From contig OX597834.1 of the NCBI GenBank assembly GCA_951406725.2, forward strand, positions 4,836,001-4,900,000: a stretch of DNA of 64,000 bases. Direction: 5' to 3'. How positions within the stretch are numbered: position 1 is the stretch's first letter; the number at the start of each line of letters is the position of its first letter. A program made the position numbers and the translations under genes. The notes beneath the pieces were generated by a model. That model searched no databases. It was not told the DNA's origin and saw only the letters and a list, made by a program, of their open reading frames with translations. This DNA comes from Octopus vulgaris. Its lineage: Eukaryota. Shown here piece after piece: positions 1 through 64,000 of this stretch.

Positions 1-540
1 AGACGACAAAGCGTTGGATTTTTTTCTCAAACATGCTTTGATCAGTCGATAGATATTTTTACGTGTAGAAAGGTACGTAATTTCTCCAAATTCACTTTTA
101 TATCATTTACAAAAGAGAACTGAGTGAAATAATTTACGTGCTTCGAAAATATTTATTCAGAAAATTCAAGCAGATGGTTACATACCGAATAACGAACATC
201 AAAATGTTCTGCTTCGGTTTATGTAATTTGCATAATAACAAATTTATTGTTATAATTATGGTGAAAAAATGATTGTAGTATTCTACTTGAGAAAGCATAT
301 GGCCATTGAGCAAAGCAAGCTTGAAACATTATACTTTGTTAACGAGATCTATAATATCCAAAATATGTACATAGCAACTAACTTGACGAGAAATATCATT
401 AGCTTTAAATGCTAATCAGGAAATTGAAGTTTCTGGAAATGAAGTCTCGATTTAGAGAATTTGAATTCCCACCTCTTTCGGAATCGCGAACTATTCTTTA
501 GATTTGACTTTATATCTTTTGTTGAGAACTAAGAATCAGT

Positions 541-774
541 TACTCTTTTAGTTGTTTCAGTCATTTGACTGCGGCCATGGTGGAGCACCGCCTTTAGTCG
601 AGCAAATCGACCCCAGGACTTATTCTTTGTAAGCCTAGTGCTTATTTTATCGACCTCTTTTGCCGAACCGCAAAGTTACGGGGACATGAACACACCAGCA
701 TCGGTTGTCAAGCGATTTTGGGGGGACAAACACAGACACACAAACACACACACACACATACACACACACACACA

Positions 775-828
<54 letters not shown>

Positions 829-999
829 CATATACACGAAAGGCTTCTTTCAGTTTCCGTCTACCAAATCCACTCACAAGGCTTGGGTCGGCCCGAGGCT
901 ATAGTAGAAGACACTTGCCCAAAGTACCACGCAGTGGGACTGAACCCGGAACCATGTGGTTGACAAGCAAGCTACTTACCACACAGCCACTCCTGCGCC
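541..999 (-). mobile_element. SINE family A, full length (tRNA-like head, CORE-like block, internal (TA)/(TG) microsatellite, tail ending GAAACAAGTAAAAGAG-like)
   Basis: Minus strand begins GGCGCAGGAGTGGCTGTGTGGTAAG (A-box-like) and GGTTCAGTCCC (B-box-like); near-identical copies recur across the window. Confidence 0.9.
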
Positions 1000-1254
1000 T
1001 TCTATTCTACGTATGAAATTCAGAATATCCCTACTTTTCTGAATTACATCAGTTATAATATATATAATAATGTAGAACGAAGCAATTGAAGGTGCTCATA
1101 TTAGTTAACTTTTCTTTTTTTAATTAACCATATTATTTGTGCCGTGAGATTGAACATGTATGTATATGAGAATATGTGTAGGTGTATCTGCAAGTAAATA
1201 CATGGAAGCTGATGCTCTCCCTGTTCAGGCGTATGTGTGACTCACTGTTTGTGA

Positions 1255-1362
<108 letters not shown>

Positions 1363-1402
1363 GCTACTGTATATATTTGTTGTCAATATACGTGTTATAC
1401 CC

Positions 1403-1590
1403 GGCGACGAGTTGATAGAATCGTTAGCATGCTGGGAAGGGTGTTTTGCAGCATTTCGTGTGTCTCTTCGTTCTAAGTTCAAATTCCGCCGAGGCTGACT
1501 TTGCCTTCCTTCAATTCGGTATCGATAAAACAAATACAAGCTTAGTACTGTGGTCGATTTAATCGCCATAATTTCTGGCCTTGTGCCAAA
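1403..1590 (+). mobile_element. SINE family B, degenerate copy
   Basis: GTTCAAATTCCGCCGAGG B-box region and CTTTGCCTT...TCGATAAAA module shared with other copies. Confidence 0.75.
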
Positions 1591-2130
1591 CTCTGGAAGC
1601 TGTAAATGCGTTGGTGCACGTGTAAGTTGCAGCCGTGTGTTGCCGTCTTTTCGTTCATATGTAGAGACACTGAGTGAGCGCGTGTTCGCGTGCGAGCACT
1701 TGTATGAATGTATCTATATATTGATGATGCATTTCATGAACTTCTTGACAAGATCACTGACCTAAGCAAAACATTCAAAGTTTCCAATTTACGATGTCTC
1801 ATAAACTTCACTGCCAAACCACTCTATCGCTTTAGAATCTTATTCCTTCTTCCCTTCTAATTTCACTTGATACTAAAGTGTCATCCATATTATCTATCTC
1901 GCTCCTAATTTCAGTCCCTCATCCTTCTTCACTTTCTCCCCCTCTCTCTCTTCCCCCATCTCTCTCTTTATCTCTCTTCCAAACAACTATACTCGCACAC
2001 TCCCGTCATACGCACACCGTAAATACACACACGTGAGTGTGTGTGTGTGTTTATGAAAGCATATATACACACGCATGCATGTGCACATATCACATACATG
2101 CAAATATATGCTACGTATTCATAAATATAC

Positions 2131-2347
2131 TATTTCTTTACTACCCACAAGGGACTAAACACAGAGGGGACAAACGGATTGAGTCGATTATATTGACCCC
2201 AATGCGTAACTGGTACTTATTTAATCAACCCCGAAAGGATGAGAAGCAAAGTTGACCTCGGCGGAATTTGAACTCAGAACGTAACCGCAGATGAAATACT
2301 GCTAAGCATTTCGCCCGGCGTGCTAACGATTCTACCAGCTCGCCGTT
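2131..2347 (-). mobile_element. SINE family B with 13-bp TSD
   Basis: TTCATAAATATAC at 2118-2130 and 2348-2360; matches family consensus. Confidence 0.9.
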
Positions 2348-2939
2348 TTCATAAATATACACACATAATTACATACTTATTTAAACGCAATTACATTACA
2401 ATCATGATGCTGTGAGAGATGTCTTAAATAACTTCAGGTTTTCATATGAACATACTACATGTGCGGAAATATACGTATTTACATGTGCTCTATCACTAAT
2501 ATCCATGCACTCAACATGCACACATTTAATATCATATGCACAAGTGCACACATTAATAAATTGAAGTTTAAAAATGGAATTACATTGATATCATACACAC
2601 AGAAATATGTAAATATGCACTGGGAATCATTAAAGATACAAAGAAGTATCCGCAGTTGTACGTGAAAATTTATACGATGTTACATAATAGTTGCCACAGC
2701 AATAGAAATATCCTGGCGCCATTTCTAATTTTCACGATTAAGCAAACCACACTATAATACACAGATTATTTTAGCGTTGAAGTCTTTTTTTTTAAGTATT
2801 TAACTAGAGTATTTATTTTTTTTTTGTACTCTTTCATTTTTGAAAACATTGAATTAGAATCTGATTAGAAATAATTGCCAATCAGCTATGATTAGTGTGT
2901 GGTATAAATCTGTTGATAGACTTTTTCTTTATAATAAAA

Positions 2940-3282
2940 GCCGTCTTTTATAACCAAAATCCTGACACTCAATACATGCCTGACTATAACCATTCCATAC
3001 GTTGTTTCTATGATAAACATGACATGCCATTTGACATGAAAAGGGTCTACCCTAACAACTTACCCTTCAACAAAAGAGTATGCATGCCACCCTATACTGA
3101 CGCTGCTTTGGAAGCAAAGTTTACCCTTACTAAATCCAAGCTTCTATCAGCCTTCTCTAATTACACCCAAAGGCATATACAAGAACGATCAGTAAATAAG
3201 ACCCACGATCTTAACACCAAAATTAAGAAAGGCCTTAATAAATTAAAAAATCGCATCAAAAACAGAGAGATCGTCTTTTATA
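2940..3282 (+). pseudogene. Penelope-like element ORF fragment (region N-terminal to RT)
   Basis: NLPFNKRVCMP...KGLNKLKNRIKNREIVFYK resembles the segment preceding the PLE (T/A)DK motif; truncated. Confidence 0.55.
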
Positions 3283-4179
3283 AGTTGTTTCGTTTACATG
3301 CTAACGATTGCACTCACACGCTCACATACACACATTGACATACATATGCGTATTAATGCTTACATGTGTGCGTGTGTGTGTGTGCGTTTGTGTGTGCTTG
3401 TGTATGTGTGTATGAGTACATATCAGGATTTTTGTAGAGCTTTCCTGTATGAAATAATTCACAAAGAACAAACATTTTATACATACTAAAGAGACCACAA
3501 TCCTTAGAAAATACAGCCATTATCATTACTGTTATCATACTCTGAATGATGATGATTATCATAAGAATCATCAATCGCCATTATTATTAGAAGGAAAATG
3601 GTAGTTGTGACTACAGCGATGTCAAGGCATTTGAAAAGAAGACATTTTCAGCATGACGTTATAACTTAAATAACACGTAAGAACGTACAATGTCTATATT
3701 AAGAAATTCTCTCAAATATTGTCGCTGTCCAAGACATCACCGACATCATCGTCGTCGTCATCATCATGACCACCATCATCATAATCGTCATCATCATGCT
3801 CACACCAGCCACAACCTTCCTACACACCCAATATTTTTAGTAGAATCATCAGCAACAATAACGACAGCAAAATCATCGGCAAAGAAAATCATTTTTTTTT
3901 CTTAGATGCAGGAAGTGAATAAAAAATGTAACAGATTTTCAGACAATATTTACTGGAGAATCTAGTATATAAACAATCATTTTCATACAACCTCCACATC
4001 GCCAACACGAACAAAAAAGCCATTTATTCTGAATTAGTATAATTGATGACTGTGAATCCAAAACGAAGAACAATGCCAACAAAAGAATAAAAACAAATTT
4101 GAATAGCAAACGTATTCAAGTATGGAAATTTTTATGCTTGTATGTGTGTGTGGATACATATATATATTTTATATACACA

Positions 4180-4238
<59 letters not shown>

Positions 4239-4538
4239 GTTTACATAGAAGTTTATATAGATTTACACACAGGTATGTATTCAAGAGATTTGAAAGTAAG
4301 TATAGCCATGTTGAATATCGTAGGATCTAGCAGTGGAATGATCTACATTTTTAGGCACCTTCATTGCATCGACGTAAATCGAATTGTTTCTATTATTCTC
4401 CTTGTTTCGCCAATGTCATAAGAGAAGATATGGAAGGCGGAAATAAGACTAATTCCTATATATTCGCTTGTTACAGAAACGATACGATAGGATCTACATT
4501 GGAAACGAATTTATTTCCTTACATAGATATGCATCCTC

Positions 4539-4592
<54 letters not shown>

Positions 4593-4620
4593 CAAATATA
4601 TATTTTATATATATATTTTA

Positions 4621-4870
4621 TGTGAAGTCGTGTGTTAAAACAGATATTGTTATATTTCGGAATGGTCATTTTGCTAGTTTAGCCAATAAAAACACACGCT
4701 CTATATATTTGGTGTTATTTTGCTTCAGTGTTATTTATTTTTTACATTAATCTTAATCTCATTTCGGCCAGAGTTCTTTCGTCACACTTCTGTGACCGCA
4801 TCAGTGGTCATTTGTTTTCTTCTTTCTTATTTGTGTCTCTCTTTACTAACCGTCAGCCATTTTGTATTTC
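4621..4870 (-). mobile_element. PLE-like non-autonomous repeat with hammerhead motif (family H2)
   Basis: Homologous to both arms at 32266-32677; minus strand CCA-CTGATGC-G-GTCACA/GAAG/TGTGAC-GAAA-GAAC-TC-TGG at 4766-4809; next to a TA tract. Confidence 0.75.
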
Positions 4871-5130
4871 TATTGTATGTCTTCATTTGCGCATGCTTAT
4901 ATCTCTATGTGCGTATATGTTTATTTAGTGTGTGTGTGTGTGGGGGAGATGCCTGTAATATTTGTATCTTCTGTTTATATACGTTCATGTAATTTGTTGT
5001 TGTTGTTGTTGTTTATATATATATATATATATAAATAGACAGATATATAGCTATATAGCTGGGTATATATAGAGTGTGAGAGAGGTATATAGAAATATAT
5101 ATATATATATATACTCATATGTATATATAA

Positions 5131-5191
<61 letters not shown>

Positions 5192-5195
<4 letters not shown>

Positions 5196-5578
5196 GGTTC
5201 ATAAATCCGTTTTATAGGCATAATGGTGTAATATTCCATTATTTGAGTAAAATCCCAAAGTCCAACAGAGTTTAATATGAGTCCATCCAAATGTAAACTT
5301 TATAAGCAATGTAAGATTCTCTTATAGTTGGTCATTCCCAGTAGGGAATTTATATAGAATGTAGCAGATTCAAGGTCTTATGAACTCAATACCCATACAT
5401 GTCTTACATCTATTTTCTTTCCTCCACCTCAATCTCTATTTGTATCACATCGAAACTAACTATGACTTAATTTTTACTCTCACACTGTCTCCGGTGAAGG
5501 GATATTAGTCATTAATATTCTAGAAACAGCTGTAAGACCTATCTATAAATGCTCTAATATCTATATCTCATTACGCAA

Positions 5579-5585
<7 letters not shown>
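5192..5585 (+). mobile_element. Insertion in (TA)n with degenerate hammerhead motif
   Basis: GTCT-CCGGTGA-stem II-GAA-ACAGCTGT-A-AGAC at 5487-5538; long TA tracts on both sides. Confidence 0.55.
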
Positions 5586-5670
<85 letters not shown>

Positions 5671-5760
5671 ATAAATATATATATGAATATACATATATAT
5701 ATATATATGTGTATAAATATATATATATGAATATACATATATATATAAATATATATATAG

Positions 5761-5795
<35 letters not shown>

Positions 5796-6339
5796 AACAT
5801 AAATGTATATATGTATGTATATCTCCTCTATGGAGCAGAAACATGCAAACTTGTAGCGTCACTAAATAATATTGAGAGTATTATCTTGTCAGCACGTTTT
5901 GCTCAAAACACTCATTAGCTACTCAAATCCATTAAACCAAACCAATCTTTTTAATATATTTACAAGCACTATAGTTATAGTTCCCTGAAGACTTGTTCTT
6001 ACAAAGCTCAGTCAGAGTTTTATAGCGTTAATCTCTTGTGATAATGAACTCTGAGATCGTACTTCAGAATATCAGAAAGAACTTGCGCATAATTCTACTT
6101 TAGACAAGGTATCTGTCCTAATTTCTATGGCGTTTGAATCTAGAAAGGAAGTAACTAAAACATAAAACAAAGTCCAGCTGCTTTATCATATAATTGGAAC
6201 CCAACAGAACTATAGAGGTTCACAAATTAATGCAGACACTCTAACAGTCGAAAGTTTTGACACTTATCTTGTCTCTGGGTATACATGAGTTCTTCTGCAC
6301 CTATGTTTGTGCAGTATATCAATGTATATAATGCATGTT

Positions 6340-6566
6340 GCGAGCTGGCAGAAACGTTAGCACGCCGGGCGAAATGCTTAGCGGTATTTCGTCTGCCGCT
6401 ACGTTCTGAGTTCAAATTCCGCCGAGGTCGACTTTGCCTTTCATCCTTCCGGGGTCGATAAATTAAGTACCAGTTACACACTGGGGTCGATATAATCAAC
6501 TTAATCCGTTTGTCTGTCCTTGTTTGTCCCCTCTGTGTTTAGCCCCTTGTGGGTAGTAAAGAAATA
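6340..6566 (+). mobile_element. SINE family B with 16-bp TSD
   Basis: TATATCAATGTATATA at 6315-6330 and 6567-6582. Confidence 0.9.
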
Positions 6567-8298
6567 TATATCAATGTATATACGAGGTTGATATATGTGT
6601 ATATCTATCTAAGTGAAAATAATTCCTGAATAACTAAACAAATAAAAATGACATACGGGTTTCGTTTTTGTTTCCTAAATTTTATATAAGTCTGCCAAAA
6701 TTTGGAAGAGATTAAGTTTGTATCTAAGATTTGGGAGAAAGGCGTGATGGTCAAATGTGTAAGGGACATAAAAAGATTTGGTATTAACTTAACAATGTCA
6801 GAGTGAGAAGTTGTTATTGACTATGTAGAGATAAAGAGGAAATTACTGTCTGGCGTTTCAATGCAACGGTGAGCTGGCATCAGAATGAAATGCGGAAAGG
6901 TTTCATTTAAGGTCAAGAACGAGACTGGAAAAGGAGATATTGTTCTACGAGTAGCAGTTAAATATTGCGAGTGAATATAAGTAAAAGAGAAAGCAAAGGC
7001 CCACAGAAAATTCAATGTTTATACAGCGGTATATAAAAGTATATATATATATATATATAAAGAGATATATTTGTATATACACGCACACACTTACACGCAC
7101 ATACATACGTACATATATACATATATACATACATAATACATACTTACATACATATGATTAGTTCTTCGTTTTGTAATCAATATTTTTGGGTTATTATATC
7201 GAACAGCGTCTTGGTGATTCAGGAAATCTTTTGAATTTTCAATTAATAAATTCGTAAATCTACGAAACAAGAAATTATTACTTTTTTTGTGATTGAAATT
7301 AGGAACTTTTATAATTATTAATGTATCAATGAATAAAACAAATAATATGTATATAAAAACATATGAATTAGGGGATTCAAGCGAATAATAAGGATTGCTA
7401 TTATTTATTTGCGAAAAATTGTTGAACCTTTAAATAAGGAGTAGCTCCAATGGGTTAAAAGTTGAATTAAAAGCAAGGTAAGCAAACGCATCAGATCTAA
7501 TGCTCACTATATGAGTAAATACGAATAACGTGGTGGTGGTGGTGGTAGTGGTGGGGGAAGCTAGAAAAATACAAACAAAAAATGCAAAACCTGTTTTATG
7601 ATATGTTGTCGAGTAACGCAGAAGGCATAATAGATAAATCGTTTATAAACCGGATATCCAATGAAATACGGTCCAATTTGTTAACCTCACCAGAGAGGGG
7701 TGAAACCAACCCACCTAACAGATTTTTCTTGTATAAATATTCTATAAACTTGTGATGTTTTTCATCTTTTTATTGAATTCGAGACAGCAGTTAACGATGT
7801 AAAATATACATCTGTTTCCGTTAGTGTATACAATCATACATAAACACACACCTACTTATATATATTTAGAAGCACATATATGTTTATCTATCAAACTCTC
7901 TCTCTCTCTCTCTCTCTATCTGTCTATCTACCTATCCATCTATCTAGCTACCTAGCCTACTACCTGTATTTATGTCTATTTAGATTCATGTATATATTCA
8001 TGCACAAGTATGCATATATATCTATATCTATCGAACTTTTGTATGCAGGTATGCAAGTGTGTCCGTATTTGCAAGTCTATGAGAATTACTTAATGCAGTT
8101 TTTGAAGTGTGAAGTTGATTTAAAAAAAATTGTTTTCAAATCCTTATGAGTATATTACTAACCATTTTGGGGAAGTATTTTTATTATATATCCACATTCC
8201 TACAGCATTTATTGTAATCTTGACCAATTCAAATACACTGATAAGCTATGGGTAACCAAGCTATTCAGTAAATATAATCCCATTATATATCTACTGTT

Positions 8299-8344
<46 letters not shown>

Positions 8345-8693
8345 TAGAAGAAATGAGGTACTCAGAAGATCGGATGGTTTATATTTACAGATAAGTGATA
8401 TGATATATATATATATATAAAAAATGTAATATACAAACGGAGAGTGAACATGCTACTATCATGTTCTTAAGAATGAAATCAACCCCTCTGTCTATATATC
8501 TGCCCTCTTTATAATGTTGGCAAATGAAATAGGGATAAGAATGTGCATTGTCCGTTTGATTGCAAAATTTCTATAAGTGGCTGAAGATTGCTCGACATTT
8601 TAAAACTGATGTAATTCTTACAGTGTTTAATAAAATGAAGTAGCATGAAACAATTGTACTACTCTACCTTGGATATCCTTGTTGCTTATTTTG

Positions 8694-8750
<57 letters not shown>

Positions 8751-9306
8751 TCTGGTCAGTCACGTGATACGTGATATATATATATGTTGTGTGTGTGTGT
8801 GTGTTATTACGTCTCTTTAAATTTATTAAAATATAAAATTTGTTGACTTTTTTTTACATATTTCATATCTTTAGAAAATATCATGAATTCTAATTCTAAG
8901 AAATGATTAATTTCCTAAAATTGTAAATTCACAAGAGAAATTGACTGGCAATAAATATTGCGTGTCTGAGGGTTCTCAGAGTAACACATACTGGAGTTAA
9001 CTTCGGTGGTCATCCTTCGGGGGTTTATAATATAAGTAAAATACTAGTCAGTTACTGGTCTAGATTCAATTAAACTTGTAGCCAAGTCCAAATGTGAGAA
9101 ATCAATATTTTTGGAAATAAAGAAGGTCGATCATTTCTTGTCTGTTCTAACGACTGCAAATGCAGCAGACACTTCCAAGAAAATAAAAGAGAAAATAATG
9201 ATCACGTTATTTACCAATTCTGCTTCAGTGACCACTTTAAAACATTGCCATTTCCAACTAACATATTCTCTTGTGTGGTGTGTGTTGGTGTTTAGTTTTC
9301 TTCTTC

Positions 9307-9307
<1 letters not shown>

Positions 9308-9362
<55 letters not shown>
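9308..9362. repeat. (CAT)n microsatellite
   Basis: Direct reading. Confidence 0.95.
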
Positions 9363-9363
<1 letters not shown>

Positions 9364-9565
9364 TTTATTTGCCACCTATTTCTGTGCGTTTTCCTGCAGG
9401 AAAAGCAAACGGAAAAATAAGTATTAAAAAATAAGGGAAGTGAAGTAACACAATGTATATAAAAGCGAAGAAATTATTTAGCCAACTTTGCTTATTTTAT
9501 CAATCGCTGTATCTATATGTATTTAGGTATCTCTCTTTCTCTCTCTCTCTCTCTAGCGTCTGCAT

Positions 9566-9618
9566 CTTCTTCTTCTTCTTCTTCTTCTTCTTCTTCTTCT
9601 TCTTCTTCTTCTTCTTCT

Positions 9619-9657
<39 letters not shown>

Positions 9658-9712
9658 TCTTCTTCTCCTTCTTCTTCTTCTTCTTCTTCTTCTTCATATT
9701 CTTCTTCTTCTT
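9566..9712. repeat. (TTC)n microsatellite
   Basis: Direct reading. Confidence 0.95.
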
Positions 9713-9729
9713 CTCTCTCACTTTGTACT

Positions 9730-9795
<66 letters not shown>

Positions 9796-10613
9796 TACAT
9801 ATACATATATATATATGTGTACCTACCTACACAAACTCGTACACATCTATTTGCATGAATAAATGGACGCCTTGATGCGCTTGTGGGGGTGGAATGTGTT
9901 TGTGTGTGTGAGGTTTTGTGAATGCGTCAATGAACACATCTATCGATAATAGTTGCTAGGTGTCACGAAATTACTCTATGAGGTTACCATCGTCCAAAGG
10001 CGACCATTTAAGTGGTGTGAACATATAGGCATTATATATTAACTACATTTATTTTCCAGCCTCTTTACCGTTCGTCTTTATTAAATTATACGCATATATA
10101 TTAATAGAATTATATACTTCCCAAAACCCATGCACCACAACACACAGATACAAATATATAAAGCAACAGTATGAAAGTAAGATTACATGGTAATCTTCAT
10201 GTATATATTTCGGTATGTGTATTTGTTTCTGTGTAGAGTTAAAATAAAGAACAAGTAGTTTAAAATAGTTATGTATTTAATCAACCAATACTAACGCTTC
10301 CTTCTGTGGATCTTTCCTATTTCCGTTCAAACGCAGCTAAATTTATCTTATTCTTGACTGCCGCTTGATGCTCTTTTGTAGCAACAATGCGAAGGTAGAT
10401 TGTGCCTTCTATATTTTTTCTAGTTGCTACATGAGTTGCCTTTCTGCAATCATATCAGATCAGCAGCCATGGACAATTCTAATTTTGTCAGTACCTGGAA
10501 AATATTTAATTTCTGTTCATATTGTTTGTATTATATATACCAATACTATATCTTATTCAGTACTACTAAGGTATGCCTGAGACTATTATATTTATTGGTG
10601 AATGTCGGTGTCA

Positions 10614-11041
10614 AAGGCGGCGAGCTGGCAGAGACGTTAGCACGCAGGGCGAAATGCGTAGCTGTATTTCGTCTGCCGCTACTTTCTGAGTTCAAATTCC
10701 GCCAAGGTCGACTTTGCTTCTCATCCTTTCGGGGTTGATTAAATAAGTACCAGTTATGCACTGGGGTCGATATAATCGAGTTAATCTGCTTGTCTGACCT
10801 TGTTTGTCCTCTCTGTGTTTAACCTCTTGTGGGCAATAAAGAAATAAGAAACATTAGTACGTCGGGCGAAATACTTGACAGTTTTTCGCCTGTCTTTACG
10901 TTCTGAATTCAAATTCCGCCGATGTCGACTTTGCCTTTCATCCTTTCGGGGTCGATAAATTAAGTACCAGTTACATAGTGGTTCGATCTAATCGAATTCT
11001 CACTCCTCCAATATTTCGGGCATTGTGCTTAGAGTAGAAGA
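10614..11041 (+). mobile_element. Dimeric SINE family B element
   Basis: Two head-to-tail monomers enclosed by one TSD GAATGTCGGT(G/A)TCA at 10600-10613 and 11042-11055. Confidence 0.85.
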
Positions 11042-11324
11042 GAATGTCGGTATCACTTTAATTGGTTATTAAGAAAACTCTGGTGTTTCAAATCATGGCC
11101 GCGATCGAATTTTAATGTTTTATCTACAAAATTGCATTTCTTCCTATTTCGTATGTCTGTTACTGACCAAGCAAGAATTTCCTGGTGATTGTTTTATGGC
11201 ATTCTGATTTCAACACTTGTCTCTGTCACTAAAGGTAGCTTGTTAAGAAATGTATCTTTAGTACATTATTATCAGTGTAACCTATACCTTCGTGTTAGTA
11301 GATAATATGAATGGTGACCTGCAT

Positions 11325-11575
11325 AATTCCTCTCCTTTCCCATAATCATTCACGTAGCTTCCCTTTGCGACGCTTGTCTACTTCGTCGTCAATGTTTACA
11401 GATCTGGAGAGTGTGCTGCTTGTGTACGTGAACTTATCACAAGCTTTTAGGGCTTCCCCTTCGACAGTAATTGTTGGCACCACATACTGCTTTTGTGGGC
11501 AGGTTCGTGCATGAGCTCTGTCTTCTCAGTACGGATCGTGTGACCAAAGTTGTTACAAGCAGTGGGAAAACTGTT
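11325..11575 (-). pseudogene. RTE-clade LINE reverse transcriptase fragment
   Basis: Minus strand translates, with a frameshift, as ACNNFGHTIRTEKTELMHEPA...ITVEGEALKACDKFTYTSSTLSRSVNIDDEV, typical of RTE/BovB ORF. Confidence 0.8.
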
Positions 11576-11892
11576 CAGATGATAATTACATAAAGATATT
11601 CACATCATGAAATTTCCTCTTCAAGCTTCGAACTTACGTATTTTGCTACTGTCTCCTTAATTTCTCTATTTAGAGAATCTACGTCAGTTCTGAAATTATC
11701 TTCGATATCTATTCTTCTTTGTCGCTAAGATCGCCGTTTGGATTTTAAGCATCTGAGTAACATACATACAGCTGATTCTTTACATATCGTGTTCCTGATT
11801 TCTATTCTGATACACTGAGAAATTTTCGAGTAACCAGTTTATAAGTTTCGTCTTCCTCGGAGTGCTACTTAACTGTGGTTTATGTTAAGACA

Positions 11893-12100
11893 GCGAGCTG
11901 GCAGAATCGTTAGCATGCCGAGCAAAATGCTTAGCGGCATTTTGCCCATCTTTATGTTCTGAGTTCAAAGTCCGTCGAGGTCGAGTTTGCTTTTCATCCT
12001 TTATGGGGGTCGATGAAATAAAGTACCAGTTGAGTACCGGTGTTGACCAAATCAACCTATTCTCCCTCGAAAAATTTCTGACATTGTACCAAAACTTGAT
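11893..12100 (+). mobile_element. SINE family B, diverged
   Basis: GCGAGCTGGCAGAATCGTTAGCA head and central module. Confidence 0.8.
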
Positions 12101-13517
12101 AGCAATTGTACTTTATGTAGAAGAGAGCACTTTGAAAGTGTTATAGATATTATTTGCATATTCAGAAGAGATATTTTAATTTCATTCTCATTATACAACC
12201 AAATGCTCTATATAGTGTGCAAATTGGGTTGAAATGATACTGTGGACTGGTCCATCGGAAGAGAATAGAGATTCTTCAGTCATTGATGCTGTTTCTTACA
12301 TTTTCCTTCACAAAGTCTAATGGGTTTTAGAACGATCACACTTAAAAATCCAAAGCAAACTACTTAGCAAGAAATTTATATTTAATTTGAATAAGACAAG
12401 GCTTGAATCATTCCATTAAAAGTACTTTTAACATAATCTAAGACTAGTTTCGTATTGAAGTCCCATGTGACATGCGAAAAGCTGTGTTCTGGAGTATGGT
12501 AAAAATGCTGTTGTAAATCGTCATTACAGCATCTACTTCCATTTGATACTTTAGCAGAGTTATAAAAACTAGAGCAAGGGATAATATTTACTGATAATTT
12601 TCTCTTAAATAATAAAAAAAAACTAACACATTTACGGATATAGATTCCTTGGGAGAAAAAAATACCTATATCGAAATAGTGAAGTTTATATTGCTGTTGA
12701 CTGCGATTGAAGTACTGAACATTGTAATTATCAAGACCTTCATAAAATGAAATAAAATATTAACGATATCAATGACTGGTATTTATACAAGAATTGGTCG
12801 TTTGCACATTAAGTGAAGTCATTGATATTGTGAAATATGAAAATGTGAAAATTATTATCACTCCTCATTAGCATAGTGACCGCAATTATCATTAATCATT
12901 ATAACCCTTACCTAAGAGCATGGTGAACGTTTTACCTGAATTTCTTTACTGTGACCATTGCCTGTCAAATGGTAAGATTCTTGTTCTTCTGTCTTCTAAA
13001 CTTTCGAACAAATATATCTATCGCTACTTACATAGCCATACATACACAAGCACTGCTAAAGCTATTCCATATGTTAACGGACATAAATACTATTTTTATA
13101 TATAGTAAGAAAGAATGGACAATACAAAGGCTTCTATAAATAAAGAATAAATACGTTTCACTGCCATGGAAATTTCTTGTTCAACATTTACAATCATCTG
13201 GCATTGAGAGAAAGATGAAAAGAAATGCAAAGAAGATAGTAATTGCAAGAATTCTTATTTAAGAATTTCCGAATAAGAAACACAAATAGAACTAAAAAAC
13301 ATATTCTTTTATGACATTTATGTTTTATTTGCGACACAAAAAAAGTTTCTGCGACTCTTTTACATCTGACTCTTCTTCTAGGTTTTCCATTTTTAGTCTA
13401 TATTTTCGAGAACTTTGTTTTTATTGATATAGTAGAACGTTTTACAATTATTGTTGCCTTTGTCTTTAGTTCCATTTTTAAAAACATAAAAACAGCCACG
13501 AAAAAATAGACAATATT

Positions 13518-13592
13518 TTACCTGCTTAGTTTTTTTACCTGCAATTTATTACCTGCTTAGTTTTTTACCTGCAATTTATTACCTGCTTAGTT
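13518..13592. repeat. 30-bp tandem repeat, about 2.5 copies
   Basis: ACCTGCTTAGTTTTTTACCTGCAATTTATT repeated. Confidence 0.9.
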
Positions 13593-14212
13593 AACGATAT
13601 GTTATCAGTCTAGGAATTACGTAAAGAAAGAAGTTGTCTCATAACATATTGCTTCTTACAAAAATCATCATATATATATATATTTAACTCCAACGACTAT
13701 CATTTCTACATTTCCTCATCTCAAGCCAAAGCGTTCCAATGTTTCTACAATTAAAAAAAAACGTGCGTTCGATTCTGAATTGACACAGCTCACTTTTCGT
13801 TTACTTTACTATATTATTTCGTATCTGCGTCCAAACATAGTTTACCTATCTCGTTTTCGCGTTTAATGACGAATTATTTCTTTAAACAAAGCACTTAATT
13901 TACACACTGAATAACTGTTTTGCAAAATGACAAAACAATTTGACCGTCATAATGAACCAAACAAATTCAATGAAGGTTACCATTCAATATGTGTATCAGT
14001 GAGCAACGAACTAGATTATATCAAATATAATAGAATCATATAAATTACATCTCTCTCACAACTTTAGAAGAATAACAGTGATCTAAAGAATGGATGTCTG
14101 AAAGGAAAGTCTTTGGAGACCGAATCGAAATAAAATAATCCTGAAAATTTATAGAGATGTCTCCCTTATTTTCATCAGGAGCATATATTCTCTAATATGA
14201 ATAGGTATGTTA

Positions 14213-14412
14213 AGGCGGTGAGCTAGCAGAATTGTTGCTGTGCCGGGAAAAACGCTTAGTGTTATTTCTTCCGACTTTACGTTATAAATTTAAATGACTT
14301 GCCATTTCATCCTTTCGGAGTCGACAAAATAAGTACCGTTCAACACTGGAATCGATCATCGAATCGACTTAGTTCGACCTCGACATCGCTAGCCTTGTGT
14401 CAACATTTGAAA
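14213..14412 (+). mobile_element. SINE family B, diverged
   Basis: Head and TTTCATCCTTTCGGAGTCGA module; degenerate TSD. Confidence 0.75.
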
Positions 14413-14729
14413 CTAAAATGATTAGGTACATCTTGCATCGGCATATTCAGTGAGTTTAACTACTAAAATGATTGATACATGTATGACTAATTTACTTCTA
14501 ATAAAATATAGTTTAAACTATGCTAATGAGAATATAAAAAAAAAGTCTCGATGGCTTCGAGTGAGAGTTTATCTGTCGTTACATCAAATATAGAAGAGAT
14601 ATGCACCACCAAATACTGAAACGACTGTATTAAATCCAAGATGTGCACAGGCTATAAGCCATTTCAATGTCAAATATAAAAACTAGTACAATTTTTTGAA
14701 AACAATTCATTAGCCTTACATTTAATAAT

Positions 14730-14920
14730 CTTTTCTACTAAAGGCATCAAATTTTGGGGGAGCGAAACAACCGTTTACATCGACCTCAGTGTTTCACTGG
14801 TACTTTTTTTGTCGACTTCGGAAAAATGAAAGGTAAAGTTGAACTCGGCGGAATTTAAGGTCAGAACATAAGGATGGACGAAATGCTACTAAACATTCTT
14901 CCCGGCGTGCTAACGATTGT
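14730..14920 (-). mobile_element. SINE family B with 16-bp TSD
   Basis: CCTTACATTTAATAAT at 14714-14729 and 14921-14936. Confidence 0.85.
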
Positions 14921-15664
14921 CCTTACATTTAATAATAACTTTTAAATTAATAACGTTTTGATTAAATATTCTTCAATTTAAAACCTTTCATGCTGCTCAC
15001 ATCCCACCCTAATTCTCGTGTCGTTAAGCAGACAGAAGATAAAACTAACTTTGGATATTTATGATTTATTAGAATCAGGTTATTTATATTTGTTTTCTTT
15101 TTTTAACGCCACTCACTCGGAAGTGAAAGATCAGATACAATGAACATTTCATCGTATTCGACACTAGTGAAATAAGCTTTTCTATTATTGACGCAAAGCT
15201 TGAAGAATTTTGAGAGAAAGGGCAAGTCAATTATATCGACCCAGTACACAACTGCTACTTATTTCATTGACTTTGAAAATCCATGTTTGTGGAATTTGAA
15301 CTCAGAACGTAAATAGGAACGAAAGAGAATAAATTGTAAACATTATATTTAATGGTAGACCAGGCCAAAATGTTTGCAAAATTGTAGGCTGCTAAAGGTT
15401 CACAAGTATTGGAACGTCAGAATAAACCAGAGATCAGAAACCACCGCGGCAAGTCTATGATTCTCCCATACATAAATTTGGCAGATATTTTGGAGCTAGA
15501 ATAACATTTTGGCATATATTTTGGAGCTAGAATAACCTTATTATTAAAAATATCTTCTATTTTGGACATAATTTTGGTGCTAGTGACAAGAGAACTACTT
15601 GTCGGTTGATTGTCAAGCGTACTTTAAACCCAACTTCATGCTAAATTGTTTCATTTATGGATAA

Positions 15665-16045
15665 CTAGCAGTATCACCCGGCGTTGCTCGGGTTTGTAAG
15701 GGAAATAACTATAAAGCATTTTTAGAGAGTTATAGCCAAAAAATAGCAAAAAAATGGGAAAAAAATGATGGTAAATTTTTTTGAGAATTAAAAAGGTCGA
15801 GTTGCGTCCCCTAGACAGTTTGCGGTTTGTGTTTCTGATTCTCGACCCCACGTCGAATTTATCGATTTTTTTCAGAACTGGGGGAACTTTTCAAAATTTT
15901 CGCTGCGTTAGTTTTGAATTATGACATTGGGCTATGTGTGTGTCAAGTTTCATCAGAATCGGTTGAAAGCCGTGGTCAGGGTGAGGGTACAACCTAACAG
16001 ACACACAGCCACACACACAGACAAACTGCCGTTTATATAGAGAGA
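15665..16045 (-). mobile_element. Non-autonomous Helitron, complete
   Basis: Minus strand starts A|TCTCTCTATAT and ends ACCCGAGCAACGCCGGGT hairpin-GATACTG-CTAG|T; inserted between A and T, no TSD. Confidence 0.85.
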
Positions 16046-17019
16046 TATACTATAAAAGCTAATAAACAGAACCATCACTTATAACGACGTTTCGTGGGGC
16101 TAAACAGTAACTATCGTCCCATCGAGGACTGCCACATTATGTTGACAAATAGTCTTTGCTATAAATGCTACATCTTGTGAAGGAGCGAGGATGAATTACC
16201 AATAGTTGGAACGGAGTAAATCGGACATTTAATGTCTTTCAACATGAGAAGTCTTTGACTATCTGATTATACAGACGTATTGATGCACTGTCATGCACCA
16301 CAGGTACAACTGTCGATAAATCAATGTAATTAACCCAAAGCCACTTAGCGGATTTCTCTGCAGCTGTGTCTACTGAAAATCAGGCTTCTTCTATGCCATC
16401 CATGTAAAATTCAATCTTTCGAGAACATTGTATATCAAGCGTCTTGCTAAAAATCATTTTTAAAGTAAAGCTGTTGAATTTGGTTGCTGAATATAGCATT
16501 TAATTAGTGGTTATTGGTCTATTCTACAGGTAAGCAGAGACTGTGTGTGAAAGGAGACTCGATGCTAACGCTGATTAAAATGTATATGTTAGCGACAGAG
16601 TCAGTTTTAATACTACCTCTGTTACTAACTTTTATTTTTAAACAAGCTAACTGGCCAACCGTGACACCAGTGCCTGTCCTGGCAGTGTCAGTCTACGTGT
16701 CGCTGGCGGGCAGATGAATCGCTGTCGCCTCTACCGGTCGATCGTCCATCATTGACAAAGCTAAACAGGTCAAAAATTACGTTATCTGGTGGTTCCGGCG
16801 CTGGAGGCAGCGGGAATTTATCTCTCCTATAGTGACATAAACAAAAGTGCCTGTTACATCAAAAACCCAATATAAAAATTTCTCTCAAGGTAACTACTGC
16901 GGCATAATTTTCTCTAACAGAACATCCACGTCTAAGCAGCGTTAAATCTTATCTTACCTCTCACTAACACTGACTTGCAGCAGAGATTATCCACTGTTTT
17001 ATTAGGTTCAACATATTCA

Positions 17020-17238
17020 ATTCTTTATTGCCCACAAGGGGCTAAACATAGAGGGGACAAACAAGGACAGACAAAGGGACTAAATCGATTACATCGACCC
17101 CACTACGTAACTGGTACTTATTTAATCGACCCCGAAAGGATGAAAGGCAAAGTCGACCTCAGAAATCAGAACATAGCGGCAGACGAAATACTGCTAAGCA
17201 TTGCGCCCGACGTGCTAACGTTTCTGCCAGCTCGCCGC
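17020..17238 (-). mobile_element. SINE family B with 17-bp TSD
   Basis: TAGGTTCAACATATTCA at 17003-17019 and 17239-17255. Confidence 0.92.
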
Positions 17239-17569
17239 TAGGTTCAACATATTCATGTTACAAATCCGCTTCCTGCTTCTATAATTGCATTTCAGCCTGG
17301 TTTATTTTAAGGGCCTGTTTTGTCCTGCAGAATGTTTCGCAAATATATCTTATAACCAAGTTCTTTGAGGCGTTCGACAGCCAAAAGTAATCCTTGAGAT
17401 ATTAGCAGCACCAGTCAGGATTTTCTAGAGGAATAACATACAATAAGGTTTGTCATTATCGAAATGTTGATGATTTCAAAGATGATGCAATTTATTTTCC
17501 ATGTCCTTTGCCCTCACAATTGCTGCATAATATCCATAGTGCAGGTATATGCATAACATTACGTAAGTT

Positions 17570-17771
17570 TACGGAGATGTACTTGCATAGCGAGTGACTT
17601 GATCTGAGATCGTGTGCTGGAACGAAAACAATTGCAGCGTGGACGGTGTTTATAAGCCATTTAAGAAACACACAAAAACCGTTAGATTCACTTCAACATT
17701 TAAATTTAATTTGTCAAAATATTTTCGTCGCTTTGAGACCGCGACTTGTTCACTGACAAAACTTCGTGCTG
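17570..17771 (-). mobile_element. About 200-bp retroposed element carrying a hammerhead motif
   Basis: TSD ATTA(C/G)GTAAGTT at 17558-17569 and 17772-17783. Confidence 0.7.
17710..17760 (-). ncRNA. Minimal type I hammerhead ribozyme candidate, G3:C8 core variant
   Basis: TTTGTCA-GTGAACA-A-GTCGC/GGTCTCAAA/GCGAC-GAA-AATATT-T-TGACAAA: 7-bp stem I, 5-bp stem II, palindromic stem III. Confidence 0.65.
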
Positions 17772-20206
17772 ATTAGGTAAGTTGGCTTTCATGTAACTCC
17801 AGCCAAGACACTATCACTAAAGTTTTCGTAAATCCCACCACAATGTGAGGTGGGTCTGAGATTTAACATTTTTTAAATTCCCAATATCTAAAATAGCGTA
17901 GATGTAATATCAAATTGCAGTTATTTCAATTTACAGTTTTTCCTACATTTAAAATATCCCGTGAACAATACGTGGAAAGATGTCCCCAGTTTCTCCCCTA
18001 CAGGAAGCCTGATCCGACAGTATTTGAAATCATACTGCCAGGGAAAAATATTATACTATATTAACAGGGTGAGGAGACCGCCTAAAATTATTAGCGGGAA
18101 GTAGTATTTTTTGTTTCAGCAACAACAGTAGTAGTAGCAGTTGATATGGTGGCTGGTGTCGTAAAATATATGAAATTCAAAGGCTTGCTTTGCGTTTGAG
18201 CCCTGTTATAAACATGATAATCAGAATGTTTACTATTTCAAAACCTAAGTCAGTTAATTACCTCAATTCAAAACAAAATTCTTTCATTTAATATATTCCT
18301 TCAGTTTCTAAGACTTCAATCTACTTTCGCTTTCGACCGTCTGGTTTCTAAAACTAATATATGTGGGTGCCATTTTGTTTCTAGCACAAAGTTGGAAATT
18401 TAGAAACAGAAACTTTTGAATATTTCTAAGTTATGTATTCTGGATAAATAATTTTAAACCAATTTAAATAGTCTTCTTTGTAGTGTAACAGGAACATTAT
18501 AAATTTTAAAAGCAAAATCAGTAAACGAAACACAGCAATTGGTATGTATCTTGTAACAAAGGACTATAGAGCGAATAGTTTTCACCAATACTAATCAGGT
18601 AGTAACTGAATTGGCAGTGTTGATACTATTGATATTATTCAATAAAATTTACGTATCGGTACACAACATTATTAAGAAACACTAAATAACTATTTCTTTT
18701 GAATAATAAAAATATAGCCTTCTGTGTTATTGTTAATAACCAGTTTAGTATATTTCGATTATTTTATAAATCATATCAAATAATACTGCAAATAGAAGAT
18801 CATTGAACCAAAGACTAAACACTATATTTTGACCCCTATCTCTGATCTAAGATCTCAGACAAGATAAAACATTTGTTTGAATTTGATTCTAATTTCTATG
18901 AAATGAACTTAAGTTGATCCCATTTTCTGCTCATCCCTCTAAACTTTGTAGCATTCTACGAAAGAATTTATTGTAGAGCACTCAACAGTGGTGAGATGGG
19001 CAAAAGTGTTGACTGTTAGAATACAATCACCGCACATCTCGTTTTTGGTTCCTCATTGACAAGTCTGATAAATCAGCAAACAATCATACGCTACATTGTA
19101 TATCCCATCAAATTTATGCTCTTTCAAAAGCTATATCACGTGGTGCCACTTTAGTGAATCTGTAGAAATGCAATTCACATTTATAAATATATAGATGTCT
19201 GTGCATGAGTGCGTGTATGTGTATAGGGCAAGTTATATCATGTAGAAAGTCGACGTACCAGAATGTTCTTCTCTCATAGTTCTTGTATCTTACTTTCTCT
19301 TCTAACTCTAGCAGTAACTATTTACAGGTAAACCTCAGAAAATGAATAAAAGACGGAGACTAAAGCTAAGTAGCAAATTTAGTGGCTGCTTAATGACTGA
19401 ATTCTTTACTCGTTTTATATTATTCACCATTTTTTTTATTTCTTTACTTCAACACTTGGCTCTGTTTCATTTTGTTTTTAAGCAATTCTACATTTTTAGT
19501 AATCTAATGGCGAGAAAAATATTAGATTAGCTGAGTTCTTGCTGGCAGCGATAAGATGTCGAATAGTAACATCAAGGATCGGTGAACAATCGAACAAATT
19601 CAATATAATCTTAATGCAAACGCACATACAAAAAGACGGGGAAACACTGATAATGTAAATGTGACTGAAGAGTAAGAATAATGGCTAAATGATTGTAGAG
19701 ATCTAACACTACACGCTTAAAGAGAAGAAACTTTGAAATAGTTAAATAGTAAAATAGCCTTCTGAAATAAAAATCAAATAAAATAGACACAAATTTGGAA
19801 TAAAGTTGAATACTTTACTTAAATGTAACTGCGAAAAAAAAAAAAATAATAAATAAATAAAGAAAATAAAGAATTCCGTTTCGTTCTATTTTCTGAGCAG
19901 TTTTTAATCAAATTTGGTGTTTGCAGTAAGTCTCAAATTTTGTGTAACCAGGTTCGAACGCCAGATTGCCTGTAGAGGAAATACAATTTTTATTTTCCAA
20001 TTTCTGGTATCTTGTTTCTTTGGTGTCAACACTTTCAACTATCGTGCATTGCTATAAATATTATTCTAATACTGTGTGTTAACTAATGTTGTGTAATGAA
20101 AAACCAATTTTGTAGAGCGACTTCCAGTAATTCGTTGCTATATATTCAGAGGACATGTAAGAGGCTGTGTCTCAATAAACCATGTAAGCGGGGAATACAT
20201 TTATAC

Positions 20207-20440
20207 CTATTTCTTTACTACCCACAAGGGGCTAAACACAGAGGTGACAAACAAGGACACACAAACGGTTTAAGTCAATTATATCGGCTCCAGTGTGTAA
20301 CTGGTACTTATTTAATCGACCCCGAAAGGATGAAAAGGCAAAGTCGACCTTGGCGGAATTTGAACTCGGAACGTAGCGGCAGACAAAATACCGCGAAGCA
20401 TTTCGCCCGGCGTGCTAACGTTTCTGCCAGCTCGCCGCTT
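20207..20440 (-). mobile_element. SINE family B with 17-bp TSD (1 mismatch)
   Basis: AGCGGG(G/A)AATACATTTA at 20187-20203 and 20442-20458. Confidence 0.9.
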
Positions 20441-20529
20441 TAGCGGGAAATACATTTAAACCATCTACATCACGAATGTCATTTCATAAACGATGATTTC
20501 GTACCTTGCTAATCCTCTCCTTAATGTTG

Positions 20530-20860
20530 ATTTCACATTTTGGCACAACACCAGCAATTCCAGGGGAGTGAGACACGATGATTACAACTGGCACTTACTC
20601 GCGAAACGATCAAAGACAAACTTGACTTGAGCGGAATTTGAACCCAGAACGGAAAAACGGACGAAATGCCGCTAAGCATTCTACCCGGCGTGCTACCGAC
20701 TCTACCAGCTCACCACGCTATTCTTCCTTAGTATTAGATTTTAGTTTTGTAGTTCATCCTTTCGGAGTCGATAAAATAAGTACCATCTGAATACTGAGGT
20801 CGATGTAATCGACTTAGCACCTCACTAAAATTTCTGGCCTTGTGCCAAAAATTTGAAATC
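20530..20860. mobile_element. Two diverged SINE B pieces in opposite orientation
   Basis: Minus-strand copy about 20530-20716; plus-strand 3' half about 20753-20860. Confidence 0.7.
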
Positions 20861-21205
20861 CGTATTAAAGTTATTAAACTAATCATGCTGCTGGATGTCT
20901 AATTAACATCACACACACTTAATTGGCCTAACACAATGTAACTAATGCCCTTATATTGTTTTAATCTTTTATTTGTTTTTGTTACCAGACTGCTGCTCTG
21001 GTGGTGCACTGCCATGCTGAGTCTGGTCGGACAAACCAACCTCAGAACTTATTTTATAGGAAACTATTTGTCGAACTGTTAAGTTGCGCGATGGGGGCAT
21101 AAACGAACCATCTGCTGTCAAGTAATGGTGGGGAGTAACAAAAACGCAAAGACACACAAAGGTACATATACGTGTACTCAACACTTACACACACACACAC
21201 ATATA

Positions 21206-21578
21206 TTGTTGGTCTCCCATGCTGATGAAGAAAATAGTTGGTAAAGTATAATTCTATATTCTTTACACCGATCTAATTCCGAAACGCGCGTACATGGGTG
21301 ACCTGATATTGATTGATTTCCGTTGCCTTTCCCCTCTGTCTGTGTGGATTGTTTTCAAGTACTTTGGTTTTTCTGGGAGTCCCTTTTTAAAGTAGAAGAA
21401 ATAGCTAAGGTTTTTGGCTGCTATTTCTAAACTTCGGTATGTGGTAAAGCAAATCTTTGCTGAACCCTAATTATAAAGTATTACTTAAGTTTACCGTGAA
21501 ATGGTCCTTTTTCATGCCGAATTCTACTTGGTGGAATTATTGATTAATTCTTAATTAATTAATTTTACCCTTTGTTAT
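21206..21578 (+). mobile_element. PLE-like non-autonomous insertion (family H1)
   Basis: Flanked by ACACACACATAT tracts; starts with an intact hammerhead. Confidence 0.7.
21211..21303 (+). ncRNA. Type I hammerhead ribozyme, canonical core
   Basis: CCCATG-CTGATGA-long irregular stem II-GAA-ACGCGCGT-A-CATGGG; stem I extends with GGTC/GACC; predicted cleavage after GUA (21292). Confidence 0.85.
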
Positions 21579-21693
21579 TACACACACATATATGTAAGTA
21601 CAGCAGGCTCTTTTGGTGTCCGTCTATCAAATCAACTCAAAAGACAGTGTTATGAAGGAAACGTGAAAGAATATAAGACGGTATAAAATACCT

Positions 21694-21766
<73 letters not shown>

Positions 21767-22126
21767 CAAAATATCACATATATATGTATAAATTTTTGCT
21801 CGTTAAAGAGCGTTTTAAATATGAATGCAAAGTATATATTCATCTAATAAGTGTATTGTGTTTACAGTTGTATTGTTTCTCAAATCTTTTATTGCATTCT
21901 TATCAGAATTTGTATTTATAGTAATCATTTTAATTCTATTTAAGCAGTATAATCTAGGATATAAAAAACCCTCAACAATGCTACATAATTTCAACGAGAC
22001 ATGACTGCTATTGAAATCTATTTTAGACAGATACGAAGAAAAAGGCTCGATAAAGCTTCAAGATATATCTTCATTCACCGTTGGTGAAGAAATTTACACT
22101 GCAGTAACATATGTTAAAATATCTAA

Positions 22127-22289
22127 CGCAGGAGTGGCTGTGTGGTAAGTAGCTTGCTTACCAACCATATGGTTCTGGGTTCAGTCCCACTGCGTGGCAC
22201 CTTGAGCAAGTGTCTTCTACTATAGCCTCGGGACGACCAAAGCCTTGTGAGTGGATTTGGTAGACGGAAACTGAAAGAAGCCCGTCGTA

Positions 22290-22337
<48 letters not shown>

Positions 22338-22556
22338 TGTGTGTGTTTGTGTGTCTGTGTTTGTCCCCTTAGCATTGCTTAACAACCGATGCTGGTGTGT
22401 TTATGTCCCCGTCACTTAGCGGTTCGGCAAAAGAGACCGATAGAATAAGTACTGGGCTTACAAAGAATAAGTTCCGGGGTCGAGGTGCTCGGCTTAAAGG
22501 CGGTGCTCCAGCATGGTCGCAGTCAAATGACTGAAACAAGTAAAAGAGTAAAAGAG
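22127..22556 (+). mobile_element. SINE family A, full length
   Basis: Matches family over the whole length. Confidence 0.92.
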
Positions 22557-23763
22557 TATATATATATATATAAAATCAAAGTTCTGATAAGAATTCTAAA
22601 ATTTAACATCCAAACCTTATTTTGGGTAGATCCCTAGTAGTGTGCCGGCAGAGAATCTTCGATTTCATCTAACGACTACCAGGCATCATATCTGCAGTAA
22701 ATGATGTTTGGTCGTTGGGTCTACGTTAGAAATTCCTCTAAGAGTATATATAAACTGAAACGAGTCAATAAAGCTAAACTTCATGACTGTTAACAATATA
22801 TTCACTTAGTGTTTGAAGATGAAGCAAATGATATATTTCTAAAGGCAAGGAAACTAGAAAGCTTGCAAGTGGACTTATATTTAAGTGAATCGGATGTGCT
22901 GACAAATTTATACAATAATTATCATAAAGTACTTGACAATTCCCCCATTGTTTCTACTAAAGCAATATTTTATCAAACCACCAATACTTGAAGTACTTAA
23001 CTTTAGCATTATATATCTGCTATATGGATTACTTTGCAATATATCGAGAGAATATATTATCACAATAGGAAGTACAAATACAGCATTATTTTTCACTGCA
23101 AAATCTAGATATGGCTTCCTTAATTAATTTTATAAATTATTTAATCTATTTATGAGTGACGACAATAAGACATATTGAACCATAGATGACACGTATTTTG
23201 TGTGATAATCTTTTACGTACATATACTTAAATATGAAGTTATTTGATTAGGAGACATTTAACTAACTATACAATCTCATTGAAAATTGCATTAAGAATGG
23301 AAAAATTAAAAGTCAGTAAAATCTAAAATATGGACACTAAAATATTCTCCATTTTCACAATAAAGAGTATTCAAATTTCAGAATTGATCATTTATATAAA
23401 AATTATGTGTAACTAACAGTGTTACATATATATATATATATATATATATATAAGAACAAAACTTCTTCCTGTGCAATGGCTTGGTAGGGCCAGTTTCCAG
23501 GATTCTGTGGTGTATATTTACCCCGTCCATTTGGTGGAAGGACAGTACGTCTTACTTCATCATGTATTTCAGCTCCCTTTTGTTTCTATAACAAGGGAGA
23601 AGAAAAAGACTCACAGAGAAATATAAGCACCCATACATACACAAACGCACATAAATATATTGTAAAGACTGTTAAATTATGCCTTGGTAGGATCATGTAG
23701 CGTACGAGTATAATTGCATTAGAAAATAAGTATTAACGCTTCTTCCTGGTGTCTTCGGTTGTT

Positions 23764-24040
23764 AACTAAGTTACGAGGATGTAAACGAAACAATACCGGT
23801 TCCCAAGTTGAGTGGGTGAGAAACACCGACACAAAGACACACACATACACACATAAATATATACACACATGCACACATATACAGACACATATACACACAT
23901 GCGACGGGCTTGTTTCAATTTCTGTTTACCAAATCCGCTTACACGACATTTATCGGCCAGAGGCACTCGCTCAAAGTACCACGCAGTAGTACTGAACCTA
24001 AAATCATGGAGTTGAGAAACAAGCTTCTTATCACCCAGCA
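23764..24040 (-). mobile_element. SINE family A, diverged
   Basis: Recognisable head and internal blocks. Confidence 0.7.
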
Positions 24041-24998
24041 TCCTCCTCCAACCATATATATATATATATTAATGAGGGTCATAATTTCATTTACTTGTTA
24101 ACCAGACAATTTACCTTATTAAGCCCATCTACGTATATAGTCTTTCTAACAGGCTGTAATCCATGTAATCCAGAGATTGTTGGCTGAGTGGAATAAGAAA
24201 GTCCTTGTATTACATCGATCAACAATTGCTACATTGAAATTCGATCTCATAAATAATGTTATGTTATGCTATAATATATGCAACGATATATTTATGAGGT
24301 CTAGAATACAATTCATTAGAATTATATATGAAATTTATTTGTAGATACTTGAATTATATGCCGTTATTCCACTTAATTATATCGACAAATTTTGTTGGAG
24401 ATAAATTCATTTTCTTAATTATGAGTATATCAATTGCTTGCGAAATGTTCAATTGTAATGTTAATAAAGGCGTTTAATCATGTCTTTTTGTCACACGTAA
24501 GTTCGTTGTTTTCTGTTTTTCAAATTTCTTATTTAATTTCCTACAAAGGTAACCGATAACACCAATTGATAATTTGACAACAAAAAATGTCGATCTTAAC
24601 AAATATAGCAGTTATATCAAAGCCGCGAGTGTAATGTTTGCGTTATTCTGACAGTATTTGGAAGGTGTGAAGTTTTAATAACACTGTATTTTATTATATT
24701 CAAGATAATCAATTACAGCGAATTTTTTCTTTATAAAACAATGTGTAATAATATCACATTTATAATAAAAATGCAAGAAATGTACAATAAGGCCTCGAAA
24801 TGGAACAATAGATGTTTATTGGTTTAATACACAGACGGGGATAAATGCACAATGTACGGAGAGGGAGAGGGGGAAAGGAAGAAGGGAAGTGAGAGAGATA
24901 ATGATAGACAAATACTAGGCGTTGAATAATCTATATTCATCCTCATTGTACGTATTAATGCATGTACCCCATACTTATGTGCATGTATATGTATATGA

Positions 24999-25400
24999 GG
25001 CGCAGGAGTGGCTGTGTGGTAAGTAGCTTGCTTACCAACCATATGGTTCCGGGTTCAGTCCCACTGCGTGGCACCTTGGGCAAGTGTCTTCTACTATAGC
25101 CTCGGGCCGACCAAAGCCTTGTGAGTAGATTTGGTAGACGGAAACTGAAAGAAGCCCGTCGTATATATGTACATATATATATATATGCGTGTGTGTGTTT
25201 GTGTGTCTGTGTTTGTCCCCCTAGCATTGCTTGACAACCGATGCTGGTGTGTTTACGTCCCCGTCACTTAGCGGTTCGGCAAAAGAGACCGATAGAATAA
25301 GTACTGGGCTTACAAAAGAATAAGTCCCGGGGTCGAGTTGCTCGATTAAAGGCGGTGCTCCAGCATGGCCACACTCAAATGACTGAAACAAGTAAAAGAG
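24999..25400 (+). mobile_element. SINE family A, full length
   Basis: Matches family over the whole length. Confidence 0.92.
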
Positions 25401-25649
25401 AGTATATGTGTGTGTGTGTTTGTATGTAAACACACATGTGCACACATATTTACGTAGACATAATTATGCATTAATATATACGTATTTATGTGTGTACGTG
25501 TGAGTCAGTGTGTGTATATGTATATGTGTATGGTGGTATCTCGTAGGTACCCTAATTTATAATTTTAATAATTATTACCTTTCAAGGTTATTTTTATCCA
25601 TGCTGACCACTTAAAATTGTTCTTTTATTTTTAAATTAATGGTCTTATT

Positions 25650-25715
<66 letters not shown>

Positions 25716-25880
25716 CATAGGCACCCGGCGTTGCTTGGGAATGAAATTGCTCCATATATATCGGGAGAAAAAAAGCAAAATATGTAGTATAGAAATTTAT
25801 TCTAAATTTAATTTTTTCTTAGATTGGGAAATTAATTCTAAATTCAAAATACAAAACATAAAATAATAATAATAATGATG

Positions 25881-25923
<43 letters not shown>

Positions 25924-25924
25924 G

Positions 25925-25959
<35 letters not shown>

Positions 25960-25993
25960 TAATAATAATAATGATAGTAATAATAATAATAAT

Positions 25994-26397
25994 AATATAA
26001 GACTAAAGCTGTCCATTAGCTCCAGAGGCCATCGCCTCTAGCTAGCTATATGACACACGAACTGCGTCCATTACAACCTTCGAACAGGAGTCACGCTACC
26101 TTGCTGGTCAGACATCTGCAGACATGTTTCAGGGTTGTTGCTTTTATCAATGCAGCGTAGTCAGACCCAGCAGACGGTAGCGACACCTGCTGGTCTGACT
26201 ACGCTGCATTGATAAAAGCAACAACCTAAAACATGTCTGCAGATGTCTGACCAGCAGTGGCGACCCTTTCGAAGGTTGTAAGGACGCAGTCGTGTGTCAT
26301 ATAGCTAGCTAGAGGCGATGGCCTCTTGGAGCTAATCAGCGACAGCTTTAGTCTTATATTTATGGACTGCCATATTAGTTTGGCGATAACTATTAAT
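25994..26397. mobile_element. Fold-back element (about 180-bp inverted arms) in (TAA)n, family H3
   Basis: 25994-26173 is the imperfect reverse complement of 26187-26360; homologous to 40372-40620; each arm has a TTGATAA hammerhead-like motif. Confidence 0.85.
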
Positions 26398-26476
26398 AAT
26401 AATAATAATAAAAGAAAATTCAAAATTTACCACTTATATGAAAGGAGATAAATTCTATCATATATATTGAAGGAAA

Positions 26477-26790
26477 TTACGTTAGAGTTTCTGGGTAAAT
26501 AACATTCTTTGTTTTCTGGTCTGGAGCATAGACAAATAACTCTTTGAATCTACCAACCGTGGACCATGAGAAAAGCAAGACTCAAGTAAATGCAAGCCAG
26601 TAAATTCCGAAGGCTGACCTTGAACTTTAAAAATAGACATTGCGCAGCAAAGTCGCATTCGGGATTGTGTTCGTTTGAATAAATGGCATGTCTGTTGGTT
26701 TGATTGGAATTATTGGAATGAAAACCTGTTTCCCAGATGCACATCCAGTGAGGTTGGTAGCTTCTATCATAATAGGGGATAAAACTCCAC
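26477..26790 (-). pseudogene. Helitron RepHel Pif1-like helicase C-terminus
   Basis: IEATNLTGCASGKQVFIPIIPIKPTDMPF / FKRTQSRMRLCCAMSIFKVQGQ...CFSHG / LFVYAPDQKTKNVIYPETLT* across frameshifts. Confidence 0.85.
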
Positions 26791-26825
26791 AATCAACCAT
26801 GTCCCATTGCATAATTTAGGAGGAT

Positions 26826-27430
26826 CTAATTGTCGCCCGTCACGCTACGAGAAGATTTCGTTGTTTCTCTTAACATTTCTTTCCCTATTTTCTTCCATGT
26901 GTCCATATTTTGTATTGAAATATCGATTCCAGTATCCAATTGAAGTTTAATATGTATTCCATTTATTTTTACCTGTACGAATTTTCTTATTAGGGAGATA
27001 ATGAGCACTCTAGGATTTTTAACGTTTGGCCTTCATAATTTTGCTCTGCAGTGTGAATTCCTGTGACCAATTCTTTTGCAACTGTAACATTTTTGATTTT
27101 TAAATGAACAGTATTTTCTGAAATGCACCCCCACTCATCCATAACATGGATTAGAATGAGGTGCACTTTTCTGTTTGTACTTTTCCTGTCGGCATATCTG
27201 TATTTTTTAGTAATCCTTTTCTTGAATTTTTTCTACATCGTGTGCTACGTTTACCATCCGTTGGCATTCTTCTGTCACGGCATGTGAGGTTAGATCTTGG
27301 TTCGCTTGTTCCAATTTAGAATGAATTCTGGCGCGAATTTCTGTATCTTTGCTTCCTGTAAGGCCTTCTACGAAAATAAAGACACTTGCACATCTCAGGT
27401 GTAAGTTCTTTGAAATCGCGATTCAAAGAT
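26826..27430 (-). pseudogene. Gypsy (Mag-like) LTR retrotransposon gag zinc knuckles and aspartic protease remnant
   Basis: CYG*VGVHFRKYC and CYSCKRIGHRNSHC knuckles, then VKINGIHIKLQLDTGIDISI (DTG protease motif). Confidence 0.85.
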
Positions 27431-27627
27431 ATTGTTTTGAGCTGAGTTGGGGTGCTAGATTCCCTTGTTCGAAAATATAAGGACACAGATCGGGTCGTAC
27501 AGCCAGCTGGAGATGTTTCTAGGGATTGGAGATCAGTAAGTACAGTATTGTACTTCGTGCGCATATATACACACAAATAAGAAAGTGTTAGCTAATGTAT
27601 ATGAAATACCACAATTTTAAGTTAGAT

Positions 27628-27840
27628 TGGTTTCAAATATTGCTGCAGGGCCAGCAATTTTGAAGTAGAGAGTAATTTAATTACATCGACTCCAATTTAC
27701 CAACCGGTACTTATTTTATCGATCCAGAAAGGATTAAAGTTAAAGTCAACCTCCTTAGAATTTTAACTAAGAACGCTAAGACGGGCGAAATATTGCTCAG
27801 CATTTCCTCTGGCATGCTAACTATTCTATCAGCTCACCCC
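27628..27840 (-). mobile_element. SINE family B, diverged
   Basis: GGTACTTATTTTATCGA module and head. Confidence 0.75.
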
Positions 27841-27943
27841 CCTTATTCTAATTAAAACTCTTGCAATCAACGGAAGGATATAAAGTTTTGGCGGTTAAAG
27901 GTACTAAAAACGTATTAATAGATATTTTCATAATATGAATTTT

Positions 27944-28110
27944 CAGGAGTGGCTGTGTGGTAAGTAGCTTGCTTATCAACCACATGGTTCCGGGTTCAGT
28001 CCCACTGCGTGGCACCTTGGGCAAGTCTCTTCTACTATAGTCTCGGTCCGACCAAAGCCTTGTGAGTGGATTTGGTAGACGGAAACTCAAAGAAGCCCGT
28101 CGTATATATG

Positions 28111-28143
<33 letters not shown>

Positions 28144-28364
28144 ATATGTTTGTGTGTCTGTGTTTGTCCCCCACCCCCAACATCGCTTGACAACCGATGC
28201 TGGTGTGTTTACGTTCCTGTAACTTAGCGGTTCGGCAAAAGAGACCGATAGAATAAGTACTAGGCTTGCCAAGAATAAGTCCTGGGGTCGATTTCCTCGA
28301 CTAAAGGCGGTGCTCCAGCATAGCCGCAGTGAAAATGTCTGAAACAAGTAAAAGAGTAAAAGAG
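27944..28364 (+). mobile_element. SINE family A
   Basis: Matches family. Confidence 0.9.
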
Positions 28365-28531
28365 GATATCTGCCTATCTCTGAAGAGATATTACGGACTC
28401 TCGCTTCCATAACTTTGTCTTATTTTTCCTTATTAATTATATTCACATTCACCTCTTTGCAACCATTTTATAAATGTTGTGATGCTATTAACAACCGCAT
28501 CTCAATTTATTGTACTTGACATCTATAAATG

Positions 28532-28763
28532 CACACACACACACACAGGCCTACAAACACACACACACGCATACAAACACACACACACACGTCTACAAAC
28601 ACACACACACGCATACAAACACACACACACGCATACAAATACACACACACACACACGCATACAAACACACACACACGCATACAAACACACACACACACGC
28701 ATACAAACACACACACACACATACAAACACACACACACGCATACAAACACACACACACGCATA

Positions 28764-28810
<47 letters not shown>

Positions 28811-28845
28811 CACACACACACACGCATACAAACACACACACACAC
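28532..28845. repeat. Compound minisatellite (CACACACACGCATACAAA-like units)
   Basis: Direct reading. Confidence 0.9.
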
Positions 28846-29129
28846 ATATATATAGATTTATGTAGGGACAAAATTGTGTGTATGCGTGTGTGCTTGTGTT
28901 TCTATGCGTGTATGCATATGTACGCCCGTCTACACTCGTGTACGGCACATGCTGCATACGTAAAATGTATTAAATAATTGTTGCTATCACTGCTACACGT
29001 GTGCACACACACACACACACACATTCACACACACACATTCACACACTCACACACACGTATCCACATGTACACGTTCACACAAAAAGAAACTGCACGTATT
29101 TGCATTAGACTTTTATAGTTGTACAACGA

Positions 29130-29400
29130 GCTTCGATTTTTCTAAAAATCCTCACTCAATTTCCTATTACATATTTATTATGTCAAACATCCCTCATGCG
29201 ACGCTAAGTCTACATATTGAGCAATCCACTGCGACTGGAAGTCTATATACTCTATAATCCGCTGCAATTACGTTGTTGCCGGTCGTTCATTTTAACTCAA
29301 ACTTTTGCATTTACGTCTAGAAAATTAAATGAGACAAACTAGCTGCGAAGTCATTGAATTATTACTCTGATATAAGTTTCTGAGGAATTCAGAGGTGACA
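29130..29400 (+). repeat. Dispersed repeat, copy 1 (partner at about 51450-51700)
   Basis: Shared GCAATCCACTGCGACTGGAAGTCTATATACTCTATAATCC...GTCTAGAAAATTAAATGAGACAAACTAG. Confidence 0.8.
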
Positions 29401-29560
29401 TTACTACACTACTCGACTAGAGTAATATGAGTTAGTTCACAATGTACATAGAGGCAGTGCTCGAATTGAAGAAGGTAGTGTGCGGCGAATGGTTGTGAAG
29501 AAAAAAAAAACAATTGTTATGCGGGGACATTAGATAAATGCCGAGAGAAAGAAAGATATA

Positions 29561-30332
29561 CTCTTTTACTTGTTTCAGTCATTTGACTGCGGCCATGCTG
29601 GAGAAACGCCTTTAATCGAGCAACTCGACCCCGGGTCTTATTCTTTTGTAAGCCCAGTACTTATTCTATCGGTCTGTTTTGCCGAACCGCTAAGTAACGG
29701 GGACATAAACACACCAGCATCGGTTGTCAAGCAATGCTAGGGGGACAAACACAGACACACAAACACACACACGCATATATATATATATACATATATATAT
29801 ACATATATATATACATATATATGTGAAGGCGCGTGGCTCAGTGGTTAGAGCGTCGAGCTTACGATCGTGAGGTTGTGTGCTCGAATCCCGGACCGGGCTG
29901 CGTGTTGTGTTCTTGAGCAAGACACTTTATTTCACGTTGCTCCAGTTCACTCGGCTGTAGAAATGAGTTACGACGTCACAGGTGCCAAGCTGTATCGGCC
30001 CTTGCCTTTCCCTTGGACAACATCGGTGACGTGGAGAGGGAGGCCGGTATGCATGGGCGACTGCTGGTCTTCCATGAAACAACCTTGCCCAGACTTGTGC
30101 CTCAGAGAGTAACTCTCTAGGTGCAAACCCCTGGTCAGTGTCTGGTCACTATATATACATATACATATATACGACGGGCTTCTTTCAGTTTCCGTCTACC
30201 AAATCCACTCACAAGGCTTTGGTCAGCCCGAGGCTATAGTAGAAGACACTTGCCCAAGGTGCCACGCAGTGGTACTGAACCTGGAACCATGTGGTTGGTA
30301 AACAAGCTACTTACCACACAGCCACTCCTGCG

Positions 30333-30334
<2 letters not shown>
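29561..30334 (-). mobile_element. SINE family A split by a nested SINE C
   Basis: Tail half 29561-29775 and head half 30170-30334 are colinear. Confidence 0.9.
29825..30150 (+). mobile_element. SINE family C (tRNA head plus CORE-like domain)
   Basis: TGGCTCAGTGG A box, GCTCGAATCC B box, TTCTTGAGCAAGACACTT CORE-like block. Confidence 0.85.
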
Positions 30335-30404
<70 letters not shown>

Positions 30405-30882
30405 TGGGGAGGGAGAAAGAATGAAAGAAAGATTAGAAAGAGAAAATATGTAAGGAGTAAAGAGGTGATTGAACAGGCTGATAGAAATTCAACGTGGAAA
30501 GAAAAAAAATGATAAAATGAATTGTCGGAATATCGTTTGTTGGTTCGTGTATAGTTCGCGGAGATTTTGTTGATCTGTTACGTTGTCGTTATCCGGCATC
30601 GTTATATATTTTATTGTTATAGAGTAAAAAAGCATCACCATTACAATTGGCGATACAACACTCCCTTTCATCCATCCATCCATCCATCCATCCGTCCGTC
30701 CGTCCATCCATACATACATACATGGCGCGATCAACATCGGATGTGCAGGCGTAGAGGACCATTTAAAAAGTCCGTTTTGAACGCCTTGCTCTAGTATTAT
30801 GCCGATTTCTCCAGCCTAAATCGGTAACTGGTTTATTTCTCCAATAATTAATAAGAGAAACACCTTTTACTCGCCATCGTAG

Positions 30883-31270
30883 GACTATCCTGTACAGATT
30901 TTAAAATATACTTCTACACCATGTGGGAATCTCGCTAACACGATTAGGGCTAAAACTAACAGCACCTCATATGAAACTAACAAGGTCACCACCGATGAAA
31001 ATAGAACTACTTCACCAGTAAGCTATTTAAGAAGACGTAAGTACTCTTCTTGTTTTACTTGGACTCAACAACAAAACCAAGATTTACTTTGCTGCTACGA
31101 AAAAACTCGAGATGATCCTTCAATTGGATACATGAAGTGGTTAAAACAATACTGGGACGAAGCTCATCCCAACTTAAATAGCTGCACAGCGAAACAGCTC
31201 CGACAAGAAGCATCTTTTGCAAAAAAAATAAATAAAATCCACTGGTCCTCGATCCTCTCAAAACATTGAA
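30883..31270 (+). pseudogene. R4/Dong-type non-LTR element N-terminal fragment
   Basis: Stop-free frame containing WTQQQNQDLLCCYEK...GYMKWLKQYWDEAHP...TAKQLRQEA, similar to the Myb-like N-terminus of R4-clade ORFs. Confidence 0.55.
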
Positions 31271-32265
31271 AATGGGTGAAAATCTGCAAGAAGCGGCGTA
31301 AAAAATAACGTAAACAAACCACCGCTCCCACCATCGCTAAATTCGAATGTATCTCTAAATTTAGTTGACTCAGTAGCGACGACTGCGGAATACACCCAAC
31401 TCAAAAGTACTTAAAATTTAAAATTTAGTTGCCCAAGGTGCTATCTCAGTCCATGTTTGGTTACGGCACCCGCAACAGTAGCATACCGTTATAAAAAACG
31501 TAAGTAGTATTAGATTAAAACATTTGTTTGTGTATCACACTTAAAACAGATTCAACTCGAGTGAGCAAATTAGCTGCGGGATTCCTATTGTGATAATATA
31601 TTCTCTCGATATATTGCAAAGCAATCCATATAGCAGATATATATTGCTAAAGTTAAATACTTCAAGTATCGGTGCTTTAATAAAATATTGCAAAATCATA
31701 AGATTATATCGGTTGCTGTCAAAAATTGTCTAACGGTGGTCGTGAAAATGCTAGGTGCGTATTTTGCCGCATAACATGTACCCACTGCCAACCGCATGCT
31801 GGGTAATACCGGTCGTTACTGCTGTAGGAAAATGTTGATTGAAAACACCACTGGTTTTGTAATTAGCCGCCCGACTGAATAGAATTCCGTTATATGCAAC
31901 ATGAATAATCCTAAACCAGGACTGCCATGTTATGTTGGCAAACAATCTTTACTATGAATAGCATTAGATTAAAATAGACTACTGCGTATCATACTCAAAG
32001 CAGATGCATCGCAAATAGCAAATTAACTGTAGCATGTGTCGGACGATAACATCTCTGATGGATGTACTATGCTGAAAAACTCAAAAATATCGGATGTAGA
32101 CAAAACTCACCCAGCAGCGGCGGTGTGGATGCTAAATGTGCATTGCTGCTTCGTCGTGATAATTTTGCATATAAAACATGCACAGACAGAAACATTTTAG
32201 ATTGCAGCTTGTGACATCGACATTTTAACAACGATAGCTTTTAAAACTCAATTGAAATAATGAAA

Positions 32266-32677
32266 TTGTTGTATTTAGGAATGGTCATTTTGCCACTTTA
32301 GCCAATAAAAACACACGCACTATATACTTGGTTTTAATTTGCTTCAGCTTTATTTATTTTTTACATTAATCTTAATCTTATTTCGGCCAGAGTTCTTTCG
32401 TCACACTTCTGTGACCTCATCATTTTGTATTTTGTACAAAATACAAAATGGCTGACCGTTAGCAAGGAGGACACACAAATAAGAAAGAAGAAAGCAAAGG
32501 ACCACTGATAAGGTCACAGAAGTGTGACGAAAGAACTCTGGCCGAAATAAGATTAAGATTAGTGTAAAAAATAAATAAAGCTGAAGCAAATTAACACCAA
32601 ATATATAGTGTGTGTGTTTTTATTGGTAGCACGACCATTTTTAAATACAACAACATGTTTCAACACACGATTTCACA
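32266..32677. mobile_element. Inverted duplication of family H2 with hammerhead motifs on both strands
   Basis: Arms meet at perfect palindrome CATTTTGTATTTTGTACAAAATACAAAATG (32421-32450); plus-strand core CTGATAA at 32505, GAAA at 32529. Confidence 0.85.
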
Positions 32678-33679
32678 TCAAGAATCTTGCAAAACAAATA
32701 TATAAACGAAATAGAGAAAATTAAGCATAACACAACATCTGTGGGGTACTGGGTTTTGATCGCATTAGTTATAATATCCTCCAATCTGACTGAACCTTTC
32801 GAGGCTAGAATAGAAATGGCCAGAAATGTTCTTTGTATTCCTTACATGGATTGTGTTTGAAAGATACAAAAAAATAGTTTAAATAAAAATTCTGTAACAA
32901 TTTTCTGCTCCTGTGTCTGAAGGGCGGTTTATTATAATTATTAGAATATTCATTATATTCATTATTCAAATCGATGCAAAATAAATGTTAGCATGTTTCA
33001 CAATCTGTTGTACTTTGAGCAAAACCGTAAAATTTATTGAAGGACAAATTTCAGAAAATATGTGAATGAAAGAAATTACAAAGTTAATGTTAAACTATTG
33101 TAAATAAACATCTCTTGAAAATATTAATCTCAGAATATAAAATACTTTTCGTGTTGCGCATAAAGATATTAAAAAAATATTTTAGACAATACAGAAGCAC
33201 GTGAATAAGAGACAAAAACAAAGCCTGTTTTATAAAAAATATTTCCATATTATGTGTCAAGATATATTCAATGTAAGCTTAATTAAATTTGCTGGAAAAC
33301 AAACTGTTATTTATGTGCATAGCTAAAGTTATTGTAATATGAGTTTAAAATTTTCTGTAAACATTTACGTAATGTAATTGGACAATAATGTTGTGAGATT
33401 GCATATGTTGGCATTACTTTATTATCTCCCTTATTAAGAAAAATATATGTCAGAAATATCACAGGTTACAAACTTGCTTTAATTATTGCTACGTGGGAAT
33501 GTTAACAGTAACTGGATATGCATATTAAACAATATATGCATTCACGCACCTAAGGACCAAATTTAGATCTCATGCTGTTCTAACATCCGATTCCCATCCC
33601 ATACCCGTTTGCATATCTATCACAGAAACAGGTTCCGCTCATTTCCCGGTGCATGTATTCCATTATTCGAATCTACACA

Positions 33680-33795
33680 TTACATATATTTCTCTACATG
33701 TCTCATATATTTCTCTACATGTCTCATTTACTCAATCTCTACATGTCTCATATAATCTCTACATGTCTCATATATTTCTCTACATGTCTCATTTG
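33680..33795. repeat. About 20-bp tandem repeat (TCTCTACATGTCTCAT core)
   Basis: Five copies visible. Confidence 0.9.
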
Positions 33796-34242
33796 CTCAA
33801 TAGTTTTTCATTTTCCAAATGCATTTTAAAACCAATATTTGCAAACTTTGAATACAGTTAGGACGACCCGTGTAAATTCTACGGAATGAAAAAATGAATT
33901 AAAAGGACTTATTTCAAGGACCTGTTTAAAAGATGACTTGCACTTTTATAACATTCTTAGTCTAGCTTTCTTTAAATATACTTTGTCTACATCCATTTCC
34001 TCGCGTTTCTGACAGTGTTCTCTTCTTTCTCTTTCTCTTTATATCTTCTCGTTCGTCCCCTCTAATCCGTGCTCAATATTTGCGTTTCTTTTCTTGAGTA
34101 GCTTGAAGCCGTCTTTCTAGTGAATCCATACTTTAAACTAAATGAAACCTTTTTAAACAAATATCAATTTTCAATAGAGCAGACAATAATTGCACTTATG
34201 CGTATGAGTTAGCTCAATAAAATAATACTTCTCACTATCAAC

Positions 34243-34440
34243 ACACCACCACCACTACTACCACTACAGCCACCACCCCACCACCACCACCACCACTAAA
34301 ATCACCACTACCGCCGCCGAGACTACCGCCACTACCAGCAGTAACAGCAGCAGCAGCCATTACCACCACCACCACCACCACCACCACCACCACCACCACC
34401 ATCCACCACCACCACCACCAAGAATACTACCACCATCATC
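34243..34440. repeat. (CAC)n-rich low-complexity tract
   Basis: Direct reading. Confidence 0.9.
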
Positions 34441-34734
34441 ACAATAGTTTTCAGTAACAAAGCTTGTTTCATCCCAGTTTTTTATGTTTTTTCTTGCTGT
34501 CAATGTATCACTACTCTGACAATACAAGCTCTATCTACCTCTTTCTTTCCTTCTCTCTCCTTCTCTCTCCCTCTCTCTTTCTCCGTATAACTCTCTCCTC
34601 TGTTCCTCTCTCTCTATCTGCCTTTCTTTGATCCCACCACCAGAACATCAACCTCTACTAAATATTGCATCCTAAAATAGAACGCCATCAAGGCTTGAGA
34701 AGCCAACAAGGGGTAGGATACATCATCATTTGAG

Positions 34735-35200
34735 TAGGTATTATTGGAGGTATTATGGTTAGTCCTTGGAAAGTGGTGGACGGTGTTAAAATGACTGCGG
34801 ATGTTTACATAGCCTTTATGAGGGAACACCTTCAAACTTGGTTAAAAAAGCAAAGGATCACCTTCAAGACAACCATAATATCCATGCAAGATAATGCACC
34901 CTCGTGCTCAGCGAAGAACCCACAGAATTTTGCAGCAGTTAGGCTTCTGTGGACCTCGGAAGATGAAGTGTCCTGCCGGTTCCCCCGGCGACTTAAACTC
35001 AATCGAAAACTTCTGGAATATTCTAAAGTGATGAGCCTACGAGGATGGATACCAATTTAGGAGCAAGGGTGAACTGTGGCAGGCAATTGTGGATGTATCT
35101 CTTGGTATAACATCAGAGGAGAGAAGAAATTAGCATGTTCCGTGGACCAGTGCCTTTTCCAGCTTATTCCAAACGAATGCTCATCTATCCCTTATTAATC
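34735..35200 (+). pseudogene. Tc1-family transposase DDE fragment
   Basis: MQDNAPS, then after a frameshift PAGSPGDLNSIENFW (SPDLNPIE motif). Confidence 0.85.
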
Positions 35201-36820
35201 AGTTCACCGATAATTTTCGGATGCTGTTTATTTGTTTATTTCTATTTCTTCCGATTAAATTAGTATTTTCTTTTTTTGCATGAATTTTAATTACACCTCG
35301 CTAATAATTTGAAACCGAACGTTTACGTAAATTTGGTAAATGACCGCAGTTTCTGTGTTGTTTTACGGAACCTCACGCTTTTTACACACTACGCGCATAT
35401 ACCTGTTGCCATTATTCTTTTAAGATTCAATTGAATTCCAACGAGCTGTTTTTAAATAAAATAAAAAGAAAAGGTTACGCCGTTAATAATTAGAAACATA
35501 GTGTATATATATCTACGTATGTATGTATATTTACACACACACACACACACATTTATAAATGTACCTTCACTAACGTCACTATCATCTGCAGCACCACATC
35601 CACCATTACTATTATGTGCATGATATCGCCAGCAAATGGCAACAATGGACGTTTTAAAATATTGTAAACAGACAAAAATTTTACGCGATTATACCGCACG
35701 TTTGTTCACAATTTTTACTGAAAAAACTTTTCGACATTGGTTTCATGTTCTAGAATTTTGTCTGCGATAACAGCCACGCATTACATCAATTTTAGGAATT
35801 ATTGATATCGCCATAGCAGCAGAGTTTAATGCTGAGATGTCTCAGTGTTTGCAACAAAGAAAAATCAGATGACTGAATCACTCGGCAGGATAAAAAAAAA
35901 CACAAACGCAGACAAACAAACACACCAGAATTTGTAGAATGACGTCTGTATTTTTTGGTTTATGTGAGCCGTACATAACTTAGATAGTTTTTGATTTCAC
36001 ATTAATTCTTCTTTCGAAAATAACATTTCATTTTCTATCTTTCACTTAAAATAAATAATTAATTCCAAATTTATAACTAATTTACTCATGTATATTCCTA
36101 GTCAACCAGGCGGCAAAACGTATTATCTTGTATTTGATTTCCCTCTCTGGTGTATTTATTGTATTTTCAATTTTATTTTATGTTTCTCTCTCTCTCACAC
36201 ATACACACACAGACACACACACACACAAGTACACACACACACGCACACACACAGAACACAGTACATTGATATGAACACAAAGCCAATAAGTGTAACAATT
36301 TAGTTATGCGCGCGAAAAATGCAGCAACAGGAATTTAGCTTTCTCTGCAGTTTTCTTTACACTTACCTCTAAATTTGAGGTGCATATTATCACGAAAACG
36401 AAACGAAACATACTTGGAAAATGCTAAACGAACATATCTTAATTCCCTATAACGTTCCATGAATGCCGACATGATTATGTATTTAAGAAGATTCATTCAT
36501 ATACACCCGTTTTCCAGTTCGATTACTTTGTGTGCAACTCTTTTAAGACGGTTCTACAATACCTCGGGGCAACAAATACATTCAGTGTAAAATGTCCTAA
36601 ATGGACACTTCTCGGAAACCCACCACAATGTGTTTATGTTTCCTTTTTTTCTTCAAAATCTGAGTTAATTTTACCATACCACCATCTTTGTTGTAAGGTA
36701 GTGAAGGAAATCATCTTGTCTTATTCATTATATTTTAAAATCTTACGAAGGTCTTGCAGATTTTTATCGTCTTCGATATCGTGATTGTGTCTCTCCCTCG
36801 TGATTATTTGTAATATAGTA

Positions 36821-37045
36821 TTTTACTCTCTTTACTCTTTTACTTGTTTCAGTCATTTGACTGCGGCCATGCTGGGGCACCGCCTTTAGTCGAGCAAATC
36901 GACCCCGGGACTTATTCTTTGTAAGTCTAATACTTATGCTATAGGTCTCTTTTGCCGAACACAAACACACCAGCATCGGTTGTCAAGCGATGTTGGGGAG
37001 GGGGGACAAACATAAACACACAAACACACACACACACACACACAC
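36821..37045 (-). mobile_element. SINE family A, 3' half
   Basis: Tail and central module. Confidence 0.85.
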
Positions 37046-37070
37046 AACAACAACAACAGCAATAATAATG

Positions 37071-37107
<37 letters not shown>

Positions 37108-37179
37108 TAATAATAATGATAATAACGACAACGACGATGATGACGATGATGATGGATTCTCTCGTCGAAGACGACCTAT

Positions 37180-37445
37180 GAGCGTTCAGTGTTTGCTAAA
37201 CGACTTGCACAAATGATTTGTTTATAGTGATCAAATGTATGCGCTGTACATTAGCTCATTCTCTCCATCAAATCAACATTGCCAGAATAGAGGCACAGTG
37301 TACCTCATGTCAGGTGTCGAGGTGATAGCAAAGTAACGTGAGTTGAAGTGTTTTGCTGAAGAACGCAACTCAGCGCTCGGTCTGGGGACCGAACACATGA
37401 TCTAGCGATCGTGAGTCACAACATCCAAGCCTCTAGGCCATGCGA
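37180..37445 (-). mobile_element. CORE-like SINE related to family C
   Basis: Minus strand has tRNA-like head and TTCTTCAGCAAAACACTT; homologous to 56740-56953. Confidence 0.7.
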
Positions 37446-37615
37446 ATGCCTTTTATTAACTACAATGTACAAAAATAGTGAGGTAAATATAAAAATATAA
37501 CATTACATCATACAAAATGGATGGTTCACAACGATGAACAACAATAATGATAATAATTCAAGATTAAATGAAATTATGAAAATAGATTGCAAATTTATGC
37601 ATAAACAGTATCATA

Positions 37616-38035
37616 GGTGCAGGAGTGGCTGTGTGGGAAGTAGCTTGCTTGCCAACCACATGGTTCCGGGTTCAGTCCCATTGCGTGGCACCTTGGGCAA
37701 GTGTCTTCTACTATAGCCTCGGGCCGACCAAAGCCTTGTGAGTGGATTTGGTAGATGGTAACTGAAAGAAGCATGTCGTATATATGTATATATATATATG
37801 TGTGTGTGTGTGCGTGTGTGTTTGTGTGTCTGTCCCCCTAGCATTGCTTGACAACCGATGCTGCTGTGTTTATGTCCCCGTCACTTAGCGGTTCTGCAAA
37901 AGAGACCGATAGAATAAGTACTGGATTACAAAGAATAAGTCCCGGGGTCGAGGTGCTCGGCTAAAGGTGGTGCTCCAGCATGGCCGCAGTCAAATGACTG
38001 AAACAAGTAAAAGAGTAAAAAGAGAAAGAAAAGAG
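37616..38035 (+). mobile_element. SINE family A
   Basis: Matches family. Confidence 0.92.
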
Positions 38036-38134
38036 TATAGCAGCCAACCAAAGGTAATTCGAAGAAATCCATAAACTAGGTGGCCAGGATTACTCCGCAA
38101 ACTTCAAGGAATCCACTTCCTCTCTCCGAGGTTC

Positions 38135-38870
38135 TTACCTCCTGCTTAAAAAAAGGCTTGGCCCAGTCGGATACGTTATTCGTGGCCCTCTTAACCACCT
38201 TTCATAAATTATACTAGAAGACATTATCTCTTCCTCTACCTCCTTCTTACTATTCAATGATACCCGAAGAATTTGATGAGAGTTTGGCCATATAGGCAAA
38301 TGCTTGATTGGAAAATATTCAGACGATAAGCCACACACAACTTTTTTCGCTACGGCTACCATTTTCCCTAAAATTTTAAAATTTGTGTTGAGGAGATGTC
38401 TGAATCTCAATCTTTCGATCACCTTCCGCTTGACCGGATTCTTTCTCAGTAAGTGTCAAAACATCCCGGCTAACTCTCAATGGAAATGTTCTCAATTTGT
38501 TGCTCTAGCACCTGCTGTTGTAAACATCAGCCAAATCAGATGGGAACAAATATATGAAGTGGAAATATAGTTCATACAACAAACCATGCAATCTTGGCGA
38601 TTCTCGCATCACTTAGCAGCTCAGTCTATCCACCGTCGTGGTAGGTCTCAAAACCTGCAGTCTCAACTCCACAGCGCCTTAAATCATCTGATCTGCTTGG
38701 ATTTGGAGAGTTATGGACTTAGTAATGTACTGATTTCTAGCACTGTTATCGTGCTGGACCTCCACTCCACGTCTTTGGCGACTTTTGAGCTTTCATGTTT
38801 CAGCGCACGCCACAGAGCTCCTACATTGCAAACTTCTGCAACTCTCACGTCCAAATTCACAAAATTACAA
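38135..38870 (-). pseudogene. L1/Tx1-like LINE ORF2 remnant
   Basis: LLNTNFKILGKMVA resembles the LLNTDYKILAK RT motif; possible APE start (CNVGAL) upstream; heavily decayed. Confidence 0.5.
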
Positions 38871-38909
38871 AATATGCAGATCTTTCTGGCCTTGTTTTAA
38901 ATACTGAAA

Positions 38910-39146
38910 TGTTCGGTGGCTGCAAAGCTCCTGTTGTATTTGTGGTATAAGTATAATTATCATTTTTATTAATCATGGTCCATATAGTCATAAGGCTTCG
39001 TGCTGTTATATATGCATAATTCTTTGTCTGTTGTATTCGCCAGTAGTTTAATAACAGTACTGGGGCCTCCAAGATTGAGTGGTCTCAATGATAATGACGC
39101 GAAGCCACTATGATATTTTGGCTCATTTCACGCACAGAAAACGTTT
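38910..39146 (+). repeat. About 235-bp direct repeat, copy 1
   Basis: Nearly identical to 42020-42253. Confidence 0.9.
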
Positions 39147-40371
39147 GATGTGCCAAAACCCTCTATGTTGTTGATATTATCTGCATTGCTCGATATATTT
39201 AAGTACAATTCATTTATAATTTCAAATGGTGCATGTTTCTGTACACGTGTTCTTGACGTTGCTTTTACTTCAGTTTCGGTTAATATGATTGTGTTTTAGG
39301 TTACCAAATAGTTGAGACAAATCAATCTTTAAAGAGTTTTATAATAATACGAATGAATTATAAATGAAAAGTAATCTCCTAAAAGCCCAGAATGTAATTA
39401 TGTGACTGTAAGAAAATGTTAACGAACAACCTATTGAAAATAAAATAAATAATTAAGAATAAATGTCTTTGATTGCCAATTATAAAAGGAAATCATCAAA
39501 TAAAATTGCAAATTGCAAATAACGAAATCACAAAGAAACAGTTTTTAATCTCTGAAGTGTTTCAAAATTAACAGTCTACTTTCTATTGTGAAACTTTGTA
39601 CACGTATTCATAATATCCATTCATAGAAACATATATACACTCATAGTGAACGGGAAACATATTGACTGCTCTCATCTACCTACTAATAAATGTTATGTTT
39701 TTTCGATAAGCATGAAAGTTATACCGAATTTCTTCAATGTGTGTTCGTTGCTATTTTGTGTAGAAAGTATTTCTTTGTCCTGACACAAGTTATTCATTTT
39801 CATTATTTCTCCCAACTAAGAAGGGAATTCCAATCTATTAACGAGCATGTAGTTACAGCTTCCAGGATATAGACTCAACATTAATCTTAAACCGAACCAC
39901 TGAAATAACTTTCACGAAAATTAACAGCAATAAATTAATAATAATTTACGAAAATTACAGTTCCCTAAACTATTTATAACCCAGTTCTATACGTAACATT
40001 TTCTACTCACGGATGAAATTCGTGGTAAATACTGTTTGTAAATGAGTACAAATATAAACAGCACAAGTAAGGCGGCGAGGTGGCAGAATCGTTAGGACGT
40101 CGGGCAAATTGCTTAGCGTCATTTTGTCCGTCTTCACCTGCTGTTTACCCTAGTCGTAGTTATGGGACAGTGGTCAGTTACTTTGGTCAGTAATGTAGTT
40201 TGGCTCGCAGACACTATAGAATCTGTAGGAATGAGGTTAGCTGCGAAACAACGTGGTGGTCTTATATCATTTACGCGTTCATTTTTGTTTATAGAGTTGG
40301 GAAGAAGGTCAATTTTCGATTTCTTAATAAAGTTACAGTTACTAACCTTCTTCCTATATTCTACAAATGTT

Positions 40372-40620
40372 GCTAACACGGCAGTCCAGAAAAATAGGAC
40401 GAATGCTACATTGATAAGGGGCAATTACCCTGAAACTAGACTCTAGATGCCAGACCAGCAAGGGAAAGAGGCTGACCCAACCCCTGTTCAAAGGTTATAA
40501 TGGACACAGGTTCGTGTGTCACAGCTAGCTAGAGGTGATGGCCTCTTGGTGATAATCAACGGTAGCATTCGTCCTATTTTTCTGGACTGCTTTGTTAGCT
40601 TGCCGATAACTATTAATATT
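40372..40620 (+). mobile_element. Family H3 element with short inverted terminal copy
   Basis: 40372-40409 is the reverse complement of 40562-40599; core TTGATAA-GGGG/CAATTA/CCCT-GAAAC at 40411-40436. Confidence 0.8.
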
Positions 40621-41801
40621 CAGTACCGCTGCCATATTCTCCTTTAGAGACACTTAGAAATATTAATATTTATAATTCATAAATTTCCTAGAATATATAG
40701 AATTATTGCTTGTAAGTTGCTCAGAGCGAAATCCTTTGTAAACGAGAGAATCCCTCAAATCAAATGTTCTCGTCTCTCTATGACAAAATCTTTCTACTTA
40801 TTTGGAAACCAAAGGAGAGATACATACACGTTTTCATTTTACAGTAGGCGTCATCAATCAACCGTTGCCCTACTTTAATCCGATTGGTGAACCCCTCACC
40901 TTCTAAAAAAGAAAAATACAATTATGGAAAGATATAAAAACTAGCCATTCTTAGTTGTGTAAGTTAGTTTCTTTATGTGCAATTACTGCATATAACAGTC
41001 GTTCTGTTTATATGTTTTGTAGATACATATCTGTTGTTAATGATGGTGATGTTGCTTATGGTGATCTTGATGTTGATGATGATGATGATGTTAGCACTGG
41101 CGATGATGGCGAGGATGACGATAAGTATGATGATAATAAATGTAGCGTTAATATGTTAATGATAATGATAGGGAAAAAGATAGCAAAGCAAAATCAGTAA
41201 AGAAAATCGCAAGGGCCTAAATTGTGTGGATTTTTATATGACAGCCTTTTTGAAAAAGTTTGAGACAAGAACTAAAAAAACTAAAACAGAACAATACAAA
41301 GCAAAACAGAAAGGAAAAATATTTCACAAATAAATAGAAATGTTGAATAGACTTAATTTTTTTTTTGTTATCGTCATAGAAAATTGTAGTTATTATTTCG
41401 ATAAATTTATATCATGTAGAAAACTGAATTAAGTCCTTTTTCATGTCAAAAATCTATCAATCTGTCAAAATATAATAAATTTATATTTGTCGATCTAAAT
41501 ATTCTGCAATTATATAAACAGTAATAATATTATGAATAGAAAAGGTATGGGTTTGCATACATGTAAATATGAAACATGAACGAACATTAATATAAATTGA
41601 TCAACAAACTTTAGAAGAAAATGTGGCCAGGAAAGAAAAGCAGAGAATAATATAATTAAGTGGTACACAGAGATATGCATACACAATCATACACTAGAGC
41701 AGTAGACACACTCCTACCTGTGTGTGTATGCACAAGTAGGTGTGCGTGTAGGTGTGTGTATAGAAGCTTGCATGCACTTATGTATATGTATTTGTATCTA
41801 T

Positions 41802-41858
<57 letters not shown>

Positions 41859-41866
41859 ATACATAT

Positions 41867-41937
<71 letters not shown>

Positions 41938-42019
41938 TAGATAGATATAGATATAGATATATATATATATATAGACATTAGGAATTACTCCATTTCACCT
42001 TGTGCAACCCCACTAAATC

Positions 42020-42253
42020 TGTTCGGTGGCTGCAAAGCTCCTGTTGTATTTGTGGTATAAGTATAATTATTATTTTTTATCATGGTCCATATAGTCATAA
42101 GGCTTCGTGCTGTTATATATGCATAATTCTTTGTCTGTTGTATTCGCCAGTAGTTTAATAACAGTACTGGGGCCTCCAAGATTGAGTGGTCTCAATGATA
42201 ATGACGCGAAACCACTATGATATTTTGGCTCATTTCACGCACAGAAAACGTTT
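42020..42253 (+). repeat. About 235-bp direct repeat, copy 2
   Basis: Nearly identical to 38910-39146. Confidence 0.9.
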
Positions 42254-42259
42254 TACAGC

Positions 42260-43345
42260 TTGGATTAACGATCGAATTCATAGACTTCATCTGCCATCTA
42301 GTTAGGCTAAAATTTCCAGCAAATTGCTTTTTTTAAACTCGTTTAAGGATAAATAAAACAATGGAGCAAATGAAACATTTGTAGCAAATATTGTTGATTT
42401 GATCATTTAAAAAAAAACCAAACAAATCTACGCACTGCGAAGATCCAAGGAGAATCGTCTAGCGCTGATCAAAAAGCTGCAGAAACTTATCCTTACCAAT
42501 TAGAAGATTTTCTCGAAGAAGACGGCGTTATACCGTCTCAAATATTTAATGGGGATGAGACGGGCCTATTTGGAAACGAATGCCTTCCAGGACTTTTATT
42601 GCGAGAGAAGAATCTTCAATGCCAAGATTCAAAGCTGCAAAAGACAGTATAACATCTCTGGGAAAAAATTGTGGAGGAAACTGAAAACGTAAGCCCAAGC
42701 TTAATTATCAATCTGAAAATCCCCTGCTTTAAAAGTAATTGATAAGACAAAACTTCCTGTAATCTGGAAGCATAACAAAAAGCTTGGGTGACAGAAACTC
42801 TATTTGAGGATTTGTTTCCCAATCACTTTTTCCCCCGAAGTAGTAAATTCCTTTCAAGATTCTTTTGGTAATGGATAATGCCCTTCCCCCCCCAGTAATG
42901 CTGCATTTTTAAAGCACCACCATCAAAATATTAATGCTGCTTTTTTACCTCCTAAAGCAACATCTTTATTACAGGTTATGGATCAAGGAGCCACTTCATC
43001 GTTCAAATCTTACTGTCTTCATTTCACCTTTCAAAGAATTATCAGAGTGACTGATAAAGAAAATGGTCCTACGATTCAAGAATTTTGGAAGAGTTTCAAC
43101 ATCCTTGATGCAATAAAATTGATAAAGAAAGCATGGGATAAAATCGCCGTAAAGAACATGAAAGGAATTTGGGAAAATCTCTGCCTGAAATTAAATTGAC
43201 AATTTTTGAAGGATTTGATAATCTTCATGAAGGTCTTCAAAAAGGAACTGACACGATCATAAACATTGCAAAGGAACAGGACTTTGAAATTTCCCCTGAG
43301 GATGTTAGAGAAGTTCTCTATGCTGACGATGATGAAATCACAAGA
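42260..43345 (+). pseudogene. Tigger/pogo (CENP-B-like DDE) transposase remnant
   Basis: QIFNGDETGL, WKRMPSRTFI, MDNA, FLPPKATSLLQVMDQG, FWKSFNILDAI motifs with frameshifts. Confidence 0.88.
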
Positions 43346-43483
43346 AGAGGAAGAAGGAAAAGAAGAAGAAGAAGAAAAAGAAGAAGAAGAAGAAAAAGAA
43401 GAAGAAGAAGAAGAAGAAGAAGAAGAAGAAGAAGAAGAAGAAGAAGAAGAAGAAGAAGAAGAAGAAAAAGAAGAAGAAGAAGA
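43345..43483. repeat. (GAA)n microsatellite
   Basis: Direct reading. Confidence 0.95.
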
Positions 43484-44025
43484 ATCGCCTGAAAGATGCT
43501 TCTCTGCAAAAAAGCTAAACGAAGCATATATATATACACTTGTTAGGTTCGCCCTTCCTATCTGTGAAGATGACCAGGTTTGTAGGCCATGGGGTGGTGT
43601 ATGAATCCAATTTTGCATAAAATCGCCGTCTAAAATAGGGGCATGTAATAGCCGAGTCAAGATCCAGTGGCGATCTTGATTTTCATGCAGCCCTTGACTC
43701 ATCAGCTTTTCTGGTCAGATCTGATGCAGAGTGCTGTCTTCCGGGGTACACAGTGCTTCGTCGCTGTCAGTGGTCCTGTACAGAATGTACCCCAAATACC
43801 CTGCTGTAAGTAGCACATTTTCAAAGAGGTTTTCAGTGTTTTTCTATCTTTTTTTTTTATCTATCACGTGACCGAGAGCCAACTCTAGTTTACCAGACAA
43901 GATATGATGGGGGGTCTGGAGTCGAGCATATGCACTTCATCTCCACTCCAGCATGGCTGAAATTTGCTTAGGAAAACATAAAAATATATACTAGACACAC
44001 ACACACATACAGACACACAAGCACG

Positions 44026-44079
<54 letters not shown>

Positions 44080-44659
44080 TATGTATCAATCTATATCTAC
44101 ACACACACGCACACACACACACAAATATGCACACCCCAAACATATATATATAAAATATATGTAATTCTCTTGATGCACATGAAAATCTATCAATAAATTT
44201 TAATTTGCTAGTTTGCATTCGAATTTGATACTACTTTCGGTCTTTCAAATTGCTATCAGTTTCTAAATATTGTTAACTTTCCAGACATAATTCAAAATTT
44301 TAATATTGTTTACTCAGAATAAATATGAATTCGACATATCTAAGCTTGTTTATTTACATAATTCTTGTTTCTTTTATATCTTTCTTTTGTCAATACATTT
44401 GTAAGTTTTAGAATATAAATTGAAAATTTTTTATTGTTATTTTCCATGGCGTTCTCTCTTCTAGAACATTTTTCTAGTTCCTCATTTCTTCTTGAAGTAC
44501 TCCACATTCTAATGGTATTCCTACATGCTATTTCAAGCACTTTCACCTATTTCTTGATAACGTTGATGATGATCGACATTCTTAATTGCTTTCTCACCAC
44601 ATTCCATTTAATTAATCTTATTTTTGCCTTGTCCATTATGTAGGTATCTTCTAGAATGT

Positions 44660-45108
44660 TTCTTCTTCTTCTTCTTCTTCTTCTTCTTCTTCTTCTTCTT
44701 CTTCTTCTTCTTCTTCTTCTTCTTCTTCTTCTCCTCCTCCTCCTCCTTCTTCTTCTTCTTCTTCTTCTTCTTCTTCTTCTCCTCCTCCTCCTCTTCTTCT
44801 TCTTCTTCTTCTTCTTCCTCTCCTCCTTCTTCTTCTTCTTCTTCTTCTCCTCCTCCTTCTTCTTCTACTTCTCTCCTCCACCTTCTTCTTCTTATTATTA
44901 TTCTTCTTCTTCTCCTCCTCCTCCCCCTCCTCCTCCTTCTTCTTCTTCTTCTTCTTCTCCTCCCCCTTCTTCTTCTTCTTCTTCTTCTTCTTCTTCTTCT
45001 TCTTCTTCTTCTTCTCCTCCTCCTCCTTCTTCTTTTCCTCCTCCTCCTCCTCCTCCTCCTCCTCCTCCTTCTTCTTCTTCTTCTTCTTCTTCTTCTTCTT
45101 CTTCTTCT
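44660..45108. repeat. (TTC)/(TCC)n polypyrimidine tract, about 450 bp
   Basis: Direct reading. Confidence 0.95.
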
Positions 45109-45691
45109 ATTCATTTTCAGATCAAACAATCGTTTCGAAAATTTTAATGAATAATTTGAGGAGTCATCTCCATACTTGAAACCATAACTCTACAGAAGGC
45201 ACCGATACAAATCGAAATATAAAAAAAAAACTACAACTGCTTCCCTTCTACACATTATCAGTCATACCGTTTATGTCTATTACCTTAGAGGAATTGCAAA
45301 TTTTAATGCGAGCTATGCTGCGGTCAGAAATTTTATCCAATTTCTTCACTTCTCTCAGGGACACTTCAAATATCATTGCTGCTCGGCCTTATCGTCTGAC
45401 TAAACAAAAGTGTTATATTTACAGCATTTGTTTCATTCATTTGTTTCAGTCTAAGGCAGCACGCCAGATATATAATTACCTCTCTAACACAACTAATTTA
45501 TAAAACTTATAGGTCAGTAAACAGGATGAATTTTCATCTTTTGTTTTCTTCCATATATTTCAACTCACATTGATACATATTTAATACAGTCAGGAACGAT
45601 CAGCGCGTATTATTTCTGTATCTATGTGGTATTTGTCACACGCGTACGCTCGTAAATATTTATCTTTCTTTACACATAATCCTTATCGATA

Positions 45692-45786
<95 letters not shown>

Positions 45787-45810
45787 ATATTATATTATAT
45801 ATATATATAA

Positions 45811-45886
<76 letters not shown>

Positions 45887-46019
45887 ATGTATATATATAT
45901 ATATGTATATATATATACATACAAGAAAACTACAAATTACAGACATTTTAATCGATCATGATTATCCTCTTTGGTAAAATATTTTCATTCAACCTTGAAC
46001 ACATTCCATCCTAACTATC

Positions 46020-46122
<103 letters not shown>

Positions 46123-46128
46123 ATATAT

Positions 46129-46228
<100 letters not shown>

Positions 46229-46295
46229 TGAATATTGTTATCATAGCGATCTCAAGATATAACTTTGTATTTTGTATTTTATATATATAGTATGT

Positions 46296-46326
<31 letters not shown>

Positions 46327-47477
46327 TACGTGCATGCACATAAATACACAGACAAATACATTTATTCTCTGTATTAATATAAAACATCTTTATCTATTTC
46401 ACATTCCTGTTTTACTCATTCTTCTCTCTTCATTTATTCATTTAAAATTGTTTTCAGCCACATATCGTTCTTTTCTCCGGCATTACATTTGTATGAAATC
46501 AGAATTTCCTTGCGATGATCTTCGGTAAACATTTCCCTTTCACCCTAAACCTCATTGACTATTTAACCCCTCTTTCGATTTTCTCTTTCACTATTACTGC
46601 ATTATGTACGACTTCTCTATTTATTATTGTATCAATCTTGTATTTGTTCTTTGGTTGACTCAATTGCAAACATTCTATTTTATTTTCTCATTTAAGCAAA
46701 AACTACTTCTAAAATGTAACGTCACCGAATTAAGACTTTTAAGTCGAGGATGGTGATGCTGATAATATTTGTAATGTTGAAGATGTTGTTTTTGTTAACG
46801 GGGTTGATGATGATAAAGAAAATGAAGATGCTCATTATGATGTTAATGTGTTGGTGAAAAAAAAATAGAAACAAAAATAAAAACAATATAGTTTTGTTAT
46901 ATTAATAATGGTTTCTAATGTAGGCATAATGCCAGCGTTTTTGAGGGCAAGAGTTTAGATGATATCGTCAACATCAATACTTGACTGGTACTGTATTTTA
47001 TTAACCCCAAAACGATGAAACACAAACACGACCTCGGTGAGATTTGGATGTAGAGACCTGGAAGACAAAGTGATTTTTCCAGAAGATTTGTTTGCTGCAC
47101 TTCTAATTAGGTATACCATCTGATGTCAAGAAAATATCTTGCTTGTCCTGTACCATCAAATATAACAAAGGGAAAGGGACAGGCTAAGATAATTAAATTC
47201 ACAGCTGTGGCTGAGGAACGCAGATCTTAGCGCTTGGATGGACGAATTTTACTACTGTTTTTATGCCAAAAGATCGGAGTGTTTTTATCTAAAACTAACA
47301 AAACTCTGCAGTGAATCAGAATCCATTCATATTTGCAAAACATATGGATGATAGCAAATGAAAAGATACAAAATATACAGATTAATCACAAACCAGTTTC
47401 GTTGTTGGAACTATATACATTTTCAATCTCATGCGGACGTCAAGTGTATATTTCTGCACATTATATTTTGCTATGAC

Positions 47478-47535
47478 GATCACACTGACGAGTTGCGAAC
47501 ATCTATATTAGTGATTACGAAACTAATTTGTGATT
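47478..47535 (+). ncRNA. Minimal hammerhead candidate with CUGACGA core
   Basis: GATCACA-CTGACGA-weak stem II-GAA-ACTAAT-T-TGTGATT; inverted partial copy upstream at 47354-47402. Confidence 0.6.
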
Positions 47536-47737
47536 AATTTATGTATTTTGTATCTTTTCATTTGTCTTGCTCGCTTACGTTCTGGCGTTTGCTAAATATT
47601 CTTGAGAACGTTCCTTTCTTAGTGGTAAGACCATATGGGATCGACTTCTAGCATATGGATGTCCACTTAGTGGTCATCCCTCTTATATGTGTGTGTGTGT
47701 GTGTATATATACATATACATATATATATATATATATG

Positions 47738-47772
<35 letters not shown>

Positions 47773-47789
47773 ACATATATACAGAGAGT

Positions 47790-47843
<54 letters not shown>

Positions 47844-47889
47844 GAGATCACCTATGCTGAATTAGCACAATTGATTTTTATATAGTGAT

Positions 47890-48263
47890 GTTAGTTAGTT
47901 AGTTAGTTAATTTGGCTCAAAAGCAAATAGCAAGGCCATGTAGGGGGACATGGAGTTAAGTACAGGGTGGTGTTCATGTAAAGAGTTCAGGCCACTTGAG
48001 GTCCAGGGAGGCTTTGAACAAAGCGGTCGTCGGCATCTTCACCATCTCGTCTGGCAGCTTGTTCCACGGATCCGCAACCCGGACGGAGAAAGCTCCTCTC
48101 CTTCGATTGAGATGAAATCGTCGCAGGTAGAGCTTTTCGGAATGACCCCGCAGCCGACGCTCCGGAGCAGGAGTGAAGAACAGCTCTTTCGAGAGGTTAC
48201 ACTTCCCGCTTATGATGTTGTGGGCGAGAATGAGATCACCACGGCGGCGGCGTTTTTCAAGAG
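47890..48263 (-). mobile_element. 5'-truncated CR1-type LINE 3' end
   Basis: LEKRRRRGDLILAHNII...LRGHSEKL...FSVRVADPWNKLP...FKASLDLKWPELFT*, then short 3' UTR and (CTAA)n tail. Confidence 0.88.
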
Positions 48264-48337
48264 AATACTTGTCTGCATATTAACCCACCCTCCCGCTGCA
48301 AATACTTGTCTGCATATTAACCCACCCTCCCGCTGCA
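48264..48337. repeat. Perfect 37-bp tandem duplication
   Basis: AATACTTGTCTGCATATTAACCCACCCTCCCGCTGCA twice, at the LINE 5' junction. Confidence 0.92.
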
Positions 48338-48802
48338 AAGCGATACTGCCTAAACGGGTGTATAGTTTGCTGCACGTCGTACGTCGAAGTGACCTCAAAG
48401 CAGCCTGAAATGAATTGACATCTCCACTTTTATGCGATTATTATAAAGCTGAGATCGGACAAATGTGTTTTTACTGCTCCAGAGATGGACTTTATATAAC
48501 AGCTATCGACATTATTTTCAAGACAATTGATAGTATAATAACTTTAGAAACGTATCATTCTAATGTACTTAGAGGTCCCAGTGTGGCCGCAATATGTTTT
48601 AAGAAGCCAGCTCATGAATGCCAATCGATCAGAAATAATGCAGCTGCCTTGACTATGGATTAACTTCTTGATACTCTTTTTCCTCCGAAGAAACGTTGGT
48701 TTTAATAATAATATACTATCGTTTAATGTACACATACATACATGCATGCGTATATACATATACATATGTATTTATATATATATGTATGTTTATATACATA
48801 TA

Positions 48803-48859
<57 letters not shown>

Positions 48860-49094
48860 AAATTCAGGGTGAATACTTTATAAGTGTAAGCACCTGTATA
48901 TACCAGCTAGTAGCAGAGGTGAGAGGGTATATGCATCAAATGAAATAAAATAAAAAAACATCCTTTGTGTTCTATTTTTTATTTCATTTGATGTATATAT
49001 ATATATATATATATGTATATACACGTATTGATATATGTATGTATATATCTGTGTGTGTATACTGTACATAATATATAAGTATACTTTGTTGTGT

Positions 49095-49437
49095 CTAGGG
49101 AGAATCATCATGCCAGGTCCAGATACTGCAACAGCTTGGGTTTCAGAGGACCACAGCTCTTTAACATCCTCCCTAAATGCCTGAGAGACTTACATGGTGT
49201 GGATGTGGGTTTCTTTAAAACTAAACTGGATCTCTTCTTGTCGGGAGTCCCAGATGAACCTACCTCAGGACAGGAGACACAGATGCAGGCAGCAGCATCG
49301 AACTCCATTGTTGATCAAATACCACGTATCAGAGGTGGATTCACAAATTAGCGTAGCACATTCAGCGGTGGTGCCCCAGCATGGCCGCGGCCTTCGTGCT
49401 AAAACATTTTAAAGGATTTTTTAAGGACTTTAAGGAT
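49095..49437 (+). mobile_element. 5'-truncated CR1/L2-group LINE 3' end
   Basis: NSLGFRGPQLFNILPKCLR...FKTKLDLFLSGVPDEP, stop at 49351, tail of TTT(A)AAGGA repeats. Confidence 0.85.
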
Positions 49438-49643
49438 GCCAATATGATTAACATACAAACTGTATCAATTCCACACATTCATTAAATATCAGATTTTTTG
49501 TCCAAATTCTTTCGTTGCTGTTTTTCATTGTTCTCGGTGACTATCGACTTTATAGATGGGCGCGTTCGTTTGTCCGTTTGAGATTTTGTTGGGTGGGTAT
49601 CTGTGTGCATACCAGCGTGCGTGTGCTTGTGCATGTATGTATG

Positions 49644-49677
<34 letters not shown>

Positions 49678-50152
49678 GAGATCAGATGGCGATGCAAATA
49701 AACAAGTTTAGGATTGATATATAAAATACACGTACGTATACAAATGTAAATAAATACATATATAGGAGTATATACAGAGAGAAAGAAAAACTGAAAATAT
49801 TCAGTAGATGAACATTCCTGTACAAGCATATAGATAATTATCTATTTACAGAACAAATTTACATGAGGTACAAAAAATATAGAAAACAAAGGGGAGAGGG
49901 CATGGTATTTCGGGTTCAACAGCTGTTTCTCGGGGTTTGAAATTACGCATTAGTTTTTATAAGCATTACTATAAAACCAGCCCCCATCTTCAAAGGGGAG
50001 AGATTGGCATACACCAACTCAATTAGGCACTATAGCATTGGTTGGTCTAATTTATATATATATCATATAAATTTCTAAATAAAGAGACATAGCGGTGGTG
50101 GATAGAGTGGTTGTATATAACTTATGACAGTCCCGTACATGTTTAGCCTATA

Positions 50153-50255
50153 ACGCTTCCTGTCGGCTTTGACACGGTGTGAATCTTGGCTGGTGGGGGT
50201 GCTTGCCCCCTCTTCCCATATATACACAAAATGTGTCAAAGCCGACAGGAAGCGT
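50153..50255. repeat. 23-bp perfect inverted repeat (hairpin or MITE-like)
   Basis: ACGCTTCCTGTCGGCTTTGACAC ... GTGTCAAAGCCGACAGGAAGCGT. Confidence 0.85.
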
Positions 50256-50293
50256 ATATATAATTCCCATACGGAGTCATTGGTTGACGTTCA

Positions 50294-50333
<40 letters not shown>

Positions 50334-50716
50334 ATATATATATATATATATATATAAATATATATACACATATATATGATAATAAATATTAGGGAATAAA
50401 TCCAAATTTACAAGGAAAAATCAGATTTAAGATTGAATCAATTTGATAATAAAATATTATATTATAATAAATTAGAGACAAAACCACATTATGCAAATCA
50501 AACAAAGAAAGCGCAATACATAAATATAAATAATTATATGAATGACCAGCGATGTGTAGCAACATTCTTCAGGTGGTTTCTATAGCCTATGGTCGTTTAT
50601 AACTCGTCACGGTGATCACGGTGATATATATATATATATATATATATATTCTATATATATATATTATATAATACGTATATATGTATATATATGATATACA
50701 TACACACAGATGGTAT

Positions 50717-50769
<53 letters not shown>

Positions 50770-50789
50770 CATACGTATGTATATATGAT

Positions 50790-50936
50790 TGTGAATTTCC
50801 ACATCGGCATCCGAAACTCGGAGTTTTATCATGGCTACCGAATAATTGTCACCAATTACATTTACAGATACATTCCTCTATTTACATAATATCGGGGTCT
50901 CTTTCTTTCTTTTGTTATCTTACCGTTTTTATCAAT
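50790..50936 (+). repeat. Microsatellite-associated repeat with a partly inverted relative at 52304-52397
   Basis: GAAACTCGGAGTTTTATCATGGCTACCGAATAA shared in opposite orientation. Confidence 0.7.
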
Positions 50937-50957
50937 ATATATATACATGTACTGTAT

Positions 50958-50993
<36 letters not shown>

Positions 50994-50998
50994 GTATA

Positions 50999-51093
50999 GC
51001 GCAGGAGTGGCTGTAATGTAAGAATCTTGCTTCCAAACCACATGGTTCCCGGTTCAATCTCACTGCGTGTCACCTTGGGCAAGTGCCTTTCTC
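50999..51093 (+). mobile_element. SINE family A head only
   Basis: GCGCAGGAGTGGCTGT...CACCTTGGGCAAGTG. Confidence 0.8.
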
Positions 51094-51449
51094 TATTGGC
51101 AAGAAATCTTGAAATAAAAGTGAACAACGATATACATACATACATCCATTTTTTTCAAGAATACATACGTACATACAAAGATAACTACACATTTCCTTGC
51201 ATTCGTGGGTATACATTTATATACGTATATTATGTACCTACATTCATGCTTGTGTTTAAGTATGAGTATGTGTGTGCGTGTGTGTGTGTGTGTGTGTGCA
51301 AGCATGAATGTATATATCCATATACTTTGAACATTATATATTCATACTCTGTGTGGTCTTTTTCTCGTGTATAATTTTTAAGGCCTACAAATGTACGAAT
51401 ATATGCGGATTTCTATGAGATATTTTTATTAGCCCAATTTCCTACCATT

Positions 51450-51700
51450 TGTTTATTCACATTCGATTTCGTATTTAGTATATGTTTTTTCGAATTTTCG
51501 TCTTGCGACAGTAAGTCTATATATTTGTGCAATCCACTGCGACTGGAAGTCTATATACTCTATAATCCACTGCAATTACGTTTCTCTGTGTTGTTCAATT
51601 TAACTCAAACGTTTGCATTTGTGTCTAGAAAATTAAATGAGACAAACTAGTTCCGAGGCCAATAAATTATTACTCTGATGTAAGTTACTGAATAATTTGG
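51450..51700 (+). repeat. Dispersed repeat, copy 2 (partner at about 29130-29400)
   Basis: See copy 1. Confidence 0.8.
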
Positions 51701-52074
51701 AGTTGGCAATGCTTCGTGCAGCGTCTGATGTTCTGAATTGGTTAATACAGGCGAAGTAATTTAATAAAAAAGTAGAAATCGAAGGTGACAGTGTACAGAC
51801 AATGTAGGTGAAGTATAAAACTCAGTAGATGGGAAAGAAGACGAAGCAGAGACAGGATGAATACGTATAAGATTGGAAGCAGTCAAATAGGAAAACAGAA
51901 AATTAAGCGCTGATTGTACGATGAGAAGATATGCATTATAACATGTTGAATACAGGATAGAGATTCAAAGAAGGAGTGGCAGACGGATCAAAGAGAAGAA
52001 TAAAAGAGGATAAAGAGAGGATGACATGAGGCGGAAGTAAAGGTTAGTAATAAACATTGGGAAGAACTAGGAAA

Positions 52075-52128
<54 letters not shown>

Positions 52129-52259
52129 TCTGGAGGTAATGTGAAACAGCGCGATATATACGTTAGTGTTTGTATTTAATAAGACAGAAAATGAAACTGT
52201 TAAATGTTAGTTCATATCATGATCAAAATTTAGCCGTAGAAAATGATTTAGTCTGCGAG

Positions 52260-52304
<45 letters not shown>

Positions 52305-52447
52305 CTGTAAATGTAATATGTGACAGTTATTCGGTAGCCATGATAAAACTCCGAGTTTCCACCCCGACATCTTTTGTTGTCTTACCATTTCTATCAATAA
52401 ATATATACATATATATATATATATATATATGCACGCACAGACACACA

Positions 52448-52489
<42 letters not shown>

Positions 52490-52859
52490 CACTTCTGTTT
52501 TTAATTAAATTAAGTCTTAGTCTGTGGAATGAACTGATTTTGAACAAAAATACAAAAACCCCGTCGCTTGAATGTTGTTGATAAGACGAGACATGTCTTG
52601 CGTATTTTCACTGTTCCACTTACAAACTGTATTTGTAATGCGCAAAATAAATGCTTGCTTGTGGTTTATATCTTCTTTTTCTGAAAATCCTGTCTTATTG
52701 AGATTGACTCTCAGGCGTTGACTCAAAAACCAAGCGTCCCAATTATTATTGCTATAAATGTGAATTTGTAATCTGGATATAGAAGCTGGAGATTTCCAAG
52801 CAGATGTGTTTACCCTCTTTCTCATTGATTTTTTAAAGAGATATTCACATCAGCTGCTG

Positions 52860-53110
52860 AAGATCACCACCACAGCTGACCTGTATGACGGCACATACAT
52901 TTTCATGCCTGCTCCACATTTACAATTCTGTGCATAGGGAGTTAGTACCTCCATGACATTTTTCGACTGCTTCTAATTACATATGTGATGTCTCTCACAG
53001 AAATGTGACATAATCTGCATTTTTGCTTGCATCTTGAGCTCGTCTCATTTATTTACTAGGTATTTCATAGCAATCTCCTGTCCATGGTTTGCAAATTCAT
53101 AGCCTTCGAA
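52860..53110 (-). pseudogene. Possible decayed MULE-type transposase with SWIM finger
   Basis: NCKCGAG then CRH after a frameshift; many stops. Confidence 0.3.
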
Positions 53111-53151
53111 GAGAGATGCCATGTGTGTATGTATGTATGTATGTTGTAAAA

Positions 53152-53297
53152 ACGCGTGACTTATTGATTAGGGCATTCGGCTCACGATTGTAAGGTTGTG
53201 AGTTCGATTCCCGGCTACGCGTTGTGTCCTTGAGCAAGACACTTTATTTCATGTTACTCCAGTCCACTGTGCAAAAATGAGTAGTACCTGTATTTCA
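53152..53297 (+). mobile_element. CORE-like SINE related to family C
   Basis: GTTCGATTCCC B box and GTCCTTGAGCAAGACACTT. Confidence 0.75.
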
Positions 53298-54769
53298 GCC
53301 ACTGTCTCATTTGTTTACGCTGAATTCCTAGCAATCTATCTGTACGCGGGTCTGTGGATTGCTCGTCACTAACACGTTAATTCATGAACAGGTGTCGTTG
53401 ATCGTGTATGTAGACCATGTATGTAACGATGATGTGCTGTATCTATGTATATCACAAATATATACATGCATACAAACACACACATTATATGTAGTATTTC
53501 TTGGTTGATCACGTGACAGGCTTCTCGATCACTTTTTATAATGCTATTTACGCAGCTACCTTCACATGACTTATATATTAGAATTTGTTTTAAGTCATAA
53601 GCTAACAAATATAATAATATGGATTGAATGAATACATAGTCCATTCGATAAAAATGTTTGCACAAAATCAAATGGTAATGTGAGACAGTCATATGATGTC
53701 GAGCATGATGGATTTTAACTTCCACAACATTTACGTTTAGAGAACACTGACACTTGAAGAAGAAATTGAAATGATTTTTACTTAAGTTCAAGGAAGTATA
53801 TATTTTGTGTAAGCTCAAATTCTTAATTCATTAAGACCTTTCCTTCCAGACAAACTAGGCCGTAACTTCTACAACTTTATCGATAATAACAACATTACCT
53901 TGTAGGCCAACACACGACGTTCAGCACACCAAAGGATTGATATTAAACGCAGCAGGATACTGACTGGCGCTGAAAAATCACGGGAAACGACATAAACAGC
54001 AAATTTTAAAGTTGCTTTTCAAGGAAGATATCTGATGGAGCGATTCTTTACTACAGCGACAGTTTGAGCAATCTATCAAGAAATAAAATCCTCTATAGTT
54101 GCAACTAATGCACGTACCAGCGATGAAGTTGCAGGTAGATGATCTCAAAATATGATTCCCTGTTATGCGGGAAATATAGTGATGATACACATTTCCCTCC
54201 TGGGCGTAATTATATGAAATTTTTCAGTACACATAGGCGTAAAATTACAGCTGCAGCCACGACATATATTAAATCATTTCACGCAAACACATAAATCAAA
54301 TTTATTTCATTTAAACACCCGTGACGTTGGATATTCTTGCGACATATCTGTTGAATAACTTAATAACTTATGAAACAGTTACAGTATCATTACTGATGCA
54401 GTGGTCTGACTTACTGAATCCAACCGTGAAACATGATTGAAACGACACGTCTGATTAGCAGAAGAAAAATTAAGGTCAGATTTCTGATTCATACCACCTC
54501 CTTCATAAATATAGAATACTAATCGATAGTTTAGAACAGGAATGTGTAATATTTTTTCGAGTTGTAGGCCGCATGAGGTAAGAGTCTTTATAGGTAGTGT
54601 ACTAAAAAAAAAATTAAGGTAATTTTTCGTTAAAGGTATGTCAGTGACTCAGTGATTTTTTTTCGCAGATCGTACGGGTAAACCTCTCCCTAAGTAGTGG
54701 ACTAAACTTATTTTCTTTCCTTTGGAGAAAAATGCTTTCTACAATTGAATAAACTGAAGACTTCATATT

Positions 54770-54908
54770 GGTTTTAAATTTTGGCATACAACCACCGGTT
54801 TTCTGGGAGGGCTAAGTCAATTACATCGATCCAAGTGCTCAACAGGTATCTATTTTATCGATCCCAAAAGGATGAAAGGCAAAGTCGACCGCGGTGGAAT
54901 TTGAACTC
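54770..54908 (-). mobile_element. SINE family B, partial
   Basis: GGATGAAAGGCAAAGTCGACC...GGAATTTGAACTC. Confidence 0.75.
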
Positions 54909-55069
54909 TTGAATAACTCAATGTGTTGAATATGAATGTGTCTATGAGGCGTGCGTTGAAGAGGAATATTTTTATAATCCGTGCATGAAAATTTACTAAA
55001 GCTATTTTTTGAGTTACCGGTGCACATCTAAATATTTGACCACTAAATAATTTCACTATCTTCTAACTG

Positions 55070-55445
55070 TTTTAGTTATTAGACTGCAGCCACGCTAGGA
55101 TACCCATTTTAAGAATTTTTAGTCGAATATATCGATCCCGGGACTTAATTTTTTAAAGACTGGCACTTATTTTATCAGTCTCTTTCGCTGAACTGCTAAG
55201 TTACGGGGATGTAACCACAACAGTGCCGGCTATAATCACAACCACAAAGACACACACACGGACACACACACACACCCACATAGACATATATACAACGGTC
55301 TTCTTTCAGTTTCCATCTGCCACATCCATTCTCAAGGCTTTGCTCGGTCGGCCCGAGGCTGTAGTAGAAGACACTTGCCGAAGGTGCCAAGCAGTAGGAA
55401 AGAACTCGGAACCATGTGGTTGTGAATAAAGCTCCTTATCACATA
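55070..55445 (-). mobile_element. SINE family A, diverged
   Basis: All modules recognisable. Confidence 0.8.
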
Positions 55446-56739
55446 TGCACTCCCACTGCTTTTTTAAAGCAAGAGATGCTAACACAAACTATCTTCGTTG
55501 ATAAAATTTACCAGCAGTTTAAAATATCGAAAACGTTACCTTCAAAGTGAGTTTACAAAATTCAAGGAACATCGTCTTTATTCATTGCACATTTTAAGTT
55601 TAGCTGGACTATGTTAAGCCATTGTCCTGGTGAAATGTTAACATGATTAAAGTTAAGCATCTCCACCCAATAAAGAAATCGATATACAAATTAACCTGAC
55701 CTGGCAAGCTCGGTGGAGCATAACGGCGAAAATGCTGCAAAAAGGCACGACATTGACGACGGAATTAGTCCCATTAAACTGAATGCAATAAAGCCATGAA
55801 CAATGCTTAAAATAATGCATAACAAAATACAAATAAGAAATATCGTATTTATTATTCATTTGTTATTGATATAAATAGAAATATTTTACAATTTTAAGTA
55901 TTCTTCAAATACTTATTGCAAAGTTGCAACTCGTAAACTGTCTTAAATGAAGATCCGACAATCTATATTTTTACAATCTATATTTTTACTATTACTTTCA
56001 TTTTAGAAAAACAGAAAAAGATTTTCGCATTTATACATACTTCCAAACTCTATGGCAAATCTTATGGCGACGCACAGTATTTTATTGTAGTTCCATAAAG
56101 AGTTCCATAAGAGTTCCATAAAATTACAATAATCCTTTGTCTTTAAAGTTTTGCCGAAAAGTTTCATAATTCTCAATCTCAAGTATTTCCATTTGCAGTT
56201 CCTTTCGGGTATTTTTTTAACATCAACATTAAATGGATTTACAAAAAAAAAAAAAAAATTAAAACAAACTTCTATATCTTTGAACTCCTTAAATTTGATT
56301 CTCGTAGTTTTTGGAAATACTTTATCTCTGCAGCAAATCTATTGTATTGAGACTCCATGTGAATGGCTAGTACAGAGGAATAGAAAGCGTTGCTAATCTT
56401 GAGTTGATTCTTCCAAATCCGAAAATTTGTTTCAAAAGCGTTGGCATGGCAATACATCTCATGTATCAATTATTTTGCTTTTAACTTGATATTATTTAAA
56501 CGATTTATGATATCTACGAGAAATGCAAGGACACAAATCCAGCTATTACCCTTTAGCTCGGAAACCAACTTACACTTCATTTCTAAAAGGGTGCTTACAT
56601 CTTCTCCGAAGCTGCAAAATCATTGAAGCACCTCCCCTCTACTTAGGGTTAGGGTTAGCAAACTGCACAACAATAAAAGATGTCACCATGCCCCGACTGA
56701 AGTGTTTTTTAAAGAACTATTTAAACTAACGATGGTAAG

Positions 56740-56951
56740 TGCTATAAAGTGCTTTGTTTTATAGTGATCAAATATTTTCGGGCCGCACGTTACCTCACTC
56801 TCTTCATCAAACCGACGTTGTCTAAACAGGTGCATGATGTACCATATGCCAGGTGTCGCAGTGACAGAGAGCAACGTGAGATGAAGTGTTTTGCTCAAGA
56901 ACACAACGCACCACCCGGTCTACAAATTGGAATCACGATCAACCTAAACCA

Positions 56952-56953
<2 letters not shown>
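56740..56953 (-). mobile_element. CORE-like SINE
   Basis: Homologous to 37180-37445. Confidence 0.7.
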
Positions 56954-57016
<63 letters not shown>

Positions 57017-57059
57017 ATGTATATGTATATATATATATATATATATATACATACATATT

Positions 57060-57090
<31 letters not shown>

Positions 57091-57112
57091 ATGTATATAT
57101 ATATATATATAT

Positions 57113-57377
57113 AAATTAGAAAGAAAACCCACCTTTTATCAATTCAGAATGAACAATTAAATTACACCATCTAGAAAATTACATATAATAGAAATAGAAA
57201 TATCAAAATAACAATAATATACCGATGATTAAGTAAATTGCAAAAAAACTAATAAAAACATATATAATCGGTATATTATTGTTATTTTAATTTTAATATT
57301 TCTATTATATGTAGTTTTCTAGATGGTGTAATTTAATTGTTCATTTTGAATTGATAAAAGGTATTTTTTTCTAATTT
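57113..57377. repeat. Fold-back insertion in (TA)n, about 110-bp arms
   Basis: 57113-57225 is the imperfect reverse complement of 57267-57377. Confidence 0.85.
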
Positions 57378-57972
57378 ATATATATATATATATATGTAAA
57401 AATATACAAACTGGGACAAGTACGCAAAACATTTCGAAGACGATACAAAAAACACGGACGGGACATTCAAAGCCTTCAATCTTCAGTCAAGAACCGGATC
57501 AACCTCGCAATTTCGGCTGATTAATCTTGAGATTGCTCCGATCTGGCCAGCCCCAAAGGAAAATCTAAGCCAAGCACATTAGATTCCTTGGAAGAAAGCC
57601 TCGAATGTATACAAAACAAGGACGGAAAAACGGACGATGTTACACGAATAAGAATGCAAAAATACGTGAAAACAATAATGATAATGATAATAACAAAAAC
57701 AGAACGTCACAGACAGGCGTCTTTCGACAGGACGAGTAAACTTGGAGCTGGCATGTTAGAAAAATGCCTTAGGGCAGAGAGAGAATAAATGTGTCTTGCC
57801 GCGACGACTGCTAAGCACGAAAGGCTGGCAATCGGTCAGTCAGTCACGTGTGAGGAGAAGAGAGAGGAAAAGAGGGACAGAGAAAATAGGGAAACAAGGA
57901 ACAAAGGAACAAAGGAGGAGGAGAAAAGAGAGAGAGCGAGAAGAGTGGAGTGCAAAGTGTGAAATATATATG

Positions 57973-58006
<34 letters not shown>

Positions 58007-58009
<3 letters not shown>

Positions 58010-58716
58010 GAAAGAAGGTTTGAAAATGCAATTTAAAAGATGTTTATTTAATTTACCGGTTTCACTCTTCGGAAAAAGATTGTCAAAAGTAACATGTAGA
58101 AGTTTGGTTGCGTTAATTATTGGTTGTTGCAAATTGCTACATTACATATATATACAGTCTTTGGTAACAGAGACATGTTAAGGACATAAAAAAGTTCAAC
58201 AAGTTCCTTAAAATATTGGACACAAAAGATTACTACATAAATAATCGTTCTCAAGGACATACTTAAGATAGTTTCCAGAAGGAATTGATATTGGTACTGT
58301 ATCTGTATATTCAAACATGCACAGAATATTGGTTGACACAGAGTATTATAATTCATATAAATATAGTCTTTGGTGACAACAGTATGTTGAGAATATAAAA
58401 AAGTTTAACAAGCTCATTGAAAAAATGGGCAGAAAAGATTAAAACAAATATATTATACATCTCAGGGTAATTTCCAGGAGGAATTATAAAAAAAAGTTCA
58501 GTATACACATACAGAATATTATGAGTTCAAAAAGATTTACATTATTGTAGTGGTGAGGTTGTCACTAACCTGTCCGTTTTAGCAGAAATGTGGAATTGAA
58601 AAGAATGTACCCGTTTTTTTCTTCCACATGTTACTTTTGACAATCTTTTTCCAAAGAGTGAAACCGGTAAAGTAAATAAACATCTTTTAAATTGCATTTT
58701 CAAACCTTCTTTCGTG
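58007..58716. mobile_element. Element with about 95-bp inverted ends, each with a U3:A8 hammerhead motif
   Basis: 58007-58101 versus 58621-58716; right arm TTACTT-TTGACAA-TCTTT/TTCC/AAAGA-GT-GAA-ACCGGT-A-AAGTAA; between TA tracts. Confidence 0.75.
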
Positions 58717-58758
58717 TATATAATTCCACTCGTGCGGTACCCCACAACTCCACTTTGT

Positions 58759-58837
<79 letters not shown>

Positions 58838-58907
58838 ATTTGTGTGAAATTTGATTTAGTATTTCGAAATTGAATTTTTCCCTGTAAGTTAGGATTAATA
58901 TTCCCTC

Positions 58908-58949
<42 letters not shown>

Positions 58950-59629
58950 AGCATTATATAAACGTGGGCAAATCTTTGGTGTTGAAAAAGGACTGCATGT
59001 TTATACTAAAGTGCTTAAAATTACCCAGAACTGGTGTATTTATATATGAGTGTGCATGTATATGTGTGCACTCACGCATGTTGGCGAACGAGGGCGCCAA
59101 TGTATAAATAAATTCCTTCAAACTTACCCAGTTTGTAATTCTATTTGAATTAGAGAAATCAAAATGCAACTTTTAGATAAACCAGCCTTAATGTTTAGCC
59201 GCATTTCTTCGCAGCAAAGAATAATTCAACAATACAATGGCAATTATCTTGAGACTATTGCAATTATATCTTCCACATTTTGTGAAGTGAATGTCAATAA
59301 AGGTTAACTTAGTTTTTAGAACCTTGTAAACGTTACAAAACAATACCGTTTGTCCTCCTTACTCTCCAGAGAAAAGCGATTCTCAATAATTGCTTCCTCG
59401 CCTGAATATATAATATAATTTGAAGTTAAATTTCAAGCTAAACTTTCATGTGTGAGCGCAATAATAGCAAACAAGAAAGAAAACTACACTTTTTATAATT
59501 CTAACATTTATTCACAATTTCATATTTAATATTTCTTGTGTGGCGTGTGTGTGTTTGTGTATCTGTGCTTGCGCGCGGATGTGTGTGTGTGTGTAGATAT
59601 GTGTGTGTCTGTGCGTGTGTGTGTGTGGT

Positions 59630-59671
<42 letters not shown>

Positions 59672-61086
59672 ATAGCGTGTGTACCAGTAGTTTAGGGTAG
59701 TCGGTCTTTGCAATATAAATATTATATGTATGCATATATGTATGTATGTCTAAGTTCGTACAAGTTTTTTTTATGTATGTGCGGTACATTCTTAATTTAA
59801 ACTATGATAGCGATTACTTTATTATAAATGTATCGATATTCGCATAAGTGGATATGTTATTGTATAAACTATCATTCATGTTACACACATATATTTACAT
59901 AATTATGCATATACACTTAGAGAGAAAGAGAGATGGGGAGATTGAGCACACTTATGCTCAAAGGCATCTACAATATGACCATCCGATTATTTGACAACAT
60001 TATCTCATGCATCACATTTTGTTCTTTATTTGAGGTGGCAGTATTTGTTTCCAGGGAGACATGCTACTCTTTCGAGTAAATTGCGATACACTATACAGTT
60101 TCTTACGTTGGTTTAAGTTTAATGACCTTTCTGTGTTAGCCTGTTTGTTTTAGTTTGTGTGTGTGTGTGTTTTTTTTTAGCTTGAGCAAAGGGAGAATTT
60201 ACAAACCGATTAAAACTTTAACATGACAGGGATTATCTTTGATGTAATTACTGGTTGTCTGAGAGAAGTCAAATCAAAATCTAACTCAAGAGACATTTTA
60301 ATTGAATATAAACAAATATAACAATTCTTGTCAACGATATCAGAACGATATTATAATATACAATCACAGACAAAAGAAAACCTATTTGAAACAACTTCAG
60401 AAAATATAAGCTCATTTTTAAAGAGAGATCAGAACATAGATTATTGAAAAATATCACCCGATCACTAAGCAAGACTTGAAAATTCAATCAGTTCAGTTTC
60501 AACTTATTACAAATATATTTAGATTTGCAGCACAGAAACTCATTCCAAACCATCGAGAAAAATTTTCCCAATGTAAACTTGGATCTTCAATAAAACCATA
60601 TAAAACTGCATGAAAATTACGACCTTCTTGGCAACTCCGATTAATAATGCCCACTATACAACTTAGGTCCTTAAAATCCTATTTGAAGAGCGTAAATCGA
60701 TTAATTCCATCTCAAAGTACACCAATATATCGATTAAATGCATTTAGAAAGAAAATGCAAACGATATTCAATTCGGATCCACTTTAAGAAAAAAAAGAAT
60801 ACATCCATAAATTACTGAGTCTTTCAGCAATATAAACTACATATATTCAATATGAGTGGGTTTGATAACCTTCGAATTGAAGAAGAACAGAATGGAAAGT
60901 ACTATTTTTAGTGACATCTGTAACTTGTAGGATTAGGAGACAGGTTCAATGATACATAAATATTGTTTTTTCCGTGTGACAGTTAAATCTTATATGAATG
61001 AGAGATTTATTAAGTATGACCAGGATAGGAGGACTTTAAATAAACTACTGCAGAGTAATAGGAGGGAATATTGAAGTTACAGAAAC

Positions 61087-61212
61087 CATGTAATACAGTA
61101 ATACAGTACAATAATAATACAGTACAATACTAATATTACAGTAATAATACAATAATACAGTACAATACTAATAATACAGTAATAATAATATAGTACAGTT
61201 ATACAGTACAAT
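61087..61212. repeat. Degenerate minisatellite (CAGTAATAATA/CAGTACAATA units)
   Basis: Direct reading. Confidence 0.85.
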
Positions 61213-62375
61213 ATATATAAGAGATCGATGCAGGGATTCATCGTATGTATGAGAATGATTGTAGAGACAGAAGAGGAAGCTTCAGTTGGAATATTCACGC
61301 TAAGTAATTAACTTTTAACCTGCTCTGTCATACCATGGTATAACCTTCCATAGTTCACCAAATATTATTGAAGTACTTTCGCAAAGCTCACTATTACTTA
61401 GTGAAATTCACTGAGTTCGACATTCAGAAGGTCCGCAGATATGTGGTTGTTTTTGAATATAGAAATCCTTTGGAGTTTTTAGTTTTTAGCCATTTGTATA
61501 CTTTTCATGCCGAATGTAGTAGAACGCCTATTTCGAAGGCGAGTCCTATTCGCCTGCTGCATCCAATCTATATTTCGAAGGATGAAAGGCTGCTGAAATA
61601 TTGTTGATCTTTGTTGATATTTCCCTTCCTGCCCTGTTTGGATTCGGTTTTGTGGAAGTGACCTTTGCCCAGCATATATTCCATCGTCGATGACTGATTG
61701 ACAAACATACATTTATATCGCTACAAGTGAAATTAATTTTCTTTGATTTATTGTGCTGAAATTACTCGTTATTAGTCTTTTTTAAACCCATTTCTGCTAC
61801 AGCTGGTTTAATCCAGTTTTAAGTGATTTCTAAAGAAGGAATTCTTAACCAGAATTAATTTGGTTAATTTTCATTAAAGCGTGGAATATTTTAGCAATGT
61901 GAAAGTTAACATATTAAAGGAAATTGATGTCTGAATCGGATAACAGCGTGGCATCCATTTATTAAATACATACGAGTCAAGGATTATAAGTGATTTTGTC
62001 TTTAAATCCGATAGCTCATAGTGCTCTGCTACGTAATAAAGTTTGTGTTCTTTACTATATCTGTCAAAGTGGTCAACAATGAGTCAATAATGAATATTTT
62101 CGTAACTATCACGTGATCACTTACTTGGTAGCGTTTTGATGGTAGTTGCATTAATAGTGTTATTAGTGTTTTAGCTTTGATTTTTCTCCTGTTAATGGCA
62201 TCTCGAGATCATTAAGATTGTAGACGCTGTTTTGGACAGAAATGTAGGCTTATTCATTTACCGTATAACACATCTATTTTTATTATTTCGGTATGTTGCA
62301 GAGTATGTTTCACTGAGGTCATCCCCCAGATCAGTGTCTAAAACTGTCTCTCTTACAGACAAACTTATGAAAATA

Positions 62376-62518
62376 TTGGCTCTGTGATAAAAAGCCTGCT
62401 TCCGGGTTCAGTTCCATAATGTGGCACTTTGAGCAAGCGTCTTCTACTATGGGGTCGGGCTGACCAAAGCCTTGTGAGTGAATTTGGTAGACAAAAACTG
62501 AAAAGAAACCCGGCGTGT

Positions 62519-62557
<39 letters not shown>

Positions 62558-62762
62558 CATAATTGATCGTTAGCTACTACACTCATTTTTTTCTCCCCTT
62601 TTTTCTCTCCTTGTTTCTCTCCTTGTTTTTTCTGTGTATCTTTCTGTCGAAGAGCGTAGGCTCGAAACGTAATAAACTTTTTCTATTCCTGAGCGCTATA
62701 CTAATATATTTGTTTGTTTGTACTCCACCTGCCTTCGTCTTTTGTTTATTTTCGTAAACTTT

Positions 62763-62846
<84 letters not shown>

Positions 62847-62985
62847 TGTGTGTGTGTATCTTTGTGTCTGTGTGTGTCCTCCTCCACCGCTTGATAACCG
62901 GCGTTGATTTGTTTGCGTTCTCGTAACTTAACGGCTCAGCAAAAAATATTGATAGCATAAGCCCCAGGCTTAAAAAAAGTAAGTA
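62376..62985 (+). mobile_element. Diverged SINE A with an insertion in its microsatellite
   Basis: Head half 62376-62518, second half from about 62860. Confidence 0.75.
62558..62765 (+). mobile_element. PLE-like insertion with degenerate minimal hammerhead
   Basis: CTGTCGA-A-GAGC/GTAG/GCTC-GAAACGTA at 62644-62671; flanked by TA tracts. Confidence 0.55.
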
Positions 62986-64000
62986 TTGATGTTGTTTTGA
63001 AAGGCATCAAGCAAATCCTCTCCGTTCTGGATGAATTTCATGGCGGAAAACATTGACATTTTTAATCATCACCCTATACATTACAGTGATTATTAATATT
63101 ATATAACGGGAGGAAAAGCTTCAAGTATACAACAAAAATTTCTAAACTGAAATTAAATTTTCAAAATGTCAGTTCTGGCCTTACATTGAAAACTAAATAA
63201 TTTCTTCTTTACACTTGCACTCAAAAATGGTAAAAGGTCAATTACTTTACTCGTAAGATGACATCTGAAGGAACAAAAGTAGAATATTATGTAATATCAG
63301 TTGTTACAATGTAGAAAAATAAAGAAATACTACTGCAAAATATTCAAATCATTTTGATTTCCTATTCCTCTGTTACCTTCGTATTGCTTCATTATCACAC
63401 ATGACTATTTCCTGACAAAATTAGTTTTCAATATACTTTCTTATTTTATGTTACTTTCATCGCCTCAGCAACAGCTTTTCTAATGTATTGAAGTCACTTT
63501 ATTGTTGATCTAAATTCATGAATATTTTTCTCAGTATTTTATTACAGGTACAGTTTACTGATGACGTTAGTTGTTAGGAAATATCAAATTATATCACATT
63601 TATAGTATATTATTTTTCAGCATACATTAACATTTTACCAAACTTTCCCATAGGCATAAGAAATATTCATACACAAATACATGCATTATTTCTATATGCA
63701 CGCATACATGAATATATATATATATTTACATACATACACGCACACACACACACATACACACACACACACACCACACACACACACATATGTGTGTGTATGT
63801 GTAACAAAGTAAAGTTGGGTGTTACCGCACGAGTAAAAGTATAAGGATAAAAATCTGAAAATGAAGGAGTCTTTTAAAAGTATTTATTAACTTAACCGGT
63901 TACCCTTATTTAAAAAGGTTTTCACAATTAAAGTGTGAGGTGTAAAAAATATATTCAAATCAAGTGATAGCGTTTTTGCCAATGATAAGAAGAGTTTTGA

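Follow-up and report, generated by a model that had tools for sequence, protein, structure and literature searches.

A Putative Solo Pseudo-LTR End of a Penelope-Like Retroelement in Octopus vulgaris Carries a Hammerhead-Type Motif With a Family-Wide G3-C8 Pair

In Octopus vulgaris, a 202-nt piece on the minus strand of a 64,000-nt stretch of contig OX597834.1 (the whole stretch is referred to as the window; the piece spans its positions 17570..17771) is identified from its sequence relatives as the solo pseudo-LTR (pLTR) end of an endonuclease-bearing (EN+) autonomous Penelope-like retroelement (PLE). It contains a minimal type I hammerhead motif in which core positions 3 and 8 form a G3-C8 pair throughout the family. 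Taken as a whole, it is probable that the piece is such a pLTR end with such a motif and that it derives, as seems likely, from an internal RT start on an uncut transcript. Family membership, the link to an RT/GIY-YIG ORF, the exchanged pair, the C3-G8 motif of a sister family and the anatomy of the insertions are direct observations.

The piece is flanked by two copies of a 12-nt repeat on the minus strand, the 5' copy at 17772..17783 and the 3' copy at 17558..17569, which are identical at 11 of 12 positions; a random pair of 12-mers at equal spacing in the window matches as well in 0.13% of cases. Read as a target-site duplication, this repeat supports the origin by retrotransposition that had been claimed in the preliminary description of the locus. 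The independent 200-bp element assumed there has to be replaced by the pLTR end of an autonomous PLE. The window copy starts without AGATG, the ~5 nt with which the family 5' end usually begins, represents the long form with an optional tail (17570..17625), and is ~90-91% identical to the pLTRs of the ORF-bearing copies L243-L250. Its last 90 bases (17571..17660, minus strand) are the first 30 codons of the RT/GIY-YIG ORF of the element, with the ATG at 17660, and the same sequence continues into the ORF in copies L244 and L247. The alternative, short 3' end of the family falls at 17626..17631. Neither further family copies nor ORF remnants were found within the 64-kb window. A different dispersed repeat, which we take to resemble an octopus SINE, has a copy at window positions 17011-17245; it matches the window at 12 more places and was hit in 46 of the 280 loci fetched.

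Close copies of the 202-nt stretch are found across the 2.8-Gb genome (2,656 candidates, of which 40 were scored). In L247, the arrangement is pLTR-ORF-pLTR, and in both L244 and L247 the 3' end of the element runs in frame into the ORF, which leads to the assignment of the piece as a solo pLTR end of an EN+ PLE. Pseudo-LTRs that result from a partial tandem including the ORF start, as seen in these two copies, and an optional 3' tail combined with inverted 5' copies are both Penelope features. The protein carries a GIY-YIG domain (PF01541) at its C-terminus (residues 420-511 of L203:5979-7568; E 9e-5) and a YVDD motif visible by eye; Pfam RVT_1 gave no hit in the 530-aa piece scanned, and the family protein shows a weak match (E 1e-9) to an RVT_1-positive 781-aa PLE. 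The CX3CxxC linker between RT and EN (CQSNCAVC) conforms to the CX2-5CxxC linker described for Neptune and Nematis (Craig et al., 2021; PMC8557442) and, judged by this motif, places the element with the Neptune or Nematis clade. A complete open frame from the ATG is absent in all long copies whose frames were listed. The same subfamily alleles as in the short copies are present on ORF-bearing copies; the short solo copies far outnumber the latter, and a promoter-side or intron flank was seen in 3 of 63 copies. In contigs of four runs, guessed to be of RNA origin, coverage is deep over the pLTR end and thin over the ORF, and no GT-AG joint is seen, but start, strand and source are not readable from contigs.

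The 781-aa PLE family was considered as the parent and rejected, as it shows no sequence match, has different ends and carries a U3-A8 motif of its own. A PLE tandem was likewise rejected for the 3.4-kb tandem at L167 (G000:C2:171236000-171245999), a segmental repeat that contains no RT and with which a decayed promoter-side family copy has travelled. Upstream of the studied copy, at L208:5600-8420, lies another broken PLE-type ORF, which belongs to a different, Pro/Ser-rich family.

The hammerhead-type motif extends from 17760 to 17710 on the minus strand. The 5' strand of stem I (17754..17760) pairs with its 3' strand (17710..17716) at 7/7 positions, 17760-17754 facing 17716-17710. Core positions 3-9 follow as GUGAACA (17747..17753, with G3 at 17753 and C8 at 17748), and an extra, unpaired nucleotide is situated between A9 and G10.1 (17746; A in the window copy, G in most copies). 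Stem II and a 9-nt loop II occupy 17727..17745, 17745-17741 pairing with 17731-17727 in 5/5 bp; loop II varies between subfamilies and stem II is constant. The segment 17717..17726 comprises GAA (17726-17724), the palindromic AAUAUU (17723-17718), which substitutes for stem III in the window motif, and U17 (17717), and hammerhead numbering would place the cut between 17717 and 17716. The three-way layout with U4-G5-A6, A9, G12-A13-A14-A15.1 and U16.1-H17 is that of the minimal type I PLE hammerheads, and the extra base at 9/10.1, G10.1-C11.1 and the palindromic stem III are all present. The C3-G8 consensus of this class is lacking, and a Watson-Crick 3-8 pair is retained. A motif with a reciprocal 3-8 swap had been correctly recognized on the minus strand in the preliminary description, including stems, core, GAA and palindrome; the layout given there holds apart from the unpaired base at 17746, which had been omitted. 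The predicted cleavage triplet UUU had been called a poor one; it is not unusual for the class, as U17 is found in 24 of 56 Penelope-type motifs (PMC4209133, Fig. S3; our count).

The exchanged pair is shared by the family. A 20-mer with G3-C8 has 6,323 exact matches in the genome, and its reversed control has none; the canonical C3-G8 core in the same flanks has zero matches in the genome, also once the stem I condition is dropped. Among copies picked solely by their upstream sequence, 29 of 30 carry G3-C8 and one carries G3.G8. By these counts, G3-C8 is the family state and not decay of the window copy. A slightly looser pattern yielded 433 places altered at position 8 only, 228 altered at position 3 only and 25 altered at both, none of them to C3-G8. 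As these counts fit independent decay after insertion, they are uninformative on selection. The unbiased picture is that of the 30 copies picked by upstream sequence. Eight of the 25 double-change places read A3-U8, which was rejected as a subfamily since it fits two common transitions, and 3 of the 12 double-change hits that were fetched (L101, L106, L108) are not members of the family. The diverged copies L102, L107, L110 and L111 carry U3.G8; a U3-G8 motif is also listed once in Fig. S3 of PMC4209133.

Copies with a broken pair bear on the history of the swap. Among the matches listed, G8 accounts for 36 of the first 100 position-8 changes (433 in all) and C3 for 11 of the first 100 position-3 changes (228 in all), and in one older subfamily G3.G8 reaches ~4% (31 G8 versus 717). 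The G3.G8 copies are more diverged and lean to an older subfamily, yet 38 of 42 have a C8 copy as nearest neighbor. An old ORF-bearing copy, L258, is G3.G8 as well; in an ORF tree restricted to copies from the octopus genome and to rows of at least 200 aligned residues, it groups with L210 and L264 (both G3-C8) at a support of only 0.76. In 4 of 13 G8-bearing inverted pairs, G8 is present in both arms of one insertion, and some source RNAs with a broken 3-8 pair therefore seem to have moved. Since G3.G8 copies exist, some of them in both arms, a one-step intermediate is possible; the swap is indeed no decay of the window copy, but the two simultaneous changes assumed in the preliminary description are not needed.

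Two further PLE families of the same genome help to interpret the motif. The G3-C8 family has a sister, with 55% protein identity over 815 aa and intact frames of 1,312 aa, that carries a hammerhead with C3-G8 at the homologous pLTR place; all of its copies listed exhibit A9C. Relative to this sister, both partners are changed in 5 of 15 pairs, which are spread over stems I, II and III and position 3-8; a single sister sequence among four alignment rows accounts for every one of these two-sided changes. The sister family (L251-L256, L260; e.g., G000:C17:6328700-6338600) is young, features a long Asn-rich insert, and has many intact frames (1,310-1,312 aa) as well as two 3' ends at 26 and 82-85 nt into the ORF. 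A third family with intact 781-aa RT/GIY-YIG frames carries a U3-A8 hammerhead. It is also young (L113-L120; e.g., G000:C16:20835500-20840500), has two 3' ends, the palindrome ACAUGU, no extra base and a weak stem I, and shows repeated motifs behind the ORF, presumably CCAAT- and CRE-like. Each of the three families thus keeps a Watson-Crick 3-8 pair (G-C, C-G and U-A). Within the G3-C8 family, subfamily alleles in 30 copies occupy 0 of 42 core and stem columns versus 12 of 69 loop, leader and UTR columns (Fisher p 0.002), where loop II accounts for six of these 12, in part through one indel, and the 15% cut-off is the analyst's choice. By this sequence comparison, the hammerhead motif looks preserved by selection.

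Most copies start at AGATGCAGC, and AG precedes ATGCAGC in 46 of 71 copies. Of 30 promoter-side copies, 22 have a TATAWAW motif that starts at -30 from the A of TCAG. An extra G before AGATG is carried by 22 of 35 short copies, the next base being random. Cap copying occurs in other retroelements. The fixed 5' end is therefore likely a TATA/Inr start with a copied cap, and a TATA/Inr pair in pLTRs has been described (PMC3846280). Alternatively, it could represent a 3' splice site, with the short copies arising from spliced or lariat-derived RNA. The upstream 22-mer, which has 526 exact matches in the genome, can indeed be read as a branch point (ACTAAC), pyrimidine tract and CAG, and introns are known in PLE pLTRs (PMC2377424; PMC8557442). 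However, the AG is retained in the short copies without any upstream exon common to them, and the predominant G before it, the random next base and the TATA-like box at -30 fit a copied cap and a promoter. The splice-site reading is consequently improbable and ranks below the promoter reading, according to which the short copies are likely cDNAs bounded by the TATA/Inr start on one side and an internal RT start on the other, with the ribozyme uncut between them.

The anatomy of the insertions was analyzed in 40 consecutive loci from the listing of 20-mer matches, comprising 63 copies. Their 3' ends fall into two groups, 33 at approximately position 202 and 29 at 139-148, with one elsewhere, and 40 of the 63 copies end on (TA)n. 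Such a pair of ends agrees with the mapping of PAc, the Poseidon element of Anolis carolinensis, in which RT starts at two internal sites (PMC11167929). An inverted, head-to-head partner is present in 23 of 40 loci. All 32 inverted pairs combine one long and one short end, one long arm being given by selection in three of them (first search). Nineteen of the 32 composite insertions are located in simple or near-simple targets, and 11 of the 13 others are flanked by a 10-15-nt duplication. In four of the 32 pairs (L042, L055, L057, L136), the arms carry alleles of different subfamilies, which suggests, for these sequences, two RNA templates in one insertion. The combination of tail and inverted copies agrees with PLE descriptions (PMC8557442; PMC3846280). 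The distance from the predicted cut to the element ends is ~60 nt on the upstream side and 85-145 nt on the downstream side. Among the 38 hits starting beyond position 30 (279 hits in total, not deduplicated), three start at 54-56, at the cut site; most loci had been selected through patterns located 5' of the cut, a choice that would overlook solitary copies derived from cut RNA. RNA 5' ends at about 17716, as anticipated in the preliminary description, are not what most genomic copies record, thousands of which span the cut site.

Cleavage by the G3-C8 motif is doubtful on the basis of structure prediction and comparison. In the predicted monomer, stem I is extended by a G3.U17 wobble (pairing probability 0.67) and no stem III is formed. 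An analogous C3-G17 trap has been reported, and the G3-C8 variant studied there was more active with G17 than with C17 (PMC3884650). This predicted pairing, the A9C of the sister and the G3.G8 copies that appear to have moved all make cleavage questionable, and from A9C and the arms sharing G8, cores with a broken consensus seem to be able to move. In PAc, the C3G/G8C double mutant is partly active, the protein is needed for cleavage, core mutants insert normally and insertion proceeds from unprocessed RNA (PMC11167929); partial activity of a G3-C8 laboratory double mutant is also reported in PMC8495972 and PMC3884650.

These observations are best accommodated by a model in which transcription would start at the A of TCAG, 30 nt behind the TATA-like box. 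The element protein would nick AT-rich DNA and prime RT within the ORF start, near either codon 11 or codon 31. When this happens in the 5' pLTR, a complete cDNA of ~150 or ~208 nt would result; its insertion would create a 10-15-nt duplication and would often leave two arms head to head, one per site. In source elements, the hammerhead fold would be kept by selection; it probably cleaves slowly, as a dimer or together with the element protein, and cutting would be unnecessary for this type of insertion.

Other readings share parts of this model. The hammerhead of the same element could be a non-cutting relic, either kept as a structure for protein binding, RNA dimerization or as promoter-proximal sequence, or inherited from few source copies, with a neutral swap. 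This is quite possible, if tentative: the G3.U17 pairing is predicted to trap the core, the sister carries A9C, G3.G8 occurs in an older subfamily and in L258, the single and double changes fit independent decay, and core mutants of PAc insert normally. However, all three PLE families of the genome maintain a Watson-Crick 3-8 pair, subfamily alleles are absent from core and stems, and the laboratory double mutant retains partial activity. A related proposal, which we regard as doubtful, assumes that the fold is maintained chiefly for the pairing of two RNAs via the palindrome and not for cutting, so that a dimer of protein and RNA, with one RNA at each internal start site, would prime both nicked strands and join the cDNAs head to head. 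Such a dimer would explain the long and the short arm in every inverted pair, arms from different subfamilies, and the drift of the core (G3-C8, U3-A8, A9C) under a held geometry.

The remaining alternatives concern the identity of the piece and of the motif. It is highly improbable that the piece is a retrozyme or SINE, as an independent non-autonomous element replicating via hammerhead-cut or circular RNA. Such an element could account for the excess of short solo copies over ORF-bearing ones and the scarcity of intron or promoter-side flanks, and retrozymes have been argued to derive from pLTRs (bioRxiv 10.64898/2026.07.22.740005). However, no head-to-tail monomer array was found among the 70 loci whose hits were listed, the element ends are remote from the predicted cut on both sides, and the subfamily alleles are common to ORF-bearing copies; L244 and L247 largely refute this reading. 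A mere chance resemblance to a hammerhead has a negligible likelihood. The fold energy of the motif is no better than that of shuffles (z -1.4 to -1.7) and Rfam at the gathering threshold gives no match in the window, and the evidence against chance consequently comes from the family and its sister element instead of folding energy: the homologous pLTR position, the canonical C3-G8 of the sister and compensatory changes in all three stems. The sister alignment refutes a coincidence, provided that both pLTRs are homologous.

The C3-G8 pair is among the most fixed features of hammerheads and is demanded by structure-based searches. Consequently, such searches overlook a family with G3-C8 even though it has more than 6,000 copies, and so does Rfam in this case. 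The three PLE families (G3-C8; C3-G8 with A9C; U3-A8) form a natural series within one genome for the question, left by the work on PAc (PMC11167929), of whether Penelope hammerheads need to cut at all; solo copies record two internal RT starts, and the arms from two templates render a two-RNA insertion model testable; the core series and the two-template arms increase the usefulness of the variant.

The presence of hammerheads in pLTRs is already known, as are tails, inverted arms and solo pLTRs. A natural G3-C8 pair was found in no literature searched, a scope that excludes Lunse et al. (2017), the Terminons study (Arkhipova et al., 2017) and some supplementary files, any of which may list the variant. 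The portions available of PMC6765202, PMC6155905, PMC2377424, PMC2837043 and PMC6257768 contain no natural case. In the literature accessed, G3-C8 occurs as a laboratory mutant only (PMC11167929; PMC8495972; PMC3884650), and natural U3-A8 has been reported (PMC3088659; PMC4209133). The minimal type I hammerheads of PLEs (Cervera and de la Pena, 2014; PMC4209133) resemble the octopus motif in their location in the pLTR, the extra base at 9/10.1, G10.1-C11.1, the palindromic substitute for stem III and the frequent U17. They differ in that none of the 56 motifs of Fig. S3 has G3-C8 (53 C3-G8, 2 U3-A8, 1 U3-G8; our count) and in that stem I is shorter than the 7 bp of the octopus family; the search descriptors of that study required C3-G8 or U3-A8.

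As in the metazoan non-LTR retrozymes (bioRxiv 10.64898/2026.07.22.740005; PMC7229834), the copies are short, hammerhead-bearing, PLE-related repeats; unlike retrozymes, the octopus family shows no tandem monomer arrays in the 70 loci listed, its ends are not set by the cut, and it is still part of an ORF-bearing element. The EN+ PLEs Neptune and Nematis share the RT, the linker, the C-terminal GIY-YIG domain, partial tandems, inverted 5' copies and microsatellite targets (Craig et al., 2021; PMC8557442). In Adineta vaga, Penelope elements have a similar ~200-bp pLTR with a TATA box and an Inr-like motif that includes the first ORF codons, a tail on one of two inverted pLTRs, 8-10-bp target-site duplications and solo pLTRs (Arkhipova et al., 2013; PMC3846280). 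Only few copies exist there compared with thousands of solo pLTR ends in octopus, and self-priming on one template is favored for the inverted arms, whereas 4 of 32 octopus pairs combine arms of different subfamilies. Similarities in insertion are seen with PAc (Frangieh et al., 2024; PMC11167929), in which two internal RT starts in the ORF start give rise to an optional tail, targets are AT-rich, the RNA template is unprocessed and the C3G/G8C ribozyme is partly active. The PAc tail measures 30-40 nt versus ~57 nt in the octopus family, which has a Zn-finger-like linker; moreover, the PAc ORF starts within the ribozyme and its swap is known as a laboratory mutant, whereas the octopus family carries the swap naturally and has its ATG 93 nt behind G3.
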